Virus record (IMG/VR): IMGVR_UViG_2718218136_000007
Span: 1-49,093 of that record
Origin: a virus
Lineage: Duplodnaviria; Heunggongvirae; Uroviricota; Caudoviricetes
Reading direction: 5' to 3' (one strand)
DNA: 49,093 bases
In this document: piece after piece, positions 1 through 49,093 of the stretch
Numbering within the stretch: the stretch's first letter is position 1
How the letters are laid out: the number at the start of each line of letters is the position of its first letter
Program-made: the position numbers and the translations under genes
The notes under the pieces: model-generated
Database searches by the model: none
The model's input: the letters and a program-made list of their open reading frames with translations, nothing else
What the model was told of the DNA's origin: nothing

Positions 1-546
1 ATGAACATTAGTGAACTTAAAAACTGTATACACTATGAAGTAATAGGTTATAAACGCCCTTTCTCCTGGCGAAAAGCAATTGTTCGCGCAATAAAACACA
101 GAAGATTACGTTATTTATTTTGGTGGCGCATAGCAAAATATCTTTTTGATAAAGGCGGATACCGGCGAAAGGTTGCAGGAAAAATAGAACGCTTCATTCT
201 TGATAAATACAATGTAACCGTTCCCTTAACTGTAAATATTGGTAAAGGGTTCGACATATCTTATCTCAATGGCGTTGTTATCGGTCACAAAGTTACAATA
301 GGTGAAAATTGTTCAATTAAGCCTGGAGTAACTATTGGACTTCGTGGTGAATTTAATGCTATGGATATTGTCATAGGAAATAATGTAACCATTGGCTGTA
401 ACGCCACCATCCTTGGTGGCAAAGTGCATATAGGGAATAATGTAAAAATAGGAGCTCATGCATTGGTACTGCATGACATTCCTGATGACTCCACATTCAT
501 TACTAAATTTCACTCTGAAATTATTTATAACTCATCTCACACATAA
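1..546 (+). CDS. Hexapeptide-repeat (left-handed beta-helix) acyl/acetyltransferase; moron distal to the tail fibre genes
   Basis: 181-aa ORF with repeated [LIV]-G-x-x-x-x hexapeptide motifs (VIGHKVTIGENCSI, VIGNNVTIGCNATILGG, VHIGNNVKIGAHALV); AT-rich relative to phage genes; opposite strand to tail genes. Confidence 0.6.
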   Translation: MNISELKNCIHYEVIGYKRPFSWRKAIVRAIKHRRLRYLFWWRIAKYLFDKGGYRRKVAGKIERFILDKYNVTVPLTVNIGKGFDISYLNGVVIGHKVTIGENCSIKPGVTIGLRGEFNAMDIVIGNNVTIGCNATILGGKVHIGNNVKIGAHALVLHDIPDDSTFITKFHSEIIYNSSHT

Positions 547-556
547 TTCCGTTTAA

Positions 557-1129
557 TCACAGCTCTGGCCATACGATATCCGGGGCTGTATTTATATCAA
601 TCCGACTCACTAATACCCGGTATTTTTTCCAGGAAGATAGCATCGAGACATCCTCATCAGTTGCCATTTCAAAATTAACAGCATCCTGCAGAATTGTTAT
701 GTTATCAGTCGCTTCCTGGATTAATCTTGCCTTTTTCTCTTCCGCCTCCCGGATCCGGAACAGTTTTTCTACTTCTGCATCTTTCACCCAGGCTGTACCG
801 TTCCACTTCTGAAACTCCCCATCCGGCGACAACCAGGTGACATTTTCCGGTAACGAGCCAAGTTCAGAAATAAATAACGCGTCGCCGGAAGCCACGTCAT
901 AGACGGTTTTTCCCCGATGATCTTCAACGAGATGCCACGATGCCTCATCACTGTTGAAAACAGCCACAAAGCCAGCCGGAATATCTGGCGGTGCAATATC
1001 GGTACTGTTTGCTGGCAGACCTGTATGAGGCGGAATATATGCGTCACCTTCACCAATAAATTCATTAGTTCCGGCCAGCAGATTATAAATTTTTATGGTC
1101 CGTGGTTGTTCACTCATTCTGAATGCCAT
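557..1129 (-). CDS. tfa: Tail fibre assembly protein (Tfa)
   Basis: 190 aa; N-terminus [48 protein letters not shown] matches lambda Tfa from memory; start overlaps stf stop (TAATG). Confidence 0.85.
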
Positions 1130-4100
1130 TATGCAAGCCTCACAATATAGTTAAATGCGATGTTTTTGACGGTGTTTTCCGCGTTACCAGCAGCGTTAAC
1201 GGTGATGGTGTGTCCATGTGAACCAATCGCAACGGAGTGCGTGTGTGCACCAATACCGACAGTATGTGCGTGTGCACCTGCAGATGCTGCTGTGCCGGAC
1301 AGTGAGTGGCTATGGTTACCATCTGTACTGGTATTAGCTAACGCCCCCGTAGACATACCTACTGAGCCTTGTACACCCCAGGTATTTTGACCTGAGCTTG
1401 TATAACCATATTGATAAGTATCTTTAAAAACACTGGGGTTAAATCGACGGCCATCTCTATGGCTGTGATTACCAGCTGCATTCGTGCTGCCACTTAAACT
1501 ATGGGTATGCGCACCAGTGTTATTCGTGGATTTAGTGCCGTAATCAAACGACGATGTGGTTTTCGTCCCCAAATCAGTACTGGATGCGCTGGCGCTGTGG
1601 GTATGCGATTTTATGCCGTCCTGTTCCTGAGACAATACGGCACGACCACTGGCGGGCTTGCCCTTAATCGTCCAGCCACGCATATCAGGGATCACGCCTG
1701 ACGGATAAGCGGCTGCAAGTTTCGGGTAGGCAGATTTGTCAAAAGTCTGCCCCTGCATCAGGGCATAACCAGACGGAACGGTATCTGATGGCCACGGGAT
1801 TGGTGCGCCGACTGGGTAGCTTTCTGGTGGAAGATTTTTCGAGGTATAAACTTCTGCCCAGTCTTCCTCAAAACCATAACCGTCTCTTGAAGAACGGTAG
1901 AACAGACCACCATTTCTGTAATGCGCCTTCATCTGCAAGGTCCGGCAACTTCCGACTCCGGTATAGAAGTTAACCAGAATATAGCTGTCGCCAGAGCGGG
2001 TGACATTGTAAGCGCCTGATTCGGCATTCCAGGGAACGCCACCATCCGCATCGGCATATGTATCCGTTGCCCTTCTGGCAAAAGCAGCCACATGCGCGGC
2101 GGTTAAAGTAATATCTTTGGAACCATCAAACTCAACACCAGAAACCCGTCTTGGCGTTTGCAGCTTTGTTGCTGTCAATGCGTTACCGTTCAGACTTGCA
2201 GACAGCTTGGTTCCAATAACCAGTTCGCCGGTTGCGTTATCAATAGCAAACGGTCTTAATGTATTCCATCCACCATAAACATCACCTTGATTGGTAAGCA
2301 GCAGGTAAGTTTTAGCGCCATCATTACGCCATAATGCCCCATACTCCCCACCTATCATTCGAATCTGATTACCACCACGCGCTACAATTTCGTCTGTGGC
2401 AAAAAGTTTTTTGCACGACAAGTTATCGTTAACGATTAACGAATGGGACTCATAAAAACCACGCCCACTCTTAAAATCAAGGATAACGTCCGCCGCGATA
2501 CATTCAGTCGCCGGATTTGTTGCCCCAAACTTATAGGTCGTATCATCAACAACGAGATCAGCACCAGGTGCGGATATTGACAGGCCATCTTCGATAAACG
2601 CAAAAACAGGGAAAGCAGCGCCATCAACATAGAACACAGAGCGCAAATCATCGCCCTTATTACTCATCATTATTGAGTGGATGGCTCGTTCATTGTTTTG
2701 ATATTGCCAGAACATTCCATAAGCATAACGCCCCCTGTCAGTCCAGCCACCAGGCATAACAAATCCGTTAAACTCGCAGTTATTCATCGGATCGCCTGCG
2801 GTTCGCGTTGCCGTGGTGATAATGACCCTTGATGCCAGTTCGCTTACTGAGCCAGCAGAACGCATAACAACAACAGGATAATATTTTCCAGATGTTGCAC
2901 CTGCAGGAGCGTTAACCCGCACATAACGCATACCACGCTTATCAGCAAAGTCTGTTTTACTGACCGCGTTAATGTTGTTCAGGAAGCGTCCCTTATCGGG
3001 TATATCAGCGCCGTTCTGGTCTTTCTGCAGACGTTTCTCTGCATTGTCATAGGCTGCTTTTACTGCCTTTGGCGTTGCCGCCAGCGTTTCAGACGTGCTG
3101 TTGGTCGCGCTGCTGAGCTGTACTATCCCCTTTTTCGTCGTGCTCGCATCCTCAAGCGCCACGGCGGATGCAATATCCTCTGCCCGTTTTGCCGCTGTCT
3201 CGGCGCGCGTTGCTGCAGATTCCGCCGTACTTTTGCTCTGTGCTGCCGCCGTCGCACTGCCAGCTGCCTCTGTCGCCTTCGTGGATGCTGTCGTGGCGCT
3301 GCCCTTCGCTGCGGACGCTTGTCTGGTCGCCTCATCTTTTGAAGCAGACGCCGATGATGCCGATGACGCCGCCGAACTGGCGGACGATGCGGCAGCCGTT
3401 TTTGAGGATTCTGCGCTGGTTTCCGACGCTTTCGCGTTCGTCTCGGATGTCTTCGCTGCGGAAGCAGACCTCGCTGCTGCGCTGGCCTGTTCAGTGGCTT
3501 CGCCAGCCTTCGTTGTGGCTGTTGAAGCAGACGATGCGGCACTTTCTGCCGATTTTCCGGCGGCGGTGGCACTGGCTGAGGCCTGCCCGGCACTTGTTGA
3601 CGCTGCACTGGCAGACGACGCAGCCGCTGTTTTTGAGCCTGCCGCAGCCGAGGCGCTCTGTCCCGCTGCCGTTTCAGAAGACCTGGCGTTTGTCTCGGAC
3701 GTCTTTGCCGCCTTCGCGGAATTGCCTGCTGCCGTTGCCGAGGAAGCGGCACTACTGGCGCTTGATGATGCGTTCGTTTCTGATGATTTCGCTGCCTCTT
3801 TTGAGGCCGCCGCATCCCGGGCTGAGGTGGCAGCTTCTGACGCCTTCATGGTCGCGGCGGATGCAGAAGTGGCTGCTGATTGTTGTGACGCTGCCGCATT
3901 CGTTTCCGACGTTTTCGCCGCAGCGGCACTGGTGGCTGCCGCGCTTTTTGAGGACTCTGCAGCGGCAGCACTTTTTTCCGCTTCACTGGCCTTTGTTGAT
4001 GCCGTTCCTGCGCTGGAAGATGCTGACTGAGCCGACGTCGCGGCCTGCCCGGCTGATGTGCTGGCTGCACGTGCTGAGCCTGCAGCATCAGTCGCATGGG

Positions 4101-4527
4101 TTGCCGCCTCACGGGCTGATGTGCCGGCATCGCTGGCTGACTTCTTCGCGGCTGCCGTGTTCTGTGCCACCGCGGACGCGTTACGCGCCACCTCTTCCAC
4201 CATCAGTTCAAAACGGCGTAGTGCCTCCGGACGGGCATCATCCTCCGTCATGGCACCGAGAAAATCATTCAGCGTACCGGGTCGGGAATCTTCATACACG
4301 GTGATGGTCCCGGCATGTGACGGCGGGAATCCTTCCACCAACAGAATAACGCTGTACTGACCGTGCTCAACGTCCATGCTGTAACGCCCGGCTTCATCCG
4401 GATTTTCTGAGGCCAGCGTGTTCACCACCACCGTGGTGCTGTTACGTTTTGCTTTCAGCTGGATTGTGCAGTTCTGTACCGGTTTTCCTGTGCCGTCTTT
4501 CAGTACACCTGAAATCTTTACTGCCAT
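1129..4527 (-). CDS. stf: Side tail fibre protein (Stf) with long Ala/Ser/Thr-rich repeat region and C-terminal HxH-motif tip
   Basis: N-terminus [26 protein letters not shown] and C-terminus ...[11 protein letters not shown] match lambda Stf as recalled; ATG at 4527 (track start 4533 is an upstream GTG); KTSETNA-type repeats; GAHTHS/GNHSHS/GAHAHT motifs. Confidence 0.85.
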
Positions 4528-4537
4528 ATTCACCCCA

Positions 4538-4565
4538 CAAAAAAGCCCGCCTGAAACGGCGGGCT
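4538..4565 (-). terminator. Candidate intrinsic terminator downstream of lom
   Basis: Minus-strand RNA: stem AGCCCGCC / GGCGGGCU (plus-strand 4544-4551 and 4558-4565), 6-nt loop, followed by U6 (plus-strand A6 at 4538-4543). Confidence 0.45.
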
Positions 4566-4591
4566 GTCATAACACTGTGTTACCTGGCTAA

Positions 4592-5191
4592 TCAGAACTT
4601 ATAACCGACACCCACGATGAAACCGTCAGTGCGCCAGTCGCCACTGCCGGAGCCTTCATAAGCAATATCAATGGCCACGGATTCGGTCGGGTTAAACTGC
4701 ACGCCAGCTCCCCACGCCAGAGACGTGTTGCTGTGGCGACCGTCATCACTTCCGGTCAGCACATCGTGCGTTTTCCCCTTGTTGTCAGTTACGCGGAGAT
4801 AATCCCCGGAGAAAGTCGACACACGGCTGTAAGCCACACCCGCCATCGCATACGCGCTGAACCATTCATTCACGCGCACAGACGGCCCCGCCATTACGCT
4901 GAACCAGCGGTTACGAACGGAATCTTCATGCCAGCGGGTATCGCTGTAACGGGTCAGCTGGCGATTCTTGTCTCCTGCATAGCTGAATGACGTCACCAGC
5001 CCCAGTGTGTCCGTAAACTCATAACGGTATTTCACGTTAATCCCGTTCAGATCATCACTGCCGGGGACGTTCGTCGAGGCATGAAGATACCCCGCGCTCA
5101 GCGTGGACTGATGTTCAGACGCCCATGCAGGCGCACCGGATACGGCCAGACAAATGGCTGCGGACAAAATTGCTGCACAAACTTTACGCAT
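4592..5191 (-). CDS. lom: Outer membrane protein Lom (Ail/Lom family)
   Basis: 199 aa, N-terminal signal peptide MRKVCAAILSAAICLAVSGAPAWA, beta-barrel-like alternating pattern, ends ...GVGYKF; position between J and stf as in lambda. Confidence 0.85.
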   Translation of the reverse strand: MRKVCAAILSAAICLAVSGAPAWASEHQSTLSAGYLHASTNVPGSDDLNGINVKYRYEFTDTLGLVTSFSYAGDKNRQLTRYSDTRWHEDSVRNRWFSVMAGPSVRVNEWFSAYAMAGVAYSRVSTFSGDYLRVTDNKGKTHDVLTGSDDGRHSNTSLAWGAGVQFNPTESVAIDIAYEGSGSGDWRTDGFIVGVGYKF

Positions 5192-5261
5192 AATTACCTC
5201 TCGCTTTTCTGCAATAAAAAAGGCGTCATTCCTGACGCCCTTTATTGGGGTTATAAATATT

Positions 5262-8200
5262 TCAACGAATACTGATGCCGGAAGCGGCTTTTTTGGTCAC
5301 AATCACCGTACAGTCGGTGATATTGCCTGCCCCCTGATTGCCTTTCTGGAAAATCTTAAACTCCAGAGTGACGCTTCCCCTGCCACTCGGCATATCAATA
5401 ACTGCACTGTAACTACCGGGAATGGCCCCTTTAGTTTCTCTGGATGCGATTAATACGCCGTTTTTGCGAACTTCAAAACCATAACCCGTGTATCGCGTGC
5501 CTCCTGGGTTATTTCCGCTCCCCGGATCGTCATACGCTATACCGTTAAAAATAATGGGCGGAATAATAATCTGGCGGTCAAAGTTATGATCATCGCTGAT
5601 GGTGACTGTAACCGTACCGTTTGGTGTTTCCGTGTTACCCCACGTACCGACTTTTTTCGGGAAGGCTTTTGATACAGCTTTAACGAAATCTCCTCTGACC
5701 TGGGTCGCCTCCAGCATGCCCTTAATCGTACAGTTCTGGTTAATCGTGACATTGTTGAGCGTTCCTGAGTTCGCATTCACACTGCCACTGATATCCGCAT
5801 TTTTCGCCGTCAGTCTCCCGTCTGATGTCAGGGAAAATGCCGGAGGATTACCGCCGCTGGTAATGGTGGGGGCCGTCAGGCGTTTCAGGAACACTTCATT
5901 CATGAATATCTGATCGCCCTGACCAACAAACATCGGCTTTGTGTTGCCATTCGCAGGATTAATCATCGCAATCCTGTCTGCTGCCAGCAGCACCTGACTC
6001 TGCATGCCGTCAGGGGTGTTCTCAATACCGGCACCGATACCCGCAATATAAAGGCGTCCGTCCTGCATCTGCTGCAGCTTCACTGCCCACATGCTGTTCA
6101 GGTTATTATTTGTATCAACCTGAACCTTCTGTATCTGCTGGATCGCTGCACTCTGGTCTTCCAGTTTCTTATTGACGGTCTGTGTTATTTCATTGCTGAC
6201 ATCCGTTATGGACGTCCTGATTTCAGTCAGGTCAGGCGCAAGCTGACCGTTATCAATCTGCGTCCACAGCTCCTGAGCCAGATGGGTTTTCCCTATCTCG
6301 CCTTTGAAAAAATCCAGATAGCCTGATGCATCATCACTCGGCTGACCGACAGCCTCCACGAATGCCGATTTGCCAACGGTGTTCACACTGCGAACGTAAA
6401 AATAATAATCATGGCCCGGTTTGATATTGATACTGGCGGCTATCCAGTACAGTGCCGTACCAAGATAACGCGCGCTGGTTTCAACCTGCCTGATATCCGC
6501 AATCCGTTTTTCCGAGAACCAGAACTCAAACTGTACCGTCGGGTCATAAACCGCAAGATGCGGCGTGGCAGTTATCTGAAAATAGCCCGGCGTCAGCTCA
6601 ATCCGCGACGGTGCTACCGGTGCGGCAATCCTGAACGATACCGACGCCGGATCGCCCTGCTGTCCCCACGCATTTACCGCCCGGACTGTCAGCGTGTACC
6701 GTCCCAGCGCCAGTTGCGTGAAGCGGTATGTGGTTTCCGCCGTCCGGGCCGTGCTGACCAGCCGCTCACTGCCGTCATCCGCTGCCACGGTCAGGCGAAG
6801 CAGGAAGCTCACGCCCTTCACCACCTTCGGCGTGTCCCATCGCGCCAGCACCTGATATTCCCCGCTGTCTGCAGTGACTTCGGCGGTCAGATGCTGCACT
6901 GCTGGCGGCGTGACACCATTCACCGTGCCGCTCTGGTCGCCGTCAAAGTGCGCCCCGTTATCCACGATGGCCTCTTTTTCCGGTACATGCTGCACGGCGG
7001 TGATGGCATACGTGCCGTCATCGTTCTCACGGATACTCACGCAGCGGAACAGGCGCTGGCGCAGCGTCGGCAGCTTCAGCCCCCACACGCTGTATCCGGC
7101 AACGCCGTCAGGAACACGGCTCACTTTTACCTTCACGCCGTCGGTGACGGACTGGACCTCCACGCTGACCGGATTGCCACTTCCGTCAACCAGGCTTATC
7201 AGCGTGGTACCGGAGGATGGCAGCGTGATTTCACGGTCGAGCGTCAGCGTCCGGGTCTGGCTGTTCACCGCCAGCACGCGCCCGCCGATGCTGATACCGG
7301 CATAGTCATCATCGCAGATTTCAATGACATCGCCCGGTACATGGCGAAGCCCTTCGGCACCCACGCTGAAGTCCACGGTCTGCGTTTCCAGCAGTTCTGT
7401 TTTAATCAGCCACAGCCCGGCGCGGTGTGCCTGCCCCCGGCTGGTACAGCCAAAAGCATCCATCTTCGTGACGTTACGACCGTAACGGGCAATGGCCTGC
7501 GTGTCCTCCACAAGCTCTGTCGCCGTCTCCCAGCCGTTATTCGGGTCAATCCAGTTCACCTCAACGGCATTATGGCGGTCCTTCAGGGCGCTGAAGCTGT
7601 AGCGGAACGGCGCACCATCATCCGGCATCACCACATTACTGCGGTTATAGGTCCACACCTTATCCGACGGTCGGTCCTGCACGAACGTCAGCGTCTGCCC
7701 GTTCCATACCGGCATACAGCGCATCGCAGAGCAGAAATCACTGAGCACATCCCACGCCTTGCGCTGTGTGGTCAGGTACGCATTACAGGTGATGCGCGGC
7801 TCCGTGCCGCCAAAACCGTCCGGCACCGACTGATCGCAATGCTGGCCGATGACATACAGCGCCCATTTGTCCACATCCGCCGCACCAAGACGTTTCCCCA
7901 TGCCGTAGCGCGGATGGGTCAGCATATCCCACAGACACCAGGCCATGTTGTTGCTGTATGCTGGCTTAAACGTTCCGTCCCAGATACCGCTGTATTGCCG
8001 CGTCTGCGGGTTATAGTTCGACGGCACCTGCAGAATGCGCCCGCGCAGATGATAATTACGGCTCACCTGCTGGCTGCCGAACTGCTCCGAATCCACCTGC
8101 ACGCCGACCAGTGCCGTGTTCGGGTAGCACTGTTTCACATCGATGATTTCGGTGTATGACGACCAGAGCGTTTTGTTCTGCAGCTGGTCTGTGGTGCTGT

Positions 8201-8759
8201 CCGGCGTCATCCTGCGCATCCGTATATTGAACGGGCGCGGCGGCAGGTTACCCACCACCACCGAGGCCAGATACTGCGAGGTGGTTTTGCCCTTAATGGT
8301 GATGTCTTTTTCCGTCACCCAGCCACCATTACGCTGGATCTGAACCAGCAGGCGGACTTCCGACGGATTCCGGTCCCCCTTTGAGGTGGTTTCCACCAGT
8401 GCCTGCACGCCGAAGGTAAAGCGCAGACGGTCAATGTTTGCCGACGTGATGGTCCGGGTGATCGGCGTGTCATATTTCACTTCTGTACCGAGCACCGTCT
8501 CGGAGCCGGAGGATTCAAATCCCTCCGGCGGTGTCTGCTCCTGCTCACCGGCCCGGAACACCACCGTGACGCCGGATATATTGGTATTCCCCTCACTGTC
8601 CAGCACCGGCGTACTGTTCAGCAGCACGCTTTTTAATCCATCCACCGGACCTTCAACCGGCCCTTCGCTGATGGCATCGATCACACTCAGCAGCTGCGTG
8701 GACTTCAGGTTGTCCTTCGCTTCGCGCGGGGTATGCCCCTTACTGCTGCCTTTACCCAT
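5262..8759 (-). CDS. J: Central tail fibre / host specificity protein J
   Basis: 1165 aa; N-terminus [37 protein letters not shown] is lambda J-like; position after I. Confidence 0.9.
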
Positions 8760-8819
8760 TCGTCATGCTCCATAAACGATAAAACCGCCCGCAGGCGGTT
8801 TCACATAAAATGTTTTGCA

Positions 8820-9461
8820 TCAGCGACCAATCACCACAACCTGACCACCGTCCCCTTCGTCTGCCGTGCTGATCTCCTGAGAAACCACACGTGACCCCAC
8901 ACGCATTTCACCGTACAGAACGGGCAGGACATTGCCCTGGGCAACCATATTATCCAGTGAAGAAAAATAGGTGTTCTGTTTGCCGTTATCCGTTGTCTGT
9001 GTGCGGGGGGTTTTGGGTTTAGGGGCCAGCATCTGTGCAACACCGCCAAGCGTCATACTGGCACCGAGAGAAAACAGCAGATTACTCGCCATAATTCCTA
9101 CCCCCGGCATCCATATAGCAACCGCCATAACAGCCGCCCCCAGCACAGCCTGAAACACACCGCCACTTTTGGCTCCCGCCAGACGCGGCACGATATGGAT
9201 CACAGCACCATTTGCCAGCGGTTCATTAAGACGGGCTGATAATTCCGTTTCACCTGTATCACGCCCGGCAATGCGTACCTGATACCAGCCGTCGCTCAGC
9301 TTCTGACGAAACGCCGGGATCTGCATGGCCAGCGCCCGGATGGCTTCGGCCCCCGTTTTCACACGCAGATCGATGCGGCGGCCAAATCGTTGTAAATCCC
9401 CGTAAAGGCAGATGCGCGCCATGCCCGGTGACGCCAGAGGGAGTGTGTGCGTCGCTGCCAT
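8820..9461 (-). CDS. I: Tail assembly protein I
   Basis: 213 aa, MAATHTLPLASPGMARICLYGDLQRF... ending ...GDGGQVVVIGR, lambda I-like; overlaps 3' end of K. Confidence 0.85.
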   Translation of the reverse strand: MAATHTLPLASPGMARICLYGDLQRFGRRIDLRVKTGAEAIRALAMQIPAFRQKLSDGWYQVRIAGRDTGETELSARLNEPLANGAVIHIVPRLAGAKSGGVFQAVLGAAVMAVAIWMPGVGIMASNLLFSLGASMTLGGVAQMLAPKPKTPRTQTTDNGKQNTYFSSLDNMVAQGNVLPVLYGEMRVGSRVVSQEISTADEGDGGQVVVIGR

Positions 9462-10102
9462 TTGTCGGTATACCTCTCTCGTTTGCTCAGTTGTTCAGGA
9501 ATATGGTGCAGCAGCTCGCCGTCACCACAGTAAATGGCGGCATGATTCGGCACCGATGAACCAAAGCAGCACAGCAGCACGTCGCCAGGCTGCGCCTCTG
9601 TCAGTGCGACACGGTAAAAACCAGTCGCCTCCATATTGTCAAGATAGAGATTCTGACCGTTACGCCACCAGTCATCCTCACGATGAAAGTCCGGCATCTC
9701 AATCCCCGCCAGATGATAAGCATCCCGGAACAGTGTGTAACAGTCCGTCACACCGTGCTCAAAGCGCCGCCCGGTGAGATGCGGCACACAGCGGAACTTA
9801 TGAATCGTCCCCCGGCAGACCAGCCACCACGGCAAATCACTCTGCACCTGCAGCCGCCGGTCGGCCTCACTCAGCCAGGGCAGACCACCGGGGTGGCTGT
9901 GGACCAGCGCCACAATCTCACCCTGCATTTCTGCCTGCAGCCAGTCTTCCGGCGACATACGGAAATACGCCTCCGGCTCACCGGAGATATTCACGTAGGG
10001 GAAATATCTTTCCCCCTCCGGCGTGCTTACCACGAAGCCGCACGACTCCGCTGGCGCACATCGCCGGGCGTGCGCCAGAATCGCTGATTCTGTCTGTGTC
10101 AT
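9359..10102 (-). CDS. K: Tail assembly protein K (MPN/JAB plus NlpC/P60-like)
   Basis: 247 aa; HSHPGG (JAMM-like) motif and C/H residues; 5-bp gap after L as in lambda. Confidence 0.85.
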   Translation of the reverse strand: MTQTESAILAHARRCAPAESCGFVVSTPEGERYFPYVNISGEPEAYFRMSPEDWLQAEMQGEIVALVHSHPGGLPWLSEADRRLQVQSDLPWWLVCRGTIHKFRCVPHLTGRRFEHGVTDCYTLFRDAYHLAGIEMPDFHREDDWWRNGQNLYLDNMEATGFYRVALTEAQPGDVLLCCFGSSVPNHAAIYCGDGELLHHIPEQLSKRERYTDKWQRRTHSLWRHRAWRASAFTGIYNDLAAASICV

Positions 10103-10107
10103 GGGAT

Positions 10108-10806
10108 TTACTGCGAAAGTTTGTTAATGGAAAGGAAGCCGCCAAAGTTGCCGACGTTATTGCGGAACTTACAACCGCTCAGGCATTTGCTGCATTTATC
10201 CTTCGTGATATCGGACGTTGGCTGGTCATATTCATCCGCGACAGCCGGACCGCTATAACCGCACTCGTCACCGCGATAGGTCCAGGTGCAGGTGTTGGCC
10301 AGCATGATACGTCCCGGAAAAACAGCGCCATCCGTTTCCGTCGGCGTGGACAGTACAAAGGAGGCACTCACCGCGCTCAGTTCGCTGCACTGCTCAATGC
10401 GCCAGCGGCTGATCACCTCCTGCTCCGGATCGGCATAACTGTTTCCGTTGACGAAGTTCACCGCATCCAGAAAACGGGCGTAAACCTTACGCCGGACCAC
10501 CGTTCCGCCGACCAGACTCTGCATATCTTCCGCCATCCCGGTGACCATACCGTACAGGTTAGAAACCGTCAGCGTGGGGCGCGTACTGGTGCCTTTGCCA
10601 TTCAGTTCAAAACCGCTCCCCTGAATGGGATACGGCTGATACTGTCGCCCCTGCCAGGTGACCGGCTCACCTTTTTCGTTCTGCTCATTACAGAAAAAAT
10701 AACGTTCTCCACCGACCTCTGTCAGGTCGATTTCCCAGAGCACCACGCTGGCCGACTGCTCCGCACGGGTGCATTCATTCAGTGTTTCCTGCCGGATATC
10801 CTGCAT
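10108..10806 (-). CDS. L: Tail tip protein L
   Basis: 232 aa, same length as lambda L; Cys cluster CSKCLSGCKF near C-terminus. Confidence 0.9.
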   Translation of the reverse strand: MQDIRQETLNECTRAEQSASVVLWEIDLTEVGGERYFFCNEQNEKGEPVTWQGRQYQPYPIQGSGFELNGKGTSTRPTLTVSNLYGMVTGMAEDMQSLVGGTVVRRKVYARFLDAVNFVNGNSYADPEQEVISRWRIEQCSELSAVSASFVLSTPTETDGAVFPGRIMLANTCTWTYRGDECGYSGPAVADEYDQPTSDITKDKCSKCLSGCKFRNNVGNFGGFLSINKLSQ

Positions 10807-11135
10807 CAGTTCACCACCTGTTCAAACTCTGCGCTGAACTCAACACGCAGCATACTGACCCGCGACGACCATTTTGCGCAGGTCACCTTTATCTGCCGCC
10901 ACTCATAAGGCGGCGTCCACAGAAAGGCTTTCCAGCCCCCGTGCTCTTCCAGAAACGACTCCAGTACCGTGGCCTCCTCACGGGGGACAGAAAGCGTCAC
11001 GCTGTACGTTTTCAGGTTGGCATTCAGCCCGGCAGGCGCTCGCTGAGAATAGCCATCACCAAAGCGCACCTTTCTTACAGAAGGGACCGAAGCCACATCC
11101 ATACCGGGTTTCACTTTCCAGCGGAAGGTCTTCAT
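10806..11135 (-). CDS. M: Tail tip protein M
   Basis: 109 aa, lambda M-like; overlapping start/stop with L and H. Confidence 0.9.
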   Translation of the reverse strand: MKTFRWKVKPGMDVASVPSVRKVRFGDGYSQRAPAGLNANLKTYSVTLSVPREEATVLESFLEEHGGWKAFLWTPPYEWRQIKVTCAKWSSRVSMLRVEFSAEFEQVVN

Positions 11136-12242
11136 CGTCCACCTCCGGAGAACAGGCCACCATCACGCATCTGTGTCTGAATTTCATCACGGGCACCCTT
11201 GCGGGCCATGTCATACACTGCCTTCATCATCTGTGGACCTGGCAGACCATTCGTACCGTCGTTCTGAATCACCACGTTGTTGTTCTGCTCAAACCTGATA
11301 CCCTCTGAACGCCGCATTTGCGCCGGACTTCCGGTGCCACCGACATAACCGCCGGTGGCATAGCCGCGCATCAGCCGGTAGAGATTTCCCACGCCAATCC
11401 GGCTGGTTGCCTCCTTCGTGAAGACAAATTCACCACGGTGAACAATCCCCGCTGGCTCATATTTGCCGCCGGTTCCCGTAAATCCTCCGGTTGCAAAATG
11501 GAATTTCGCCGCAGCGGCCTGAATGGCTGTACCGCCTGACGCGGATGCGCCGCCACCAACAGCCCCGCCAATGGCGCTGCCGATACTCCCGACAATCCCC
11601 ACCATTGCCTGCTTAAGCAGAATTTCTGTCATCATGGACAGCACGGAGCGGGTGAAGCTGCGCCAGTTCTGCTCACTGCCGGTCAGCATCGCCGCCATAT
11701 TCTGTGCAATACCATCAAAGGTCTGCGTGGCTGCACTTTTTACCTGCGACATACTGTCCGTGGCGCTCTCTTCCCACTCACTCCAGCCGGACTTCAGGCC
11801 TGCCATCCAGCTCCCGCGAAGCTGGTCTTCAGCCGCCCAGGTCTTTTTCTGCTCTGACATGACGTTATTCAGCGCCAGCGGATTATCGCCATACTGTTCC
11901 TTCAGGCGCTGTTCCGTGGCTTCCCGTTCTGCCTGCCGGTCAGTCAGCCCCCGGCTTTTCGCATCAATGGCGGCCCGTTTTGCCCGTTGCTGCTGTGCGA
12001 ATTTATCCGCCTGCTGCGCCAGCGCGTTCAGGCGCTCCTGATACGTAACCTTGTCGCCAAGTGCAGCCAGCTGGCGTTTGTACTCCAGCGTCTCATCTTT
12101 ATGCGCCAGCAGGGATTTCTCCTGTGCAGACAGCTGGCGACGTTGCGCCGCCTCCTCCAGTACCGCGAACTGACTCTCCGCCTTCCACAAATCCCGGCGC
12201 TGCTGGCTGATTTTCTCATTTGCTCCGGCATGCTTCTCCAGC
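11132..12242 (-). pseudogene. H: Tape measure protein H, 3' fragment (gene split by IS66-family insertion)
   Basis: ORF 11132-12334 begins with 25 IS-derived residues, then continues ...TLEKHAGANEKISQQRRDLWK... to ...RDGGLFSGGGR (lambda H C-terminus). Confidence 0.85.
12235..12242. repeat. 8-bp target-site duplication (TCTCCAGC), left copy, flanking the IS66-family element
   Basis: Identical octamer at 14942-14949; flanks join to give continuous H coding sequence (...LRTLEKHAG...). Confidence 0.8.
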
Positions 12243-12295
12243 GTAACCGGCTCATTTAAACCGTCTGGTCTATTTCCTCCGGCTCTACAAAAATA

Positions 12296-12973
12296 ATGTC
12301 CATCATTTTTAATGGACACTATCGTATGAAACACCGGACCTGGATCACTGAAGCTTTACGTCTTCACTTTGAAGAACATTTACCCCGGGTTGTGGCCGGG
12401 CGTCGCCTGGGTGTACCAAAATCAACAGTTTGTAGTATGTTCGTGCGCTTTCGGAGAGCTGGCCTTTCGTGGCCTTTGCCCGCAGGCATGTCGGAGCAGG
12501 AACTTGATGCCTGCCTTTACGGACAATTTTCCACGGTACCAGTCGTACGTCCTGAAAGCACCGTTATATCCGAAGCCCCCATGGTAAAAAAACGTCCCCG
12601 GCGGCCCAACTTCCCTTATGAGTTTAAAATCGCCTTAGTGGAGCAGTCACTGCAGCCCGGAGCCTGTGTGGCGCAGATCGCCCGGGAAAACGGAATCAAC
12701 GATAACCTGCTCTTCAACTGGCGCCATCAATACCGGAAAGGTGGCCTGCTGCCTTCCGGAAAAAATATGCCGGCACTGCTTCCCGTGACGTTAACGCCGG
12801 AGCCGGATAATAAAATCCCGGCCCCCGCACAGGAACCAGAGCAGATAAATACACCGTCCGACAGTCTGTGTTGTGAGCTGGTTCTGCCGGCCGGAACTCT
12901 CAGGCTTAAAGGTAAACTGACGCCGGCGTTATTACAGACACTTATCCGCGAAATAAAAGGGAGCAGCCACTGA
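12296..12973 (+). CDS. IS66-family accessory protein TnpA (OrfA), HTH; start uncertain (internal ATG at 12581 gives a 130-aa product)
   Basis: C-terminal part ...QPGACVAQIARENGINDNLLFNWRHQYRKGG... typical of IS66 OrfA; stop overlaps tnpB start (ATGA). Confidence 0.7.
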   Translation: MSIIFNGHYRMKHRTWITEALRLHFEEHLPRVVAGRRLGVPKSTVCSMFVRFRRAGLSWPLPAGMSEQELDACLYGQFSTVPVVRPESTVISEAPMVKKRPRRPNFPYEFKIALVEQSLQPGACVAQIARENGINDNLLFNWRHQYRKGGLLPSGKNMPALLPVTLTPEPDNKIPAPAQEPEQINTPSDSLCCELVLPAGTLRLKGKLTPALLQTLIREIKGSSH

Positions 12974-13320
12974 TGATATCTCTCCCTGCAGGTTCGCGTA
13001 TCTGGCTGGTTGCAGGTATCACCGATATGCGAAATGGCTTTAACGGCCTGGCATCAAAAGTTCAGAACGTCCTGAAGGATGACCCGTTCTCCGGACACCT
13101 GTTCATCTTCCGCGGACGCCGGGGTGACCAGATAAAAGTGTTGTGGGCTGACAGTGACGGACTGTGCCTCTTCACCAAACGCCTGGAGCGGGGCCGCTTC
13201 GTCTGGCCAGTCACCCGTGACGGCAAGGTGCACCTTACTCCGGCTCAGTTATCCATGCTTCTTGAAGGTATCAACTGGAAGCACCCGAAACGAACGGAAC
13301 GCGCTGGAATCCGCATATAA
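12973..13320 (+). CDS. IS66-family TnpB (Orf2)
   Basis: 115 aa, MISLPAGSRIWLVAGITDMRNGFNGLA... characteristic of IS66 Orf2. Confidence 0.8.
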   Translation: MISLPAGSRIWLVAGITDMRNGFNGLASKVQNVLKDDPFSGHLFIFRGRRGDQIKVLWADSDGLCLFTKRLERGRFVWPVTRDGKVHLTPAQLSMLLEGINWKHPKRTERAGIRI

Positions 13321-13339
13321 CCCGTTGTAAAGTGAGGAT

Positions 13340-14911
13340 ATGGACACCTCACTTGCTCATGAGAACGCCCGCCTGCGGGCACTGTTGCAGACGCAACAGG
13401 ACACCATCCGCCAGATGGCTGAATACAACCGCCTGCTCTCACAGCGGGTGGCGGCTTATGCTTCCGAAATCAACCGGCTGAAGGCGCTGGTTGCGAAACT
13501 GCAACGTATGCAGTTCGGTAAAAGCTCAGAAAAACTTCGTGCAAAAACCGAACGGCAGATACAGGAAGCACAGGAGCGAATCAGCGCACTTCAGGAAGAA
13601 ATGGCGGAAACGCTGGGTGAGCAATATGACCCGGTACTGCCATCCGCCCTGCGCCAGTCTTCAGCCCGTAAACCGTTACCGGCCTCACTTCCCCGTGAAA
13701 CCCGGGTTATCCGGCCGGAAGAGGAATGCTGTCCTGCCTGTGGTGGTGAACTCAGTTCTCTGGGATGTGATGTGTCAGAGCAACTGGAGCTTATCAGCAG
13801 CGCCTTTAAGGTTATCGAAACACAACGTCCGAAACAGGCCTGTTGCCGGTGCGACCATATCGTGCAGGCACCAGTACCTTCAAAACCCATTGCACGCAGT
13901 TATGCCGGAGCGGGGCTTCTGGCCCATGTTGTCACCGGGAAATATGCAGACCATCTGCCGTTATACCGCCAGTCAGAAATATACCGTCGTCAGGGAGTGG
14001 AGCTGAGCCGTGCCACACTGGGGCGCTGGACAGGTGCTGTTGCTGAACTGCTGGAGCCGCTGTATGACGTCCTGCGCCAGTATGTGCTGATGCCCGGTAA
14101 AGTCCATGCTGATGATATCCCCGTCCCGGTCCAGGAGCCGGGCAGCGGTAAAACCCGGACAGCCCGGCTGTGGGTCTACGTCCGTGATGACCGTAACGCC
14201 GGTTCACAGATGCCCCCGGCGGTCTGGTTCGCGTACAGTCCGGACCGGAAAGGTATCCATCCACAAAATCACCTGGCCGGTTACAGCGGTGTGCTTCAGG
14301 CCGATGCTTACGGTGGTTACCGGGCGTTATACGAATCCGGCAGAATAACGGAAGCCGCGTGTATGGCTCATGCCCGGAGAAAAATCCACGATGTGCATGC
14401 AAGAGCGCCCACCTACATCACCACGGAAGCCCTGCAGCGTATCGGTGAACTGTATGCCATCGAGGCAGAGGTCCGGGGCTGTTCAGCAGAACAGCGTCTG
14501 GCGGCAAGAAAAGCCAGAGCCGCGCCACTGATGCAGTCACTGTATGACTGGATACAGCAACAGATGAAAACACTGTCGCGTCACTCAGATACGGCAAAAG
14601 CGTTCGCATACCTGCTGAAACAGTGGGATGCACTGAACGTGTACTGCAGTAATGGCTGGGTGGAAATCGACAACAACATCGCAGAGAACGCCTTACGGGG
14701 AGTGGCCGTAGGCCGGAAAAACTGGATGTTCGCGGGTTCCGACAGCGGTGGTGAACATGCGGCGGTGTTGTACTCGCTGATCGGCACATGCCGTCTGAAC
14801 AATGTGGAGCCAGAAAAGTGGCTGCGTTACGTCATTGAACATATCCAGGACTGGCCGGCAAACCGGGTACGCGATCTGTTGCCCTGGAAAGTTGATCTGA
14901 GCTCTCAGTAA
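13340..14911 (+). CDS. IS66-family transposase TnpC
   Basis: 523 aa, N-terminal leucine-zipper-like region, CxxC...CxxC zinc motif (CCPACGG...CCRCDH), DDE-type core. Confidence 0.8.
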
Positions 14912-14941
14912 ATATCAATACGGTTCTGACGAGTCGCTTAC

Positions 14942-16418
14942 TCTCCAGCGTCCGGAGTTCTGCCTGAAGCGTCAGCAGGGCAGCATGAGCACTGTCTTCC
15001 TGACGATCGCCCGCAGACACCTTCACGCCGGACTGTTTCGGCTTTTTCAGCGTCGCTTCATAATCCTTTTTCGCCGCCGCCATCAGCGTGTTGTAATCCG
15101 CCTGCAGGATTTTCCCGTCTTTCAGTGCCTTGTTCAGTTCTTCCTGACGGGCGGTATATTTCTCCAGCGGCGTCTGCAGCCGTTCGTAAGCCTTCTGCGC
15201 CTCTTCGGTATATTTCAGCCGTGATGCCTCAGACTCGACCCAGTCCTTTGCTGCCATCTCTCTGGCCTTTTCAAGATCGGCCTGCAACGTGGCGGCTGAA
15301 AGCCCAAGTTGCGCATTCGCTCTGTCCTCCCATGCTCCCCGGAGATTGGCAAGAAATGCTGAGGTTTTACCGCGCCGGTGGCTCCGGCTCTGATACCACT
15401 GCCATTTTTTGTCCGCCTCATCAAAAGCCTTTTCTGCTTTCTCCAGCATTCCCTGGGCAGTGTCCGGGCGACCAATATCCAGCACCGAATCCCACATGGA
15501 TTTGAATGCCCGTGCTGTCCTGTCTGCCCAGGTCTCCAGCGTGCCCATGTTCTCTTTCAGGCGGCGGGTCTGGTCATCAAACCCTTTCGTTGCGGCCTCG
15601 TTCGCCGCCTGCAATGCCCCGGCTTCATCTCCGGAACGCTGCAACTGAGCAACATACGCAATCTGCTCCGCCGTCACGTTATGGAACTGACGTGCCATCG
15701 CTGTCAGTCCCGACGTCGGGTCTGTGGTCAGCTTCCCGAAGGCTTCAGCGACCTTGTCCACCTCCACGCCGGATGCAGAGGAGAAACGCGCCACACTCTG
15801 GCTGATCGCCTCAAACTGCTCACCACCACGCACACCGGCATTCACCAGCGCCGTCAGTGACTCGCTGGTCTGGTTAAACGTCAGCCCTGCCGCCTGCCCG
15901 GCTCTGGACAGGACCAGCATACGATCTGCCGTCAGTCCCGCCTGATTGCCGGAAAGGACCAGCGTTTTGTTGAAATCGGACAGGGTTGAGTTGCCCTGAT
16001 ACCAGGCATACGCCAGCGCACCGGTCGCCACCGCCAGCGAGGTGGCCCCCACCATCGGCAGGGTGATCGCACCGGCAAGCCCCCTGAACATGGGGATCAT
16101 CCCGCCGAAGGAGTCCTTAACCTGACCCCCCTGTTGCAGCAGGATCAGCCACGGGCTTTGCCCGCCTGCAAGCTGCGTGGCCACGTCGGTGAACTGTGCA
16201 GGCAGCATACGCATGGCGGCTTTATACTGCCCGACGGAAATCCCCGCTTTCTGTGCAGCCAGCGCCTGTCGGCTCAGCGACTGTTCAACGACTGCCGCTG
16301 TTTTTTTCGCATCAGTTTCCGTACCGGAAAAATGACGCCTGACTCTGGCCATCTGCTCGTCAAATCTGGCCGCATCCAGACTTAAATCAACGACCAGATC
16401 GCCTACCGGTTCAGCCAT
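14942..16418 (-). pseudogene. H: Tape measure protein H, 5' fragment (truncated by IS66-family insertion)
   Basis: ORF 14832-16418 begins MAEPVGDLVVDLSLDAARFDEQMARVRRHF (lambda H N-terminus), runs to ...LQAELRTLE, then 36 IS-derived codons and a stop. Confidence 0.85.
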
Positions 16419-16845
16419 ACCGGACTCCTCCTGCGATCCCTTCTGATACTGTCATCAGCATTACGTCATCCTCCGTCATGTCCGCCACATCCGGGGAAGC
16501 GGGGATAACTTCATTCCCGTCCGGGCCAAAGCGGACGCCTCCGGCAAGCCCTGCCGCTTTCTGCATCAGCACATCATCTTCAGGCTCTTCGTCAGCCTCA
16601 CGCCGGTTCAGCAGACTGAAATCCAGCGGATGCATATCCGGATCGCTGAAAAACAGGCTGAGCACGGTGTACGTCAGCCCGGAAAAGTGCATATCCAGCA
16701 GAACATCATGAAAATAATGGGTACTGTAAAAGCGGTGCCAGTCGGCATACTCCGTGGATGACATCCCGGCAAGCATGGCACGCCAGTCGGGTCGCCCCAT
16801 CTCTCGCGCCAGTTTCAGGGCAAAACTCAGCTCACCGTCGAACAC
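16411..16845 (-). CDS. T: T segment of the G-T tail assembly chaperone (expressed by -1 frameshift from G)
   Basis: -1 frame ORF overlapping the 3' end of G, with slippery heptamer at G's end; lambda G/T arrangement. Confidence 0.8.
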   Translation of the reverse strand: MFDGELSFALKLAREMGRPDWRAMLAGMSSTEYADWHRFYSTHYFHDVLLDMHFSGLTYTVLSLFFSDPDMHPLDFSLLNRREADEEPEDDVLMQKAAGLAGGVRFGPDGNEVIPASPDVADMTEDDVMLMTVSEGIAGGVRYG

Positions 16846-17249
16846 TTTCCCGCAGAAACAGGCTCTGCGGGCCCGGCGTCCTCTGTCTGTTCAGGGGCAT
16901 TATTCACAACAAACTCATACATACCAGACAGCCGGTACACCACGTTTTCAGCATGAGAAATTGCCTCCGTGGGCCAGGTGGTAAGCACTTCCTGCTCAAT
17001 CTGTTTAACGGCTTCATTCATGGACGGCATCTGCGTCTTCTGCGGATGGTTATGCCACAGGGACATCGCCACCAGAAACGCGCCGGTTCTGATGGCGTCT
17101 TCCACAGTAAACTTCCGGTTGCTGTCTGACTCCGCCTGTTCTGCCTGCCGTTTCATCAGGGCGAGATGCTCAATTCGCTGCAGGGCTGACAGTTCAGAAA
17201 GCGTGACGGTCACACCGTTATGTTCAAATGATTCGGTTTTCAGGAACAT
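16827..17249 (-). CDS. G: Tail assembly chaperone G
   Basis: 140 aa, position between V and T/H; lambda G-like. Confidence 0.85.
   Translation of the reverse strand: MFLKTESFEHNGVTVTLSELSALQRIEHLALMKRQAEQAESDSNRKFTVEDAIRTGAFLVAMSLWHNHPQKTQMPSMNEAVKQIEQEVLTTWPTEAISHAENVVYRLSGMYEFVVNNAPEQTEDAGPAEPVSAGKCSTVS
16845..16851 (-). other. Programmed -1 ribosomal frameshift slippery site GGGAAAG (G to G-T)
   Basis: Plus-strand CTTTCCC at 16845-16851 is the reverse complement of GGGAAAG, about 7 codons before the G stop. Confidence 0.8.
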
Positions 17250-17264
17250 CGCTGACTCCCCGGA

Positions 17265-18005
17265 TTAACTGGCGGTGACGGTGATTTCTGCAACCGCAGC
17301 AAGTTCACCATTACCGGATACGACCGGAATGTTGACCTTGCCTGCAGCAACACCTTTCACGGTGATGGTCATACCACTGACCGACACGGTGGCTTTTGTT
17401 TTATCCGCAGACACCGCACGGAAGCTCTTGTCGGTTGCGCCTTCCGGCTGGAATGCCACGGTCAGCGTGGTGCTCTGCCCTTTCACCACCGAGGTGCTGG
17501 CAGGCGTCACAGTCATGCCGGTTGTCGCCGTCACCGTGCTGCGATCTTCTGCCATCGACGGACGGCCCACGTTGGTGACTTTCACCGTGCGGGTGATCAC
17601 TTCCTTCGCCGTCACCGCCTTACCGATACTGCTGACCCAGCCGCGGAACACATCGACCGTGCCGTTCGGGAAGCGGATTTTATAGGCTCGGGTATCCCCT
17701 TCATTAAACCACGCCAGCAGCGCCTGCTGCCCCTGCTCTCCGGGCATCCACGCCAGCGTGAAGCTGGTATCTCCGGCAGATTTCTGCCCCTGCCCGGTCG
17801 CAGTCCAGTCTGCATCTTCATCATCGAGATAGCTGTCGTCATAGGACTCAGCGGTCAGTTCGCCGGGCGTCAGGTCTTTAACTTTTGCCAGACGCGACCA
17901 GTCAACGTCTGAAAGCGGATTCGCATAAGGGTCACCGCTTCCCTTATAAACCCACAGGGTGGTCCCGGCACCTTTCACCGGCATTACAGGATTTGGTACA
18001 GGCAT
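17265..18005 (-). CDS. V: Major tail protein V
   Basis: Starts [31 protein letters not shown]..., ends ...EITVTAS with Ig-like C-terminal domain; ATG at 18005 (track ORF extends upstream). Confidence 0.9.
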
Positions 18006-18012
18006 AGCGTCC

Positions 18013-18408
18013 TCACATTTCATAGGTAATGACATAAGTCAGATCGGCTGAACTCCACAGGCCCGCATCATCGTCGCGCCGGTAGTCATAGCCGCTGGCC
18101 ACCATACTGGTGATCAAATCTGACAGTGCCGGGATATCACTCATCACCGGATAAATCCGGGACTCCATCCACGCATCCAGCTCTGAATCCGGCACCTGAG
18201 CAGGCAGGAAAACTTCAATATGCAGCTCCGCCTGCCATGTATCGCTGTCCAGCTCTTCGCCCGTGTATTCAGCGCCGGTGAGATAAACGGCAACTGCCGG
18301 AAAATCCGCCTCATCAAAAACAGCGGGGCGACCATCAAAAAACGTCGCCCCGGTGTCATGCTTCTCCAGTGCATCCAGTACGGCTGCACGGAGTTCAGTA
18401 TGTTTCAT
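18013..18408 (-). CDS. U: Tail terminator protein U
   Basis: 131 aa, [31 protein letters not shown]...; lambda U-like. Confidence 0.9.
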
Positions 18409-18983
18409 CGCTTTATTACCATTCTCAGTTGATGCTGCAGCGCATAGCCCAGCTCTTTCGGAAGACGTTCACGCCGTATCCGTTCAATATTCTGTTTAAA
18501 CGCCGTGGTCAGCGGCACCGCCATCGGGATTTTCACCACATCAATGGGGTAACGGTTTTTCCCGGCCACACGCTGCATGACATGCCACCGGCCATTTTTC
18601 AGTTGCTGAATAAACGCGCCGGGAATACGACGGTTTCCCACCACAAGCACGCTGCCGCCACCTTTCAGGGATGAACGCTGCCCCTTTTTACGACGTCTGC
18701 GGCGGGAAAGGACAACCCGCGCGTTACCCAGCTTGATTACGGGCAAATCCCCCCGGTTAACCCTGATTCTGGCCTGCGGATTTTTGACCGTGGCCCTTTT
18801 CAGCCTGGCCCTTTCCTTTACCAGTTTCCGGCGTACCTTTGTCTCACGGGCAACCTGTGACGCAGACTGCGATATCGCGGATGACGCAACGCGGTTAATG
18901 GCCATTGCGGCGGCACCAGGCACCGCCGTTTTGCTGATACGGCTGAGGTTTTCAACGGCCTGCTCAAGACCTTTTATGGCCAT
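18405..18983 (-). CDS. Z: Tail completion protein Z
   Basis: 192 aa; gene order FII-Z-U-V as in lambda. Confidence 0.85.
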   Translation of the reverse strand: MAIKGLEQAVENLSRISKTAVPGAAAMAINRVASSAISQSASQVARETKVRRKLVKERARLKRATVKNPQARIRVNRGDLPVIKLGNARVVLSRRRRRKKGQRSSLKGGGSVLVVGNRRIPGAFIQQLKNGRWHVMQRVAGKNRYPIDVVKIPMAVPLTTAFKQNIERIRRERLPKELGYALQHQLRMVIKR

Positions 18984-18994
18984 ACATCCCCCTT

Positions 18995-19348
18995 TCAGCG
19001 GCGACGGTTAACGGCAGGCGGCACGCCACGCCCAAGCCAGAGATGACAGCTTCCGCCATCATCCGGCGAAATCCGGTCCACCCAGAAGTTTTCCTCGCCG
19101 ATGGTCAGTGTGTCTCCACGCCGCAGCTGCCGCACATCATCAGTCCGGACAAACAGGGACGGGCTGGAGCCTTCAACGCGCACCCCCTGTCCGGCATAGC
19201 TGATATTTTCAGGGTCATCAAAAACACCACGTATCACAGCACCGGACAGCTCACCGGATGTCATGGTGGCTGACGTTCCCATGTACCCGCGTATCGTTTC
19301 ATCGGCGCGGGCAATGGCAGCATCGAACAGGTTATCGGAATCAGCCAC
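18995..19348 (-). CDS. FII: Head-tail joining protein FII
   Basis: 117 aa, MADSDNLFDAAIARADETIRGYMGTSATMTSGELSG... Confidence 0.85.
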   Translation of the reverse strand: MADSDNLFDAAIARADETIRGYMGTSATMTSGELSGAVIRGVFDDPENISYAGQGVRVEGSSPSLFVRTDDVRQLRRGDTLTIGEENFWVDRISPDDGGSCHLWLGRGVPPAVNRRR

Positions 19349-19359
19349 AGCGCCTCCCG

Positions 19360-19755
19360 TTATTGCATTCTGGCCAGGCCATGTTCTGTCATTTCGGCTG
19401 CCACACCGGCAGAGACACGAAACGCCGTTCCCGGCAGCACAAATGCCACAGGCTCATCCCGCGTGGCGTGAAGTGCATCAGTATGCAGCGTCACCAGTGC
19501 CACGACCGTGACCAGAGCAGCCGTATCAATCACGGTATCCGGCTGCGCTGATACCACCTCATTTTCATGTCCGGTCAGCGCATTTTCCGGGCTGACAGAT
19601 GTGTCCTGACCGGCAGCGTCATCCGTGTCATCAAGCTCCTCTTCCAGCTCTGCCACACGGAGCACCAGTTCTTCTTTCGTCCCCGTCAGGCTGACATCAC
19701 GGTTCAGTTGCTCACCCAGCACCTGAAGACGGGCAATCAGTTCATCTTTCGTCAT
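19360..19755 (-). CDS. FI: DNA packaging protein FI
   Basis: Starts MTKDELIARLQVLGEQLNRDVSLTGTKEEL at ATG 19755; acidic linker; lambda FI-like. Confidence 0.85.
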   Translation of the reverse strand: MTKDELIARLQVLGEQLNRDVSLTGTKEELVLRVAELEEELDDTDDAAGQDTSVSPENALTGHENEVVSAQPDTVIDTAALVTVVALVTLHTDALHATRDEPVAFVLPGTAFRVSAGVAAEMTEHGLARMQ

Positions 19756-19796
19756 GGACTCCTCCACAGAGAGAAAATGGCCCCGAAGGGCCATGA

Positions 19797-20822
19797 TTAC
19801 GCCAGTTGTACGGACACGAACGCATCAGGATCAGCCAGCAGCATCAGCGGTGCTGACTGAATCATGGTGAACTCACGCGCCGGATCGCCGGTGGTCACCC
19901 AGTTTTTCGGGTAGCGGGCAGAGGCGTTAATACCTTCGCGCTGTGCGTCCGCATCCTGAATGCAGCCATAGGTGCGCAGACCACGTGCCTGAGTGTTCCC
20001 CAGCACCATCGTGTTGTCCGGCAGGAAGTTCTTTTTGACGTCGTTTTCCACGTACTGTCCGGAATACACGACGATCGCCGTATCGCCATACATCCCCTTA
20101 TAGGACACCGCTTCGCCCAGGTCTTTTACCGCTGTCTCCAGCTCGGAATGAGAGCCGCGACGGGTATCCAGCTTCTCCTTGACGGCTTTGAAGGAACGGA
20201 ACAGCGCCCAGCCTTTCGGATCAAACACGATGATATTCACCACGCCGCTGGCGTTCAGCGCATAGGCTTCGATATCGTCGGTCGGGTCATACGTGGACTT
20301 GTCACGCTTGCTCCACTCCGTACCACCGGACTGTGTGATGTTGTTCGCCGCACTGCGGCCCATATCCACCTCAACCGGATCGAAGGCTTCACCGGTCATG
20401 GTGTATTTGCCCTTAAGCACAGCAGAAACTGCCTGCATCTCTTCGACCTGAGCAATGGCCAGCTCTTCGTCTCGCATGTTCTGCATGATGATGCGACGGC
20501 GGCGGTAAGCCGGGTCCGCCAGATTCTGCGGATCTTCATCCGGCAGGCGACGCAGGGTCATCTGCGGATTCACCTCATGCTTGGGTTTGACATATCCCGG
20601 CGTAAATTCAGAGGTGGAGCCGCCACGGGAACGGATAACCTCACCGGAAACAATCGGCGAAACGTACAGCGCCATGTTTACCAGTCCCGGAATTTGTGAG
20701 AGATAGACTTTCTCCGTGGTAAAGGGATAGCTCTCACGGAAAAAGAGACGCAGAAACAGCGGATCAAACTTAAATTTCTGCTCATTTGCCGCCAGCAGCT
20801 GGGCGGTTGTGTACATCGACAT
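19797..20822 (-). CDS. E: Major capsid protein E
   Basis: Starts MSMYTTAQLLAANEQKFKFDPLFLRLFFRESYPF..., ends ...FVSVQLA; ATG at 20822. Confidence 0.9.
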   Translation of the reverse strand: MSMYTTAQLLAANEQKFKFDPLFLRLFFRESYPFTTEKVYLSQIPGLVNMALYVSPIVSGEVIRSRGGSTSEFTPGYVKPKHEVNPQMTLRRLPDEDPQNLADPAYRRRRIIMQNMRDEELAIAQVEEMQAVSAVLKGKYTMTGEAFDPVEVDMGRSAANNITQSGGTEWSKRDKSTYDPTDDIEAYALNASGVVNIIVFDPKGWALFRSFKAVKEKLDTRRGSHSELETAVKDLGEAVSYKGMYGDTAIVVYSGQYVENDVKKNFLPDNTMVLGNTQARGLRTYGCIQDADAQREGINASARYPKNWVTTGDPAREFTMIQSAPLMLLADPDAFVSVQLA

Positions 20823-20834
20823 AAAAAAATCCCG

Positions 20835-20856
20835 TAAAAAAAGCCGCACAGGCGGC
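20835..20856 (-). terminator. Hairpin plus U-tract between D and E (attenuator or terminator-like element in the late operon)
   Basis: Minus-strand RNA GCCGC-CUGU-GCGGC followed by U7; plus-strand 20843-20856 with A-run at 20836-20842. Confidence 0.3.
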
Positions 20857-20877
20857 CTTTAGTGATGAAGGGTAAGG

Positions 20878-21210
20878 TTAAACGATGCTGATTGCCGTTC
20901 CGGCAAACGCGGTCCGTTTTTTCGTCTCGTCGCTGGCAGCCTCCGGCCAGAGCACATCCTCATAACGGAACGTGCCGGACTTGTAGAACGTCAGCGTGGT
21001 GCTGGTCTGGTCAGCATCAACCGCCAGAATGCCAACGGCAGTACCGTCGGTGGTGCCATCCCACGCAACCAGCTTACGGGTGGAGGTGTCCAGCATCAGC
21101 GGGGTCATTGCAGGCGCTTTCGCACTCAATCCGCCGGGCGCGGTTGCCGTATGTGCCGGGTCACTGTTGCCCAGCGGCTGGTAATGGGTAAAGGTTTCTT
21201 TGCTCGTCAT
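20878..21210 (-). CDS. D: Head decoration protein D
   Basis: Starts [41 protein letters not shown]..., 110 aa from ATG 21210. Confidence 0.9.
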
Positions 21211-21219
21211 AAACATCCC

Positions 21220-21615
21220 TTACACTGGTGTGTTCAGCAAATCGTTAACGGCATCAGATGCCGGGTTACCTGCAGCCAGTGGTGCCGGTGCCCCCTGCAT
21301 CAGACGATCCAGCGCAGTGTCACTGCGCGCCTGTGCACTCTGTGGTGCAGCTGCCAGAATGCGGCGGGCCGTTTCCACGGTCATACCGGGGGTTTCGGCC
21401 AGCACACGTGCCTGTTCTTCGCGTCCGTGAGCTTCCTCACAGTTGAGGATCCCCATAATGCGGCTGTTTTCTGCCGCAACCGCAGCGGTGATCTGCGCGT
21501 TCACGTCCGGCTGCGCCGCGCTGGCGTTTTCGCCCTCCGTCGCTTGCACCACGTCAGTAACGTCAGCCTGCGAAGCAGTGGCTGAAACAGTTGTTGATTG
21601 AGTCTCTTTGGTCAT
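21220..21615 (-). CDS. Nu3: Scaffolding protein Nu3 (in-frame internal start within C)
   Basis: Internal ATG at 21615 gives MTKETQSTTVSATASQADVTD...NTPV (131 aa), the nested C/Nu3 arrangement of lambda. Confidence 0.75.
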   Translation of the reverse strand: MTKETQSTTVSATASQADVTDVVQATEGENASAAQPDVNAQITAAVAAENSRIMGILNCEEAHGREEQARVLAETPGMTVETARRILAAAPQSAQARSDTALDRLMQGAPAPLAAGNPASDAVNDLLNTPV

Positions 21616-34639: not shown

Positions 34640-35133
34640 TAAGCCCCCACGTAATTCCCTGACAGATACCACTCTTCACCCGATGCAGCGCGCTTGCTGC
34701 TTTTCCGTAAGCACCGCTCACGATGCGCCAGAAAATTGTTTCGTTCTGGCTGGGAGTGGCTTTCACGGAATGCCGCCATCCACACCGTTGCAGCTCGACG
34801 GAATAAGCCCCTGGACTCCAGTTCTTCAGCCTGGCGGGTCAGGCACAAAATCACCCGGGGGTCGTTAGTGCCGACATAGAAATTGCGCACAGGTCTGGTT
34901 TCACGAACAGATTGTGGTTCCGGCTCCTGCGCTCTCTCAGTCAGGCGCGGGAAATGTCTGCGTGTATCTCCTTCACAACGGTGAGCCACACGCCCACTCT
35001 GACGTAACTTGCTTGCTGACTGCAGAACGCGCTGCCGTGAGTAACCAGCAAAAGCATCCGCAATGTCTCCGGAAGTACACCCCGGATGGGCTTCAATGAA
35101 TTTCTGAACTTCATTCAAAAGACTCATGATCAC
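34639..35133 (-). CDS. Hypothetical protein, possibly PerC-like regulator
   Basis: 164 aa; C-terminal half contains EELESRGLFRRAATVWMAAF, reminiscent of the PerC-family motif as recalled; weak assignment. Confidence 0.35.
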   Translation of the reverse strand: MIMSLLNEVQKFIEAHPGCTSGDIADAFAGYSRQRVLQSASKLRQSGRVAHRCEGDTRRHFPRLTERAQEPEPQSVRETRPVRNFYVGTNDPRVILCLTRQAEELESRGLFRRAATVWMAAFRESHSQPERNNFLAHRERCLRKSSKRAASGEEWYLSGNYVGA

Positions 35134-35948
35134 CCCCTGAATCCTGCCGGGATCTGGCTGTAGTCCACGTTGTCGTAACTGGATTTGAAGTACGGGTCCT
35201 CACGTCTGGCTGCAGATACCGCAGGAACTTCCCAGGATTCTTCGAAATGACGATCCGGACCAAAGAACGTGACAGCCTGTTTCACAAATTGTGTGCCGCT
35301 GTTACCCATCGCAGATACCCAGCCCGCATAGCGTTTCACACCTTCCAGCATGGTTTCGGGGTTTACCCCCTCATTCAAACGGGCTTTCCAGGCTTTGAAG
35401 GCTGCAGATTTTGAATTGCCACCAGCACGTTTGGGATATGCCAGCCATGCCTGCTCAAACTCCGGAGAATATTCCGGTCGGTTTGAACGAACTCGCACGG
35501 ACTCATCAACTGATGCACCAACAGCTATTGGTTCATTGACTGGTTCTTTGACTGGTTCAAAAGAGTGACTGGTTCTGGGTGAATCTCCTGCACTACCCCC
35601 TGGTGCAACTCCTGCACTACCTGGTGAATTTGCTGCACCAGATAGTGAATTATTTGCACTACCACCTAGTGAATCTCCTGCACCATCCAGATGAAGGAGA
35701 TAGATATTACTTGAGTTACCTTTTTCACCTTTCCGGGTGACTTTTTTTACCAGCCCGGACTCACAAAGGGCCGCAATATGATTCATCACAGAACGTTTGC
35801 TAATCTCGCACTGGTCAGCAATATGCTGGTAGCTGGGCCAGCACTCACCCTGATCGCTGGCATTATCAGCCAGCTTGATCAGAACCAGTTTTCGCAATGG
35901 ATTACCCACTCGAATTTTCATCGCTTTAACCATCAGCTCCATACTCAT
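35130..35948 (-). CDS. Replication initiation protein (lambda O-like architecture: N-terminal wHTH, Gly/Ser-rich linker encoded by iterons, C-terminal domain)
   Basis: 272 aa; N-terminal wHTH (ISKRSVMNHIAALCESGLVKK); low-complexity linker GGSANNSLSGAANSPGSAGVAPGGSAGDSP; position downstream of cro/cII-like genes. Confidence 0.65.
   Translation of the reverse strand: MSMELMVKAMKIRVGNPLRKLVLIKLADNASDQGECWPSYQHIADQCEISKRSVMNHIAALCESGLVKKVTRKGEKGNSSNIYLLHLDGAGDSLGGSANNSLSGAANSPGSAGVAPGGSAGDSPRTSHSFEPVKEPVNEPIAVGASVDESVRVRSNRPEYSPEFEQAWLAYPKRAGGNSKSAAFKAWKARLNEGVNPETMLEGVKRYAGWVSAMGNSGTQFVKQAVTFFGPDRHFEESWEVPAVSAARREDPYFKSSYDNVDYSQIPAGFRG
35579..35688. repeat. Five direct repeats (about 20 bp, about 22-bp periodicity) inside the replication gene: candidate origin iterons
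   Basis: Repeat units starting at 35579, 35602, 35623, 35644, 35668 with consensus (G/A)GTGAAT-YWYYTGCAC(T/C)A; followed by a moderately AT-rich stretch 35690-35760. Confidence 0.55.
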
Positions 35949-36181
35949 GCTGCACCTCCGAGATGCTTCATGTTTTTTCCGGAGCGAAAGGTTATAAGCG
36001 GCATACTGACGCGGTAATTACGGCCCAGCGGTTCACAAATCACCTTCTGACATTCACGGTCAACCAGGCTAACACGTAGAACATGCCCTGCAGGCGTGGT
36101 GTACCACTGCCCAACTGTAGGAATTGATGTTTTTTTACGCTGAAATAAACGGTAAATGTTGAGGATCAACGGATTAAGCAT
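35945..36181 (-). CDS. Hypothetical protein (78 aa)
   Basis: ORF only; stop overlaps the replication gene start. Confidence 0.35.
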   Translation of the reverse strand: MLNPLILNIYRLFQRKKTSIPTVGQWYTTPAGHVLRVSLVDRECQKVICEPLGRNYRVSMPLITFRSGKNMKHLGGAA

Positions 36182-37010
36182 GACGATGCCCTCCGCTGAT
36201 ATTCAGGAGACGGTGAATATGAAAATTAGCCTTATCCGCCAGACGAATACGTTCAGCCTGCAAGTTAATAAGGGTTTCTACCAGAACCTGATGCGCCTGC
36301 GGATCCGAAAGAGTTACCTTGCGCAGAGCACGTAGTGCAGTTGTTACATAACTGAGTTTATGTAAGTCTTCATCATTCAGACGAGTGAGGGCTGGGACAG
36401 TAGCCATGATGGCAGCCTCCTTGATCGGTGAAATACTTCCACCACCGGAAACGCCAATTTCGCTGGTGGTGAACTGAACGGGGTTGGCGTAACCGGTGAT
36501 CAAGGAAACCGGCGCATCTTTCGATGCCCCCGCCCAGCCCACCATAACTTTGATGTGAGCAAATGCGGACGATAAAAAAGACGCTGGCGCGTCATATATC
36601 GCCTTGATCAATTCCAGGACGCCAATCCCGGCACCCGCTTTATAAGGTGCCTGAACAGTGTAACGTCCCGGAATGGCAGAATCAATGTGCTGGTGGTCCT
36701 TCACACTCAACAAAATCACGCCTGAATTTCCACAAAGGACTAAAGCACTCATGCGGGTAGTCTTTGCGAAGATAGATAACGCGCTGTGTTTCTGGTTCCC
36801 AACGAATAACATGGACATAAAGCCCTCTTCCGTCACGAAACCAGCGGTTAAGTTCCCGCACAACTCGCCCCCCACAGTCAGGTAAAGTTCTCTGTGGTTA
36901 CTTACAGCCAGGTGATTTGGTAATCTGCATTCATGCCGTAACAACAGGTGTTCAGCGACACTGACCACCAGCTGTTGCGACAAACGGTTATTTGCCGTTA
37001 AACTGTTCAT
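36174..37010 (-). CDS. Hypothetical protein (278 aa)
   Basis: ORF in operon context between the cII-like and replication genes; no family recognised by eye. Confidence 0.45.
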   Translation of the reverse strand: MNSLTANNRLSQQLVVSVAEHLLLRHECRLPNHLAVSNHRELYLTVGGELCGNLTAGFVTEEGFMSMLFVGNQKHSALSIFAKTTRMSALVLCGNSGVILLSVKDHQHIDSAIPGRYTVQAPYKAGAGIGVLELIKAIYDAPASFLSSAFAHIKVMVGWAGASKDAPVSLITGYANPVQFTTSEIGVSGGGSISPIKEAAIMATVPALTRLNDEDLHKLSYVTTALRALRKVTLSDPQAHQVLVETLINLQAERIRLADKANFHIHRLLNISGGHRHA

Positions 37011-37570
37011 GCGTTAGTTTCTCCACAGACACAAAACGCCACGACGCCCGGAGCTGCACACTCGCGGGCGTCACTCTTTTCTGGAGCGCAAAAGATTTTG
37101 TAGACCAGTGCTGCATGCTCTTGGAGCTTCGAAATTGACAGATACAACTCATCATTAATTGCTGTCTGCTCGTGTGGCTCCACGACCCCATCTTCGATTG
37201 CCGAACGAATCTGCTTTGAGTAATTCCCGATCTGTTCGATGACTTCCAGCAGGCGCTGGTTTATATCGGCGTTCTCTACTTCCTCAATTTCAGGAAGCGA
37301 TACGAACACCCCACCAGCAGACTGTGCGACAGCATCCGCAATGTAGTGAGTGCCAGCCGCGCGCTGTAAAACCATTGCCCATCCCAGCGGGAAAATCTGA
37401 TCGCCATCGGCACGAAGGCGGTTAAATAATGCGTTCTCTGTTACATCCAGCCAGTCAGCTGCTTCAGCGTAACCACCCGGCAACGCTGCGATAGTTTTTC
37501 TGACAGCTTTCACGTACCACTCAGGCTGTTTTTCTACTTTCCAGTGATACTTACCCACGGTTAGCCTCAT
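37007..37570 (-). CDS. Putative CII-like regulatory protein (phage 186 CII / CP76-like)
   Basis: 187 aa immediately downstream of cro-like gene; loose similarity in organisation to the 186 CII family; weak. Confidence 0.4.
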   Translation of the reverse strand: MRLTVGKYHWKVEKQPEWYVKAVRKTIAALPGGYAEAADWLDVTENALFNRLRADGDQIFPLGWAMVLQRAAGTHYIADAVAQSAGGVFVSLPEIEEVENADINQRLLEVIEQIGNYSKQIRSAIEDGVVEPHEQTAINDELYLSISKLQEHAALVYKIFCAPEKSDARECAAPGVVAFCVCGETNA

Positions 37571-37601
37571 CGTTCTGTGGTTAAAAATTGAAGGTGTTCT
37601 G

Positions 37602-37802
37602 TTAATCTTTCGGATAGATATCCGGTCTTAAGTCAGATTTCGTAATTGCACCTGACGTGCATTGCTCAAGTTTTTTCGCCAGCACAAAACTGGCTTTTTT
37701 ATAACCATTGAAAACCAGCCGTAAGTAGCCAGGTGTTGAGCCAACTTTTCCGGCCAACTCGCCCTGCTGTTCTTTGGTTAAAGAGTCCCAATACGCTTTC
37801 AT
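37602..37802 (-). CDS. Cro-like repressor (66 aa HTH)
   Basis: MKAYWDSLTKEQQGELAGKVGSTPGYLRLVFNGYKKASFVLAKKLEQCTSG... HTH; ATG at 37802 with GGAGG 9 nt upstream; divergent from cI-like gene; track ORF extends upstream. Confidence 0.75.
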   Translation of the reverse strand: MKAYWDSLTKEQQGELAGKVGSTPGYLRLVFNGYKKASFVLAKKLEQCTSGAITKSDLRPDIYPKD

Positions 37803-37807
37803 ACAAT

Positions 37808-37886
37808 ATGTACCTCCGATATACATATTACATGATTGAAATGAACCTTCAAGATACTTGTACCTTATCGGTACAAAGGTTTTAAT
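37808..37886. promoter_or_regulatory. Right operator/promoter region: two 7-5-7 palindromic operators plus candidate pR and pRM
   Basis: O-a ATGTACC-tccga-TATACAT (37808-37826); O-b TTGTACC-ttatc-GGTACAA (37858-37876); pR on minus strand -35 TTGAAG (37852-37847), -10 TAATAT (37830-37825); pRM on plus strand -35 TTGTAC (37858-37863), -10 TTTAAT (37881-37886), implying a nearly leaderless cI mRNA. Confidence 0.55.
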
Positions 37887-37892
37887 TTCGTT

Positions 37893-38567
37893 ATGAAAAC
37901 AATCCATGACATCCGGCGGTCTAACGCCAGAAAACTGAGAGATGGTGTTGGCGGGAATTCTTCCTTTGCCACCATGATTGATCGCGAGCCAACCCAGACC
38001 AGCAGGTTTATGGGAGATGGTGCTACTAAAAATATCGGTGACAGCATGGCGCGGCACATCGAAAAATGTTTCGACCTGCCTGTCGGATGGCTTGATCAAG
38101 AACACCAGACCACGAACATCACAAAAAAACCTGATGTTTCAATCACTAACAAACAAATAACGTTAGTCCCTGTCATATCATGGGTACAGGCCGGAGCATG
38201 GAAAGAAGTTGGCTATTCTGAGGTTGATTTGAGCACAGCAGAAACTTACCCCTGCCCTGTACCCTGTGGCGAAATGACTTATATCTTGCGGGTGATTGGT
38301 GATTCAATGATTGATGAGTACCGCCCTGGAGACATGATTTTTGTTGATCCCGAAGTCCCTGCCTGCCACGGTGACGACGTTATTGCATTGATGCACGATA
38401 CAGGCGAAACCACCTTCAAGCGATTGATAGAAGATGGAACACAGCGTTATCTCAAAGCATTAAACCCAAACTGGCCTGAGCCTTACATTAAGATTAACGG
38501 TAATTGCTCTATAATTGGTACAGTGATTTTCTCGGGAAAACCAAGAAGATACACAATAAAGGCCTAA
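37893..38567 (+). CDS. CI-like prophage repressor (HTH plus S24 LexA-like autopeptidase domain)
   Basis: 224 aa; C-terminal ILRVIGDSMIDEYRPGDMIFVDPE with Ser in GDSM and downstream Lys, typical S24 dyad; divergent from cro. Confidence 0.85.
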   Translation: MKTIHDIRRSNARKLRDGVGGNSSFATMIDREPTQTSRFMGDGATKNIGDSMARHIEKCFDLPVGWLDQEHQTTNITKKPDVSITNKQITLVPVISWVQAGAWKEVGYSEVDLSTAETYPCPVPCGEMTYILRVIGDSMIDEYRPGDMIFVDPEVPACHGDDVIALMHDTGETTFKRLIEDGTQRYLKALNPNWPEPYIKINGNCSIIGTVIFSGKPRRYTIKA

Positions 38568-38606
38568 TCAATATTTATGAATCTGCTTCGGCAGGTTTTT
38601 TTATAC

Positions 38607-38634
38607 TTGACAATGTACCCATGAGATACATAAT
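38607..38634 (+). promoter_or_regulatory. Candidate pL promoter (-35 TTGACA, 16-bp spacer, -10 CATAAT) with overlapping operator palindrome ATGTACC-catga-GATACAT
   Basis: TTGACA at 38607-38612, CATAAT at 38629-38634; operator at 38613-38631 shares the half-site with the oR operators. Confidence 0.55.
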
Positions 38635-39053
38635 GTATCCAAAAGAAACATGAGGCAGGCAAGATTCAAACAAAATTTGGTTGTAACACGGCGTATGGCA
38701 CATGCGTCGTTAGCGGTCTGGGGACGTTAAAGGGGACAATCCACTTCTTGCTCGGGCAAACAAACCAGGTAGCCGGAATGTGCAAGTCAATGATGATGCT
38801 GATAAGACGCCTAACCAGCGTGGCGATCCGGTTTGACGCCTGGGAAGAGACCAGGGTGCAACGATGAGGGCATTTATAGAGCCGCGACAAAGTGTGGTGC
38901 CGTAACTGGCTAAGTGCTCTCAGCGTTGTGGTAATCCGCGAAATGGCGCGGCGGTAAGTATGGCGGGGTTACTCTTTCCCCGTTGAGGACACCGGATTGT
39001 CAGGTTGACCATACGCCTGAGTGACAACCCCACCACAACAGCCACTGCTTTGG

Positions 39054-39099
39054 CGGTACCAGTTTGTACACTTGCTTCCGGCTGGTACCGCTCTTTTTA
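39054..39099 (+). terminator. Terminator-like hairpin in the pL leader (perfect 9-bp stem CGGTACCAG/CTGGTACCG, 19-nt loop, then CTCTTTTT); overlaps a boxA-like CGCTCTTTTTA
   Basis: Stem arms 39054-39062 and 39082-39090; T-run 39093-39098; followed by a long imperfect hairpin 39100-39186. Confidence 0.4.
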
Positions 39100-39235
39100 C
39101 AAAATAGAGAAGAGCATCACCGGACGACGGGCTCATAACCCAATCCATCCGGGCGGCTGCCACCGCAGGTGTTCTTCTCTGTTTTGTGGAGAAACCAACC
39201 GACCTTGCAGGGTCGATATGATGAGGAGCAGCAAA

Positions 39236-39598
39236 ATGGCTAGCGAACGCAGTACTGATGTGCAGGCATTTATCGGGGAGCTGGACGGCGGCGTATTTGA
39301 AACCAAAATCGGCGCAGTTCTCAGTGAAGTCGCTTCCGGTGTGATGAACACGAAAACCAAAGGTAAGGTCTCACTCAACCTGGAAATCGAACCATTTGAT
39401 GAGAACCGTGTGAAAATCAAACACAAACTCTCATATGTTCGCCCGACTAACCGCGGGAAAATTTCCGAAGAAGACACCACCGAAACGCCGATGTATGTCA
39501 ATCGCGGTGGTCGCCTGACTATTCTGCAGGAAGACCAGGGACAATTACTGACTCTTGCCGGTGAACCTGACGGAAAACTACGCGCAGCAGGTCATTAA
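39236..39598 (+). CDS. yfdP: YfdP-like protein (120 aa)
   Basis: MASERSTDVQAFIGELDGGVFETKIGAVLSEV...; GAGGAG 6 nt upstream; first gene of a yfdP-yfdQ-yfdR-yfdS array as in prophage CPS-53. Confidence 0.7.
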   Translation: MASERSTDVQAFIGELDGGVFETKIGAVLSEVASGVMNTKTKGKVSLNLEIEPFDENRVKIKHKLSYVRPTNRGKISEEDTTETPMYVNRGGRLTILQEDQGQLLTLAGEPDGKLRAAGH

Positions 39599-39663
39599 TA
39601 TCGTTCTTAATTAACTGATTATTTATCTCATCACTGAATATCTTTATATAGTGAGGACTTATT

Positions 39664-40488
39664 ATGTCTCAGAACTTAGACGCAACCGCAATTAATCAAA
39701 TCCATGCCCTTATTTCTGCTCAGGGTGTTAATGAAATTATCAGTAATATTGGTGCCGATGCTGTGGCATTGCCTGAGAATTTCCGCATTCATGATCTGGA
39801 AAAATTTAATTTAAATCGCTTCCGTTTCCGTGGTGCGCTTTCCACTGCCAGCATCGATGACTTTACCCGTTATTCTAAAGATCTTGCAGATGAAGGCACC
39901 CGCTGCTTTATCGATGCTGATAATATGCGTGCCGTCAGTGTACTTAACCTGGGTACTATTGATGAACCAGGTCACGCAGATAACACCGCCACTCTCAAAC
40001 TGAAAAAGACAGCACCGTTCTCTGCCCTGTTGTCTGTTAACGGCGAGCGTAACTCCCAGAAGTCACTGGCAGAATGGATTGAAGACTGGGCCGACTACCT
40101 TGTGGGCTTTGATGCTAATGGTGACGCTATTCAGGCAACAAAAGCGGCTGCGGCAGTCCGTAAAATCACGATTGAAGCAAACCAGACCGCTGATTTTGAA
40201 GATAATGACTTCAGCGGCAAACGCTCCCTGATGGAGTCTGTCGAAGCGAAGACCAAAGACATTATGCCAGTGGCATTTGAATTTAAATGCGTTCCGTTTG
40301 AAGGTCTGAAAGAACGTCCGTTTAAATTACGCCTCAGCATTATCACTGGCGATCGTCCTGTACTGGTTCTGCGCATTATTCAGCTGGAGGCGGTGCAGGA
40401 AGAAATGGCTAACGAATTTCGTGATCTGCTTGTTGAGAAATTCAAGGACAGCAAAGTAGAAACCTTTATTGGTACTTTCACCGCCTGA
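39664..40488 (+). CDS. yfdQ: YfdQ-like protein (DUF2303)
   Basis: 274 aa, same length and gene neighbourhood as E. coli YfdQ. Confidence 0.7.
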
Positions 40489-40615
40489 TTTCATTACTGC
40501 AAATGCCCCTGCGGGGGCATTTATGGAAACGTAATTTACTCAATAATCGCCGGATGGTGAGGGATTCTTTTTACCAGAATTCAGCGCGGTGCAGCGCATA
40601 TACGTGGAGAACAAA

Positions 40616-41152
40616 ATGTCATTTATCAAAACTTTTTCTGGGAAGCATTTTTATTATGACAGGATAAATAAAGACGACATCGATATTAACGATATCGCGG
40701 TTTCCCTTTCAAATATCTGTCGCTTTGCCGGTCATCTTTCGCACTTCTACAGCGTCGCCCAACATGCGGTTCTTTGCAGCCAGCTGGTGCCGCAGGAATT
40801 TGCTTTTGAAGCGTTAATGCATGATGCAACAGAAGCGTATTGCCAGGACATTCCCGCACCACTGAAACGCCTTCTTCCTGACTATAAACGGATGGAAGAA
40901 AAAATAGACGCCGTAATCCGTGAGAAATACGGGTTACCCCCGGTTATGAGTACACCCGTGAAATATGCCGATCTCATCATGCTGGCAACCGAACGCCGCG
41001 ATCTCGGGCTTGATGATGGCTCTTTCTGGCCTGTACTGGAAGGCATCCCGGCAACAGAGATGTTCAACGTGATTCCACTGGCACCGGGCCATGCCTACGG
41101 GATGTTTATGGAACGTTTTAACGATTTATCGGAGTTACGCAAATGCGCATGA
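40616..41152 (+). CDS. yfdR: HD-domain 5'-deoxynucleotidase YfdR-like
   Basis: 178 aa from ATG 40616 (GGAGA upstream); HD motif region ...SVAQHAV...LMHDATEAY... Confidence 0.75.
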   Translation: MSFIKTFSGKHFYYDRINKDDIDINDIAVSLSNICRFAGHLSHFYSVAQHAVLCSQLVPQEFAFEALMHDATEAYCQDIPAPLKRLLPDYKRMEEKIDAVIREKYGLPPVMSTPVKYADLIMLATERRDLGLDDGSFWPVLEGIPATEMFNVIPLAPGHAYGMFMERFNDLSELRKCA

Positions 41153-41231
41153 ATGTTTTCGAAATGGAAGGGTTTCTTCGCGGGAAATGTGTACCGCGAG
41201 ATCTGAAAGTGAACGAAACAAATGCTGAGTA

Positions 41232-42560
41232 CTGAGAGATCCCCTCATAATTTCCCCAAAGCGTAACCATGTGTGAATAAATTTTGAGCTAGTAGGGTTG
41301 CAGCCACGAGTAAGTCTTCCCTTGTTATTGTGTAGCCAGAATGCCGCAAAACTTCCATGCCTAAGCGAACTGTTGAGAGTACGTTTCGATTTCTGACTGT
41401 GTTAGCCTGGAAGTGCTTGTCCCAACCTTGTTTCTGAGCATGAACGCCCGCAAGCCAACATGTTAGTTGAAGCATCAGGGCGATTAGCAGCATGATATCA
41501 AAACGCTCTGAGCTGCTCGTTCGGCTATGGCGTAGGCCTAGTCCGTAGGCAGGACTTTTCAAGTCTCGGAAGGTTTCTTCAATCTGCATTCGCTTCGAAT
41601 AGATATTAACAAGTTGTTTGGGTGTTCGAATTTCAACAGGTAAGTTAGTTGCTAGAACCCATGGCTCCTTTGCCGACGCTGAGTAGATTTTAGGTGACGG
41701 GTGGTGACAATGAGTCCGTGTCGAGCGCTGATTTTTTCGGCCTTTAGAGCGAGATTTATACAATAGAATTTGGCATGAGATTGGATTGCTTTTAGTCAGC
41801 CTCTTATAGCCTAAAGTCTTTGAGTGACTAGATGACATATCATGTAAGTTGCTGATAGGTTTCCAGTTTTCCGCTCCTAGGTCTGCATATTGTACTTTTC
41901 CTCTTACTCGACTTAACCAGTACCAACCCAGCTTCTCAACGGATTTATACCATGGCACTTTAAAGCCAGCATCACTGACAATGAGCGGTGTGGTGTTACT
42001 CGGTAGAATGCTCGCAAGGTCGGCTAGAAATTGGTCATGAGCTTTCTTTGAACATTGCTCTGAAAGCGGGAACGCTTTCTCATAAAGAGTAACAGAACGA
42101 CCGTGTAGTGCGACTGAAGCTCGCAATACCATAAGTCGTTTTTGCTCACGAATATCAGACCAGTCAACAAGTACAATGGGCATCGTATTGCCCGAACAGA
42201 TAAAGCTAGCATGCCAACGGTATACAGCGAGTCGCTCTTTGTGGAGGTGACGATTACCTAACAATCGGTCGATTCGTTTGATGTTATGTTTTGTTCTCGC
42301 TTTGGTTGGCAGGTTACGGCCAAGTTCGGTAAGAGTGAGAGTTTTACAGTCAAGTAATGCGTGGCAAGCCAACGTTAAGCTGTTGAGTCGTTTTAAGTGT
42401 AATTCGGGGCAGAATTGGTAAAGAGAGTCGTGTAAAATATCGAGTTCGCACATCTTGTTGTCTGATTATTGATTTTTCGCGAAACCATTTGATCATATGA
42501 CAAGATGTGTATCTACCTTAACTTAATGATTTTGATAAAAATCATTAGGGGATTCATCAG
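41232..42560 (-). mobile_element. IS10 (1329 bp) insertion sequence
   Basis: Ends CTGAGAGATCCCCTCATAATTTCCCC (inside end, 41232-) and ...GGGGATTCATCAG (reverse complement of outside end CTGATGAATCCCC, ending 42560); flanked by 9-bp direct repeat TGCTGAGTA. Confidence 0.9.
41245..42453 (-). CDS. tnpA: IS10 transposase (IS4 family)
   Basis: 402 aa, MCELDILHDSLYQFCPELHLKRLNSLTLACHALLDCKTLTLTELGRNLPTKA... characteristic of Tn10/IS10 transposase. Confidence 0.9.
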   Translation of the reverse strand: MCELDILHDSLYQFCPELHLKRLNSLTLACHALLDCKTLTLTELGRNLPTKARTKHNIKRIDRLLGNRHLHKERLAVYRWHASFICSGNTMPIVLVDWSDIREQKRLMVLRASVALHGRSVTLYEKAFPLSEQCSKKAHDQFLADLASILPSNTTPLIVSDAGFKVPWYKSVEKLGWYWLSRVRGKVQYADLGAENWKPISNLHDMSSSHSKTLGYKRLTKSNPISCQILLYKSRSKGRKNQRSTRTHCHHPSPKIYSASAKEPWVLATNLPVEIRTPKQLVNIYSKRMQIEETFRDLKSPAYGLGLRHSRTSSSERFDIMLLIALMLQLTCWLAGVHAQKQGWDKHFQANTVRNRNVLSTVRLGMEVLRHSGYTITREDLLVAATLLAQNLFTHGYALGKL

Positions 42561-42842
42561 TGCTGAGTACCTGGTACGTAAATTCGACGCGCTTGAAGCT
42601 AAATGTGCGGCACTGGAAAACAAAATAATACCAGTGTCAACTGAACTGCCACCAGCAAATGAAAGTGTTCTGTTATTTGATGCTAATGGAGAAGACTGGC
42701 TGATTGGCTGGCGTTCTCTCTGGTACACCTGGGGACAAAAAGAAACCGGAGAATGGCAGTGGACATTTCAGGTCGGGGACCTTGAAAACTTCAATATCAC
42801 TCACTGGGCAGTAATGCCCAAAGCGCCGGAGGCTGGAGCATA

Positions 42843-49093: not shown

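Follow-up and report, generated by a model that had tools for sequence, protein, structure and literature searches.

We analysed a 49,093-nucleotide stretch of DNA from a virus of the class Caudoviricetes (IMG/VR record IMGVR_UViG_2718218136_000007, positions 1 to 49,093), which we call the window. It represents a lambda-like prophage that carries, at its tail-fibre end and on the strand opposite the tail genes, a small gene for a protein of the left-handed beta-helix (LbH) class. We refer to it as the LbH gene. The features that bear on it are the following.

1-546, plus strand: LbH gene, an open reading frame with a Hexapep match (PHROG 2154; named 'serine acetyltransferase' by PGAP)
456-476, minus strand: terminator-like hairpin with a T-run, inside the LbH reading frame and about 80 bp beyond the tfa stop (9476-9456 in locus L001, from FDAARGOS_1277)
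557-1129, minus strand: tfa, tail fibre assembly gene (Caudo_TAP, E=4.7e-37; PGAP 'tail fiber assembly protein' in relatives)
557-731, minus strand: 3' third of tfa, co-inherited with the LbH gene as one cassette according to homology breakpoints
1129-4533, minus strand: stf, side tail fibre gene, an open reading frame of 1134 aa with a His-rich tip
4592-5191, minus strand: lom (reading frame and profile)
5262-8759, minus strand: J (reading frame and profile)
12296-14911: IS66-family element that splits the tape-measure gene
41245-42453: second IS
43860-47687, minus strand: dsr1, a defence sirtuin gene, at the opposite end of the prophage
47870-49093, minus strand: tyrosine integrase gene, at the same opposite end, with its ATG at the end of the window

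The LbH gene is a single reading frame with its ATG at position 1 and a TAA stop at 544-546, and its 181-aa product ends in NSSHT. The first base of the window is thus the LbH start codon, and the last belongs to the ATG of the minus-strand integrase. With both edges at start codons, the window must have been trimmed to gene ends, and the LbH promoter region therefore lies outside it. The first-pass annotation, made from the letters alone, had left it undecided whether the frame continues upstream. It is complete: the copy in FDAARGOS_1277 is identical to the window gene (0 differences), an in-frame stop lies 11 codons 5' of its ATG with no ATG, GTG or TTG between, and PGAP calls the same 546-bp CDS there. 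The same annotation had described an AT-rich gene that follows the tail-fibre module on the other strand, which the numbers bear out. GC content is 35.9% (27.5% at third codon positions), below the window average of 52.5% and below the values of tfa (46%) and stf (53.5%). The LbH gene and tfa converge, with stop codons 10 bp apart, and in P1-like alleles the two genes overlap by 37 bp.

We looked for expression signals around the gene. A promoter-like, sigma-70-like element (TAGAAA, 17 nt, TATAAT) lies 40 bp 5' of the LbH ATG, outside the window. It is kept in 4 of 5 aligned upstream sequences, which come from lambda-like, myovirus and P1-like contexts; phage 613R2 has TACAAT as its -10 box. 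The upstream alignment across these contexts holds only from about 75 bp before the ATG, and homology ends immediately 5' of the -35 box. The ATG has no obvious Shine-Dalgarno sequence in front of it, and a terminator scan detected no plus-strand terminator for the LbH gene. That scan found one terminator-like site where 1.4 are expected by chance, which is not significant; the minus-strand hairpin at 456-476 is therefore a weak candidate for the end of the late transcript.

Pfam Hexapep (PF00132) recognises the LbH protein with E=1.1e-13, and its 50.6 bits exceed the gathering score of 27. Hexapeptide families were the only Pfam matches at E<=0.01, with no match to SATase_N (PF06426) or Acyl_transf_3. 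PHROG 2154, a family of unknown function, aligns with residues 1-180 over profile positions 4-184 of 185 (E=2.6e-77). An AF2 monomer model built on a 57-sequence alignment (pLDDT 91.1, pTM 0.83) consists of four N-terminal helices followed, from residue 71, by short beta coils. The best Foldseek matches of this model are serine acetyltransferases (SATs; TMq 0.72-0.76), all 50 listed matches being serine acetyltransferase (LbH) structures, and SATs are also the best matches in a PDB sequence search (E about 1e-12). The hexapeptide-repeat acyltransferase class proposed in the first-pass annotation is thereby supported at the level of fold. Enzymes of this superfamily form homotrimers whose acyl-CoA sites lie between neighbouring subunits. 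Separately, the gene was considered for filing under known defence genes, which was rejected on a search of PADLOC-DB 2.0 that matched 0 families at E<=1.

Membership in a named family was a different matter, as the protein passes no NCBIfam cut-off. The best match was EpsC (NF041874) with 86.3 bits against a cut-off of 150. CysE scored 76.5 against 210.65 (TIGR01172) and 50.2 against 397 (PRK11132), and WcaB scored 60.3 against 194.65 (TIGR04016) and 61.2 against 196 (NF007564). WbbJ (39.6 against 243), LacA (34.6 against 347) and Maa all gave 30-40 bits. Of the WbbJ, WcaB and NodL types named in the first-pass annotation, WcaB belongs to the nearest branch and the other two do not; all scores are far below the cut-offs. 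We conclude that the product is a soluble protein of the left-handed beta-helix acyl-CoA-transferase fold, in the CysE/EpsC/WcaB branch. A search of 1.84 billion representative proteins returned 4 matches at E<=1e-30, 825 at 1e-10 and 8520 at 1e-3. Scores among the relatives fall from more than 150 bits to less than 100, and by these scores the close clade is small and sharply set apart from the remaining relatives.

For the active site, we added the CysE and WcaB sequences encoded by E. coli K-12 to an alignment of the family. In CysE, His158 is the general base and Asp143 its partner, and Asp92, Asp157, Arg192 and His193 are key active-site residues (PMC9547175). All six are replaced in the window protein, those that bind serine included.

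CysE His158 (general base): Tyr88 in the window protein
CysE Asp143 (partner of His158): Thr73
CysE Asp92 (active-site or ligand contact): Pro20
CysE Asp157 (active-site or ligand contact): Ser87
CysE Arg192 (active-site or ligand contact): Met121
CysE His193 (active-site or ligand contact): Asp122

At the column of CysE His158, 227 of 247 relatives have His and 16 have Tyr; all but one of these 16 belong to the subclade of the window protein (at least 52% identity, n=15). Every member of this subclade has Tyr at the His column and Thr, Lys or Val at the Asp column, and Met-Asp occupies positions 121-122 in nearly all. In phage and enterobacterial relatives at 34-50% identity, Asp or Glu is retained together with His and the Arg-His pair is missing, which indicates that the family as a whole is not serine-specific. 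WcaB retains a Glu-His dyad. As a positive control, a short SAT of 176 aa (P0045) keeps 5 of the 6 residues, the P93 position being the one that differs, and its gene adjoins a PALP-domain gene that is probably cysteine synthase (cysK). The 2011 paper on NeuO states that every LbH enzyme crystallised by that time has the catalytic His (PMC3046976). Since Tyr88 and Thr73 replace the His-Asp pair, ordinary O-acetyltransferase chemistry cannot be assumed for the window protein. The LbH gene gave dN/dS values of 0.075-0.087 against P1-like alleles at dS 0.64-0.70, so the protein is still under purifying selection. From its residues the active site looks re-wired or re-purposed, not decayed. A stable change of His to Tyr under strong purifying selection makes this subclade a clean test case for alternative chemistry or for non-catalytic use of the LbH fold.

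The residues and profile scores together mark the 'serine acetyltransferase' label as a misannotation. It is carried by about 4% of complete E. coli genomes and by many P1-like phage-plasmids, where it invites wrong metabolic inferences. We found no functional study of the LbH gene in the literature. The only direct mention we found is in a paper on the P1-like phage-plasmid JL22, which states that the reason for the gene's presence is unknown; one paper has already puzzled over the 'serine acetyltransferase' label (PMC9603915).

We compared positions 1-1200 of the window with 5426 complete E. coli genomes. Some part of this query matches in 4444 of them, and 224 cover at least 80% of it; in all 40 records listed, 'serine acetyltransferase' stands beside 'tail fiber assembly protein'. 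About 95% of the genomes that match the tfa/stf part are without the LbH gene, and lambda and phage ev099 have a homologous tfa and no LbH gene. The gene, identical or at 97-99% identity, was found inside prophages at three chromosomal sites; the alleles at prfC/yjjG and beside pphA have 97-98% identity.

FDAARGOS_1277 (L001): remnant of a prophage at the lambda site, flanked by ybhB and ybhC, with the LbH ATG at 9001
ETEC H10407 (L002) and DX6 (L022/L023): gene order prfC, dinI-like, capsid fragment, invertase remnant, LbH, tfa, stf, lom, J ... dsr1, int, yjjG
RM8082 (L003): LbH gene beside pphA; the prophage is of myovirus type and has baseplate J and DUF2612 genes

In FDAARGOS_1277, the lambda att core of 15 bp (reverse complement TTAGTATAAAAAAGC) occupies 8488-8502, 499 bp outside the LbH ATG, and is followed by what is presumably lambda attP arm sequence. 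In the prophage type of H10407 and DX6, the LbH gene lies about 0.8 kb inside the prfC-side end. Host genes stand further out than the LbH gene in H10407, DX6 (L022) and RM8082, namely prfC or pphA. The first-pass annotation had allowed for a prophage boundary between tfa and the LbH gene, or for a housekeeping enzyme of host origin. We examined four contexts on this point, and in all four the boundary lies beyond the gene, which is found inside prophages under a mistaken enzyme name. We conclude that the LbH gene is prophage cargo, not a host gene. It is also found outside these sites. Phage vB_EcoM-613R2 carries it at 85.7% DNA identity, and 58 plasmids, mostly of 90-120 kb and non-mobilizable, carry it at 80-91% identity. 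These are P1-like phage-plasmids. In a P1-like locus the order is R - S - tfa - LbH - lydAB - darA. A P2-like locus carries a relative at 52% protein identity.

The same query showed how the gene travels. One of 42 records in a phage collection covers at least 80% of positions 1-1200. Among the 30 matches listed, 1 spans the whole query and 27 match only 732-1200; phage ev099, listed twice, matches 562-1200 and is without the LbH gene. Homology to the lambda-type tfa begins only at position 732, and the moving unit is therefore the LbH gene with the 3' third of tfa. The His-rich tip of the window Stf is also found beside the LbH gene in the P1-like locus, and differs by 1 residue in phage 613R2. 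As far as the breakpoints show, recombination carries the LbH cassette, together with the 3' part of tfa, from one prophage to another, whether lambda-like, P1-like, P2-like or of other myovirus type. Its own promoter-like element fits the classical definition of a moron. The conservation of that element, a GC content of 36% against 52.5%, patchy presence and a position inside prophages all support the first-pass designation of the gene as a moron. Its coupling to tfa illustrates clearly how a moron can be exchanged within a tail-fibre cassette across phage families.

The left edge of the cassette has a history of its own. In window-type alleles, it is adjoined by the last 36-51 codons of a Gin/Pin-type invertase (...AQAGRLIASGVSRQKVAIIYDVGVSTLYKKFPGGDK), which lie 25-70 bp 5' of the stop-to-stop LbH frame and 84 bp from the ATG. 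This remnant is always truncated, which places the cassette where an invertible alternative-fibre segment once ended. We rejected the idea that the LbH gene is part of a working invertible segment, as the invertase is always reduced to 36-51 aa and no intact copy was found beside any relative. The gene stands where such a switch has decayed.

We examined the neighbours of relatives in an alignment-based scan of 80 IMG/VR loci and 33 genome loci. A convergent Caudo_TAP gene lies within 60 bp in 61 of the 93 full-length relatives that have at least 700 bp of downstream sequence. Linkage to tfa occurs in 10 of 28 clusters formed at 80% identity and extends down to 34-35% identity to the window protein. 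In clusters L073 and L096 the relative abuts an unannotated reading frame of 457-480 aa, which may be a tail fibre and which in L073 follows a DUF2612 baseplate gene; in clusters L070 and L071 it lies about 0.7-1 kb from a tfa. The remaining relatives adjoin an integrase or repressor gene at the end of a prophage, or stand alone in enterobacterial chromosomes. Three non-phage contexts are uninformative about the substrate: P0022 is an orphan flanked by genes for a heavy-metal P-type ATPase and a MerR-family regulator (probably copA and cueR), P0037 is another orphan, close to a gene of the PmrD family, and P0014 sits in an IS-rich contig. In the search for glycan partners, the neighbours found were tail, integrase, repressor, terminase and portal genes, with no glycosyltransferase, flippase, gtr or other glycan gene beside any relative. 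This argues for a single-gene cargo that acts on host-supplied substrates. The linkage to tfa may reflect co-transfer rather than function, the end of the late operon being a general site for morons.

We compared the LbH gene with known systems. NeuO is an LbH capsule (polysialic-acid) O-acetyltransferase encoded by the E. coli K1 prophage CUS-3 (PDB 3JQY; PMC3046976). It raises phage resistance (PMC13001214), and in Klebsiella prophage acetyltransferases associate with K-loci (PMC13123978). NeuO is the best functional analogue, as it too is a prophage-encoded, soluble, single-gene accessory cargo of LbH fold. It belongs, however, to another LbH branch, and 3JQY is absent among the 56 PDB sequences matched at E<=1e-3. 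NeuO also keeps a catalytic His and a Trp, whereas the window protein has Tyr88. The NeuO gene has a phase-variable 5' heptanucleotide repeat, whereas no tandem repeats were found in window positions 1-1200. Finally, NeuO is linked to a single capsule type and a single P22-like phage, whereas the LbH gene occurs in four or more phage types.

The remaining systems resemble the LbH gene in fewer respects. Oac, OafA and GtrC are prophage cargo that change the surface antigen and the phage receptor of the lysogen. The seroconverting O-acetyltransferases Oac and OafA are integral-membrane acyltransferase-3 proteins, an unrelated fold; the window protein is a small soluble LbH protein with no match to Acyl_transf_3. 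WcaB and EpsC are, like the window protein, short SAT-like LbH proteins (about 160-190 aa) with an N-terminal helical bundle, but the window protein scores below 60% of their cut-offs. These enzymes are encoded in polysaccharide gene clusters, whereas the LbH gene is a prophage orphan outside the wca cluster. In CysE, the C-terminal tail, which ends in Ile, serves the cysteine synthase complex; the window protein lacks both this CysK-binding tail and the SATase_N hexamerisation domain, and its gene has a phage context rather than cys genes around it. The match to CysE (TIGR01172; PDB 1T3D, 4N69, 6WYE) covers the last of the N-terminal helices and the LbH domain. We class the LbH gene as a prophage LbH acyltransferase moron whose distinguishing features are the linkage to tfa across its family and a derived Tyr/Asp active site.

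We propose, as a reading that comes close to an even chance but stays short of it, that this single-gene moron acts on an envelope glycan by atypical chemistry and so causes receptor masking or lysogenic conversion. The cassette comprises its own sigma-70-like promoter element and the 181-aa reading frame, and is placed at the tail-fibre end of a lambda-like prophage between prfC and yjjG. In the lysogen, transcription would start from this promoter and run towards the silent late operon. The 10 bp between the two stop codons, or the 37-bp overlap in P1-like alleles, together with the lack of a detected plus-strand terminator, imply that late transcription would collide with it; when the late genes fire, read-through would suppress LbH transcription. 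The protein would act alone on a cytoplasmic acceptor supplied by the host. The most likely acceptor would be an envelope-glycan intermediate: LPS core on lipid A, an Und-PP-linked O-unit, an enterobacterial common antigen (ECA) or colanic-acid unit, or a nucleotide sugar. Its modification would alter the surface met by Tfa-dependent tail fibres. Asp122 stands where CysE has His193. If catalysis is retained, it would use a different base or a nucleophile for which no base is required.

The glycan role is the most likely one because of the coupling to tail-fibre genes, the exopolysaccharide acetyltransferases as nearest characterised relatives and the precedent of NeuO. Surface-glycan acetylation as such is our leading idea, though at less than an even chance: no glycan partner genes accompany the gene, the end of the late operon is a general moron site, and the catalytic base is missing, the subclade having Tyr where NeuO, CysE and WcaB all keep the general-base His. 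The soluble fold, in contrast to Oac and OafA, and the lack of an obvious Shine-Dalgarno sequence also count against this reading. Presence in strains from many hosts and on P1-like phage-plasmids would argue against a single O-serotype-specific acceptor. If a surface glycan is modified, the gene would have a widespread influence, so far unrecognised, on the availability of phage receptors and possibly on antigenicity. A receptor role, if true, would be relevant to phage therapy, host-range prediction and serotyping.

A more specific version of the glycan reading is also more doubtful. It describes a tail-fibre-linked cytoplasmic LbH family that at least four prophage architectures exchange together with the 3' end of tfa. 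Its Tyr88/Asp122 subclade would have been re-wired, possibly with an Asp base or an amine acceptor, to modify a conserved envelope intermediate such as LPS core at the cytoplasmic face, and would mask the receptor of the phage's own fibre type. If true, this would be a soluble, partner-free form of receptor conversion, distinct from the membrane Oac and Gtr systems and from NeuO.

The best-surviving rival, unlikely in our estimate, is a cytoplasmic acetyltransferase that is expressed in the lysogen and acts away from the surface, on a small molecule, a protein or a component of an invading phage, as an anti-phage or fitness factor. In its favour, the gene is a lone cargo found where prophages end and directly after tfa, and the post-tfa region is a defence-gene hotspot in P2-like phages, a point on which we found no paper. 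The presence of dsr1 in the same prophage, the missing glycan partner genes beside the relatives and an atypical active site, which suggests an unusual acceptor, all lean the same way. Against this, the protein has no PADLOC match, its nearest characterised relatives are SATs and polysaccharide acetyltransferases, and the family-wide coupling is to tail-fibre genes specifically, which a receptor-related role explains more easily.

Rather less probable again is a pseudoenzyme, a non-catalytic LbH protein that binds a ligand or partner and thereby sequesters an intermediate or regulates a host enzyme. The His-Asp dyad was lost as a whole in the subclade (Tyr88 with Thr, Lys or Val at position 73 in 15 of 15), against His in 227 of 247 relatives, and strong purifying selection indicates that the protein is still used. 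Yet the LbH core and the glycine-rich coils of the CoA site are conserved, and Asp122 arose together with Tyr88 at the CysE His193 position, so the site looks re-wired, not decayed. Some LbH N-acyltransferases, moreover, lack the catalytic His altogether (DapD, WlbB and QdtC).

That the gene encodes a genuine serine O-acetyltransferase, an auxiliary metabolic gene by which the phage boosts cysteine synthesis, seems very improbable. The PGAP name and the best PDB and fold matches, all SATs, speak for it. They are countered by scores far under the TIGR01172 and EpsC cut-offs, by the replacement of every key CysE residue, by the missing SATase_N domain and C-terminal Ile tail, and by the control SAT P0045, which keeps five of the six residues and adjoins a PALP-domain gene. 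A host chromosomal gene, or an accessory or structural tail-fibre gene, would suit a gene that directly adjoins tfa and a window that starts at its start codon, but we give this next to no chance, given an AT-rich gene on the opposite strand that lies inside a prophage at each of three chromosomal sites and is missing from most genomes with the tfa/stf part, from lambda and from ev099.

The rest of the window shows the state of the carrying prophage. The right end of the window, with dsr1 and int, is 100% identical to DX6, so the prophage between prfC and yjjG is the window's own type; in relatives, this end abuts the host gene yjjG. The only exact repeat found as a candidate att site for this prophage is a 14-bp shared word, and its boundary rests on the flanking host genes. 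With its tape-measure gene split by the IS66-family element and a second IS further on, the prophage is probably defective. The LbH gene is intact within this decaying element and identical at the lambda site of another strain, which is consistent with selection for a function in the host.

The homology that defines the LbH cassette extends leftward beyond the window, and we followed it in the FDAARGOS_1277 locus (L001), which carries an identical LbH gene:

L001 8934-8962, + strand: promoter-like element TAGAAA-17-TATAAT, at -67 to -39 relative to window position 1
L001 8788-8916, - strand: Gin/Pin-type DNA invertase remnant (C-terminal HTH), 84 bp before window position 1

The promoter-like element forms the left edge of the cassette homology and is kept across lambda-like, myovirus and P1-like contexts. 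The invertase remnant adjoins window-type LbH alleles only and is truncated in every case; the L001 copy lacks the N-terminus and has an internal stop. The position and decay of this remnant place the cassette at the edge of a degenerate invertible tail-fibre switch.

The right side of the LbH gene differs among alleles. The window gene is separated from the convergent tfa by 10 bp, whereas the two ORFs overlap by 37 bp in the P1-like (L013 5528-5564) and phage 613R2 (L021 810-846) alleles. The overlap arises because Tfa in these two alleles has a C-terminal extension of 15 aa.

We compared the phage LbH family with relatives encoded elsewhere:

L009 6001-6552: orphan LbH relative, enterobacterial chromosome
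L137 6001-6459: orphan LbH relative, enterobacterial chromosome
L140 6001-6531: P0045, a short SAT-like protein of 176 aa

The L009 and L137 relatives are single orphan genes with 43-49% identity, and no phage genes were found near either. One of the pair, whose protein is named as from the Citrobacter freundii complex, lies between genes for a heavy-metal P-type ATPase and a MerR-family regulator, which are probably copA and cueR. The other is close to a PmrD-family gene. P0045 retains all but one of the six active-site residues of CysE, and there is an overlap between its ORF and the end of a PALP-domain gene that probably encodes cysteine synthase. These features show that short true serine acetyltransferases exist and, judged by the CysE active-site residues, are distinguishable from the phage LbH family.

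The window prophage carries further cargo and mobile genes:

43860-47687, - strand: SIR2-domain protein (1275 aa), adjoining the integrase
41245-42453, - strand: second transposase (DDE_Tnp_1)
29025-30077, - strand: N6/N4 DNA methylase
12296-12973, 12973-13320 and 13340-14911, + strand: ORFs of an IS66-family element

In genomes that are 100% identical at this end of the window, PGAP names the SIR2-domain gene dsr1, an anti-phage defence-associated sirtuin. dsr1 is a second cargo gene, at the opposite end of the prophage from LbH. The IS66-family element interrupts the lambda-type tape-measure gene (11132-16418), leaving TMP_2 and Tape_meas_lam_C on opposite sides, and with this split the prophage is probably defective.

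At prfC/yjjG, both ends of the DX6 prophage carry TGTACA-rich repeats. A 14-bp word is common to the 5' end of prfC (L022 4155-4168) and a short pseudogene fragment beside yjjG (L023 6825-6838). Possibly, this prophage inserts at the beginning of prfC and substitutes for it.

Follow-up and report, generated by a model that had tools for sequence, protein, structure and literature searches.

Introduction

The side tail fiber Stf of phage lambda is known in its intact form from Ur-lambda, where it has 774 amino acids; in lambda PaPa the gene is frameshifted into orf-401 and orf-314. Ur-lambda carries four trimeric side fibers, which bind OmpC. Residues 1-91 (gpStfN) assemble into a dodecameric collar where gpV and gpM meet, a proximal coiled coil has been modelled for residues 102-393, and the fiber also has a hinge (PMC12617516). 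The other well-described system relevant here is the needle of T4 gp37 (PDB 2XGF). It holds seven irons; H929/H931 are named iron ligands and are essential, and the tip subdomain (residues 932-959) binds LPS and OmpC (PMC6957217).

We analyzed the stf locus in a 49,093-nt stretch of caudoviral DNA (IMG/VR record IMGVR_UViG_2718218136_000007, positions 1 to 49,093; hereafter the window). The locus is best read as an intact stfR-type side tail fiber gene of a lambdoid prophage, whose product is predicted to combine a shaft built of heptads with a T4 gp37-type needle. Judged from sequence, we give this reading a probability of about 0.9. The features discussed below are listed in Table 1.

Table 1. 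Features of the stf-tfa locus. Positions are those of the window; aa numbers refer to the stf product.
Feature	Position	Strand	Basis or remark
stf (stfR-type side tail fiber) CDS	1129..4527	minus	1132 aa from ATG; Pfam and colinearity with annotated stfR
tfa, tail fiber assembly chaperone (likely)	557..1129	minus	Pfam Caudo_TAP, E = 4.7e-37
Terminator-like hairpin	4544..4565	minus	8 bp, 7 of them G-C, then a T run; between lom and stf (sequence scan)
N-terminal attachment (collar) domain, aa 1-94	4246..4527	minus	phmmer, E = 1e-50 to PDB 9e7m/9mgh
Ala/Ser/Thr-rich block, aa 117-466, predicted proximal trimeric coiled-coil shaft	3130..4179	minus	Heptad periodicity, helix prediction and lambda homology
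105-aa (15-heptad) segment, aa 304-408, in this stf and StfR, missing from lambda Stf	3304..3618	minus	Pairwise and six-way alignment
Conserved junction module ([25 protein letters not shown] and flanks), aa 441-521, Mu gpS-like	2965..3207	minus	phmmer to PDB 5yvq, 8ju3
T4 gp34 C-terminal trimerization-like domain, aa 665-777	2197..2535	minus	Pfam PF21446 and PDB matches
Mu gpS/S'-like distal domain, aa 813-907	1807..2091	minus	PDB 8ju3 domain match, i-Evalue 1.9e-20
T4 gp37-type receptor-binding needle (predicted), aa 902-1132, including Collar domain (909-956)	1132..1824	minus	PDB 2xgf, E = 5.2e-85
Span of seven HxH motifs, putative iron-binding sites	1210..1605	minus	Motif positions and T4 alignment
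Hypervariable tip subdomain, aa 1024-1069 (46 aa), between HxH 3 and 4	1321..1458	minus	Aligns with T4 gp37 932-959
Antisense ORF, 378 aa, spurious	3168..4304	plus	Fully open across the block here; stops in relatives
Antisense ORF, 311 aa, spurious	3095..4030	plus	Open length typical of codon-resampled sequence

Results

Gene identity and neighborhood

The stf stop codon occupies positions 1129-1131 and the ATG begins at 4527; the ORF listing places the start at a GTG upstream, at 4533. Translation from the ATG begins MAVKISG, the same N-terminus as that of lambda Stf. The product matches the Pfam domains phage_tail_N (PF08400; E = 3.1e-71, profile positions 1-134 of 134), Gp34_trimer, and Collar. 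On the minus strand, the genes are arranged as a lambdoid tail operon, with a J-like ORF (5262-8759), Ail/Lom (4592-5191), stf (1129-4527), and tfa (557-1129); the order J - lom - stf - tfa is common to phages PhiR34_1 and lambda. The domains, and the position between lom and tfa, bear out the preliminary description of this DNA, which had called the ORF a side tail fiber gene. It had also called the gene full-length, in contrast to stf of lambda PaPa with its frameshift, and we found a single reading frame, colinear from end to end with K-12 StfR and with Ur-lambda Stf as reconstructed. In its N-terminal domain, gene order, and predicted proximal coiled coil, the gene agrees with the lambdoid side tail fiber family (Stf/StfR, PF08400), of which it is a member.

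The start of tfa and the end of stf share base 1129. In relatives, tfa is annotated as a tail fiber assembly protein, and its product is the likely chaperone of this fiber, with a chaperone activity predicted from its sequence. The terminator-like hairpin is separated from the stf ATG by 17 nt. A convergent hexapeptide acetyltransferase ORF follows tfa at the window edge. Downstream of stf-tfa, no recombinase gene was found within the window, and in this respect stf does not resemble the invertase-switched fibers of the Mu Gin, P1 Cin, and e14 Pin type. A Pin-type gene is present at the corresponding downstream site in the relatives PhiR34_1 and Rac.

Closest relatives

Among 5426 complete E. 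coli genomes, 1230 contain at least 80% of stf. The gene aligns colinearly and without indels, at 98.9% nucleotide identity, with genes that such genomes annotate as stfR. The gene is an ordinary, common, already annotated stfR allele, every part of which maps onto solved or published structures. StfR of the K-12 Rac prophage (1120 aa) has the same N-terminal domain, the same 50-heptad block without an indel (95.6% nucleotide identity over the block), the same junction motif, the same middle region of Mu S-like and gp34-like parts, the same needle frame with seven HxH motifs, and tfa downstream. It differs in its tip subdomain between HxH 3 and 4, which is another and shorter one, and in the gene after tfa, which is pinR in Rac and the hexapeptide acetyltransferase gene here. 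The Stf proteins of PhiR34_1 (PV340559), Kati (PP925833), and mEp332 are full-length and colinear with this one, at 98.1-98.3% nucleotide identity, and carry the same tip allele, although the mEp332 record annotates stf as split. For PhiR34_1, the nucleotide identity is 98.3%, and the two Stf proteins differ at 10 of 1132 residues. One difference in the tip subdomain is residue 1062, which is Ala (GCG) here and Trp (TGG) in PhiR34_1 and in most carriers of the allele.

Ur-lambda Stf is more distant. Its first 303 amino acids, a stretch that takes in the collar domain of known structure and the first part of the coiled coil, are 87% identical (263/303). It has the same junction motif, a homologous C-terminal needle of 230 aa ending [11 protein letters not shown], and Tfa encoded downstream. 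However, its shaft is shorter by 15 heptads (105 aa), and its middle region, which lacks about 265 aa by comparison, has no sequence relation to the one found here. The lambda needle has eight HxH motifs (counted from the alignment), an extra FDYGTK repeat, and a different tip subdomain.

Domains outside the shaft

The chain named 'Tail fiber protein' in PDB 9e7m/9mgh, to which the N-terminal domain matches, is identical in sequence to lambda Stf over residues 1-94. The junction module matches Mu tail fiber protein S (PDB 5yvq and 8ju3). In the alignments, its motif is kept in lambda, StfR, and other relatives, and it is duplicated in strain AVS0226. The gp34-like domain is recognized by PF21446 (Gp34_trimer, E = 3.9e-27, aa 665-764) and by PDB entries 4uxe/5nxf/5nxh, which match aa 706-777. 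Among relatives with near-identical N-termini, total protein length varies between 652 and 1248 aa; the variation comes from the distal modules and not from the shaft.

The alanine-rich block is a predicted heptad shaft

The preliminary description had reported about 300 residues of low-complexity repeats with recurring AKTSETNA units. The block is real, but it comprises 350 residues rather than about 300, with 38% Ala, 23% Ser, and 12% Thr. AKTSETNA occurs in three exact copies (aa 204, 274, and 358), with SSETNA at aa 248. The Ala/Ser/Thr richness also stands; however, the block is not amorphous. The autocorrelation of the protein sequence at lag 7 is 0.39-0.43, compared with about 0.2 at the remaining lags (z = 8-10 relative to shuffled sequences), and 50 heptads stack without a break in register across aa 117-466. 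Ala occupies 47 of 50 and 35 of 50 heptads at two positions spaced 3/4 apart, and Ser is found in 37 of 50 at a third. The assignment of the heptad core is uncertain, because 12 of the 50 heptads have Lys or Glu in one of the two positions that presumably form the core.

In an AF2 prediction of the monomer from the single sequence, aa 98-385 and 396-499 are helical (mean pLDDT 72.9), with low-confidence breaks in the shaft model at aa 254-260 and 380-397; such a monomer run reports helix and not coiled coil. The block is homologous to the proximal trimeric coiled coil of Ur-lambda Stf, and through this homology its own state is predicted to be trimeric. At the DNA level, Tandem Repeats Finder, an analysis suggested in the preliminary description, returned only two marginal arrays (scores 43-50), because the periodicity survives only in the protein.

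Shaft length and its variation

The block had been described as expanded and as a likely hotspot for recombinational length variation. It is expanded with respect to lambda only, by the 15 heptads (105 aa) noted above; K-12 Rac StfR and most E. coli have the same length. We rejected a recent internal duplication as the source of the 105-aa segment: its identity to any in-register part of the block is at most 53% for amino acids and 51% for nucleotides.

The proposed hotspot would be a repeat prone to recombination or slippage that frequently changes the length of the fiber. Length variants do exist. Lambda lacks the 15 heptads, close relatives show rare indels of -28 aa (4 heptads), +4, +3, and -3 aa, the 3-aa changes sit in short Ser/Ala triplet runs and have the look of slippage, and the wider family has many shaft lengths. 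However, the repeats are old. The longest exact direct DNA repeat inside the block is 12 nt, the best in-register repeats of 105 nt reach at most 59% nucleotide identity, and the two marginal arrays are the only ones found. The comparison of stf length across relatives that had been suggested also gave near-constancy: the block is unchanged in length in 125 of 132 distinct close relatives (92-100% amino acid identity). Among close relatives, this comes near to the absence of variation that the preliminary description had named as refuting its view. Among 90 loci with both anchors, 79 have a block of the same length, 10 have the 250 residues of lambda, and one has 359. The homologous proteins found were mostly partial, cut at contig ends, and were usable for the block and not for the tips.

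In a broadly spread set of E. coli genomes, with nucleotide identities as low as 88.5%, nearly all full-coverage matches to a 1171-nt query span exactly 1171 nt. Among the matches listed, two exceptions span 1303 nt; in the one examined, the extra length lies outside the block and comes from a duplicated junction motif. The block is covered to at least 80% in 3575 of the 5426 complete E. coli genomes. Near-identical DNA units and frequent changes in copy number among close relatives, which mark contingency or slippage repeats, were not found in this block. A slippage-prone repeat is therefore improbable as an account of the block, which is better read as a structural shaft constrained by its register and not as a contingency repeat.

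Many contig matches came from unrelated genera (Pseudomonas, Shewanella, Bacillus-like, and others), with an identity of 91%, like lambda, and low coverage; some of these contigs are about 48 kb long. They look like contamination with lambda DNA and were therefore counted as copies of lambda.

In the wider family, shaft length was counted between the aromatic residue 106 and the ATPKAV junction that the sequences share. Among representatives of clusters at 50% identity, the length classes are 376, 271, 264, 173, 159, and 152 residues. The shorter classes differ from the stf described here by 15, 16, 29, 31, and 32 whole heptads. One sequence in the wider family, P0148, with a shaft length of 123, is an exception to the heptad register.

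Antisense reading frames

Both long ORFs antisense to the block exist where the preliminary description placed them, and its judgment that they are spurious holds. The alternative, that one of them is a real overlapping gene, draws its support from the frame at 3168-4304. This frame was fully open in none of 1000 resamplings with synonymous codons, in which the longest open run averaged 119 +/- 41 codons. It is open because none of the 27 NCT codons precedes an A, where 7.7 would be expected; this depletion of the CT|A junction is probably due to a general avoidance of TA/CTA together with the common origin of the repeats. However, 71 of 72 distinct relatives of the same length carry 1-4 stops in this frame, and since nearly all relatives do so, we reject a real gene despite the resampling result. 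The frame at 3095-4030 has 299 open codons versus a resampling mean of 300, exactly what codon composition predicts, and all relatives have 1-3 stops in it within the block. The translations are rich in Pro/Leu/Arg or in Ala/Asp/Val. Lambda has a historical antisense 'orf206b' inside stf, in the corresponding region, which looks like the same kind of artifact and likewise speaks against a gene. An overlapping gene in either frame is thus extremely improbable.

The tip is a predicted needle of the T4 gp37 type

The needle aligns to PDB 2XGF with 72% identity over 216 residues, and its Collar domain is found by Pfam with E = 7e-12. The seven HxH motifs lie at aa 975, 1007, 1021, 1072, 1086, 1095, and 1104. 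They include all four of the GxHxH motifs listed earlier (GAHTHS, GNHSHS, GAHAHT, and GSHGHT), which had been likened to the metal-binding His boxes of T4 gp37-type tips. The alignment supports this likeness: all 14 His align with T4 gp37 H883/885, 915/917, 929/931, 966/968, 980/982, 989/991, and 998/1000, so that the seven pairs are conserved in position. Beyond H929/H931, a ligand role of the other six pairs is suggested by the HxH pattern and the iron count. Homology and the seven HxH positions thus point to a gp37-type needle, for which metal binding and a trimeric fold are predicted.

The collar and the last 29 residues are almost the same as in T4. In contrast, the tip subdomain, with 46 aa here and 28 aa in T4, shows no sequence relationship, and the rest of gp37 is not homologous. 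The chaperones differ as well, gp38 and gp57A in T4 (PMC6957217) and likely Tfa here. Structure prediction of the tip, which the preliminary description had suggested, was uninformative: in an AF2 prediction of aa 895-1132 as a monomer from one sequence, the mean pLDDT was 40.3, with almost no secondary structure; a low value is expected, because an intertwined, metal-clamped trimer was predicted from a single sequence.

At least five unrelated alleles of the tip subdomain occur among the relatives, all of them within conserved HxH frames. The allele described here is found in 1143 of the 5426 complete E. coli genomes. By analogy to T4, the subdomain is the likely pole of receptor contact. A literature search on the receptor of this tip allele and on the PhiR/mEp phage collection returned nothing relevant.

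State of the prophage

The tape-measure gene H of this prophage is split by a 2.7-kb IS66-family element (window positions 12242-14941), and an IS10 is also present (RNA-OUT match and DDE transposase). Because the tape-measure gene is split, a fiber from this copy may never assemble. The gene could accordingly be a decaying remnant in a defective prophage, one with no present function that is kept only as recombination stock for incoming phages. The K-12 Rac prophage retains stfR in such a remnant, and recombination, which occurs at about 2e-6, without a hotspot and for the most part by way of Red-beta, can bring Rac stfR sequence into lambda (PMC3945230). However, the stf and tfa ORFs are intact, and only the 10 residues mentioned above separate this Stf from that of PhiR34_1, which forms plaques. 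We consider a remnant possible, at somewhat less than even odds. It is compatible with the reading of the locus as an intact stfR-type gene, because it concerns the state of this copy and not the product that is encoded.

Discussion

From the homology to Ur-lambda Stf and T4 gp37, we propose the following mechanism. Stf would trimerize, as its homologs do, and its N-terminal 94 residues would dock at the junction of tail tube and tip. Residues from about 102 to 470 would form a long, parallel, Ala-rich coiled coil with 50 clean heptads, about 52 nm long at 0.148 nm per residue, and this shaft would keep the distal half of the fiber away from the tail. The distal half would be a mosaic of Mu gpS-like and T4 gp34-like modules. 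In the terminal gp37-type needle, three chains would be clamped by seven irons, each held by one HxH per chain, and the hypervariable subdomain of 46 residues between HxH 3 and 4 would form the end of the fiber in contact with the host surface. OmpC and/or LPS would be the receptor in the case of the lambda and T4 alleles. Tfa, encoded directly downstream, would act as the folding chaperone of the needle. The fiber probably evolves mainly as distal modules are exchanged by homologous recombination, for which the conserved 5' half would serve as the homology arm.

Two points bear on the annotation of such genes. A region labelled low-complexity, as this one was, is best read as a coiled-coil shaft constrained by its register. 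Long antisense ORFs over an Ala/Ser/Thr-rich CDS should be taken as artifacts, even if they exceed the expectation from codon shuffling, as long as relatives do not conserve them.

With respect to the biology of the family, host-range information would be concentrated in the 46-residue cassette between HxH 3 and 4, and this cassette would be a natural swap point for the engineering of lambdoid particles. The lambda shaft is a short version, 15 heptads under the common E. coli form. A more speculative proposal, which we think unlikely to hold in full, is that shaft length is quantized in heptads, that the 50-heptad form and not the 35-heptad form of lambda is the prevalent one in E. coli, and that the reach of the fiber may be a second determinant of host range. 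If reach is adjusted to how thick the O-antigen or capsule layer of the host is, relative to the central J fiber, shaft length would determine host range independently of the tip, and the textbook lambda fiber would be a short outlier.

The side tail fibre gene

The stf gene is an ordinary one that has been annotated before, and the preliminary description recognized it correctly as a side tail fibre gene. This identification is borne out by Pfam domains (phage_tail_N with E = 3e-71, a domain resembling the T4 gp34 trimerisation domain at aa 665-764, and Collar at aa 909-956), by matches to solved structures, and by colinearity with stfR. The ORF was also correctly described as full-length, in contrast to the stf of lambda PaPa. 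Judged by comparison with solved structures, Stf is a chain of known modules; these are listed in the table with the other features. An automated ORF listing places the start further out, at a GTG (4533). The ATG chosen in the preliminary description was sensible, because it yields an N-terminus, [12 protein letters not shown]..., that is the same as that of lambda Stf. A J-like ORF (1165 aa) is found upstream.

The stf DNA is colinear over 3399/3399 nt with stfR-annotated genes in several complete E. coli genomes (98.9% identity) and with the stf of phage PhiR34_1 (98.3% identity), whose protein differs at 10 residues. Of 5426 complete E. coli genomes, 1230 contain at least 80% of stf. A six-way protein alignment showed the K-12 Rac StfR (1120 aa) to be another allele of the same gene, with essentially all of the difference confined to a short stretch close to the tip.

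Features of the window and modules of Stf
Feature	Position	Strand	Basis or remark
Acetyltransferase ORF, hexapeptide-repeat	1-546	plus	181 aa counted from ATG at the window's first base
Tail fibre assembly gene (tfa)	557-1129		Caudo_TAP; neighbour of stf
stf ORF	1129-4527	minus	stop codon 1129-1131, ATG at 4527, 1132 aa
Terminator-like hairpin, strong	4544-4565		between lom and stf
Ail/Lom gene	4592-5191		other neighbour of stf
H, C-terminal part	11132-12334		Tape_meas_lam_C
IS66-family element ORF	12296-12973		HTH_Tnp_1
IS66-family element ORF	13340-14911		DDE_Tnp_IS66
H, N-terminal part	14832-16418		TMP_2
C4 antisense RNA and isrK Hfq-binding sRNA	36462-36650	minus	Rfam, 82 bits and 64 bits
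IS10-like element, early region	41245-42515		transposase and RNA-OUT
IS10-like transposase ORF	41245-42453	minus	DDE_Tnp_1
RNA-OUT match in IS10-like element	42446-42515		Rfam, 98.8 bits
Dsr1-like defence protein, 1275 aa	43860-47687	minus	PADLOC Dsr1 model, end to end, 2734 bits
Stf module	aa 1-94		lambda Stf collar (9e7m)
Stf modules	aa 441-521, 813-907		Mu tail fibre protein S (5yvq, 8ju3)
Stf module	aa 706-777		T4 gp34
Stf module	aa 902-1132		T4 gp37 needle (2xgf, E = 5e-85)

State of the prophage

The prophage around stf is damaged, with an IS66-family element and an IS10-like element in it. The lambda-type tape-measure gene H (11132-16418) is split by the 2.7-kb IS66-family element (about 12242-14941), and intact phages align here as two pieces, one on each side of the gap. 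This prophage is probably tail-defective. The acetyltransferase ORF, annotated in RefSeq as "serine acetyltransferase", is convergent to tfa, whereas Rac and PhiR34_1 have a Pin-type invertase in its place. The tfa-acetyltransferase arrangement occurs in about 224 complete E. coli genomes; conceivably, the ORF is a surface-modification moron. The Dsr1-model gene, whose product carries a SIR2-like domain at its N-terminus, is an anti-phage defence gene and adjoins the prophage integrase (47870-49093). The C4 and isrK matches are neighbours within the regulatory region of the prophage.

The needle and its tip subdomain

The last 231 residues of Stf share 72% identity with the T4 gp37 needle, which has been crystallised. 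The four GxHxH motifs quoted in the preliminary description are all present as part of a set of seven HxH motifs, whose 14 histidines all align to T4 His 883/885, 915/917, 929/931, 966/968, 980/982, 989/991, and 998/1000; the numbering offset is valid because the published iron ligands H929/H931 coincide. In T4, the needle contains seven irons, and residues 932-959 form the tip subdomain that binds the receptor (PMC6957217). Homology to this needle supports the earlier "His-box" reading; an AF2 monomer prediction of the tip (pLDDT 40) added nothing.

Between the third and fourth HxH motifs, aa 1024-1069 are unrelated in sequence to T4, lambda, and K-12 StfR. The relatives contain at least five unrelated alleles of this subdomain, each inside conserved frames, and the allele of this Stf was found in 1143 of 5426 genomes. 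Because the segment matches the position of the T4 tip subdomain and has several alleles, it is the likely specificity cassette. Within it, aa 1062 (window 1342-1344) is Ala (GCG) in this copy, as in one IMG/VR locus (L069), whereas PhiR34_1 and most of the sampled loci with this allele have Trp (TGG), a codon that differs by two bases. This position is likely a receptor-contact residue.

The heptad shaft

The Ala/Ser/Thr-rich repeat block is present, although it comprises 350 residues (aa 117-466) and not the roughly 300 first estimated; it is 38% Ala, 23% Ser, and 12% Thr, and includes three exact copies of the reported AKTSETNA unit. Tandem Repeats Finder detected almost nothing in the block DNA. 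At the protein level, a period of seven is very pronounced: identity is 0.39-0.43 at lags 7, 14, and so on to 56 (z = 8-10 against shuffles), and about 0.2 at other lags. Stacked seven per row, the block gives 50 heptads without a register break. Two positions with 3/4 spacing are Ala in 47/50 and 35/50 heptads, and a third is Ser in 37/50. AF2, run on the single sequence, predicted helix at aa 98-385 and 396-499 (mean pLDDT 72.9). In lambda Stf, the homologous stretch (residues 102-393) has been modelled as a proximal coiled coil (PMC12617516). The block is thus a coiled-coil shaft. Taking the 0.148 nm rise per residue of established coiled-coil geometry, 350 residues span ~52 nm.

Two long antisense ORFs, 3095-4030 and 3168-4304, exist as described and are indeed spurious. 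In 72 distinct relatives of equal block length, the first frame has stops in every case and the second has 1-4 stops in 71; as neither is conserved, both are artefacts of Ala/Ser/Thr codon composition. The openness of 3095-4030 is that expected from synonymous-codon resampling. Frame 3168-4304 is more open than all 1000 resamplings, because 0/27 NCT codons precede an A (7.7 expected). These CT-A codon junctions are strongly depleted in the heptad block (window 3130-4179), and relatives have only 1-4; the depletion may reflect either a general tendency of E. coli to avoid TA/CTA(G) or the common descent of the repeat units. Lambda orf206b, antisense at the corresponding place inside lambda stf, is probably the same artefact.

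Shaft length and exchange of distal modules

Ur-lambda Stf, the unframeshifted protein, was rebuilt by fusing orf-401 to the orf-314 frame. Relative to it, this Stf has one clean 105-aa insertion, exactly 15 heptads. The block is therefore "expanded" against lambda only, the longer form being the common one. K-12 StfR has a block of equal length (95.6% nt identity), and a 1171-nt block query was covered to at least 80% in 3575 of 5426 complete E. coli genomes. Across a sample spread down to 88.5% identity, nearly all full-coverage matches span exactly 1171 nt; two exceptions were listed, each of 1303 nt, and in the one examined the junction motif is duplicated, outside the block. The Stf of E. 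coli AVS0226 (locus L125) has a tandem duplication of this motif, KGI(V/I)[11 protein letters not shown](T/S)LAATPKAVK.

The same block length was found in 125 of 132 distinct block sequences from close relatives; the others are shorter by 105 aa (lambda) or, in one case, by 28 aa (4 heptads), or differ by 3 or 4 residues. The longest exact direct repeat in the block DNA is 12 nt, and no pair of in-register 105-nt repeats exceeds 59% identity. This comparison ruled out the extra 105-aa segment as a recent copy of another part of the block. As a DNA sequence, the block offers little substrate for unequal crossing-over, and the suggested hotspot of recombinational length variation is unsupported.

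Proteins with near-identical N-termini range from 652 to 1248 aa in total length because their distal modules differ, not the shaft. For the wider family, sampled as representatives of 50%-identity clusters, we measured uninterrupted shafts ending at the shared ATPKAV junction. The length classes are 376, 271, 264, 173, 159, and 152 residues; the other classes differ from this Stf by 15, 16, 29, 31, and 32 whole heptads, with one exception at 123. Whole-heptad steps are the prediction of a register-constrained coiled coil, the opposite of a free-running slippage repeat.

In one relative (L101), a collagen-like GPxG repeat follows a short coiled coil in place of the distal fibre. Lambda-type stf sequence, whose identity to the query N-terminus is 91%, as it is for lambda, was also encountered on low-coverage contigs, some about 48 kb (L086-L104 and others), in assemblies labeled Pseudomonas, Shewanella, Oceanobacillus, Kitasatospora, Bradyrhizobium, and others; this most likely represents lambda DNA contamination.

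Lambda swaps stf sequence with Rac stfR through Red-beta-dependent recombination at about 2e-6, without a hotspot (PMC3945230); the conserved 5' half therefore provides a homology arm through which distal modules are exchanged. With modest probability, shaft length, quantised in heptads, is a host-range parameter in its own right.

Follow-up and report, generated by a model that had tools for sequence, protein, structure and literature searches.

Can the lambda-like prophage in this stretch of DNA still build its own tails? The question is raised by its tape-measure gene, H, which is present as two separate open reading frames (ORFs) with the genes of an insertion sequence (IS) between them. 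The window (the whole stretch that was analyzed, 49,093 nucleotides, IMG/VR record IMGVR_UViG_2718218136_000007) carries the gene order tfa-stf-lom-J-I-K-L-M-H-T-G-V-...-A-Nu1, all as open frames in the ORF list, and the morphogenesis genes other than H are of roughly the expected size. H is flanked by G/T and M, with the G/GT frameshift site upstream (slippery sequence GGGAAAG, 16851-16845) and M-L-K-I-J downstream, in agreement with annotated relatives. The prophage also harbors a full-length Dsr1 defence gene, other cargo comprising a DNA methylase, Lom, and immunity to superinfection, and a second IS insertion, of the IS10 type. The features of the interrupted region, in window positions, are as follows:

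11132..12242, minus strand: 3' part of H, the C-terminal 369 codons including the duplicated octamer; Pfam Tape_meas_lam_C, E 1.2e-21; colinear with intact tape-measure proteins
12235..12242, no strand: left copy of the target-site duplication, 8 bp, TCTCCAGC
12243..14941, plus strand: ISCro1-like IS66-family insertion sequence, 2699 bp; near-identical database copies, and ends shared in three independent insertions
12243..12268, plus strand: left terminal inverted repeat, GTAACCGGCTCATTTAAACCGTCTGG; 18/26 positions match the reverse-complemented right end
12296..12973, plus strand: tnpA, 225 aa, long form; HTH_Tnp_1 at residues 102-159 (PF01527), IstA-type helix-turn-helix (HTH) at residues ~13-85
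12973..13320, plus strand: tnpB, 115 aa; PF05717, E 4.7e-40; NCBIfam NF033819
13340..14911, plus strand: tnpC, DDE transposase, 523 aa; PF03050, E 2.5e-103; NCBIfam NF033517, 478 bits
14916..14941, minus strand: right terminal inverted repeat, reverse complement GTAAGCGACTCGTCAGAACCGTATTG; right end identical in two other copies, L001 and L004
14942..14949, no strand: right copy of the target-site duplication, 8 bp, TCTCCAGC
14942..16418, minus strand: 5' part of H, codons 1-492; Pfam TMP_2, E 4e-71; colinear with intact tape-measure proteins

As present in the window, the 5' ORF of H (14832-16418, 528 aa) runs to ...LQAELRTLE and continues with 36 residues read from the IS, and the 3' ORF (11132-12334) has a GTG start inside the IS and 30 IS-read residues ahead of TLEKHAGANEK; the ORF translations thereby bear out the IS-derived tail and head described in the earlier note. 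The TMP_2 and lambda-type C-terminal domains, which a gpH-type protein holds in one polypeptide, are found here on two separate ORFs. In silico removal of the element and of one repeat copy yields a continuous H of 859 aa; the uninterrupted frame that the earlier note predicted was thus recovered, with its length corrected from ~857 aa. The restored protein aligns without gaps to the tape measure of phage phiSTEC1575-Stx2k (859 aa; 98% identity), and is 90% identical to the 853-aa H of an E. coli prophage. It has the same Pfam domains as lambda gpH-type tape measures (TMP_2 and Tape_meas_lam_C) and a similar length (859 aa vs 853-859 aa), and the window gene differs from these in being broken after codon 492. 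The empty site is also represented in a sequenced genome: when aligned to an uninterrupted H, the flanks join into a continuous frame, and across the 112 bp of the rejoined junction there is no difference from the intact H gene of E. coli NZ_OX030701 (100% identity). With domains on both halves and this empty-site alignment, the proposal that an element interrupts a lambda-type tape-measure gene holds, and H is, judged by its sequence, a lambda gpH-family member, but a disrupted one.

The element itself is 2699 bp long, with GTAACCG as its first letters and CGCTTAC as its last, and its genes are oriented opposite to H. Its terminal inverted repeats are imperfect and start with 5'-GTAA (left GTAACCGG..., right, reverse-complemented, GTAAGCGA...); the left repeat occurs once within the window. 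The flanking octamer TCTCCAGC is found in one copy only at the matching point of uninterrupted H genes, and accidental identity of 8 bp on both sides has a chance of 4^-8 (~1.5e-5). Two other copies of the IS provide independent support for the boundaries, since each shares the same ends and has its own 8-bp duplication: L001, in pilV, has TTTGTTGT, and L004, inserted in a homologous H gene but at another position, has CCACACTC. In the alignment, the sequence that these two copies have in common with the window extends exactly from GTAACC through GCTTAC. Because the IS and the right flank both start with GT, the direct repeat could also be read as 10 bp (TCTCCAGCGT), but the other copies favor the 8-bp reading, and an 8-bp target duplication is the length given for IS66 in the literature. 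All coordinates of the octamers and of the intervening element given previously were correct on rereading the sequence. Recombination between two IS copies, as opposed to simple insertion, is ruled out by the intact duplication and by flanks that are colinear with intact H.

Consecutive tnpA, tnpB, and tnpC genes lie on one strand of the element, the gene triplet by which the IS66 family is recognized. The tnpB ATG overlaps the tnpA stop by one base (TGATG, 12971-12975), and tnpC starts 19 bases past the tnpB stop, as in the IS66-type spacing of about 20 bp. All three products have NCBIfam matches exceeding the curated cut-offs (IS66_access_TnpA, IS66_TnpB, and transpos_IS66). In TnpC, PF03050 is aligned over profile positions 1-283 of 284, and the IS66 zinc-finger, leucine-zipper, and C-terminal domains (PF13005, PF13007, PF13817) are also above their cut-offs. 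The Pfam and NCBIfam matches of the three ORFs are all to the IS66 family and, together with the octamer copies and the empty site, substantiate the earlier identification of an IS66-family element with a tnpA-tnpB-tnpC triplet and an 8-bp target duplication. Transposition of IS679, a relative, is reported by Han et al. to need all three genes. The window copy retains an intact ORF for each of the three genes, and near-identical IS copies are present at many different sites, which suggests recent transposition activity. IS679 and IS66 are the experimentally studied members of the family (Han et al., 2001, J Bacteriol 183:4296, cited in PMC6778807); features in common with the window element are the tnpA-tnpB-tnpC layout, a tnpC DDE transposase, imperfect terminal repeats, and an 8-bp duplication.

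Full-length 2699-bp copies with one mismatch occur in more than a thousand records from E. coli, Salmonella, and E. albertii, and the best match has at least 99% identity in 1775 E. coli records and 961 plasmid records. The transposase of the one-mismatch copies is labeled by PGAP, the NCBI annotation pipeline, as 'IS66-like element ISCro1 family', and similar copies in IncI-type plasmids, with 8-bp repeats, have been described by their authors as ISCro1 or 'most similar to ISCro1'. The name ISCro1 originates from Citrobacter rodentium ICC168, a strain with 24 copies of the element (PMC3072379). The name appears to be loosely used, as the 'ISCro1 element' of one paper is given as 2,824 bp, and we therefore term the element ISCro1-like, on the basis of the PGAP label and of these papers. 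ISCro1-labeled copies have the same three genes, gene lengths, and 8-bp duplication as the window element and differ from it at one private base, an A instead of a G at IS position 30 (window 12272). The C. rodentium plasmid pCROD1, inspected for a reference ISCro1 copy, lists no annotated IS66 genes. The first 35 bases of the IS gave no exact match in species-representative genomes, a result that is uninformative on host range because the query contained the private base at IS position 30. The element is an already catalogued and very common IS, and its insertion is an ordinary kind of event.

In lambda-type tails, a full-length tape-measure protein is needed to start assembly and to fix tail length; Katsura and Hendrix are said to have found that lambda H mutants build no tails and that tail length is set by gpH. 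The course of events is best explained as follows. An ISCro1-like IS66-family element transposed into H of a lambda-like prophage, entering after codon 492 of 859 and generating an 8-bp target duplication, as IS66 elements typically do. What is left of H is an N-terminal fragment of 492 residues with a 36-residue nonsense tail, and a C-terminal fragment lacking a proper start signal. On its own, the prophage would then form no functional tails and no plaques, since lambda-type tail assembly needs the full-length tape measure; by analogy with lambda gpH, it is plausible that this prophage is unable to make its own tails. Several features also suggest that the insertion is recent: the two copies of the octamer are identical, a single base separates the IS from its commonest allele, both parts of H are without stops or frameshifts, and the other morphogenesis genes are open. 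The anatomy, the family, the empty site, and the wide distribution of the element are directly shown by the sequences, and the tail-less phenotype and the recency are inferences. We consider this account as a whole, from transposition into H to a recent loss of self-made tails, very likely to be right. Precise excision across the 8-bp repeats, a rare event, could bring H back.

The same junction was not found among 5,426 complete E. coli genomes, in which the sole record with at least 80% query coverage was a two-piece match in which a homologous H is interrupted at another position. The exact 34-base left junction was absent from species-representative genomes, viral contigs, and metagenome contigs, and an exact-product look-up did not return the 528-aa truncated H.

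A broken H need not keep the genome from being transferred if a co-resident lambdoid prophage were to supply full-length H or whole tails, in which case particles with the window genome would still be released. Such relatives appear to be common, as genomes that match the tail region (window 1-12242) do so in a median of three places per genome. There is also a precedent in E. coli O157 Sakai, where IS insertions in lambda-like prophages knock out single morphogenesis or packaging genes (e.g., nu1 of Sp4) and leave the rest intact, and where prophages whose morphogenesis genes are IS-disrupted or missing nevertheless undergo packaging and transfer, which the authors credit to inter-prophage complementation (PMC2669165). 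The Sakai cases involve another IS, another target gene, and another strain, and the activity of those prophages was measured, whereas the window is known from sequence. The window holds one prophage only, and progeny phage would keep the broken H and be unable to propagate alone. We regard help from a co-resident prophage as possible, though rather unlikely.

Considerably less probable is that selection kept the insertion by grounding the prophage, with the host retaining its cargo (Dsr1, DNA methylase, Lom, superinfection immunity) while viral spread was disabled. The full-length Dsr1 gene and the second, IS10-type insertion fit such a history, as does the independent ISCro1-like insertion in the homologous H of another E. 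coli strain. The host gain from grounding would be small, however, because a tail defect blocks neither induction nor lysis. An IS with thousands of copies is expected, by chance, to have hit a 2.6-kb gene twice when each genome carries that gene several times over, and the window insertion was found in one genome only, and thus gives no sign of spread. A related and similarly improbable proposition is that ISCro1-type elements hit lambda-like tape-measure genes more often than chance, in one preferred orientation; the two independent insertions are at different sites, and both are opposed to H. If it were true, the element would be a recurrent natural switch that grounds prophages, with the host keeping cargo such as Dsr1. 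Least credible of all is misplacement of a multicopy IS inside H by the assembler, since, although elements with multiple identical copies frequently cause misassembly and the exact junction was in none of the collections searched, both junctions are base-exact at known element ends, the window copy has its own SNP at IS position 30, and a misjoin would not make a perfect 8-bp duplication of an octamer that is single-copy in intact H.

The finding bears mainly on annotation. The H fragments are best entered as a single pseudogene with a mobile element inside it. Although the prophage looks almost complete, its annotation should state that it probably cannot make its own tails; software that takes gene content as the sign of an "intact" prophage would rate it too highly. 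The event is known in kind, and it adds nothing new to IS66 biology or to tail assembly.

Of wider use may be the N-terminal extension of TnpA. The earlier note had called this in-frame stretch of ~95 aa unusual, a description that the databases contradict: PGAP gives the 225-aa form as its standard TnpA for the ISCro1-like element (WP_001682408), the curated NCBIfam equivalog NF038385 spans residues 13-206 (295 bits), and a relative that is 88% identical over the extension retains the entire 225-aa frame. NF047595, the model of the short TnpA type (113 positions), aligns to no more than residues 102-219, which places the window element in a long-TnpA subgroup. A Pfam scan of the extension alone gave only sub-threshold HTH hints, and a search for solved structures related to TnpA returned only chance matches, to His-tag sequences. 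By itself, the extension scores 96 bits against NF038385, and it matches the N-terminus of the ISEc12 IstA (BLASTP E 1e-6; reciprocal profile match E 2.7e-8). These matches identify the extension as a DNA-binding HTH domain akin to the N-terminal part of IstA from IS21. The domain is already in the NCBI family model, and its presence in both long TnpA and IS21 IstA hints at a domain exchange between the two IS families.

Gene H, the lambda-type tail tape-measure gene of this prophage, is interrupted by an ISCro1-like element; the insertion is real, its main points were read correctly in the earlier note, and it is not new. The element belongs to a known family, IS66, and the gene into which it inserted is well known. 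There is ample documentation of lambda-like prophages in which an IS has knocked out a single gene (PMC2669165).

The element carries three genes:

12296-12973, plus strand: tnpA, 225 aa, with an HTH_Tnp_1 domain
12973-13320, plus strand: tnpB, 115 aa, matching the IS66 Orf2 family (E 4.7e-40)
13340-14911, plus strand: tnpC, 523 aa, matching the full length of the IS66 DDE transposase domain (E 2.5e-103)

Zinc-finger, leucine-zipper, and C-terminal domains of the IS66 type are also present in the tnpC product, and all three products exceed the NCBI curated cut-offs for IS66 TnpA, TnpB, and transposase. The tnpA stop and tnpB start share one base (TGATG), and 19 bases separate the tnpB stop from the tnpC start. 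These domain matches uphold the proposed IS66-family identity with a tnpA-tnpB-tnpC set, and the element has all of the sequence-level features that define the family.

As had been noted, the octamer TCTCCAGC occurs in the window sequence at 12235-12242 and again at 14942-14949, and the 2699 bp between the two copies begin with GTAACCG and end with CGCTTAC; the element ends, read as inverted repeats, agree at 18 of the 26 terminal positions. At face value the flanking repeat is 10 bp long (TCTCCAGCGT), because the element and the right flank alike begin with GT. In two other copies, one in pilV (L001) and one at another site in a homologous tape-measure gene (L004), identity with the window spans exactly GTAACC to GCTTAC, and each copy has an 8-bp duplication of its own (TTTGTTGT in L001, CCACACTC in L004). 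Because these limits are common to both copies, each with its own duplication, the element spans 12243-14941, with an 8-bp duplication.

As it stands, H (minus strand) is divided between two reading frames:

14832-16418, minus strand: 5' ORF of H, which gains 36 IS-derived residues
11132-12334, minus strand: 3' ORF of H, whose GTG start lies within the IS

Pfam places TMP_2 (E 4e-71) in the 5' part and the lambda tape-measure C-terminal domain (E 1.2e-21) in the 3' part. Removal of the element and one octamer copy in silico yields a single open frame of 859 aa, with the insertion point after codon 492. Against the Escherichia phage phiSTEC1575-Stx2k tape measure, also 859 aa, the restored protein shows 98% identity and zero gaps; against an 853-aa prophage tape measure of E. 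coli NZ_OX030701 it shows 90% identity. Across the 112 bp rejoined at the junction, identity to the H gene of NZ_OX030701 is 100%, and that gene has a single octamer and is a clean empty site for the insertion; the flanks thus join into a continuous H frame, as predicted.

The element is widespread: best matches of at least 99% identity occur in 1775 E. coli records and 961 plasmid records (Escherichia, Shigella, Salmonella, Klebsiella, and others), and the matches in very many records span the full 2699 bp. PGAP, NCBI's annotation pipeline, labels the transposase of matching copies "IS66-like element ISCro1 family transposase." The top single-piece matches have bit scores equivalent to one mismatch, and the one base that departs from the commonest allele is an A for G at IS position 30 (window 12272), immediately inward of the left terminal repeat and on the upstream side of tnpA; this A is absent from the other aligned copies, and because of it an exact-match search with the left end of the element gave no hits. 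The name ISCro1 comes from Citrobacter rodentium, which carries 24 copies (PMC3072379), and similar plasmid and chromosomal copies, with 8-bp repeats, are called ISCro1 or "most similar to ISCro1" in the literature. That the window element is a copy of a named IS is almost certain, and "ISCro1-like" is the safe name for it. In E. coli 64EVA (L006, NZ_CP138399; 2195-6443), an ISCro1-like copy lies inside istA of the IS21-family element ISEc12, forming a nested IS.

The anatomy gives the mechanism: H was cut in transposition with an 8-bp stagger, and the element was inserted opposite to the orientation of H. Three features point to a recent insertion event: the duplication is perfect, the H halves are undamaged, and a single base separates the element from its commonest allele. 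In lambda, tail assembly cannot start, nor tail length be set, without full-length gpH, and H mutants are without tails; given this requirement, the prophage on its own should make no tails and would yield tail-less heads. A co-resident lambdoid prophage could be a source of H or of complete tails, for which the IS-damaged O157 Sakai prophages provide a precedent (PMC2669165), and on rare occasions gene H could also be restored if the element excised precisely across the 8-bp repeats.

None of 5,426 complete E. coli genomes had the exact insertion in H, nor did the species-representative genomes, viral contigs, or metagenome contigs; look-up of the truncated H protein found no record. An independent ISCro1-like insertion occurs at a different site in a homologous H gene of E. 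coli WP7-S17-ESBL-04 (the L004 copy; NZ_AP022177, ~6232-8930), in the same orientation relative to H as in the window. This shared orientation is mildly curious; chance is the simplest account of the two insertions, because copies of the element number in the thousands and H offers a large target that is itself multi-copy.

The ~95-aa N-terminal in-frame extension of TnpA, which the earlier note called unusual, proves to be ordinary: PGAP gives the element an identical 225-aa TnpA as its standard product (WP_001682408), and the curated NCBIfam equivalog NF038385 (190 positions) spans residues 13-206 (295 bits; 96 bits for the extension by itself). The short-TnpA model NF047595 reaches residues 102-219 only. 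A relative in E. coli H8 retains the full 225-aa frame with 88% identity across the extension; codon differences number 13 synonymous and 15 non-synonymous in the extension, and 13 and 3 in the core, so the extension is coding, though less tightly constrained than the core. By BLASTP it shares 33% identity over 55 residues (E 1e-6) and a WPLP motif with the N-terminus of ISEc12 IstA, and reciprocally, the ISEc12 IstA fragment matches NF038385 positions 5-70 (E 2.7e-8). Pfam by itself gave no more than sub-threshold helix-turn-helix hints on the extension, and no solved structures related to TnpA by sequence were found. The extension is a helix-turn-helix domain like the N-terminus of IS21-family IstA transposases:

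12332-12550, plus strand: IstA-related helix-turn-helix domain of TnpA, residues ~13-85 (BLASTP and reciprocal profile match)

The surrounding prophage is lambda-like, with an integrase at the right end of the window and tail-fibre genes and an acetyltransferase at the left. Its gene order is Nu1-A-W-B-C-D-E-...-V-G-T-H-M-L-K-I-J-lom-stf-tfa, entirely on the minus strand, with the G-T frameshift site GGGAAAG at 16851-16845; the morphogenesis ORFs other than H are all open and of about the expected sizes, and the flanks are matched best by prophages and phages of E. coli (97-99% identity). A 350-aa predicted DNA methyltransferase (29025-30077, minus strand; Pfam N6_N4_Mtase; PADLOC Type II MTase model, E 1e-151) is encoded just upstream of the lysis genes, by late-transcript order. 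Adjoining the integrase is a gene for a 1275-aa SIR2-domain protein (43860-47687, minus strand) that matches the PADLOC model for Dsr1 (defence-associated sirtuin 1) over positions 1-1275 of 1275 (2733 bits), and this Dsr1-type gene is anti-phage defence cargo of the prophage. A second IS, a 1329-bp IS10-type element (41232-42560; transposase 41245-42453, minus strand; PGAP label 'IS4-like element ISVsa5 family'), is flanked by a perfect 9-bp duplication, TGCTGAGTA (41223-41231 and 42561-42569), and splits a 117-aa early-region ORF (start 41149) after codon 27. E. coli ET12567 and EC21Z-014 match this element and both flanks in one piece (98.6%), which suggests that the insertion is shared or that the site is a hotspot for IS10.

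Follow-up and report, generated by a model that had tools for sequence, protein, structure and literature searches.

A candidate replication origin of iterons and a conserved 28-bp element inside the initiator gene of an SfV/Stx2c-type lambdoid prophage

The stretch of DNA analysed here (49,093 bp, hereafter called the window) is a complete lambdoid prophage. Its minus strand carries, in this order, genes for a Cro-like protein, a CII-like protein, an Ash-family protein, a 78-aa open reading frame (ORF), a replication initiator, a PerC-like protein, Dam, a protein with a LexA DNA-binding domain and RusA, and the cI repressor gene lies on the plus strand, immediately past the cro-like gene. At the DNA level, the initiator gene is 98–99% identical to SfV orf39 ('replication protein') and to genes of Stx2c-converting phages, mEp460 and Ayreon, and the replication region of the window is 98.5% identical to that of Stx2a_WGPS2, the Eru6 representative. 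The initiator family is large, as 5,426 proteins were matched at E up to 1e-5 and a single 90%-identity cluster holds 2,852 sequences; the phages that carry it include Stx2c and Stx2a converting phages, 24B, SfV, ST64B and cdtI.

In the initiator, a disordered linker joins the N-terminal winged helix to a helical C-terminal domain (Table 1). Pfam HTH_36 (PF13730) was matched by residues 17–67 with 44.1 bits (cut-off 25), and PHROG 270, 'replication initiation protein', was matched with an E value of 1.8e-88, the N and C halves of the protein matching separate PHROGs. The other Pfam matches were DnaD_N (below cut-off), B-block_TFIIIC and HTH_20, and Phage_rep_O, the N-terminal domain of lambda O, was absent among the matches with E up to 0.01. 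The NCBIfam search returned no family for the initiator or its neighbour genes, and homologues of solved structure, sought by sequence, were merely marginal winged-helix regulators; Pfam, NCBIfam and solved-structure searches revealed no nuclease motif or nuclease family match. AlphaFold2 modelled the N-terminal domain with a pLDDT of 80–92 and the topology helix-helix-helix-helix-strand-strand, with EISKRSVMNHI as the recognition helix and KGNSSNIY as the wing, while residues 91–156, with a pLDDT below 50, are predicted to be disordered. The C-terminal domain, for which the analysis, with the DnaD-like (DDBH2) domain considered, yielded no fold assignment, is presumed to recruit a helicase loader or a helicase.

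Table 1. Features of the initiator gene and of the candidate origin within it, in gene order (window coordinates)
Feature	Position	Strand	Basis
Replication initiator gene, 272 aa	35130–35948	-	ORF, Pfam HTH_36, PHROG 270, SfV/Stx2c phage matches, AlphaFold2
N-terminal winged-helix origin-binding domain (putative), residues 1–85	35694–35948	-	AlphaFold2 and co-variation
30-mer of lowest stability in the gene, just ahead of iteron 1 (~37% G+C); alternative site of unwinding	35698–35727		Nearest-neighbour stability, composition profile
Iteron 1 (gene order), GTGCAGGAGATTCAC on coding strand	35669–35683	-	
Iteron 2, GTGCAAATAATTCAC	35645–35659	-	
Iteron 3, GTGCAGCAAATTCAC	35624–35638	-	
Iteron 4, GTGCAGGAGTTGCAC, perfect 5-bp inverted half-sites	35603–35617		
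9-bp spacer before last iteron, G5/C5 run, CAGGGGGTA on coding strand	35594–35602		
Iteron 5, GTGCAGGAGATTCAC, adjoins conserved 28-bp element	35579–35593	-	
Invariant 28-bp element, AGAACCAGTCACTCTTTTGAACCAGTCA, follows last iteron	35549–35576	-	Anchor motif, wobble conservation, IMG/VR scan
Direct repeats GAACCAGTCA(A/C)n, spacing 18, 12, 12, overlapping the 28-bp element	35525–35576	-	
C-terminal helical domain, from about residue 157–160 to 272	35133–35480	-	

An exact search of the whole window with GTGnAnnnnnTGCAC gave five matches, all on the plus strand (iterons in Table 1), when about 0.4 would be expected by chance on both strands. These are the same five copies as in the original prediction, which had given four of them with one leading base (starts at 35602, 35623, 35644 and 35668); the uniform periodicity of about 22 bp that it had described does not hold, as the measured spacings are 24, 21, 21 and 24 bp. 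Tandem Repeats Finder, the check suggested at the time, ranked the array as the top-scoring repeat of the window (35579–35683, score 77) and found no other cluster of similar strength in the 49 kb. Moreover, three of the five iterons were found in register by a repeat-family search, and a consensus scan allowing up to three mismatches yielded 12 matches versus 5.15 ± 2.09 in shuffles, the copies in the array having 0, 2, 0, 3 and 0 mismatches.

The repeats read GTG(A/C)A-N5-TGCAC on the window strand and GTGCA-N5-T(T/G)CAC on the coding strand, the latter being an imperfect palindrome. The half-sites GTGCA and T(G/T)CAC are 10 bp apart from centre to centre, that is one helical turn, which fits a dimeric winged-helix protein. 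The five iterons correspond to codons 89–124 of the initiator, between the winged helix and the C-terminal domain and in the segment that AlphaFold2 leaves disordered, in agreement with the earlier placement of the repeats in the linker-coding part of the gene. They encode peptide units of the form G(S)A(G/A/N)(D/N/V)S(P/L); comparison of the five copies revealed zero synonymous differences, all differences being nonsynonymous and located in the central spacer. The G5/C5 run before the last iteron is widespread, since 118 of 138 distinct related origins have G5 or C5 in this spacer, irrespective of orientation.

To place the array among its relatives, 80 loci were collected from one-genome-per-species contigs, and 82 loci of about 8.5 kb each were scanned for the motif. 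The class-A motif was present in 1–6 copies in 42 of the 82 scanned loci, always within nucleotides 265–436 of the gene, and had zero matches outside this interval in the ~8.5 kb of each locus on either strand. The genera concerned are Pseudomonas, Aeromonas, Marinomonas, Shewanella, Kosakonia, Enterobacter, Vreelandella, Marinobacter, Zymobacter and Microbulbifer. In loci from Pseudomonas, Aeromonas and Enterobacter, the copies are 23 and 22 bp apart, so that the second copy lies in another reading frame and encodes VQ(E/Q)IH, not GAxDS. Three loci (L023, L052 and L042) have every copy in inverted orientation, with GExSA as the encoded peptide, and many Pseudomonas loci have one copy flipped. 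Genes with a GC3 of 0.6–0.7 retain the A/T bases at the wobble positions of the half-sites. One DNA motif is thus associated with three unrelated peptides, in two frames and both orientations, which rules out selection on the peptide. The concern attached to the original prediction, that the repeats might be conserved no more than coding constraint explains, is thereby settled in its favour: the motif is kept across frames, orientations and genera.

Where the class-A motif is missing, the corresponding position holds different repeats, and the class of the iterons varies in step with the recognition helix and the wing of the N-terminal domain, in 73 loci from genomes and 74 from viruses. GTG(C/A)A..T(G/T)CAC pairs with the helix EIS(K/R)RSV(M/I)NH, and GTGAC-N5-GTCAC with EISKRSVMRH, which differs from the window-class helix EISKRSVMNH in one N-to-R substitution. 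GGGC(A/G)-N5-TGCCC is found with EI(G/A/S)RSTVKxH and the wing GELNQSN, TAGGC..AAGCA with EIDRSTVRKH, and TGCCG-N5-(T/C)GGCA with ECSKS(A/T)VRxH and the wing NGKGNASN. When one mismatch was allowed in the ten half-site bases, the 73 loci contained 267 copies in the linker region and 42 elsewhere. IMG/VR contigs collected independently, with the 28-bp element described below as DNA query and not with the protein, show the same helix-iteron pairings. This co-variation suggests that the cognate initiator specifically recognises the iterons.

The 28-bp element and the GAACCAGTCA 12-mer repeats that overlap it were absent from the original prediction. The repeats were recovered by Tandem Repeats Finder (35529–35559, period 12) and also by the repeat-family search. 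An anchor motif inside the 28-bp element, CAGTCA[CGT]TCT, occurs exactly once, on the same strand and in the same place only, in 64 of 81 tested loci, and its presence is independent of iteron class and C-terminal domain. Using a looser anchor, we aligned the element in 78 loci, in which the third positions of its nine codons are 90–100% identical (wobble conservation of ~97%), compared with 65% identity at the third positions of the codons for the invariant peptide GECWPSYQHIADQCEI in these genes. Nonsynonymous F/S/L changes are tolerated inside the element. Comparison of these sequences indicates that the element is under selection at the DNA level.

An exact scan found the 28-bp element in at least 120 IMG/VR contigs, with one copy each in the 80 loci listed. 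In a phage collection, blastn of the 201-bp segment comprising iterons and element gave 141 records; 62 of these are Vibrio phages, and ST64B, cdtI and phages of Klebsiella, Pectobacterium and Serratia are also included. The 'O' gene of Stx phage 24B, whose product belongs to the same family as the window initiator, was matched as well, with three GGGGCAGGAGCTGCCC iterons and the 28-bp element. Both strands of the element fold no better than shuffles (z of +0.6 to +1.0), giving no indication of a hairpin or single-strand initiation signal, and comparison by eye with the consensus sites of IHF, CRP, LexA and PhoB gave no convincing match.

Composition and stability profiles showed no 40-bp A+T-rich tract beside the array; two low-stability spots flank it, one on each side (Table 1). 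The 28-bp element has a G+C content of ~43% in the window, and in high-G+C loci it ranks lowest or second lowest in stability among the 30-mers of the gene. The element is a candidate unwinding or single-strand recognition site, and it is plausible, although finely balanced, that the origin is unwound there. Other origin signals were scarce: the DnaA box TTWTNCACA has four matches in the window, no more than chance and none within 5 kb of the array, no sigma-70-like promoter for transcriptional activation or an antisense RNA was found in 35000–36300, and no Rfam family overlaps the origin, the matches (C4, isrK and RNA-OUT) all lying elsewhere.

In two E. coli metagenome contigs (L082 and L083), the element is the exact point at which a different N-terminal domain, with iterons of its own, meets DNA identical to that of the window; the element thus also marks a recombination junction. 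These junctions raise the alternative that the element is not an unwinding site and serves mainly as a recombination linker for the exchange of N- and C-modules; a second alternative is that the DNA is nicked or primed at the element to start replication in a rolling-circle-like manner. Such a start has been proposed for the winged-helix Reps of pHW126-type plasmids, in which a conserved region lies beside four iteron-like repeats, and the origin of pIGMS31 consists of a conserved region and four 20-bp iteron-like repeats nicked by a winged-helix Rep (bioRxiv 10.1101/2022.12.05.519187). We consider it unlikely that either of these accounts for the element. Wobble conservation of this degree across orders of Gammaproteobacteria exceeds what occasional recombination would maintain, the initiator has no match to a nuclease motif or family, and the partners of the family are loaders of DnaB-type helicases, fitting a melted, theta-type origin. 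The pIGMS31/pHW126 plasmids were set aside as a model, their layout being similar but their Rep belonging to a different family with nicking activity. A role as recombination linker is compatible with unwinding at the element and may hold in addition.

A more specific and more tentative proposal is that AGAAYCAGTCACTCTYYTGAAYCAGTCA is a sequence-specific initiation site, recognised in single-stranded form or else by a host factor that is itself conserved; the site would be common to all specificity classes of this gammaproteobacterial phage initiator family and independent of the loader, helicase or primase-helicase used. If so, the origin would follow a two-part code, in which variable iterons provide specificity and a universal 'landing pad' provides melting or helicase entry; loader-less phages would use the pad with host DnaC-DnaB alone, and the orientation-independent G5/C5 run would be part of the same architecture.

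We also examined how a helicase could be delivered. The original prediction had noted no P-like or DnaC-like loader nearby, and this holds for the entire window: its six-frame translation was searched with HMMs of the partner proteins encoded at related loci (DnaC-like, lambda P, DnaB-like and primase-helicase), and none had a match. The gene that follows the initiator here encodes the PerC-like protein. Among relatives, the C-terminal domains form clusters, each with its own downstream gene, and the N-terminal domain with its iterons combines with different clusters. The C-terminal type of the window is followed in 22 related loci by an IstB_IS21 or DnaC-like AAA+ gene (Pfam IstB_IS21, E 5e-17; PHROG 50 'DnaC-like helicase loader', E 1.3e-74), and the closest relative outside E. 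coli, from Kosakonia, is among the loci with a DnaC-like downstream gene. Another C-terminal type precedes a lambda P homologue (E 1.6e-66), the N-terminal domain is paired with a DnaB-like helicase in locus L045, and two types, from Pseudomonas and from Aeromonas, have proteins of unknown function downstream. Given that the window has no phage loader or helicase and that relatives carry a DnaC-like gene beside the same C-terminal domain, the most plausible route, at roughly even odds, is that the C-terminal domain, elsewhere the partner of a phage DnaC homologue, here engages host DnaC-DnaB; the host DnaC suggested in the original prediction thus gains indirect support. Possible helpers in helicase loading are the PerC-like protein and the 78-aa ORF upstream of the initiator gene, both confined to SfV-type loci.

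Taken together, the repeats are very probably the initiator-binding sites of the prophage's replication origin, and the iterons and the 28-bp element in all likelihood form the vegetative origin of this SfV/Stx2c-type lambdoid prophage, built like oriLambda. In the mechanism that we propose, induction would lead to transcription from pR and synthesis of the initiator, dimers of which would occupy the imperfectly palindromic 15-bp sites through their winged-helix N-terminal domains. The array would then bend or wrap the DNA and destabilise a flanking segment, most likely the conserved, unstructured and relatively A+T-rich 28-bp element, or alternatively the 30-mer upstream of iteron 1. Finally, the C-terminal domain, on its flexible linker, would recruit the replicative helicase, probably host DnaB from host DnaC.

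The repeats might instead bind the initiator for regulation, with the true origin elsewhere; autoregulation, a transcriptional roadblock for the downstream early genes, copy-number control by handcuffing and an incompatibility determinant are the roles meant. This is improbable in our view, even though helix-iteron co-variation indicates recognition and not origin firing, plasmid iterons are established to have control roles as well (e.g., PMC4980987), and perC, dam and rusA follow the array in the early-right operon. A purely regulatory site has no need of an intragenic position in every lineage, whereas the array is always located at the boundary of the N- and C-terminal domains, beside an unstructured element conserved at the DNA level, travels with helicase-loader modules as oriLambda does, and has no comparable repeat cluster elsewhere in the window. 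Hardly credible is the view that the repeats are a by-product of replication slippage in a low-complexity Gly/Ser/Ala/Pro linker, with no function at the DNA level: the segment is indeed predicted to be disordered, copy number changes by whole units and the five window copies share one frame and encode similar peptides, but a peptide linker as sole explanation was rejected on the evidence of frame and orientation, since the DNA motif is kept in the other frame and inverted while encoding unrelated peptides, its wobble bases are fixed against host codon bias, and it varies together with a recognition helix that belongs to a domain 30–60 residues away.

Read as an origin, the array resembles oriLambda in gene O and the six-iteron origins of the Stx phages 933W and P27, all of which have direct repeats of ~15–19 bp that show internal dyad symmetry and recur about every two helical turns. 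In oriLambda, as in the window, the repeats fall where the initiator gene encodes the linker that separates the origin-binding from the loader-binding domain, and some relatives of the window initiator carry a true lambda P homologue downstream. The window differs from lambda in that its initiator is HTH_36 and not Phage_rep_O, its iteron sequence is unrelated, a sequence-conserved 28-bp element stands in place of a long A+T-rich tract, and there is no P gene. [quoted passage not shown]

Gene 18/gene 12 of P22 and gene 18 of phage L share with the window family the position of the repeats inside the initiator gene and the possession of own repeats for each specificity type (PMC8022706). The pairing with a helicase in P22 is as in the relative L045, in contrast to the window, which is without a phage helicase, and 11-bp repeats have been described for phage L, in contrast to the 15-mers with inverted half-sites found here. 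With its exchangeable modules, N-terminal domain and iterons on one side and C-terminal domain and partner on the other, the family thus has the architecture of lambda O-P and P22 18-12. The iteron plasmids RK2, pSC101, R6K and P1 also resemble the window, with a winged-helix initiator and with iterons flanked by short direct repeats that could be recognised in single-stranded form, their unwinding element being made of 13-mers beside the Rep-bound iterons; those without an encoded loader rely on host DnaB-DnaC (PMC4980987). They differ from the window, where the origin is intragenic, DnaA boxes are lacking and the initiator belongs to a different family. Among Stx phages, HTH_36 proteins are those of the Eru5 and Eru6 types (PMC8044961, PMC8951638), and the replication region of the window is Eru6-like. 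These Eru papers classify replication regions by gene content only, and words for origin and iteron were absent from both in a text search. A literature search, the SfV genome paper being outside its scope, found no published description of an SfV orf39-type origin.

The assignment of the window origin to the classical lambdoid in-gene type, with a universal conserved flanking element and the absence of a phage loader as its unusual traits, is strongly supported by these sequence comparisons. In the Stx2c/Stx2a, 24B, SfV, ST64B and cdtI phages, replication drives toxin output, and a defined origin is a target for replication-blocking or incompatibility experiments. Iteron class and recognition helix together give a rule that predicts which prophages share replication specificity, and the naturally swapped helix/site pairs form a series for studying DNA recognition by winged helices. 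Moreover, the loader-less layout with its universal flanking element makes it possible to test how an origin recruits the host helicase when the phage has no loader of its own.

The number of iterons is itself variable. Lambdoid phages are known to differ in this respect (4 versus 6; PMC7466680), and in E. coli, Shigella and Salmonella the alleles of the initiator, 242–302 aa long, differ solely by whole linker units. The E. coli variants range from two to nine iterons, with the DNA checked for two alleles: a common 250-aa allele has two, and a 302-aa allele reaches nine via a 90-bp duplication.

In initiators carrying either of two C-terminal domain types, the next gene always encodes a conserved protein without a Pfam family. 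These loci come from Pseudomonas and other genera (L005-L032 and L047) and from Aeromonas (L060, L067, L072, L076 and L077). One of the downstream proteins, of ~265 aa, belongs to PHROG 6028 ('unknown function'), and the other, of ~165 aa, has no PHROG match. Since both occupy the position held by DnaC-like or lambda P loaders in other relatives, we consider them candidate new helicase loaders. In SfV-type modules, resembling the replication region of Shigella phage SfV, a LexA-domain gene is kept two genes downstream of the initiator gene; its product in the window consists of the DNA-binding domain only and lacks the S24 peptidase part.

The gene annotated 'O' of Stx phage vB_EcoP_24B (HM208303.1, 12548-13324; L086) encodes an initiator of the HTH_36 family and not lambda O, and it contains three GGGGCAGGAGCTGCCC iterons together with the conserved element. 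The annotation of its 'P' is that of a large helicase-containing protein.

At the origin itself, a run of GGGGG or CCCCC, in either orientation, is nearly always found in the spacer before the last iteron, as indicated by the window (35594-35602) and 138 related origins. This run codes for Gly-Gly or Pro-Pro. The spacing of the last iteron is 24 bp, compared to 21-23 bp for the inner ones.

Initiator ORFs are shortened in some relatives, to 133 aa (L034), 172 aa (L079) and 201 aa (L007). Given that the L034 ORF shifts frame at the last iteron and reaches its stop inside the conserved element, this locus suggests a decaying prophage in which the origin DNA is still intact. A 160-bp match with 70% identity to the region of iterons and element was observed in Thermus phage Riverbug (PQ109080.1, H44). 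The assignment of this phage to Thermus makes for an unexpected host, the motif being otherwise restricted to Gammaproteobacteria; this match may reflect chance or low complexity.

Between cII and the replication gene, both C4 antisense RNA and isrK lie near the 5' end of the minus-strand 'Ash' ORF (278 aa), within its coding sequence, and the PHROG matches of this ORF begin only at residue 103. Hence, the ORF has probably been over-called, and a P1/P7-type antisense-controlled antirepressor module probably occupies positions 36462-36650. Elsewhere in the prophage, RNA-OUT overlaps the start of a 402-aa ORF (41245-42515 overall), an arrangement that marks an insertion sequence of the IS10 type.

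Features annotated in the window outside the initiator gene
Feature	Position	Strand	Evidence
LexA DNA-binding-domain-only protein, 108 aa	33663-33989	-	Pfam, E = 2.9e-19
'Ash' ORF, 278 aa	36174-37010		
C4 antisense RNA	36462-36549	-	Rfam, 82 bits
isrK	36574-36650	-	Rfam, 64 bits
402-aa ORF	41245-42453	-	
RNA-OUT	42446-42515	+	Rfam, 98.8 bits

Follow-up and report, generated by a model that had tools for sequence, protein, structure and literature searches.

Introduction

Processed antisense RNAs of the C4 type have precedents in phages P1 and P4 and in the Salmonella RNA STnc1160 (PMC4825925). The latter derives from the PisrK-isrK-orf45-anrP locus of Gifsy-1, where the processed RNA comprises about 80 nt and the orf45 start is located at +107 (Hershko-Shalev et al., 2016, PMC4825925). 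The isrK promoter was shown experimentally in this case, and so were the translation of orf45 and its coupling (PMC4825925). The Gifsy-1 cassette stands alone after antQ and drives the antirepressor AnrP, with orf45 as a separate ORF of 45 codons. In the immI region of P1 and P7 (c4-icd-ant), the C4 fold presents the loops a' and b', for which duplicated targets exist (a1/b1 and a2/b2). The ribosome-binding site of the first downstream ORF is occluded, and this ORF is coupled to what follows. In P1 it is icd, encoding a cell division inhibitor, then comes ant, and no terminator of the IsrK type is annotated between a1/b1 and c4. In the satellite phage P4 (seqA - CI RNA - seqC), the RNA resides upstream of the replication genes (alpha), whose expression it blocks by premature termination (summarised in PMC4825925), and the next gene is epsilon, which acts in helper derepression. 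Another relative is the e14 element of E. coli K-12, which has the order ymfL-ymfM-oweE. YmfM of e14 is SfiC, a cell division inhibitor, and expression of ymfL does not cause filamentation (Ansari et al., 2020, bioRxiv).

Here, we analysed the interval between the cro-like gene and the replication initiator gene in 49,093 nucleotides of DNA from a Caudoviricetes virus (IMG/VR record IMGVR_UViG_2718218136_000007), referred to as the window in the following. A preliminary description of this DNA had left ORFs of 187, 278 and 78 aa in the interval mostly unassigned. An antisense riboregulator embedded in the early-right operon is the best explanation of the interval, and we consider it quite probable.

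Results

The region is bounded by the cro-like gene ymfT (37602-37802) and, on the opposite side, by the gene for an O-like replication initiator (35130-35948). The HTH_36/DnaD-N-like protein encoded by the latter matches Pfam HTH_36 (E 1.8e-11) and DnaD_N as well as PHROG 270, 'replication initiation protein' (E 1.8e-88). The initiator gene and all ORFs and RNA elements described below are on the minus strand. A prophage of ETEC H10407 is 100% identical over the region and Shigella phage SfV is 98.8% identical; of 5426 complete E. coli genomes, 524 contain at least 80% of the region and 3048 some fragment of it. In a lambdoid prophage of the SfV/e14 type, the interval makes up the early-right operon with ymfL behind cro (ymfT), that is, the slot leading from cII to replication as originally stated. 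All three ORFs are present (37007-37570, 187 aa; 36174-37010, 278 aa; 35945-36181, 78 aa) and lie between ymfT and the initiator gene. Two points of the preliminary description needed correction: the 78-aa ORF falls mostly outside the range of 36174-37570 given there, and the 278-aa ORF does not correspond to a single protein gene, as it is split in the NCBI annotation and has Rfam RNAs inside. In the H10407 annotation, NCBI lists ymfL, DUF4222, an 'ash family protein', a hypothetical protein and an HTH protein; the 278-aa ORF is divided into DUF4222 (36682-36861), in another frame, and the 'ash family protein' (36174-36719). In SfV, the 278-aa protein is orf37 and carries the label 'immunity region'.

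The 187-aa ORF is ymfL (37007-37558). It reaches an ATG at 37570, and a GTG at 37558 gives 183 aa; this GTG, with GAGG six bases upstream, is the likely start and is also used by NCBI. The tentative assignment of the protein as CII-like was borne out by matches to Pfam Phage_CP76 (PF06892; E 1.2e-14, 54.8 bits, cut-off 26), PHROG 101 'CII-like transcriptional activator' (E 7.5e-73) and the YmfL equivalog model NF041471 of NCBIfam (170.4 bits, cut-off 90), in agreement with the PGAP annotation of H10407. By these family matches, YmfL belongs to the CII-like regulators (phage 186 CP76-type) and is a putative regulator. A relative among solved structures was not found at E <=1.

The ATG of the 278-aa ORF overlaps the ymfL stop (ATGA). 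The MNSLT share of the YmfM similarity described in the following is forced by the overlap with the 3' end of ymfL. Residues 1-50 (36862-37010) resemble the N-domain of YmfM: hhalign returned a probability of 97.3% (E 1.6e-11) against the N-domains of YmfM family A, which itself aligns with e14-type YmfM at 98% probability. The substitutions by codon position give a coding signal for YmfM, with 398/293/696 in family A and 96/95/144 in family B. For the segment of the window type compared with C. braakii they amount to 7/13/8, small numbers without a coding signal. The set of YmfM family features, namely the invariant P..PG, RY and W together with purifying selection outside the overlap, was not found in the window segment, which reads SQQLVVSVAEH where the family has PQLRxxPxPG. 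Since the invariant PxPG is missing, the YmfM-like segment is possibly degenerate.

Residues ~50-110 of the 278-aa ORF overlie a DUF4222 gene (36682-36861, 59 aa, GTG start), the frame of which is one base upstream of that of the long ORF. The product matches Pfam PF13973 (E 1.1e-13, 50.9 bits, cut-off 27) and PHROG 1343 (E 2.5e-36). Between the window and Stx1_14040, the 43 nucleotide differences distribute as 8/7/28 by codon position and change 11 amino acids in this frame versus 30 in each of the other two. The comparison with e14 gave 19/15/39 and 21 amino acid differences versus 41 and 39. With an excess of third-position differences and two- to threefold fewer residue changes than elsewhere, the DUF4222 frame is the one that truly codes here and the only one under purifying selection. 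We found 43 homologous loci in many genera across the Enterobacterales. A fixed module of DUF4222 and the C4 cassette described below was considered and rejected, as C4 lies downstream in only one of these 43 loci from species-representative genomes. Icd of P1 was likewise compared and is unrelated to DUF4222 and to the 77-aa and 78-aa proteins, and a homology between DUF4222 and Icd was dismissed.

Downstream of DUF4222, residues ~117-201 of the 278-aa ORF overlie two RNA elements. The first, at 36574-36650, is an IsrK-like leader RNA that matched Rfam RF01394 with 64.2 bits (gathering 50; E 6.9e-13), and repetition of the search had the same outcome. It has the two 5' hairpins and the Rho-independent terminator of IsrK RNAs. 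The sequence TTGGCGT (target b1, 36625-36619) occupies the loop of hairpin 2, TGATCAAGG (target a1, 36610-36602) is situated between hairpin 2 and the terminator, and the terminator itself consists of a stem at 36593-36580, GACGCGCCAGCGTC followed by T6 (a U6 run), and was found independently by a terminator scan. Positional comparison with other cassettes points to a candidate sigma-70 promoter equivalent to PisrK at 36657-36685, with the -35 hexamer TTGATT (36685-36680) overlapping the TGA stop of DUF4222, a 17-nt spacer and the -10 hexamer TACACT (36662-36657). TTGACA-17-TATATT occupies the same position upstream of Gifsy-1 isrK, and equivalent hexamers are present in all other cassettes. 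The candidate matches 8 of 12 consensus positions, which is below the threshold of a strict consensus scan, and that scan reported no promoter on the minus strand. Transcription from this putative cassette promoter would start at about 36650.

The second element (36462-36549) is an antisense RNA of the type of P1/P7 C4, P4 CI and Salmonella STnc1160. It scored 82.3 bits against Rfam RF01695 (gathering 45; E 4.3e-16), again with the same outcome on repetition, and 99.6 bits against the purpose-built model R1. The RNA folds into a long closing stem around two hairpins with 27 pairs, and the minimum free energy structure (-45.4 kcal/mol) is that of Rfam. Across 13 phages, all 350 cells examined for covariation are paired (100%) and 10 pairs show compensatory change; this was matched by none of 500 shuffles, and slid controls reached at most 49%. 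The loop a' is UUUCCUUGAUCA (36508-36497) and the single-stranded b' is ACGCCAAC (about 36491-36484). An invariant AUG at 36545 is the counterpart of the orf45 start of Gifsy-1.

A second set of C4 targets at 36416-36457 was recognised by complementarity and covariation. It consists of b2 (TTGGCGT, 36457-36451) and a2 (GATCAAGGAGG, 36426-36416), and a2 includes AAGGAGG, the Shine-Dalgarno sequence of a 77-aa ORF, 8 nt before its ATG at 36407. Complementarity to the C4 loops extends over 9 nt for a1, 9-11 nt for a2 and 7 nt each for b1 and b2. In the 13 phages, loops and their own targets are complementary over 15.9 nt on average versus 9.3 nt for non-cognate combinations, the loops covary with both target sets in a three-way manner across at least eight specificities, and the end of a2 is always located 8-16 nt before an ATG. 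The a'-a2 duplex has a free energy of -20.0 kcal/mol, a value matched by 0 of 500 shuffles. The pair of isrK and C4 recurs in P4 and in each of the 14 further related phage loci that were compared; e14 has no such cassette. With both RNA elements above the Rfam thresholds, sequence comparison identifies the cassette as a switch of the P1 immI, P4 CI and Gifsy-1 IsrK kind. In the window, the IsrK/C4 switch is without an antirepressor and placed upstream of replication genes.

The 77-aa ORF (36174-36407), beginning with MATVPALTRLNDEDL... and preceded by a strong Shine-Dalgarno sequence, is in the frame of the 278-aa ORF and directly downstream of the C4 targets. Conservation at the protein level with a 77-aa ORF at the same place in Hafnia phage yong2 (38% identity, E 2e-9) marks it as a genuine gene. 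Two large protein searches returned 8 and 11 relatives, and there was no Pfam or NCBIfam match. An AF2 model (pLDDT 83.5) has two long helices and predicts a helical hairpin; comparison of the model with the PDB yielded no informative match, only ones of the designed-coiled-coil type. The ORF does not encode a Rha, Ant or Bro protein, and the control of an antirepressor that characterises immI/isrK operons was thus not found here. In PhiR47_1, WGPS2, Stx1_14040, mEp460, F1055 and C. braakii, the same position is taken by a Rha antirepressor, and these sister-phage proteins start with MATIPAL... (MAT(I/V)PAL), the same residues as the 77-aa ORF. The stop of the 77-aa ORF is overlapped by 8 nt by the start of the 78-aa ORF, whose own stop overlaps the ATG of the replication gene (ATGA). 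The three ORFs form an overlapping chain and are probably translationally coupled. The 78-aa protein is a small beta-barrel of a generic SH3/Tudor-like type and possibly a distant relative of DUF4222.

Contrary to the earlier statement that the 278-aa protein lacks a recognisable motif, residues 117-210 match Pfam Phage_ASH (PF10554; 67.8 bits, cut-off 26). This is the only Pfam match of the ORF, and it coincides with the isrK and C4 RNAs. On P4, the stretch matched by Phage_ASH lies in the obsolete 'cI protein' ORF, precisely where the CI/C4 RNA is encoded, and the genuine epsilon protein of P4 is a member of another family. Within the cassette, substitutions in the 278-aa frame number 68/69/53 by codon position, without third-position bias, and 46-62 nucleotide changes come with differences at 27-30 of the 81 residues, so the frame is without protein-level constraint there. 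Purifying selection on residues was not found in the Phage_ASH region. Phage_ASH is a conceptual translation of the C4/CI RNA locus, and the conserved signal, an artefact at the level of a protein family, is that of the RNA.

Discussion

The 278-aa ORF is no ordinary gene, being instead an open frame that runs over the YmfM-like stretch, the DUF4222 gene, the riboregulator and the 77-aa gene; its amino acid sequence is unconstrained over about 60% of the length. This finding speaks against the suggestion of a novel regulator, helicase loader or exclusion factor, since the unconstrained stretch is taken up by DUF4222 in another frame and the IsrK/C4 cassette. What persists of the idea of regulation or exclusion is that the region has a regulatory, immunity-type function; this function is RNA-based and of a known kind.

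Most likely, the IsrK and C4 switch gates the 77-aa gene and the replication genes behind it. The riboregulator would be self-contained, with its own promoter, an IsrK-like leader carrying the decoy targets b1/a1 and a terminator, and then C4. By analogy with P1/P7 immI, P4 CI and Gifsy-1 IsrK, C4 would be excised, presumably by RNase P, from transcripts extending beyond the IsrK terminator. Base pairing of its loops a' and b' with the b2/a2 targets of the mRNA would then mask the Shine-Dalgarno sequence of the 77-aa ORF. As the 77-aa, 78-aa and replication ORFs overlap end to start, blocking the first of them should silence the chain through loss of translational coupling and Rho polarity. 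In this way, the replication genes would be expressed neither in the lysogen nor from a superinfecting homoimmune genome, and the upstream b1/a1 copy on IsrK may compete for C4. Control of the replication genes is suggested by the ORF overlaps and the analogy with P4. Because the short IsrK RNA of Gifsy-1 activates rather than represses (PMC4825925), the sign of the regulation is not certain here. A switch of this kind would constitute a second, RNA-based layer of control between the CI/Cro/CII switch and the replication genes, with implications for how prophages are induced, also in the case of the Stx phages, which are carriers of the antirepressor version.

The likeness to Gifsy-1 extends to both Rfam families, their order and spacing, the position of the candidate promoter hexamers, the terminator at the end of IsrK, the overlap of a target site with the Shine-Dalgarno sequence of the next gene and, within the 5' stem of the C4-like RNA, the invariant AUG at about +106/107. 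In contrast to the stand-alone cassette of Gifsy-1, the one in the window is placed inside the cro-cII-replication operon, its frame is fused to the upstream and downstream ORFs, and the payload is the 77-aa protein followed by replication genes. The C4 fold, the loops and the duplicated targets are shared with P1/P7 immI, as are the predicted occlusion of the first ribosome-binding site and the coupling of that ORF to what follows. P4 has isrK-like and C4 matches in the same order, an equally phantom 'Ash/cI protein' ORF and the same location upstream of replication genes; unlike P4, the window is a lambdoid prophage whose primary immunity is a CI/Cro protein switch. With e14, it has the ymfK, ymfT and ymfL genes and the ATGA junction in common; the N-terminal ORF segments are homologous, and in both cases the same DUF4222 gene is overlapped in the +1 frame. 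The ymfM frame of e14, which lacks the cassette, stops 20 nt before the end of DUF4222 (112 aa), and the YmfM-like part in the window is the shorter one.

One observation lies outside the simple picture of an untranslated riboregulator. In all seven operon-embedded lineages, the long frame is open through the RNA cassette, from the stop of the upstream gene to the downstream gene and without amino acid constraint, whereas it is closed in seven of seven stand-alone cassettes, in six of them already upstream of the C4 AUG. The embedded cassettes have lengths of 243, 243, 243, 246, 246, 240 and 237 nt, all divisible by three, as compared with 240, 238, 242, 243, 233, 236 and 247 nt in the stand-alone ones. 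Given the open frame and these lengths, ribosomes may traverse the cassette. We tentatively entertain, as a complement to the riboregulator and not as its replacement, that the long frame is translated with an irrelevant product, although we hold this to be somewhat improbable. On transcripts from PR, ribosomes would start at the ATGA junction with ymfL and cross DUF4222 (out of frame), the IsrK terminator and C4, thereby preventing hairpin formation, pairing with C4 and Rho action, so that lytic transcription would ignore the switch. The switch would act only on transcripts from the internal promoter, in which the upstream start codon is missing. A rough star-tree simulation gave a probability of 0.13-0.28 per lineage for the absence of stops (product 1.2e-5), a value that overstates independence because the embedded lineages are related by descent. 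In addition, in 36-38 of 43 cassette-free DUF4222 loci the +1 frame over DUF4222 is open until 20 nt from the end of DUF4222, where the only stop occurs, and the translation and coupling of orf45 in Gifsy-1 provide a precedent. On the other hand, DUF4222 and the long frame would interfere with each other if both were translated from one mRNA, and in Stx1_14040 and Hafnia phage yong2 the long frame begins only a few codons from the DUF4222 start. That embedded cassettes are deliberately kept in an ORF, riboregulated from their own promoter and acting as an inert translated spacer from PR, with conserved dual coding with DUF4222 upstream, appears rather unlikely.

Alternatively, the cassette might be an inactive relic left by deletion of the antirepressor, with RNA elements and a 77-aa fragment that have no present function. 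The MAT(I/V)PAL start shared with the Rha antirepressors of the sister phages and the near lack of relatives of the 77-aa protein would fit this view. We nevertheless regard it as quite improbable, as the RNA elements reach the scores of functional relatives, all four target sites perfectly match their own C4 loops, the 77-aa ORF is conserved in length and placement and at 38% identity in the distant Hafnia phage, and the arrangement is present at the above coverage in hundreds of complete E. coli genomes.

An embedded riboregulator is also favoured over a genuine 'Ash family' regulatory protein encoded by the 278-aa ORF or the 181-aa version of NCBI, as held in SfV, RefSeq and PHROGs: this has next to no probability despite the Pfam score, matches to PHROG 3960/821 ('transcriptional regulator'), a frame free of stops in all embedded homologues with cassette lengths in multiples of three and a Stx-phage literature that takes Rha/Ash as protein domains (PMC8951638), since the match sits on the two RNAs, its P4 counterpart is the obsolete cI ORF over the CI RNA, an established RNA immunity factor (PMC4825925, its references 45-47), nearly every nucleotide change alters a residue, in Gifsy-1, APSE, phiV10, VT2 and Klebsiella phages the homologous cassette is intergenic and none of its frames is free of stops, and the N-terminal third overlaps the DUF4222 gene, which is the selected frame. 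'Ash family protein', 'Rha/Ash domain', SfV orf37 and the PHROG 'transcriptional regulator' families are labels on a phantom, and studies that take PF10554 for a protein marker, for instance of P4 epsilon, or that list the Ash domain among proteins of unknown function, detect an RNA gene.

A further consequence concerns e14. As part of the same rather unlikely reading, DUF4222 and ymfM would form a dual-coding pair there too, and 'YmfM/SfiC' would never have been genetically separated from DUF4222 in the same clone. DUF4222, unannotated in the published ymfM clone, would be the more strongly conserved of the two, and SfiC, the SOS-inducible division inhibitor of K-12, could be YmfM or DUF4222.

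Composition of the early-right operon

The preliminary description placed three ORFs between cro and the replication initiator. All three exist on the minus strand, with 187 aa (37007-37570), 278 aa (36174-37010) and 78 aa (35945-36181); the interval it gave fits the first two and leaves the 78-aa ORF mostly outside. They are flanked on one side by cro-like ymfT (37602-37802), whose divergent neighbour is the S24-peptidase repressor gene ymfK (37893-38567), and on the other by the HTH_36/DnaD-like replication initiator (35130-35948). A prophage in ETEC H10407 and other E. coli matches the stretch with 100% identity, and Shigella phage SfV matches it with 98.8%. Of 5426 complete E. coli genomes, 3048 contain some fragment of the region and 524 contain 80% or more of it.

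The tentative CII-like assignment of the 187-aa protein holds at the family level. It is YmfL, a putative regulator, with matches to Pfam Phage_CP76 (phage 186 CII, E 1.2e-14), PHROG 101 'CII-like transcriptional activator' (E 7.5e-73) and NCBIfam equivalog NF041471 (170 bits, cut-off 90). The GTG at 37558, also used by NCBI, has GAGG 6 bases upstream; the ATG at 37570 lacks a Shine-Dalgarno sequence.

The 278-aa ORF is a composite. In the identical sequence the NCBI pipeline already calls two genes, one of 59 aa for DUF4222 in a different frame (36682-36861) and one of 181 aa for an 'ash family protein' (36174-36719). The authors of the SfV annotation retained a single orf37 of 278 aa under the label 'immunity region'. 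The '278-aa protein' is a phantom, an ORF lying above a riboregulator of known type and several small genuine genes. This largely explains the finding and leaves as residue the Ash artefact, a frame that is kept open and the dual coding of YmfM and DUF4222.

An IsrK/C4 RNA cassette underlies the Ash match

The Rfam scan found two RNA genes, IsrK at 36650-36574 (64.2 bits against a gathering threshold of 50) and the antisense RNA C4 at 36549-36462 (82.3 bits against 45). Together they coincide exactly with the Pfam Phage_ASH match (residues 117-210 of the 278-aa ORF). The pair was found in all related phage loci examined and in P4, and was absent from e14. Across 13 phage sequences the Rfam C4 structure is paired in 100% of 350 cells, with compensatory change in 10 pairs; 0 of 500 shuffles matched this and slid controls reached at most 49%. 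The C4 loop a' and the single-stranded segment b' complement b1/a1 within IsrK and b2/a2 downstream, and the loops covary with both target sets through at least eight specificities (mean 15.9 complementary nt with a C4's own downstream targets vs 9.3 with non-cognate ones). In the window, a' (UCCUUGAUC) complements GAUCAAGGAGG, the Shine-Dalgarno sequence of the ORF starting at 36407, in a duplex of -20 kcal/mol that 0 of 500 shuffles equalled. Within the cassette, long-frame substitutions fall 68/69/53 by codon position and 27-30 of 81 residues differ per 46-62 nt changes, which shows that the frame of the 278-aa ORF is free of protein-level constraint there.

The 'Ash' segment consists of two RNA genes. 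The P4 match of PF10554 falls on the obsolete 'cI gene product (AA 1-137)' ORF at the CI/C4 RNA position, which identifies 'Ash' as an RNA locus conceptually translated; in P4 the CI RNA is known to be the immunity factor (references 45-47 in PMC4825925). The true P4 epsilon protein is PF25738 and is not matched by PF10554. Among recent papers, one still counts Ash as a protein domain without a known function (PMC8951638) and another uses it as an epsilon marker (bioRxiv 10.1101/2021.03.30.437493). The P4 RefSeq record (L063:8168-8584, minus strand) retains 'cI gene product (AA 1-137), transcriptional repressor' as a CDS above the CI RNA gene.

DUF4222 and the YmfM-like start

Over the DUF4222 stretch, 43 nt differences between the window and Stx1_14040 fall 8/7/28 by DUF4222 codon position and change 11 residues in that frame vs 30 in each of the other two; comparison with e14 gives 19/15/39 and 21 residue changes vs 41 and 39. 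These values indicate that DUF4222 is the selected frame and that the long frame is unconstrained here.

The first 50 codons of the 278-aa ORF begin with an ATG that overlaps the stop of ymfL (ATGA), as e14 ymfM does, and align with the YmfM-type N-domain (hhalign 97.3%). In 43 DUF4222 loci the ORF in the long-frame register has an N-terminal non-overlapping domain evolving as protein (substitutions by codon position: family A, 398/293/696; family B, 96/95/144), and the YmfM/DUF4222 dual-coding arrangement is apparently conserved across them. In the window's segment the invariant PxPG motif is gone, and there is no codon-position signal (7/13/8).

Hafnia phage yong2 (L013:20-199) encodes a 59-aa homologue of the YmfM N-domain that stands alone and is free of DUF4222 overlap, showing that this domain by itself is the conserved unit of YmfM. 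In the species-representative genomes (L020-L062), the +1 frame is open in 36-38 of the 43 loci up to one stop whose end lies 20 nt ahead of the DUF4222 stop, the +2 frame over DUF4222 holds 1-11 stops, and the YmfM and DUF4222 ORFs both end within ~10 nt of the following gene's start. In e14 of E. coli K-12 (L003:5002-5181 = NC_000913.3 1,204,001-1,204,180, plus strand) the conserved 59-aa DUF4222 ORF lacks RefSeq annotation; it starts with TTG, has GGAGA 7-8 nt upstream, and shares 160 nt with the 3' end of ymfM, in a different frame, and 11 nt with the 5' end of oweE. The published filamentation-causing pBAD-ymfM clone also includes DUF4222 codons 1-53, so either frame may encode SfiC.

Downstream ORFs and the open frame

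The last 77 codons (36407-36174, minus strand), preceded by a strong Shine-Dalgarno sequence, form a real gene: an equally placed 77-aa ORF of yong2 shares 38% identity (E 2e-9). The product is a predicted helical hairpin with very few relatives and no assignable function. A Rha-type antirepressor beginning MATIPAL takes its place in PhiR47_1, Stx2a_WGPS2, Stx1_14040, mEp460, F1055 and a Citrobacter braakii prophage. The 78-aa ORF belongs to PHROG 1153 (42 of 42 homologues annotated 'hypothetical'); it overlaps the stop of the 77-aa ORF at its start and the replication-gene ATG at its stop.

From the upstream gene's stop through DUF4222 and the cassette to the downstream gene, the long frame is stop-free in all seven lineages with the cassette embedded in the operon (window, PhiR47_1, WGPS2/mEp460, Stx1_14040, F1055, yong2 and C. 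braakii), with cassette lengths (243, 246, 240, 237) all divisible by three. In seven of seven stand-alone cassettes it is closed, and lengths are unconstrained. A rough star-tree simulation gave 0.13-0.28 per lineage for staying stop-free, the product of 1.2e-5 being overstated because embedded lineages share ancestry. That the frame stays open with its residues unconstrained suggests a role for translation as such; ribosomes might, for example, override the terminator and C4 on PR transcripts.

Relation to known immunity RNAs

The RNA elements, their structures and complementarity and the ORF overlaps are established, and the switch is of a known kind whose prophage members are already catalogued in Rfam. 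The window cassette has the anatomy of P1/P7 immI (annotated), P4 CI and Gifsy-1 isrK-orf45-anrP (PMC4825925), and the APSE-7 annotation already lists both RNAs. The experimentally dissected Gifsy-1 isrK locus has its promoter at the position equivalent to the window's candidate promoter; it produces a short terminated IsrK, processing of its read-through transcripts yields STnc1160, an RNA of ~80 nt, and orf45 begins at an AUG at +107 (PMC4825925). An invariant AUG maps at +103 to +109 in all cassettes, in agreement with that start. By analogy, C4 would occlude the Shine-Dalgarno sequence of the 77-aa ORF, the chain of overlapping ORFs together with Rho polarity would damp the 78-aa and replication genes, and b1/a1 on IsrK would act as competing sites; we infer C4 processing, the direction of control and its consequence for replication. 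Distinctive in the window are the position of the cassette within a cro-cII-replication operon, the missing antirepressor and the fused open frame.

Downstream, 3' of the replication gene (33663-35133, minus strand), lie three genes with overlapping starts and stops. The first, at 34639-35133, encodes a yfdN-like PerC-family regulator, the next (33986-34672) a phage Dam methyltransferase and the last (33663-33989) a small protein of the LexA family. H10407, identical in sequence at window ~31900-33300 (L001:1-1358), has a transposase of the IS3 family and a truncated KilA-N pseudogene immediately downstream of rusA, indicating a disrupted late-early junction of the prophage. An RNA-OUT match (Rfam RF00240, 98.8 bits) at 42446-42515 (plus strand), the antisense RNA of IS10, points to an IS10 copy on the left-operon side of the prophage.

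Follow-up and report, generated by a model that had tools for sequence, protein, structure and literature searches.

Five palindromic sites around a cI-like gene are best explained as the OR and OL operators of an e14/SfV-type lambdoid immunity region

The window, i.e. the whole stretch of 49,093 nucleotides that was analysed, contains five palindromic sites around a cI-like repressor gene. Very probably, they are the OR and OL operators of a lambdoid immunity region of the e14/SfV type, which is the best explanation for their sequence, position and conservation. The palindromes are almost certainly binding sites of the CI-type repressor of the prophage, as judged from sequence comparison. The region as such is already known, since its operator stretch was annotated in GenBank as early as 2002, and its detection here is a rediscovery. 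A literature search for published DNA-binding experiments on the YmfK/CI-type repressor (YmfK/CohE) or the Cro protein of the e14/SfV type, which also covered the half-site sequence, found none.

Operator sites

The first-pass annotation of this DNA had proposed three operators built as 7-5-7 palindromes, two of them between the divergent cro and cI genes and one overlapping the spacer of pL. All three palindromes were found (37808-37826, 37858-37876 and 38613-38631) and this layout was confirmed from the sequence. The three sites are real, but two additional weaker ones had been overlooked, so that the total is five:

Operator A, 37808-37826, no strand: ATGTACC-TCCGA-TATACAT; spans the predicted pR start together with the Shine-Dalgarno sequence of cro (CCTCC, 37813-37817)
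Operator M, 37841-37859, no strand: ATGAACC-TTCAA-GATACTT; weaker, with two mismatches; centred on the pR -35
Operator B, 37858-37876, no strand: TTGTACC-TTATC-GGTACAA; a perfect palindrome
Operator OL1, 38613-38631, no strand: ATGTACC-CATGA-GATACAT; fills the pL spacer and overlaps the pL -10
Operator OL2, 38633-38651, no strand: ATGTATC-CAAAA-GAAACAT; one mismatch; lies over the predicted pL start

The region had been given as starting at 37803, which is the first intergenic base; the cro ATG itself occupies 37800-37802. M shares 2 bp with B, and the centres of the two sites are 17 bp apart (16 in Pseudomonas phages). OL2 begins 1 bp after OL1 with a centre-to-centre distance of 20 bp. The left half of B is at the same time the -35 hexamer of pRM (TTGTAC, 37858-37863).

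The pattern WTGTAYC-N5-GRTACAW was matched exactly twice in the 49-kb window, compared to 0.00 expected matches. With up to two mismatches, five matches were counted against 0.96 expected, a number that was reached in none of 100 shuffles. A search for the half-site motif elsewhere in the prophage had been suggested as a check; all five matches were confined to 37808-38651 and the remainder of the 49 kb contained zero.

Genes of the region

The sites lie next to and between the following features:

cro-like gene, 37602..37802, minus strand: 66 amino acids, homologue of ymfT and SfV cro (open reading frame and translation)
cI-like repressor gene, 37893..38567, plus strand: 224 amino acids, homologue of ymfK and SfV cI (open reading frame, Peptidase_S24)
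Rho-independent terminator after cI, 38579..38606, plus strand: terminator scan; annotated in Ayreon and SfV

The cro-like gene diverges from cI at a distance of 90 bp and its homologue is named cro in the SfV record. Its product is 100% identical to the Cro proteins of SfV and Ayreon, and it gave weak matches to the Pfam models YdaS_toxin and HTH_3, both below the curated cut-offs. The gene beside it (37007-37570) encodes a CII protein of the phage 186 type (Phage_CP76) and is followed by one for an Ash-family protein.

According to its sequence, the CI-like protein is composed of a helix-turn-helix N-domain and a LexA-like self-cleaving C-domain. Peptidase_S24 was matched at residues 93-212 with an E-value of 1.5e-26, and the C-terminal domain is 35% identical to the one of lambda CI. 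In an alignment with the lambda CI sequence, the motifs VQAG, GDSM and FKRL were placed on the Ala111-Gly112 cleavage site, Ser149 and Lys192, respectively. The N-terminal 75 residues gave zero matches to the Pfam HTH models and the N-domain showed no significant sequence match to the one of lambda CI. A profile of the N-domain matched SPC32H Rep (5d50; E 3.6e-9, residues 1-74) as well as other phage CI N-domains. SPC32H Rep is thereby the closest solved relative of the DNA-binding domain. It differs in its C-terminal part and is inactivated by an antirepressor, whereas the protein of the window has the S24 self-cleavage domain.

The stem of the terminator after cI showed compensatory changes among relatives. 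An Rfam scan of 37500-39700 gave no relevant match.

Promoters and the leaderless start of cI

Apart from pRM, the promoters are predictions. The promoter scan was run with a threshold of 9/12; pR and pRM fell below it and were assigned by hand and by conservation.

pR -10, 37825..37830, minus strand: TAATAT; predicted, read from the sequence
pR -35, 37847..37852, minus strand: TTGAAG; predicted, 16-nt spacer to the -10
pRM -10, 37881..37886, plus strand: TTTAAT; ends 6 nt before the cI ATG
pL-like promoter, 38607..38634, plus strand: TTGACA-16-CATAAT; 11/12, hexamers at 38607-38612 and 38629-38634

The candidate pR matches the consensus at 8/12 positions and is absent from the listing of the promoter scan. 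Its assignment was made by inference, and transcription from it would begin 1-3 nt upstream of the Shine-Dalgarno sequence of cro. In most Enterobacterales regions, TAATAT or CATAAT was found at the same position as the -10, and the -35 follows TTGnnG in relatives (TTGCAG in EPP-1 and TTGACG in Pseudomonas phage CF3a). The pL-like promoter is annotated as a promoter in the Ayreon record.

The pRM promoter reads TTGTAC (37858-63), a spacer of 17, TTTAAT (37881-86), 6 nt and then the ATG, which confirms the earlier observation on the distance between its -10 and the cI start. A very similar geometry was observed in Edwardsiella phage EPP-1 (TTGTAC-17-TCTAAT-7-ATG) and in Pseudomonas phage CF3a (CTGTAC-17-TGGAAT-6-ATG). 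Nearly all Enterobacterales and Pseudomonas-phage relatives have a -10 of the form xxxAAT, mostly xxTAAT, 6-7 nt before the ATG. The leaderless cI mRNA that had been deduced from this distance is backed by published data. In E. coli MG1655, only five leaderless mRNAs were found by dRNA-seq and ymfK is one of them (Romero et al. 2014, PMC4681348). A supplementary table of that study places the start site of ymfK on the gene's first base, which is the A of its ATG, and lists a leader length of 0 nt. Since the K-12 sequence upstream of ymfK aligned identically to the window at pRM and the cI start, the prediction has experimental support.

Conservation of the sites among relatives

A comparison with related immunity regions had likewise been suggested as a check. 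Relatives were gathered by tblastn with the CI N-domain and by scanning species-representative genomes with an N-domain alignment, and they ranged from 100% to 35% identity. On the A/M/B side, 29 distinct cI-cro regions were compared, which came from E. coli, Atlantibacter, Leclercia, Pantoea, Klebsiella, Kluyvera, Serratia, Rahnella, Erwinia, Edwardsiella, Rosenbergiella, Salinicola and Pseudomonas phages. The half-sites TGTACC/GGTACA, their spacing and their positions were kept in this set, while the 5-bp centres drifted.

Measured from the cI ATG, site A lay at -85/-86 in the regions of Enterobacterales and Pseudomonas phages (-88 in Halomonadaceae) and site B at -35/-36. Both sites recur in Pseudomonas phages and Halomonadaceae, in which the CI N-domains are 50-60% identical. 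Most loci of Enterobacterales had site M at -52/-53 with not more than two mismatches, and the ATGAACC 'defect' recurred in it. The 2-bp overlap of M and B was kept from E. coli to Edwardsiella, and over the same range OL1 and OL2 recur at +720 and +740 from the cI start.

In B, the half-site columns had a mean information content of 1.82 bits over 23 distinct OR sequences from Enterobacterales, compared to 0.35 bits for the 5-bp centre. The half-site means were 1.72 bits for A and 1.64 bits for M. When A and B were pooled, the half-site (A/T)-T-G-T-A-C-C was nearly invariant at T2 (91/92), G3 (92/92), T4 (92/92) and A5 (90/92). The conservation of A's centre is due to the cro Shine-Dalgarno sequence (CCTCC) and not necessarily to the repressor. 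Part of the conservation of M could, in the same way, be that of the pR -35 itself.

On the OL side, OL1 was present with varying 5-bp centres in 24 distinct Enterobacterales relatives, and the pL hexamers TTGACA/CATAAT were invariant in all of them. The order was terminator, TTGACA, OL1 in the spacer, CATAAT overlapping the right half of OL1, and OL2. The latter lay exactly 20 bp past OL1, with a conserved left half ATGTACC and a degenerate right half. The arrangement TTGACA-TGTACC after cI was absent from the Pseudomonas phages and the Halomonadaceae prophages, and thus the conservation of OL is limited to Enterobacterales. Taken from these alignments, the interpretation of the palindromes as operators of a CI/Cro switch is supported.

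Half-sites and recognition helices

Distant CI N-domains with another recognition helix also have 6-N5-6 palindromes upstream, with other half-sites:

TGTACC group: recognition helix EPTQxSR; TGTACC-N5-GGTACA
Acinetobacter: recognition helix GQSQxSQ; ATTACC-N5-GGTAAT
Rugamonas: TTTACC/GATAAA
H-19B: TTTACC-ATTTT-GATAAA and also TTTATC-CATTT-GCTAAA
Crenothrix: GTTACC-N5-GGTAAC

The N-domain of the H-19B cI product is 41% identical to the one of the window and the palindromes of its cI-cro region have the same 6-N5-6 architecture. They differ in the half-site (TTTACC instead of TGTACC), and N, cII and cIII of H-19B are of the lambda type. A search for published data on the H-19B operators was without result. 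At the Acinetobacter loci, no homologue of the window's Cro was detected, so these loci argue for the CI N-domain as the determinant of specificity. The covariation points to a CI N-domain that determines the specificity for the half-site. A 6-N5-6 grammar of the type xxTACC, in which the two outer bases track the helix, could represent a simple code of immunity specificity across Proteobacteria.

Other explanations for the palindromes

It was considered that the palindromes are bound by the host LexA and not by the repressor of the prophage. The sites contain TGT and ACA and in this respect resemble SOS boxes. In addition, the induction of e14 genes by DNA damage (AZT) was blocked by the non-cleavable LexA variant lexA3 in a study from 2024, i.e. 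it depends on LexA cleavage, and it was ascribed there to weak LexA boxes without considering the YmfK operators. However, CTGT-N8-ACAG is absent from OR and OL even when one mismatch is allowed, and the nearest matches of this type (36892 and 36972) are located inside the Ash-like gene. The distance between TGT and ACA is 11 bp in the sites described here and 8 bp in a LexA box. Moreover, LexA boxes do not vary within Gammaproteobacteria, while the half-site differs between taxa in step with the CI N-domain, which makes binding by LexA extremely unlikely. An origin as RNA hairpins, i.e. terminators or attenuators instead of protein-binding sites, is hardly credible. The terminator scan did list site B (37858-37876), which is followed by a T-rich stretch, but the stems of the palindromes are kept in sequence with zero compensatory changes, unlike the terminator after cI. 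The same half-site also occurs at five places, one of them inside a promoter spacer. Since compensatory variation is absent and the DNA before site B contains no end of a plus-strand gene, B was ruled out as a terminator.

A further possibility is that genuine operators are limited to B, OL1 and, perhaps, A, while M and OL2 are by-products of promoter elements, namely the pR -35 and the region of the pL start. M deviates from the pattern at two positions, the CAA conserved in its centre corresponds to the TTG of the pR -35, and many relatives have a degenerate right half of OL2. On the other hand, the halves of M (ATGAACC/GGTACTT) are conserved beyond what a -35 needs, including the T-to-A 'defect' that is shared across genera. 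Likewise, the left half ATGTACC of OL2 is nearly invariant and its spacing to OL1 is fixed at 20 bp. A set restricted to the strong sites is thus improbable, if less so than the two explanations above. The main protein to bind the sites might also be the Cro-like one or a different early regulator, namely the CP76-type CII or the Ash-family protein. A Cro homologue is encoded beside every TGTACC-type cI, and the CII-like and Ash-like genes adjoin cro. Nevertheless, the 6-N5-6 xTACC architecture persists in Acinetobacter, where the Cro homologue was undetected, and several loci with the sites, including the ones of Pseudomonas phages and Edwardsiella EPP-1, lack a CP76 homologue. To our knowledge, operators are common to CI and Cro in every lambdoid switch that has been studied. 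Recognition mainly by a regulator other than CI is consequently very unlikely. Still, a comparison among close relatives, in which cI and cro always occur jointly, separates binding by CI from binding by Cro only in part.

Proposed switch

A CI-like dimer would probably bind the 19-bp sites, which have the half-site (A/T)TGTAC(C) and 5 bp between the halves, and the Cro-like protein would probably use the same sites. The assignment of a protein to each single site, the order of occupancy and any cooperativity belong to the model that we infer from the layout, as do activation through M and the exact starts of pR and pL. In the lysogen, CI would occupy A, M, OL1 and OL2 and thereby switch off pR and pL, with A and M blocking pR, while cI would be transcribed from pRM as a leaderless mRNA. 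B covers the -35 and the spacer of pRM. Its occupation, by CI at high concentration or by Cro, would switch pRM off. Finally, self-cleavage of CI stimulated by RecA would derepress the prophage.

Relative to the cI start (37893), the centres of the OR sites are at -26 (B), -43 (M) and -76 (A). With the predicted pR start as the reference, the centres of A and M are at approximately +1 and -31, respectively. A and M are 33 bp or approximately three helical turns apart and would thus lie on the same face of the DNA. In lambda, OR2 is positioned at -42 relative to pRM. M is placed similarly (∼-43 from the cI start) and may accordingly be a site from which pRM is activated. The lambda-like promoter geometry that the first-pass annotation had described was borne out, and it becomes even more lambda-like when M, which lies on the pR -35, is added.

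Given their overlap, M and B may not be occupied at the same time. It is conceivable, though unlikely, that A and M (pRM on) and B (pRM off) constitute a mutually exclusive toggle, different from the graded occupancy of OR2 and OR3 in lambda, together with a half-site code that extends across Proteobacteria.

Relation to e14, SfV and lambda

The region had been described as an immunity type that is not the one of lambda. This holds true, but the type is already known as e14/SfV and the operator stretch is annotated in the SfV record. Positions 37000-39300 are 98-99% identical to the phages Ayreon, 2H10 and cdtI and to a number of Stx2c phages, and 97% identical to Shigella phage SfV over 83% of the length. 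Among the 5426 complete E. coli genomes of RefSeq, 1323 contain the region, with 95-99.9% DNA identity. The two genes go by the names of ymfK (LexA family protein) and ymfT (YdaS-family HTH) in these genomes; in K-12, ymfK and ymfT are the repressor and cro genes of the cryptic prophage e14. A feature termed "putative operator region" in the SfV GenBank record U82619 corresponds exactly to 37808-37876 of the window and hence spans the first base of operator A to the last base of operator B.

In e14 and SfV, OR and OL are ∼98% identical to the window and all five sites and three promoters are shared. In an abstract by Mehta, Casjens and Krishnaswamy from 2004, the repressor and Cro binding sites of e14 were reportedly identified by similarity to SfV. 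The CI N-domains (residues 1-96) of SfV, SfIV, Ayreon and 2H10 are 99-100% identical to the one of the window. The window, e14 and SfV differ in few substitutions, mostly within the 5-bp centres; the right half of operator A reads TGTACAT in e14 and TATACAT in the window. Just past OL2, at ∼38652-38660, the homology to both e14 and SfV ends, so that the early-left leader of the window is a different mosaic piece.

The region resembles lambda in its divergent cro and cI genes, the three-part OR that overlaps pR and pRM, the operators at a pL downstream of cI and the leaderless cI mRNA. Further similarities are the one site at ∼-43 from the cI start (OR2 at -42) and the C-terminal domain with its 35% identity and aligned Ala-Gly cleavage site, Ser and Lys. 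By contrast, the sites are 19 bp long (7-5-7) with a TGTACC half-site, while those of lambda have 17 bp. Two OL sites were found instead of three, and the OR spacings are 33 and 17 bp compared to ∼24 and 23 bp. The last two OR sites, M and B, overlap by 2 bp, and the perfect palindrome is B and not the site proximal to pR. Cro is a YdaS-like HTH protein and the CII-like protein is of the CP76 type of phage 186. SfV-like phages are described as lacking N in the SfIV paper.

The e14/SfV immunity type is present in about a quarter of the complete E. coli genomes, including K-12 with e14, and also in cdt phages, Stx2c phages and serotype-converting phages that resemble SfV. Knowing the recognition sequence of its repressor would predict which of these prophages are homo-immune and would explain the induction of e14 by DNA damage without weak LexA boxes. 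The switch itself is an ordinary lambdoid one and leaves the general understanding of lambdoid switches unaffected.

A structured RNA in the pL leader

An unannotated conserved structured RNA was observed at 39093-39192 in the pL leader, after a terminator at ∼39053-39098, and it may merit treatment as a separate finding. Its minimum free energy is -56.6 kcal/mol (z = -6.75 compared to shuffles). No Rfam family was matched, even at E-values up to 10, and ARAGORN detected no tRNA in the window. The predicted fold is a three-way junction with a closing stem of 25 bp and a second hairpin of variable length. Compensatory changes were seen in 8 of 33 predicted pairs among 15 diverse copies, and the core was present in at least 120 IMG/VR contigs. 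RNAs of this type are located upstream of a yfdP-like first early-left gene in phages of different immunity types (SfV, ST64B and mEp460), and in Klebsiella phages directly after two tRNA genes downstream of Q. One hairpin carries the tip GGGCUCAUAACCC, which reads like the anticodon stem-loop of the initiator tRNA.

Mosaic structure of the prophage

The identity of the window to e14 and SfV ended at a mosaic junction at about 38652-38660, directly after OL2, the second of two predicted operators at the pL-like promoter. In place of the leader found in the window, e14, SfV and ST64B share the leader start GAACAGGCAGGACGCCCACGAAGTAG. The cI of ST64B is HK022-like. Given this loss of identity after OL2 and the leader start common to the three, OL2 seems to mark the left boundary of the immunity module in such exchanges. 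In the first half of the window (1-25000) lie lambda-like head and tail genes that are about 98% identical to those of phages Kati, PhiR34_1 and mEp332. As these structural genes occur together with an e14/SfV immunity module, the window is a mosaic lambdoid prophage.

Beyond cro, two further genes follow:

37007-37570, minus strand, Phage_CP76 family protein gene (phage 186 CII type; E 1.2e-14), next after cro

36174-37010, Ash-family protein gene, next after the Phage_CP76 gene

SfV-like phages lack CII according to the SfIV genome paper.

Structured RNA in the pL leader

The pL leader contains an unannotated, conserved structured RNA just 5' of the first early-left ORF:

about 39053-39098, terminator preceding the structured RNA

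39093-39192, plus strand, structured RNA

The RNA folds into a three-way junction closed by a stem of 25 bp, with an MFE of -56.6 kcal/mol (z = -6.75). One hairpin is invariant and carries the tip GGGCUCAUAACCC, which resembles the initiator-tRNA anticodon stem-loop, and the other is variable in length. Compensatory changes were observed at 8 of the 33 predicted pairs among 15 diverse copies, and the core was present in at least 120 viral contigs. The element had no match in Rfam 15, was not called as a tRNA by tRNA prediction, and a literature search found no paper containing its sequence. It occurs in two contexts, namely, in the pL leaders of SfV/ST64B/mEp460-like phages and, in Klebsiella phages, downstream of Q, where it immediately follows two tRNA genes (tRNA-Asn and tRNA-Arg).

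Candidate operators of distant repressor relatives

Upstream of distant homologues of the repressor N-domain, 6-N5-6 palindromes with the half-sites ATTACC, TTTACC or GTTACC were found (loci L039, L042, L043 and L047-L049 from Acinetobacter; L038, L050, L178 (H-19B)). These half-sites suggest that the whole family follows one grammar, xxTACC-N5-GGTAxx, with outer bases that vary according to the recognition helix. No OL of the TGTACC type (half-site (A/T)TGTACC) was detected downstream of the homologous cI in Pseudomonas phage vB_Pae_CF3a (L004). In place of such an OL, this phage has two copies of CTGTATATACA(G/A) about 45 bp apart (L004 2327-2385), CTGTATATACAG first and then CTGTATATACAA.

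LexA-box-like sites

A near-consensus LexA box overlaps the start of a methyltransferase-like ORF:

30052-30067, LexA box ACTGTTTATTTTTACAGTA, overlapping the first codons of the ORF

29025-30077, minus strand, DNA methyltransferase-like ORF (350 aa)

Over the whole window, CTGT-N8-ACAG with at most one mismatch occurred 33 times versus 16.7 expected, an about twofold excess.

Follow-up and report, generated by a model that had tools for sequence, protein, structure and literature searches.

Between a CI-like repressor gene and yfdP, the viral DNA analysed here (the window, 49,093 nt in full) carries M1, a widespread structured RNA that lacks an Rfam family and was overlooked by the original prediction for this leader. 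The layout is pL-type and repressor-controlled, with about 600 nt free of any conserved ORF before yfdP. M1 is followed by a four-way junction (M2), a DicF-type small RNA module (M3), a long stem (M4) and a small hairpin (M5) (Table 1), and BLAST breakpoints coincide with the borders of these modules, giving the region a mosaic structure. We conclude that it is probably a repressor-controlled early-left cassette of non-coding RNAs built from mobile structured modules, and not an attenuator.

Table 1. Coordinates of features in the leader (window numbering)
Feature	Position	Strand	Description
Intrinsic terminator of the CI-like repressor gene	38579-38605 (stem 38579-38598)	+	8-bp stem, T-run
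pL-type sigma70 promoter	38607-38634	+	TTGACA-16-CATAAT, score 11/12
Two tandem 20-bp operators	38612-38631, 38632-38651		shared operator family
M1, structured RNA, ~200-240 nt	38686-38925	+	two proposed pseudoknots, strong covariation
M1 core, pseudoknotted	38686-38860	+	covariance model and covariation
M1 helix H1	38689-38693/38705-38709	+	
M1 pseudoknot PK1 (proposed)	38698-38703/38778-38783	+	
M1 helix H2	38717-38721/38765-38769	+	variable hairpin within
M1 invariant strand	38768-38786	+	GGUAGCCGGAAUGUGCAAG
M1 helix H5	38807-38810/38818-38821	+	
M1 pseudoknot PK2 (proposed)	38813-38816/38830-38833	+	
M1 helix H7	38839-38843/38851-38855	+	
M1 3' hairpin	38862-38925	+	stem GAGGGCAUUU/AAGUGCUCUC, branched top, z -3.0
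M2, four-way-junction, cloverleaf-shaped RNA	38925-39039	+	closing stem GUUGUGG/CCACAAC
M3, DicF-type small RNA module	39040-39099	+	12-nt 5' flank, 13-bp stem, 15-nt loop, T-run 39094-39098
M4, near-perfect 19-bp stem	39100-39186	+	39100-39118/39168-39186, branched top, z -5.5
M5, small conserved hairpin	39200-39215	+	CGACCU-UGCA-GGGUCG, just 5' of the yfdP ribosome-binding site
Shine-Dalgarno for yfdP	39223-39228	+	GAGGAG
yfdP ATG start codon	39236-39238	+	first ORF after the leader

Promoter, operators and coding potential of the leader

Searches of the window's early genes against PHROGs and Pfam placed a gene for a CI-like S24 repressor (37893-38567) directly before the leader. The minus strand of the window holds genes for Cro-like and CII-like proteins, and yfdP, yfdQ and yfdR lie 3' of the leader. 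The strong sigma70-like promoter that had been predicted after the repressor gene was confirmed as the top-scoring site within 2.4 kb, and transcription from it would start near 38641. An operator had been predicted to overlap this promoter, and two copies of a 20-mer indeed sit there; they belong to the family (A/T)ATGTACC-N7-GATACAT, as do three sites between cI and cro (37807-37875). The whole leader folds better than shuffled versions of itself (z of -3.8 for the plus strand and -2.4 for the minus strand).

The original prediction also held that these ~600 nt contain no credible ORF and that an N-like gene is missing, and our analysis agrees on both counts. The longest plus-strand ORF in the leader is 39 aa long with a TTG start, and neither the ORF list nor the PHROGs and Pfam searches of the window's early genes revealed an N-like gene. 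An N-like protein in homologous prophages, named at the time as evidence that would speak against the proposal, was looked for in mEp460, an Stx2a phage and 10 other contexts and was not found. PHROGs and Pfam searches for an N-like or other common downstream protein, covering the window's early genes and 10 first-downstream ORFs of other contexts, returned only families of unknown function.

We regard it as extremely improbable that a small protein, N-like or other, was missed on either strand of the leader. Minus-strand frames over M1 are frequently stop-free, hypothetical proteins are annotated at the M1 position in some phage records, and the yfdP frame is open upstream as far as 39005. 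However, the spacings between invariant anchors in 84 M1 variants take all residues modulo 3, and no 3-nt periodicity of variation was found across these variants; despite the stop-free minus-strand frames, the two tests lead us to reject a hidden leader ORF. Also against a protein, M3 homologues carry 1-nt indels, the G-U pairs and covariance-model matches are specific to the plus strand, and no plus-strand ORF with a plausible start codon and ribosome-binding site exists inside the leader.

A widespread structured RNA at the head of the transcript

The fold of M1 comprises four nested helices and two proposed pseudoknots, with an invariant single-stranded core, joining strands that do not vary and peripheral hairpins that do. 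A covariance model of M1 (R1) scored 160.9 bits at 38663-38878 of the window. Folding and covariation across homologues, the check suggested originally, support the structure: compensatory changes occur at 13 pairs, and 95.9% of cells are paired compared with 26-49% in slid controls. PK1 is invariant, so covariation is no test of this pseudoknot. A naive all-against-all scan of column covariation yielded no usable signal, as clade structure dominated it.

Rfam had no match for M1, M2, M3 or M4, either in the window at the gathering threshold or in the leader at E up to 10, and Rfam 15 had none for M1 at E up to 0.5 in five other, divergent M1 loci. Annotation is absent under the M1 matches in 1330 RefSeq E. 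coli genomes. We found the M1 core sequence in no paper and nothing relevant in the literature on SfV-type early regions and DicF-like leaders. The sRNAs Pas, AgvB and AsxR were considered as relatives and rejected, being unrelated and encoded in the late region.

About 25% of complete E. coli genomes contain M1, as do P1, Stx-converting phages and strain UTI89; apart from two MAG contigs, the family was found only in Enterobacterales. In E. coli prophages, Stx-converting phages and UTI89 it comes first in the early-left transcript. Behind at least six unrelated HTH+S24 repressors and two HTH-only types it lies 2-130 nt 3' of a pL-type promoter. The P1 copy lies in the ban operon, 2.3 kb from the operon promoter, and in epsilon15-like phages M1 adjoins tRNAs. 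Among 123 copies, 43 directly abut a same-strand tRNA with no spacer and about 35 further copies have M2 next, and in 70% the next 450 nt 3' include a terminator hairpin. Other loci have an RprA-like sRNA 3' of M1. The commonest context is the phiV10-type cassette, a unit of M1, tRNA and sRNA that is closed by two tandem terminators and a third, is convergent with terminase genes, and has a tRNA-Arg in the position of M2. Across contexts the protein genes 3' of M1 are unrelated to each other. Each phage has one copy (the window and 99 of 100 loci contain a single M1), and scanning the window and the loci with the covariance model detected no second copy behind pR.

The original prediction had raised the possibility of RNA-based antitermination of the HK022 put type. 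The put element is about 70 nt long, has two stem-loops and occurs in copies 3' of both PL and PR (PMC9378689). Like put, M1 is a structured RNA soon after pL in a lambdoid phage without N; unlike put, it spans ~200-240 nt, has another fold, is present singly and is also found in terminator-bounded cassettes. The M1 covariance model had no match in the HK022 immunity region, and with one copy per phage in place of a pL/pR pair the proposed identity with put has to be abandoned.

M1 could still be an RNA-only processive antiterminator not homologous to put, which would act at pL, override M3 and later terminators and replace N, resembling put or Bacillus EAR without kinship. Its place right after pL in many N-less phages also fits a role in transcription elongation: it follows the pL-type promoters of all the repressor types listed above, with no N-like gene after it in any context searched and with terminators between it and the first gene, and its invariant single-stranded core and Enterobacterales range (the two MAG contigs apart) fit binding to a host machine. 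Nevertheless, we disfavour this role and consider it rather unlikely. M1 is unrelated to put and has no second copy behind pR, and its commonest context is closed by three terminators and converges with terminase genes. The cassette also retains terminator-dependent sRNAs, which strong antitermination would destroy, its punctuation by tRNAs suggests that M1 is released from the transcript, and the Qin DicF terminator is leaky without M1 (PMC10448788).

We consider it improbable that M1 acts in cis, as a riboswitch-like or protein-binding sensor, to tune the genes 3' of pL. Such a role would suit an element at the 5' end of the transcript with a complex pseudoknotted fold, in which the joining strands are invariant and the peripheral hairpins variable. 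In L065-type prophages a ribosome-binding site and ORF come immediately after M1, an arrangement that fits a cis-acting 5' leader equally well as a released RNA. However, no expression platform overlaps M1, the terminators lie 100-340 nt 3' of it, beyond the tRNA or M2, the downstream genes share no common function, and the copy in P1 is far from its promoter.

Relation of the distal modules to DicF

M2 has homologues in the 'dicF-like region' of P1 and in the Qin prophage, where it corresponds to the 190-nt DicF precursor over the latter's 5' two thirds. Identity is ~91% with the Qin segment beginning ~190 nt upstream of the DicF terminator's 3' end. Covariation of M2 is modest, with compensatory changes at eight pairs. 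M2 was also considered as a tRNA; ARAGORN found no tRNA or tmRNA in the window and the Rfam tRNA model does not recognise M2 either. M2 is tRNA-like only in its four-way-junction shape and its genomic position.

The perfect stem with T-run that had been noted at 39054-39099 was recovered within M3 as a hairpin of 13 pairs (39052-39064/39080-39092), 10 of them contiguous Watson-Crick pairs, followed by C and T5 (CUUUUU in the RNA), with a folding energy of -21.2 kcal/mol and a z of -4.1. Its loop is longer than 8 nt, which is why a simple terminator scan did not report it. With its GC-rich stem and a U-run directly 3', M3 is a predicted intrinsic terminator. It occupies the position of the DicF terminator, with which it shares UUUGGCGGUAYCAGUUU...CCGCYCUUUUUA, and it is DicF-like in that, within a repressor-controlled prophage operon, M2 is followed by a Rho-independent terminator hairpin whose base is GGCGG/CCGCC and which leads into a U-run. 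Homologues contain the compensatory change GGUACC to GGUGCC.

Nevertheless, M3 differs from DicF in its pairing regions. The Rfam DicF model (RF00039, gathering threshold 48 bits), which gives the Qin copy 76.7 bits, fails on M3 and, at E up to 10, matched nothing in 38500-39300. DicF pairs through 5' UUUCUGGUGAC and through its 3'/loop region with ftsZ and pykA (PMC5069750). M3 does not share these regions: the alignment has a 19-nt gap over the 5' seed, and the loop differs. Throughout the M2-sRNA cassettes the terminator base is kept, whilst seed and loop vary.

A boxA-like element had been read in the 3' side of this hairpin. The string CGCTCTTTTTA is present in the window, but it is merely the 3' arm of the M3 stem plus the T-run, and in homologues the position reads CGCCCTT, CGACCTT or CGTCCTT; the boxA reading is thus not supported. 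A conserved boxA (CGCUCUU(U)A) with a boxB hairpin 3' of it was not found in the leader. As in the lambda nutL-N leader, the pL leader of the window combines RNA signals with a long hairpin of RNase III type a short way 5' of the first ORF; the window's leader differs in having neither N, nor a conserved boxA, nor a boxB next to a boxA, and its first ORF is yfdP.

The second predicted hairpin, described as long, imperfect and of ~19 bp, corresponds to M4. It can be extended to ~24-27 bp, with the T-run pairing to GGAGA at 39188-39192. By comparison with the ~20 bp or more of nearly uninterrupted double strand expected of RNase III substrates, M4 is a candidate RNase III site. It is mostly invariant and its covariation is modest.

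The Qin dicBF operon offers the closest template for this arrangement. DicF species of 190, 53 and 72 nt are made there by RNase III, RNase E and termination (PMC10448788, PMC5069750). The 5' end of the 190-nt species is RNase III-dependent (PMC10448788), the 3' end of the 72-nt species is made by RNase III (PMC5069750), and transcripts of 1146 and 1608 nt read through beyond the DicF terminator in Qin, which has no M1 (PMC10448788). Like the window, Qin has an early operon with a promoter 3' of a CI-like repressor gene (DicA), and the ydfC-dicB region has the same order of hairpin, M2, sRNA hairpin with terminator, long stem and first ORF. DicF and M3 share the base of their terminator stems, and a 21-bp stem just 3' of DicF occupies the place equivalent to M4. 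The Qin equivalent of the M1 3' hairpin sits at the RNase III-dependent 5' end of 190-nt DicF, the published site ('813/814') being matched to the M2 border by the 190-nt length alone. Unlike the window, Qin has ydfABC in place of M1, and its long stem and downstream gene (dicB, compared with yfdP) are unrelated in sequence. Because the two hairpins match the DicF terminator and RNase III stem of dicBF in position, and M3 partly in sequence, the proposal that they form an attenuation or antitermination device was not upheld.

It is also very improbable that the hairpin and T-run merely insulate or attenuate the early-left genes in the lysogen, the remaining leader being a non-functional spacer. 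A genuine intrinsic-terminator-like hairpin does precede the first ORF. However, two operators already cover pL, cI has its own terminator, and the supposed spacer is conserved with compensatory changes in P1-like, epsilon15-like and lambdoid phages and across many genera; it is this covariation that leads us to disfavour such a reading.

The modules recur in another arrangement in the P1 ban operon, an early operon under the C1 repressor with three tRNAs. P1 carries M1, unannotated, between tRNA-Ile, which it directly follows, and ban, together with an M2-like element that is 75% identical with compensatory changes and bears the 'dicF-like region' annotation. Unlike in the window, the two modules are 2.2 kb apart and in reverse order, and another terminator hairpin follows P1 M2. 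Non-coding RNAs punctuated by tRNAs include the P4 CI and P1/P7 C4 RNAs, which are released by RNase P, and the tRNA-trailer sRNAs. M1 resembles these where it abuts genuine tRNAs and where the cloverleaf-shaped M2 takes the tRNA position, whereas M2 is not recognised as a tRNA and the corresponding Qin 5' end depends on RNase III.

Proposed fate of the transcript and its significance

Together these data are most likely explained by a non-coding RNA precursor that is induced upon derepression, with some transcription leaking through into yfdP. Once both operators are free of the CI-like repressor, pL would fire and the transcript would fold into M1 with its two proposed pseudoknots, the cloverleaf-shaped M2 and the DicF-type hairpin of M3 with its U-run. 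Many transcripts would stop at M3, yielding a precursor of ~460 nt. By analogy with Qin dicBF, RNase III may cut the hairpin before M2 and RNase E may cut before the M3 hairpin, which would release M1 RNA, a ~175-nt species of M2 plus M3 and a short Hfq-type sRNA with a non-DicF seed. Read-through of the leaky terminator would produce the 19-27-bp M4 stem, and cleavage there by RNase III could give the sRNA another 3' end and trim the yfdP-yfdQ-yfdR mRNA.

Our best guess is that M1 is a stable RNA freed from this precursor that binds a conserved host component. More speculatively, M1 might found a new class of structured phage RNAs and lead a mobile 'non-coding moron' cassette, in which a tRNA or cloverleaf stand-in comes next, followed by Hfq-type sRNAs, DicF-like or RprA-like, that can replace one another; early after induction, M1 would bind a core part of the host machinery (for example RNA polymerase, RNase E/degradosome or the ribosome) and reprogram it.

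Few prophage sRNAs are known to affect the host; DicF, which blocks cell division and alters metabolism, is one of them. The locus described here suggests that DicF belongs to a family in which the seed can be exchanged whilst the structured 5' element and the processing architecture are conserved, and that in many temperate phages this family is coupled to a second, far larger RNA, M1, that is in no database. M1 can be tested directly in phages that grow in the laboratory, for example mEp460 and P1. An effect of M1 on a host machine would make it a new early takeover RNA, and an effect on transcription would account for early-left expression in lambdoid phages that lack N.

The pL leader and its modules

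The window DNA is a lambdoid prophage, and the features around its pL leader are collected in the table. The two repeats over the promoter belong to one family, (A/T)ATGTACC-N7-GATACAT, with the sites in the cI/cro gap (37807-37875), and pL is therefore repressor-controlled. Over its ~600 nt the leader has a G+C content of 0.49-0.56, versus 0.33-0.45 in the flanks, with positive GC skew, and its plus strand folds better than shuffled controls (z -3.8). The longest plus-strand ORF has 39 aa and searches of PHROGs and Pfam found no N-like protein, confirming the original prediction of a pL-type leader with neither a credible ORF nor a gene for an N-type antiterminator. Both hairpins noted in that prediction (M3, followed by a T-run, and the longer M4) proved real. 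The string CGCUCUU, taken at first for a boxA-like element, did not hold up: it reads CGCCCUU, CGACCUU or CGUCCUU in homologues, and is thus a by-product of the stem and U-run.

Features of the immunity region and pL leader (window coordinates)
Feature	Position	Strand	Remarks
CII-like activator	37007-37570	-	
Cro-like protein	37602-37802	-	
CI-like repressor	37893-38567	+	S24 peptidase domain
Terminator of the repressor gene	38579-38598		3' of the repressor gene
Promoter TTGACA-16-CATAAT	38607-38634		score 11/12
Two 20-bp repeats	38612-38631 and 38632-38651		over the promoter
M3, hairpin with T-run	39052-39064/39080-39092		13 pairs, then CUUUUU; z -4.1
M4, long hairpin	39100-39118/39168-39186		19 pairs; z -5.5
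M5, small hairpin	39200-39215		conserved
yfdP	39236-39598	+	PHROG of unknown function; no Pfam match
yfdQ	3' of leader	+	DUF2303
yfdR	3' of leader	+	HD-type phosphatase

BLAST of a 671-nt query against 5,426 complete E. coli genomes and 50,697 phage records split the query into pieces, each with a separate distribution. These pieces, which we named M1 to M5, are mobile modules, and the leader is a mosaic of them. The entire region was found again at 97-99% identity in phages cdtI and 2H10 and in Stx2c-converting phages, and without its first 92 nt (promoter and operators) in mEp460, PhiR40_1 and one Stx2a phage. All of these share the layout cI, gap, yfdP, and N is annotated in none of them.

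Elsewhere in the window, a tandem of a C4 antisense RNA (82 bits) and isrK (64 bits) follows the CII-like gene on the minus strand (36462-36650) and precedes a regulator-like ORF (36174-36470); the pair is a P1 immI/Gifsy-1 IsrK-type module of the early-right operon. An IS10 (41245-42515), with a 402-aa transposase on the minus strand and RNA-OUT at 42446-42515, splits the early-left operon right after yfdR.

Structure and distribution of M1

In P1, the piece at ~38675-38931 (M1) lies between tRNA-Ile, which it directly follows, and ban; in phiV10 and other epsilon15-like phages it lies directly 5' of tRNA-Arg, and it also occurs on P1-like plasmids. A 16-mer from one of its invariant strands occurs in >120 IMG/VR loci. 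A 19-mer search returned 24 species-representative genomes, 22 of them Enterobacterales (Kosakonia, Citrobacter, Klebsiella, Kluyvera, Enterobacter, Buttiauxella, Phytobacter, Erwinia dacicola and others); the remaining two are probably mis-binned MAG contigs. By Megablast, close copies are present in 1,330 of the 5,426 complete E. coli genomes, UTI89 included, and none of these 1,330 has an annotated feature over M1.

We aligned 46 representatives with less than 93% identity to each other, and found invariant strands separated by hairpins that vary in sequence and length. A structure of four nested helices and two pseudoknots (PK1 and PK2) was tested against slid partner columns and shuffles. 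Paired cells amounted to 95.9%, versus 26-49% with slid columns, compensatory changes were seen at 13 pairs (109 cells), and the covariation score was reached by none of 500 shuffles. PK1 is proposed, being invariant and hence beyond a covariation test; in PK2 a single pair shows compensation (C-G to A-U).

The covariance model scored 160.9 bits in the window (38663-38878). In a set of 100 loci it found exactly one copy in each of 98; L021 had two, and L035, which had entered the set through a chance 16-mer match, had none. The L021 copies, the only double among the 100 loci, lie ~600 nt apart on the minus strand of an IMG/VR contig (3976-4176 and 4783-4983). Neither the HK022 immunity region nor the Qin prophage of K-12 gave a hit with the model, Rfam left M1 unmatched in the window and in five divergent loci, and a literature search did not find the core sequence. 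M1 has no match among described families; the support for its structure is good, and it is probably a new RNA family.

Anchor-to-anchor spacings in M1 take all residues mod 3 and its variation shows no 3-nt periodicity; these frame and periodicity tests indicate that M1 is non-coding, and a protein hidden in the leader is among the less likely explanations. Because minus-strand M1 frames are often stop-free by composition, some phage records carry minus-strand 'hypothetical proteins' over the leader (mEp460 locus L255, 3471-4024; window 38666-38890), which are probably spurious calls in antisense frames that are rich in C and poor in stop codons.

Relation of M2, M3 and M4 to the Qin DicF region

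Window 38925-39031 matches the Qin prophage between ydfC and dicB, up to 25 nt before DicF (76.7 bits with Rfam, at 3133-3184 of the Qin locus L003). The cloverleaf-shaped M2 is ~91% identical between the two in the alignment, and the 19 nt that carry the DicF 5' end in Qin are missing from the window directly past M2. Because the homology resumes at UUUGGCGGUAYCAGUUU and CCGCYCUUUUUA, the base of the terminator stem, M3 is, as judged from the alignment, the homologue of the DicF terminator hairpin by position and, partially, by sequence. Its seed and loop are unlike those of DicF, and the Rfam DicF model did not match M3 even at E up to 10. In Qin, the spacer between the terminator and dicB is enclosed by a 21-bp long-range stem that directly follows the terminator; M4 is at the same place in the window.

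In Qin, the 5' end of the 190-nt DicF form is RNase III-dependent and that of the 53-nt form RNase E-dependent, 3' ends are formed either at the terminator or by RNase III, which yields a 72-nt form, and some transcripts stop at the terminator while others read through (PMC10448788, PMC5069750). A 190-nt form ending at the Qin terminator would have its 5' end at L003 ~3000, exactly where the M2 closing stem starts and directly 3' of a hairpin; from length alone, we infer that the 190-nt form begins there.

Among 13 variants, M3 shows the compensatory change GGUACC/GGUACC to GGUGCC/GGCACC, and 1-nt indels in its loop that are incompatible with an in-frame upstream extension of yfdP. The M4 stem is highly conserved, with two compensated positions, and can optionally be lengthened by pairing of the U-run with GGAGA (39188-39192). 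Once chance hits and a single variant that carried a large insertion had been discarded, scanning IMG/VR with an M2 motif left a diverse set of 18 M2-sRNA cassettes. M2 keeps its four-way junction, with compensatory changes at 8 pairs, and the sRNA behind it keeps the terminator base while seed and loop are hypervariable, a pattern that would be expected from a base-pairing sRNA family. P1 has a relative of M2 in its 'dicF-like' region: identity is 75%, compensatory changes occur, and the terminator that comes next is a different one. We regard the M2-M3-M4 half as a dicBF-type sRNA locus, either a new member or a variant; since the Rfam DicF model does not match it, we filed it as DicF-like, not DicF.

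In its 3' strand, shortly before the DicF-like hairpin, the closing stem of M2 contains CACAACA (39034-39040), the consensus target of the GcvB R1 seed used by the anti-sRNA AgvB (PMC4104026); its presence may be coincidental.

M1 contexts and the function of the leader

A same-strand repressor gene ends ahead of 59 of 148 M1 copies. These repressors comprise six different HTH+Peptidase_S24 sequence types and two HTH-only types, every one followed by its own terminator and then a strong promoter with its own operators. The M1 site is the pL position across unrelated immunity groups, with ~9 to ~140 nt between the -10 element and M1, as read off the sequences. Downstream, M2 follows in ~35 copies, phiV10-type cassettes have tRNA-Arg at the exact M2 position and then a DicF-like terminator hairpin, and another group has an RprA-like sRNA (sub-threshold, 49.7 bits, E 0.003); a same-strand tRNA touches 43 of 123 copies. 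In 70% of contexts a terminator-like hairpin lies within 450 nt downstream of the M1 anchor, most commonly at 300-400 nt, and the first protein genes beyond are unrelated to each other and of unknown function, with no N-like protein among them. From these contexts, the recurrent unit is therefore promoter, M1, tRNA or cloverleaf, and sRNA with its terminator.

The RprA-like sRNAs (L037 7558-7677, L092 8398-8518) carry a strong terminator, and the ~300 nt downstream of them hold a run of repeated hairpins with GGAAAGACC and YUGACCAGC motifs. In P1, AUUUUCUGGUGAUGAC (L001 ~2690-2710) lies directly 3' of M1, a short way ahead of the ban ribosome-binding site, and is similar to the 5' end of DicF, UUUCUGGUGACG. 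Another candidate mobile RNA module is the motif GGYGGAGUGCGCUYYCAG. It precedes M1 by 20-40 nt in several contexts (e.g. L007, L020, L004) and follows M1 in L037-type loci, and a related form precedes M2 in Qin (2843-2856).

We favour, with some reserve, the view that the leader is a processed non-coding RNA cassette. The case for it is built on homology to the Qin region, which has been dissected by experiment, on the identical architecture of the two, and on the recurrent cassette structure. The main rival, that M1 is a functional analogue of put, the antiterminator RNA of HK022, would account for the position of M1 at pL in phages without N and for the terminators ahead of the first gene. 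We consider it improbable: there is one M1 copy per phage, in P1 it is 2.3 kb away from its promoter, and the DicF terminator has documented read-through in Qin, which has no M1 (PMC10448788, PMC5069750). The chief objection is the phiV10 cassette, the commonest M1 context, where two tandem terminators shut the M1-tRNA unit, a third stands behind the small gene that follows, and the whole is oriented convergently to the terminase genes, so that a processive antiterminator would be harmful. A plain insulator, as had also been suggested for the terminator, and a riboswitch-like leader are both less likely than the processed cassette. We class the locus as a whole with the known prophage early-operon sRNA loci, as a variant that contains what is probably a new RNA family.

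Follow-up and report, generated by a model that had tools for sequence, protein, structure and literature searches.

The closest described counterpart of the genes considered here is the yfdP-yfdQ-yfdR-yfdS-yfdT cluster of the Escherichia coli K-12 prophage CPS-53 (KpLE1). The K-12 YfdR protein binds to domain I of the initiator DnaA, where residue F46 of DnaA is important for the binding, and it moderately inhibits the binding of both DiaA and DnaB to DnaA (PMC4776307). Multicopy yfdQRT or yfdQRS inhibits initiation at oriC in vivo, extracts oversupplied with YfdQRST inhibit initiation in vitro, and a role similar to that of lambda P in the ancestral phage has been proposed by the authors of that work (PMC4776307). 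The effect on DnaA was obtained with multicopy expression only and required yfdQ and either yfdS or yfdT in addition to yfdR; the possibility of an overexpression artefact was conceded, and the deletion of yfdQRST had no initiation phenotype (PMC4776307). [quoted passage not shown] 2008 as cited in PMC4776307. Work in K-12 treats yfdPQ as one operon (PMC9181523), and the yfd cluster is common in the early-left operons of lambdoid phages, both with and without a Rec module (PMC12315714, 2025).

Other proteins that inhibit oriC initiation by binding to DnaA are lambda P, SirA of B. subtilis and Dps. YfdR would act in a similar manner, and the Phe46 region corresponds to the SirA site (PMC4776307). 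However, YfdR shows no sequence relationship to any of these proteins and is an HD hydrolase that needs co-expressed partners, whereas lambda P binds to domain III of DnaA and also loads DnaB.

In the present work, we have analysed a stretch of phage DNA of 49,093 nucleotides (the window), which carries the same genes in the same order as CPS-53. Three of its ORFs had been assigned to yfdP, yfdQ and yfdR in the original prediction on the basis of their length, order and sequence, and this assignment is confirmed by direct comparison with K-12 MG1655 (98–99% protein identity; Table 1), by matches to protein families that are far beyond chance, and by the agreement of coordinates and names with the PGAP annotation of a 99.9% identical prophage (NZ_OX030701). 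They are thus known and already named genes of a common E. coli lambda-like prophage. The main differences from K-12 lie around them: the repressor, pL/OL and the complete leader are missing from CPS-53, whose spacer is rearranged and bound by SrsR, whereas the control region is intact here; yfdS, on the other hand, is split by an IS10 element here, unlike in CPS-53.

The family membership of the three proteins is clear. YfdQ matches Pfam DUF2303 (PF10065) over residues 7–272 with 309 bits (cutoff 26.6), and a profile search of 1.8 billion representative proteins placed its relatives in 1751 clusters at 50% identity; the best 150 of these, which include a few shorter fragments, are mostly 249–302 amino acids (aa) long, and no domain fusions hinting at a function are evident among them. 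YfdP is assigned to its family by a match to phrog_204 (1.2e-49) and by its position directly upstream of a DUF2303 gene, and PF27127 is the precomputed Pfam domain on its homologues. YfdR (phrog_318, 4e-111), whose start was placed at ATG 40616 after rejection of a longer GTG ORF at 40589, contains the HD motif that had been pointed out previously, as part of a complete H...HD...D tetrad of metal-binding residues (H50, H69-D70, D119). Its closest solved relative is the HD protein Atu1052 (PDB 2gz4, E 4e-14), with which these motifs are aligned, and both observations identify YfdR as a member of the superfamily of HD-domain metal-dependent phosphohydrolases. The HD fold and the tetrad are shared with YfbR, the E. 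coli HD-domain 5'-deoxynucleotidase, and RefSeq names YfdR '5'-deoxynucleotidase'; its scores, however, fall below the cutoffs for YfbR-type enzymes (Pfam PF12917, 24.1 vs. 25.9 bits; NCBIfam NF003009, 19.9 vs. 122), so that by sequence it belongs to an HD family (phrog_318) separate from YfbR.

Table 1. Features of the control region and early-left operon, with positions in the window.
Feature	Position	Strand	Characteristics
cro-like gene	37602–37802	−	borders OR
OR	37808–37876		three copies of operator motif ATGTAYC-N5-GRTACAT, at 37808, 37841 and 37858; between cro-like and cI-like genes
cI-like (YmfK-type) LexA/S24 repressor gene	37893–38567	+	Pfam Peptidase_S24, 1.5e-26; phrog_4 transcriptional repressor; PGAP ymfK, LexA family
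intrinsic terminator of repressor transcript	38579–38606	+	strong; UUCG-loop hairpin (38579–38598), then T7 run; terminator in phage Ayreon annotation
putative pL with two overlapping OL operators	38607–38651	+	operators 38613–38631 and 38633–38651; promoter in phage Ayreon annotation
untranslated leader	38641–39235	+	roughly 600 nt; no plus-strand ORF; no PGAP gene
terminator-like hairpin	39053–39098	+	10-bp stem GCGGTACCAG/CTGGTACCGC, 19-nt loop, then TCTTTTT
three-way-junction leader RNA	39092–39195	+	about 104 nt; covariation, covariance model, folding energy
small hairpin	39200–39215	+	just upstream of yfdP Shine-Dalgarno GAGGAG (39223–39228)
yfdP	39236–39598	+	120 aa; K-12 identity 119/120; phrog_204; PF27127 on homologues
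yfdQ	39664–40488	+	274 aa; K-12 identity 271/274; DUF2303
GC-rich 9-bp hairpin after yfdQ	40501–40522	+	no U tract; terminator in phage Ayreon annotation
yfdR	40616–41152	+	178 aa; K-12 identity 176/178; HD-domain phosphohydrolase; K-12 counterpart binds DnaA
yfdS, 5' fragment	41143–41231	+	cut off after 30 codons
IS10	41232–42560	−	1329 bp; 9-bp target duplication TGCTGAGTA at 41223–41231 and 42561–42569
yfdS, 3' part	42561–42843	+	DUF551; Pfam, PHROG and K-12 comparison
gene for DUF551 protein	42843–43463	+	206 aa
excisionase gene	43463–43657	+	phrog_1553, excisionase; ends early-left operon

The yfdPQR genes are located in the early-left operon, between the repressor gene and xis. The putative pL (TTGACA, 16-nt spacer, CATAAT) matches the sigma-70 consensus at 11 of 12 positions, is directed away from the cro side and shares its operators with OR, and the genes downstream of it continue through to xis. 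The 19-bp operator motif has five matches in the window, where 0.38 would be expected by chance, and all five lie at OR (three) or pL (two). As had been stated in the original prediction, yfdPQR are the first ORFs downstream of pL, but a leader of some 600 nt with a hairpin and a structured RNA intervenes; neither an N gene nor nutL was found in this early-left operon. Because the operators at pL match those at OR, the genes would be repressed in the lysogen, and the terminator after the cI-like gene together with the two operators over pL makes the previously suggested expression in the lysogen unlikely. The cassette had also been placed where rex or recombination genes normally sit. The early-left location is correct and the prophage has no recognisable recombination module, viz. 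no single-strand annealing protein or exonuclease, but the comparison with rex does not hold. Lambda rexAB and yfdPQR are both accessory genes adjoining a repressor gene; however, in the lysogen rexAB share the pRM transcript of cI, whereas yfdPQR are separated from the repressor gene by a terminator and pL/OL, and their position is that of N and the early-left genes.

The leader contains the only new item identified by our analyses, as the cassette genes themselves add nothing new. This item is a conserved three-way-junction RNA composed of a P1 helix of about 22 bp, a P2 helix and a P3 hairpin of variable length; the sequence at the end of P2, GGGCUCAUAACCC, is similar to the initiator tRNA anticodon arm. 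Its minimum free energy is -61.6 kcal/mol (z = -5.6), compensatory changes are found in 12 of 39 pairs, and a covariance model (R1) gave 109.7 bits on the plus strand vs. 34.1 on the minus strand. The window holds a single copy, the next best match to the model scoring 14.6 bits. No Rfam 15 match to the plus strand of 39092–39195 was found at E <= 10 with lax filters, and no tRNA was detected in this RNA by ARAGORN. The RNA is present at early-left leaders regardless of the genes downstream. The hairpin at 39053–39098, which could limit expression from pL, shows compensatory stem changes in ST64B, and the structure of the small hairpin before yfdP is kept in ST64B and phiNP with an altered sequence. 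An antisense ORF (38969–39163) that overlaps the leader matches phrog_3651; a protein-coding explanation of the leader was rejected, as none of the indel lengths in P3 (25, 4, 2 and 1 nt) is divisible by three and many G-U pairs form on the plus strand only, for which reasons this ORF is probably a spurious gene call. A weak match to STnc100 at 40480–40659 (20 bits vs. a gathering score of 47) was also dismissed.

Structured cis-acting RNAs are known from the early-left leaders of other lambdoid phages, viz. the put RNAs of HK022 and the RNase III stem of the lambda nutL/N leader. The RNA described here shares with the lambda N leader a long perfect helix just 5' of the first gene. The put RNA of HK022 is about 70 nt long, has two stem-loops, immediately follows pL and has a twin in putR; in contrast, the present RNA is a three-way junction of about 104 nt that lies about 450 nt downstream of pL. 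A put or nut element was rejected as its identity on the basis of its single copy, the lack of a credible match in the HK022 immunity region and the absence of a related inverted repeat in the pR arm; a boxA-like CGCTCTTTTT is buried in P1. Phages of the ST64B/phiNP type have the same layout as this locus (repressor, long gap, yfdP, yfdQ, HD gene and onward to xis) and the same leader RNA upstream of yfdP. They differ in that their proteins are 57–67% identical to those encoded here, the remaining leader cannot be aligned and the downstream genes are different; the gap equivalent to the leader is about 815 nt in ST64B and about 990 nt in phiNP. Homology of the leader to phages with a different immunity region starts at about 38660.

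The yfdS gene, which is intact in H1, is broken by IS10 (whose RNA-OUT is at 42446–42515), and an IS66-family element interrupts the tape-measure gene. In a defective prophage such as this one, the yfd module may escape selection for lytic growth. Its replication module consists of an initiator with DnaD_N and HTH domains, directly followed by a PerC-like gene, and contains no loader. The prophage adjoins yjjG/rimI and not argW, and a Dsr1 defence gene is located in the same arm as yfdPQR.

Of 5426 complete E. coli genomes, 1228 (about a quarter) contain at least 80% of the stretch 38500–41300, and the yfdPQR genes are carried by many lambdoid phages, including many that form plaques. The original prediction treated the genes as a single cassette. 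We have judged the co-occurrence of yfdPQ and yfdR from phage records and from loci retrieved by a DNA motif, as a search of viral contigs for related loci gave only copies that were at least 99% identical and uninformative on this point. A YfdP homologue is encoded directly upstream of YfdQ in all seven divergent phages tested (HMM from an alignment of the YfdP family, E 1e-24 to 5e-68), and the pair is present even in phages of Vibrio, Pseudomonas and Xanthomonas. In about 21 of 120 viral contigs, on the other hand, yfdPQ is missing and the leader is followed by yfdR; conversely, Kosakonia, Vibrio, Xanthomonas and ArgO145 have yfdPQ but lack yfdR. The cassette therefore consists of two separable modules, viz. 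the tightly linked pair yfdP-yfdQ, and yfdR. In distant phages the neighbours of yfdPQ include genes for SSB, Erf, exonucleases and DnaQ-like proteins. A homologue of YfdQ has been solved as PDB 9o7m ('YfdQ Protein'; E 1e-44; 36 chains), for which a search found no publication, and its sequence is 98.8% identical to that of Xanthomonas phage MET23-P3. Since neither the capsid protein nor the YfdP of MET23-P3 has close PDB entries, this entry is probably not a virion reconstruction but a homo-oligomer made up of YfdQ only. No informative structural relatives were obtained with the models of YfdQ and YfdP.

The most likely use of yfdPQR is in the takeover of host DNA replication, a function suggested by the published work on YfdR and DnaA (PMC4776307), which the original prediction had overlooked. 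The K-12 binding data would be expected to apply here in view of the near-identity of the two YfdR proteins. The genes would be the first of a repressor-controlled pL operon in a lambdoid prophage of the SfV/mEp460/ST64B type without a Rec module, and they would be silent in the lysogen and transcribed after induction through the long leader with its terminator-like hairpin and structured RNA. YfdR would then compete with DiaA and DnaB at Phe46 of DnaA domain I, thereby damping initiation at oriC, which may leave the DnaB of the host available to a phage replication module with a DnaD-like initiator but no helicase loader; a weak 5'-dNMP phosphatase activity would be a secondary function of YfdR. 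YfdP and YfdQ may associate in a complex in which YfdQ is a large homo-oligomer, and they may act on intermediates of DNA replication or recombination and assist the effect of YfdR. The role ascribed to YfdPQ is a guess from gene neighbourhoods, as the structural models were uninformative. The identity of the genes, the layout of the operon, its modularity and the binding of DnaA by K-12 YfdR are established, here or by published work, whereas the time of expression, the advantage for the phage and the part played by YfdPQ are inferred. Taken as a whole, with expression upon induction, damping of initiation by YfdR and assistance by YfdPQ, we hold this account to be correct with somewhat better than even confidence.

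Two other explanations assign yfdPQR to the phage itself. YfdP-YfdQ could be an unrecognised system for recombination or the handling of DNA ends that replaces the missing Rec module: the pair occupies the place of exo/bet or erf in other lambdoid phages, this prophage lacks annealing protein and exonuclease genes, the distant neighbours include SSB, Erf and exonucleases, the 36 chains of 9o7m recall the rings and filaments of annealing proteins, and deletion of yfdQ leads to a weak sensitivity to MMS and H2O2. However, neither similarity in sequence or fold to Redbeta/RecT, Erf, Rad52, Sak4 or Gp2.5 nor mutual exclusivity with modules of this kind was found, and we regard this explanation as unlikely. 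Slightly less likely still is the module for superinfection exclusion or anti-defence that had been proposed originally, in which the HD enzyme, with YfdQ as its partner, would shift nucleotide pools or break down a nucleotide that is toxic or serves as a signal. HD hydrolases do act on nucleotides, accessory genes are numerous in the early-left region and Dsr1 lies in the same arm, the DUF2303 protein of Burkholderia phage JC1 is found in virions (PMC9144972), as would fit an injected counter-defence protein, and production of YfdQ in K-12 triggered the production of another resident phage (bioRxiv 10.1101/413146). Against this, the pL operators and the terminator after the cI-like gene oppose expression in the lysogen, which makes exclusion by the prophage unlikely, no PADLOC model matches YfdP, YfdQ or YfdR at E <= 0.01 in a search that recovers the full-length Dsr1 in the window as a positive control, and our literature search gave no paper that ties yfdPQR to defence or counter-defence.

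The genes could, alternatively, be domesticated cargo that gives stress tolerance to the host, as has been proposed for CPS-53. In K-12, the spacer between yfdO and yfdP is a binding site of SrsR, a host regulator by which yfdPQ are activated in stationary phase (PMC9181523), and loss of CPS-53, yfdQ or yfdS results in H2O2 sensitivity; the prophage studied here is, moreover, defective. However, the homology to K-12 begins only 19 nt upstream of yfdP, the K-12 spacer that carries the SrsR boxes is missing and no SrsR box is found upstream of yfdP. In addition, the native pL and OL are intact, and many phages that form plaques carry these genes as well. This is, in our view, the least probable of the explanations considered. 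The observation made in the original prediction is thus confirmed, its interpretation is supported in part, and host takeover after induction remains the preferred explanation.

The yfdPQR genes are ordinary and already known, and it is the leader RNA that merits follow-up. It could represent a new type of cis-regulator, for instance an element that exerts control via RNase III or via translation, or a readthrough device that needs no protein. A more speculative idea is that of a decoy directed at nucleases or factors specific for the anticodon arm of tRNA-fMet, such as the enteric VapC toxins. YfdP-YfdQ, in turn, could be an oligomeric machine with a new fold that acts with YfdR to shut off host initiation. 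The combined proposal, that an undescribed leader RNA, preceded by a conserved terminator-like hairpin, governs the early-left operons of many enterobacterial lambdoid phages and prophages and that, separately, such a machine aids YfdR, is tentative, and we consider it to have appreciably less than an even chance of being correct.

The intact control region, which is missing in K-12, predicts that yfdPQR are expressed upon induction only, and this would place the results of overexpression in K-12 in the context of host takeover. The yfdPQ pair, which is among the more widespread phage gene pairs without an assigned function, and yfdR are best studied as separate modules. Lastly, the leader RNA represents a candidate for the control of early-left operons in phages that have no N gene.

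Our analyses have confirmed that three ORFs are present exactly as the original prediction described them (39236-41152), and that they match YfdP, YfdQ and YfdR of the cryptic prophage CPS-53 of E. coli K-12 MG1655 almost residue for residue, including the HD motif of YfdR (H50, H69-D70, D119). Profile searches agree with this comparison: DUF2303 spans YfdQ end to end (309 bits), YfdP falls in phrog_204, and YfdR, a homologue of the HD protein Atu1052 (PDB 2gz4), falls in phrog_318 ("deoxyribonucleoside 5' monophosphate phosphatase"). The cassette genes are common and previously named; at least 80% of 38500-41300 is carried by 1228 of 5426 complete E. coli genomes, and 184 phage records encode YfdQ. 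The window is itself a lambdoid prophage of E. coli; over 30500-41232 and 42561-49093 it shares 99.9% identity with a prophage in NZ_OX030701 that adjoins yjjG/rimI.

Positions of the features discussed (window coordinates, except for the L031 and L032 phage loci, which have their own)
Feature	Position	Strand	Evidence or remarks
Tail tape-measure gene parts, lambda type	11132-12334 and 14832-16418	-	flank IS66-family element
IS66-family element (HTH_Tnp_1, TnpB_IS66, DDE_Tnp_IS66 genes)	12296-14911	+	splits tape-measure gene
cro-like gene	37602-37802	-	one flank of 90-bp OR region
cI-like S24 repressor gene	37893-38567	+	other flank of 90-bp OR region
Strong terminator at repressor gene end	38579-38598	+	predicted from sequence
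Sigma-70 promoter (putative pL)	TTGACA at 38607, CATAAT ending 38634	+	11/12 consensus; directly after terminator
Terminator-like hairpin and U tract	39053-39098	+	compensatory stem changes in ST64B
Three-way-junction RNA, ~104 nt	39092-39195	+	fold, covariation, covariance model
Small hairpin before yfdP Shine-Dalgarno	39200-39215	+	structure conserved, sequence not
yfdP	39236-39598	+	ORF scan; 119/120 identical to K-12 CPS-53
yfdQ	39664-40488	+	ORF scan; 271/274 identical to K-12 CPS-53
Stable hairpin after yfdQ	40501-40522	+	predicted fold
yfdR	40616-41152	+	start ATG 40616 per PGAP and homologue alignments; 176/178 identical to K-12 CPS-53
IS10	41232-42560	-	9-bp target duplication TGCTGAGTA; interrupts yfdS past codon 30
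Shorter leader RNA variant	L031 2508-2573 (Klebsiella phage RCIP0034), L032 2508-2573 (vB_Kpn_Chronis)		~41-43 bits to covariance model R1

What is "leftward" in lambda runs along the plus strand of the window. The 49-kb window has five copies of a 19-bp motif (ATGTAYC-N5-GRTACAT), compared with 0.38 expected by chance; three lie in OR and two overlap the putative pL, and the predicted layout of promoter and operators is the classic OL/pL arrangement. The genes yfdP, yfdQ, yfdR, yfdS, that of a 206-aa DUF551 protein and xis follow downstream in this order, which places the cassette in the early-left operon and predicts that the lysogen keeps it repressed. Its genes are indeed the first after the putative pL, as originally proposed, since the ~600-nt leader contains no plus-strand ORF. 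However, the cassette does not occupy the position of rex, as had also been suggested, because rex is co-transcribed with cI, whereas here a terminator and OL/pL separate the cI-like gene from the cassette.

The other arm of the prophage encodes a DnaD_N/HTH initiator, PerC, a methylase, RusA, KilA-N, DUF968 and Q. Its replication module appears, from gene content, to comprise a single HTH_36/DnaD_N initiator (35130-35948, -) followed directly, at lower coordinates, by a PerC-like gene; no lambda-P-like, DnaC-like or DnaB-like gene was found among the initiator and its downstream genes. The pR arm also contains, at 36462-36650 (-), matches to C4 antisense RNA (82 bits) and the Hfq-binding RNA isrK (64 bits), both exceeding Rfam gathering scores and lying within or adjoining an Ash-family/transcriptional-regulator gene.

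The view of yfdP-yfdQ-yfdR as a single cassette does not hold; it consists of two modules, yfdPQ and yfdR, each found without the other. A YfdP homologue lies directly upstream of the YfdQ homologue in all seven phages searched (viz. ST64B, ArgO145, Vibrio VvAW1, 24E35.2, D93, Pseudomonas pAN and Xanthomonas CP2) with an HMM built from A2, our alignment of YfdP homologues (E 1e-24 to 5e-68). Genes for YfdQ and YfdR homologues adjoin each other only in enterobacterial lambdoid phages; in pAN the YfdR homologue is three genes from YfdQ, and the regions retrieved around YfdQ from the remaining five phages showed none. In those five the neighbours of yfdPQ are SSB, Erf, exonuclease and DnaQ-like genes. 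Among 120 viral contigs fetched via the leader RNA motif, ~21 carry yfdR without yfdPQ, often beginning 184 nt past the motif, and a few motif-fetched loci show the reverse. In K-12 work yfdPQ has been handled as one operon (PMC9181523).

The YfdQ family is uniform in a profile search (1751 clusters), with no domain fusions among the best 150 of these 1751 clusters, and no informative fold relatives of YfdQ or YfdP were found. The YfdQ homologue of a CP2-like Xanthomonas phage has been solved as "YfdQ Protein" (PDB 9o7m, 36 chains), an entry for which our literature search found no publication; a yfdQ of this type is present in phage locus L237 (27837-28661, -), where yfdP-yfdQ lies directly upstream of an Erf/exonuclease/SSB cluster. 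A YfdQ homologue of Burkholderia phage JC1 has been detected in virions (PMC9144972), and K-12 cells made to produce YfdQ began producing another resident phage (bioRxiv 10.1101/413146).

The leader upstream of yfdP, whose equivalents measure ~815 nt in ST64B and ~990 nt in phiNP, aligns across these phages only in its final ~150 nt, where the terminator-like hairpin, the three-way-junction RNA and the small hairpin all lie. The three-way-junction RNA has an MFE of -61.6 kcal/mol (z = -5.6) for the window sequence. Across 20 distinct sequences from at least 10 genera, 97.6% of cells pair, compared with 39-53% when partners are slid, and 12 of 39 pairs show compensatory changes, a number reached in 0 of 500 shuffles (5.7 +/- 1.4). 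Its covariance model, R1, scores 109.7 bits on the plus strand of the window (34.1 on the minus strand) and detects no second copy there. R1 found no match in K-12 CPS-53, ArgO145 or the tested Vibrio, Pseudomonas and Xanthomonas phages, and only weak, non-credible matches in the HK022 immunity region (best 16.7 bits); Rfam 15 has no match to this RNA, even at E <= 10. The end of stem P2, GGGCUCAUAACCC, resembles the anticodon arm of initiator tRNA (tRNA-fMet); the invariance of the P2 loop results from the fetching of loci by an exact core motif.

In many enterobacterial prophages this RNA precedes whichever gene is first (yfdP, yfdR or others), and it is therefore part of the operon backbone rather than of the cassette. 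The likeliest role would seem to be RNase III or translation control, or readthrough; a decoy is speculation. A shorter variant adjoining tRNA genes is picked up by R1 as well, and in at least one Klebsiella phage it is located downstream of Q. In RCIP0034 and vB_Kpn_Chronis this variant directly follows tRNA-Asn/tRNA-Arg genes and precedes lysis genes, a late-operon context; RCIP0034 has a gene annotated as the Q antiterminator upstream of it. An antisense ORF (38969-39163, -) that overlaps the leader RNA and matches phrog_3651 is probably not a real gene; because the aligned region has indels of lengths not divisible by three, phrog_3651 is probably a family of ORFs called in error across this RNA. 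On the pR transcript, UGUGGAGAAACUAAC (37013-37027, -), at a cII-like stop/next-gene start, is identical to the 3' tail conserved in the RNA family and agrees in 14/15 positions with the window copy (39185-39199, +); the chance of so good a match is roughly estimated at ~3%.

Of 5426 genomes, only 2 share the IS10-yfdS junction; one is the K-12 derivative ET12567 (in CPS-53), and the site thus looks like an IS10 hotspot that was hit independently. With its tape-measure gene split, the prophage is unable to make tails, and the two insertions together render it defective; yfdPQR is intact despite both. Between xis and the integrase gene (~47870-49093, -) lies a gene for a 1275-aa defence-associated sirtuin, Dsr1 (43860-47687, -; annotated dsr1 in RefSeq), a full-length PADLOC match (2734 bits).

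The cassette was known before, and existing annotation and literature account for most of it; the leader RNA may be the sole item here that is new. K-12 YfdR binds DnaA, with DnaA Phe46 important for the contact, and has a moderate inhibitory effect on the binding of DnaA to DiaA and to DnaB; initiation at oriC is inhibited in vivo by yfdQRS or yfdQRT in extra copies, and in vitro in extracts given an excess of YfdQRST (PMC4776307). The authors propose a lambda P-like role in an ancestral phage, and concede that overexpression may have produced an artefact and that deletion gave no phenotype (PMC4776307). These data would bear on the window YfdR through its near-identity to the K-12 protein.

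Three other readings each face specific counter-evidence. That YfdPQ is a cryptic recombinase is unlikely; in its favour, SSB, Erf and exonuclease genes lie near yfdPQ in distant phages, and neither a single-strand annealing protein nor an exonuclease is encoded by the window prophage, which hence is of the "no Rec module" lambdoid type discussed in PMC12315714. The superinfection-exclusion or anti-defence module originally speculated upon is distinctly improbable and was unsupported by every test run: YfdP, YfdQ and YfdR match no PADLOC model, in a search that did recover the window's Dsr1, and repression of the cassette is expected in the lysogen. A service of these genes to host stress tolerance is very unlikely. 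The best reading is that yfdPQR is an induction-time host-takeover segment, in which YfdR would block the DnaA-DnaB and DnaA-DiaA contacts after induction, presumably to the benefit of a phage without its own helicase loader, while yfdPQ would form a distinct module linked to DNA metabolism.
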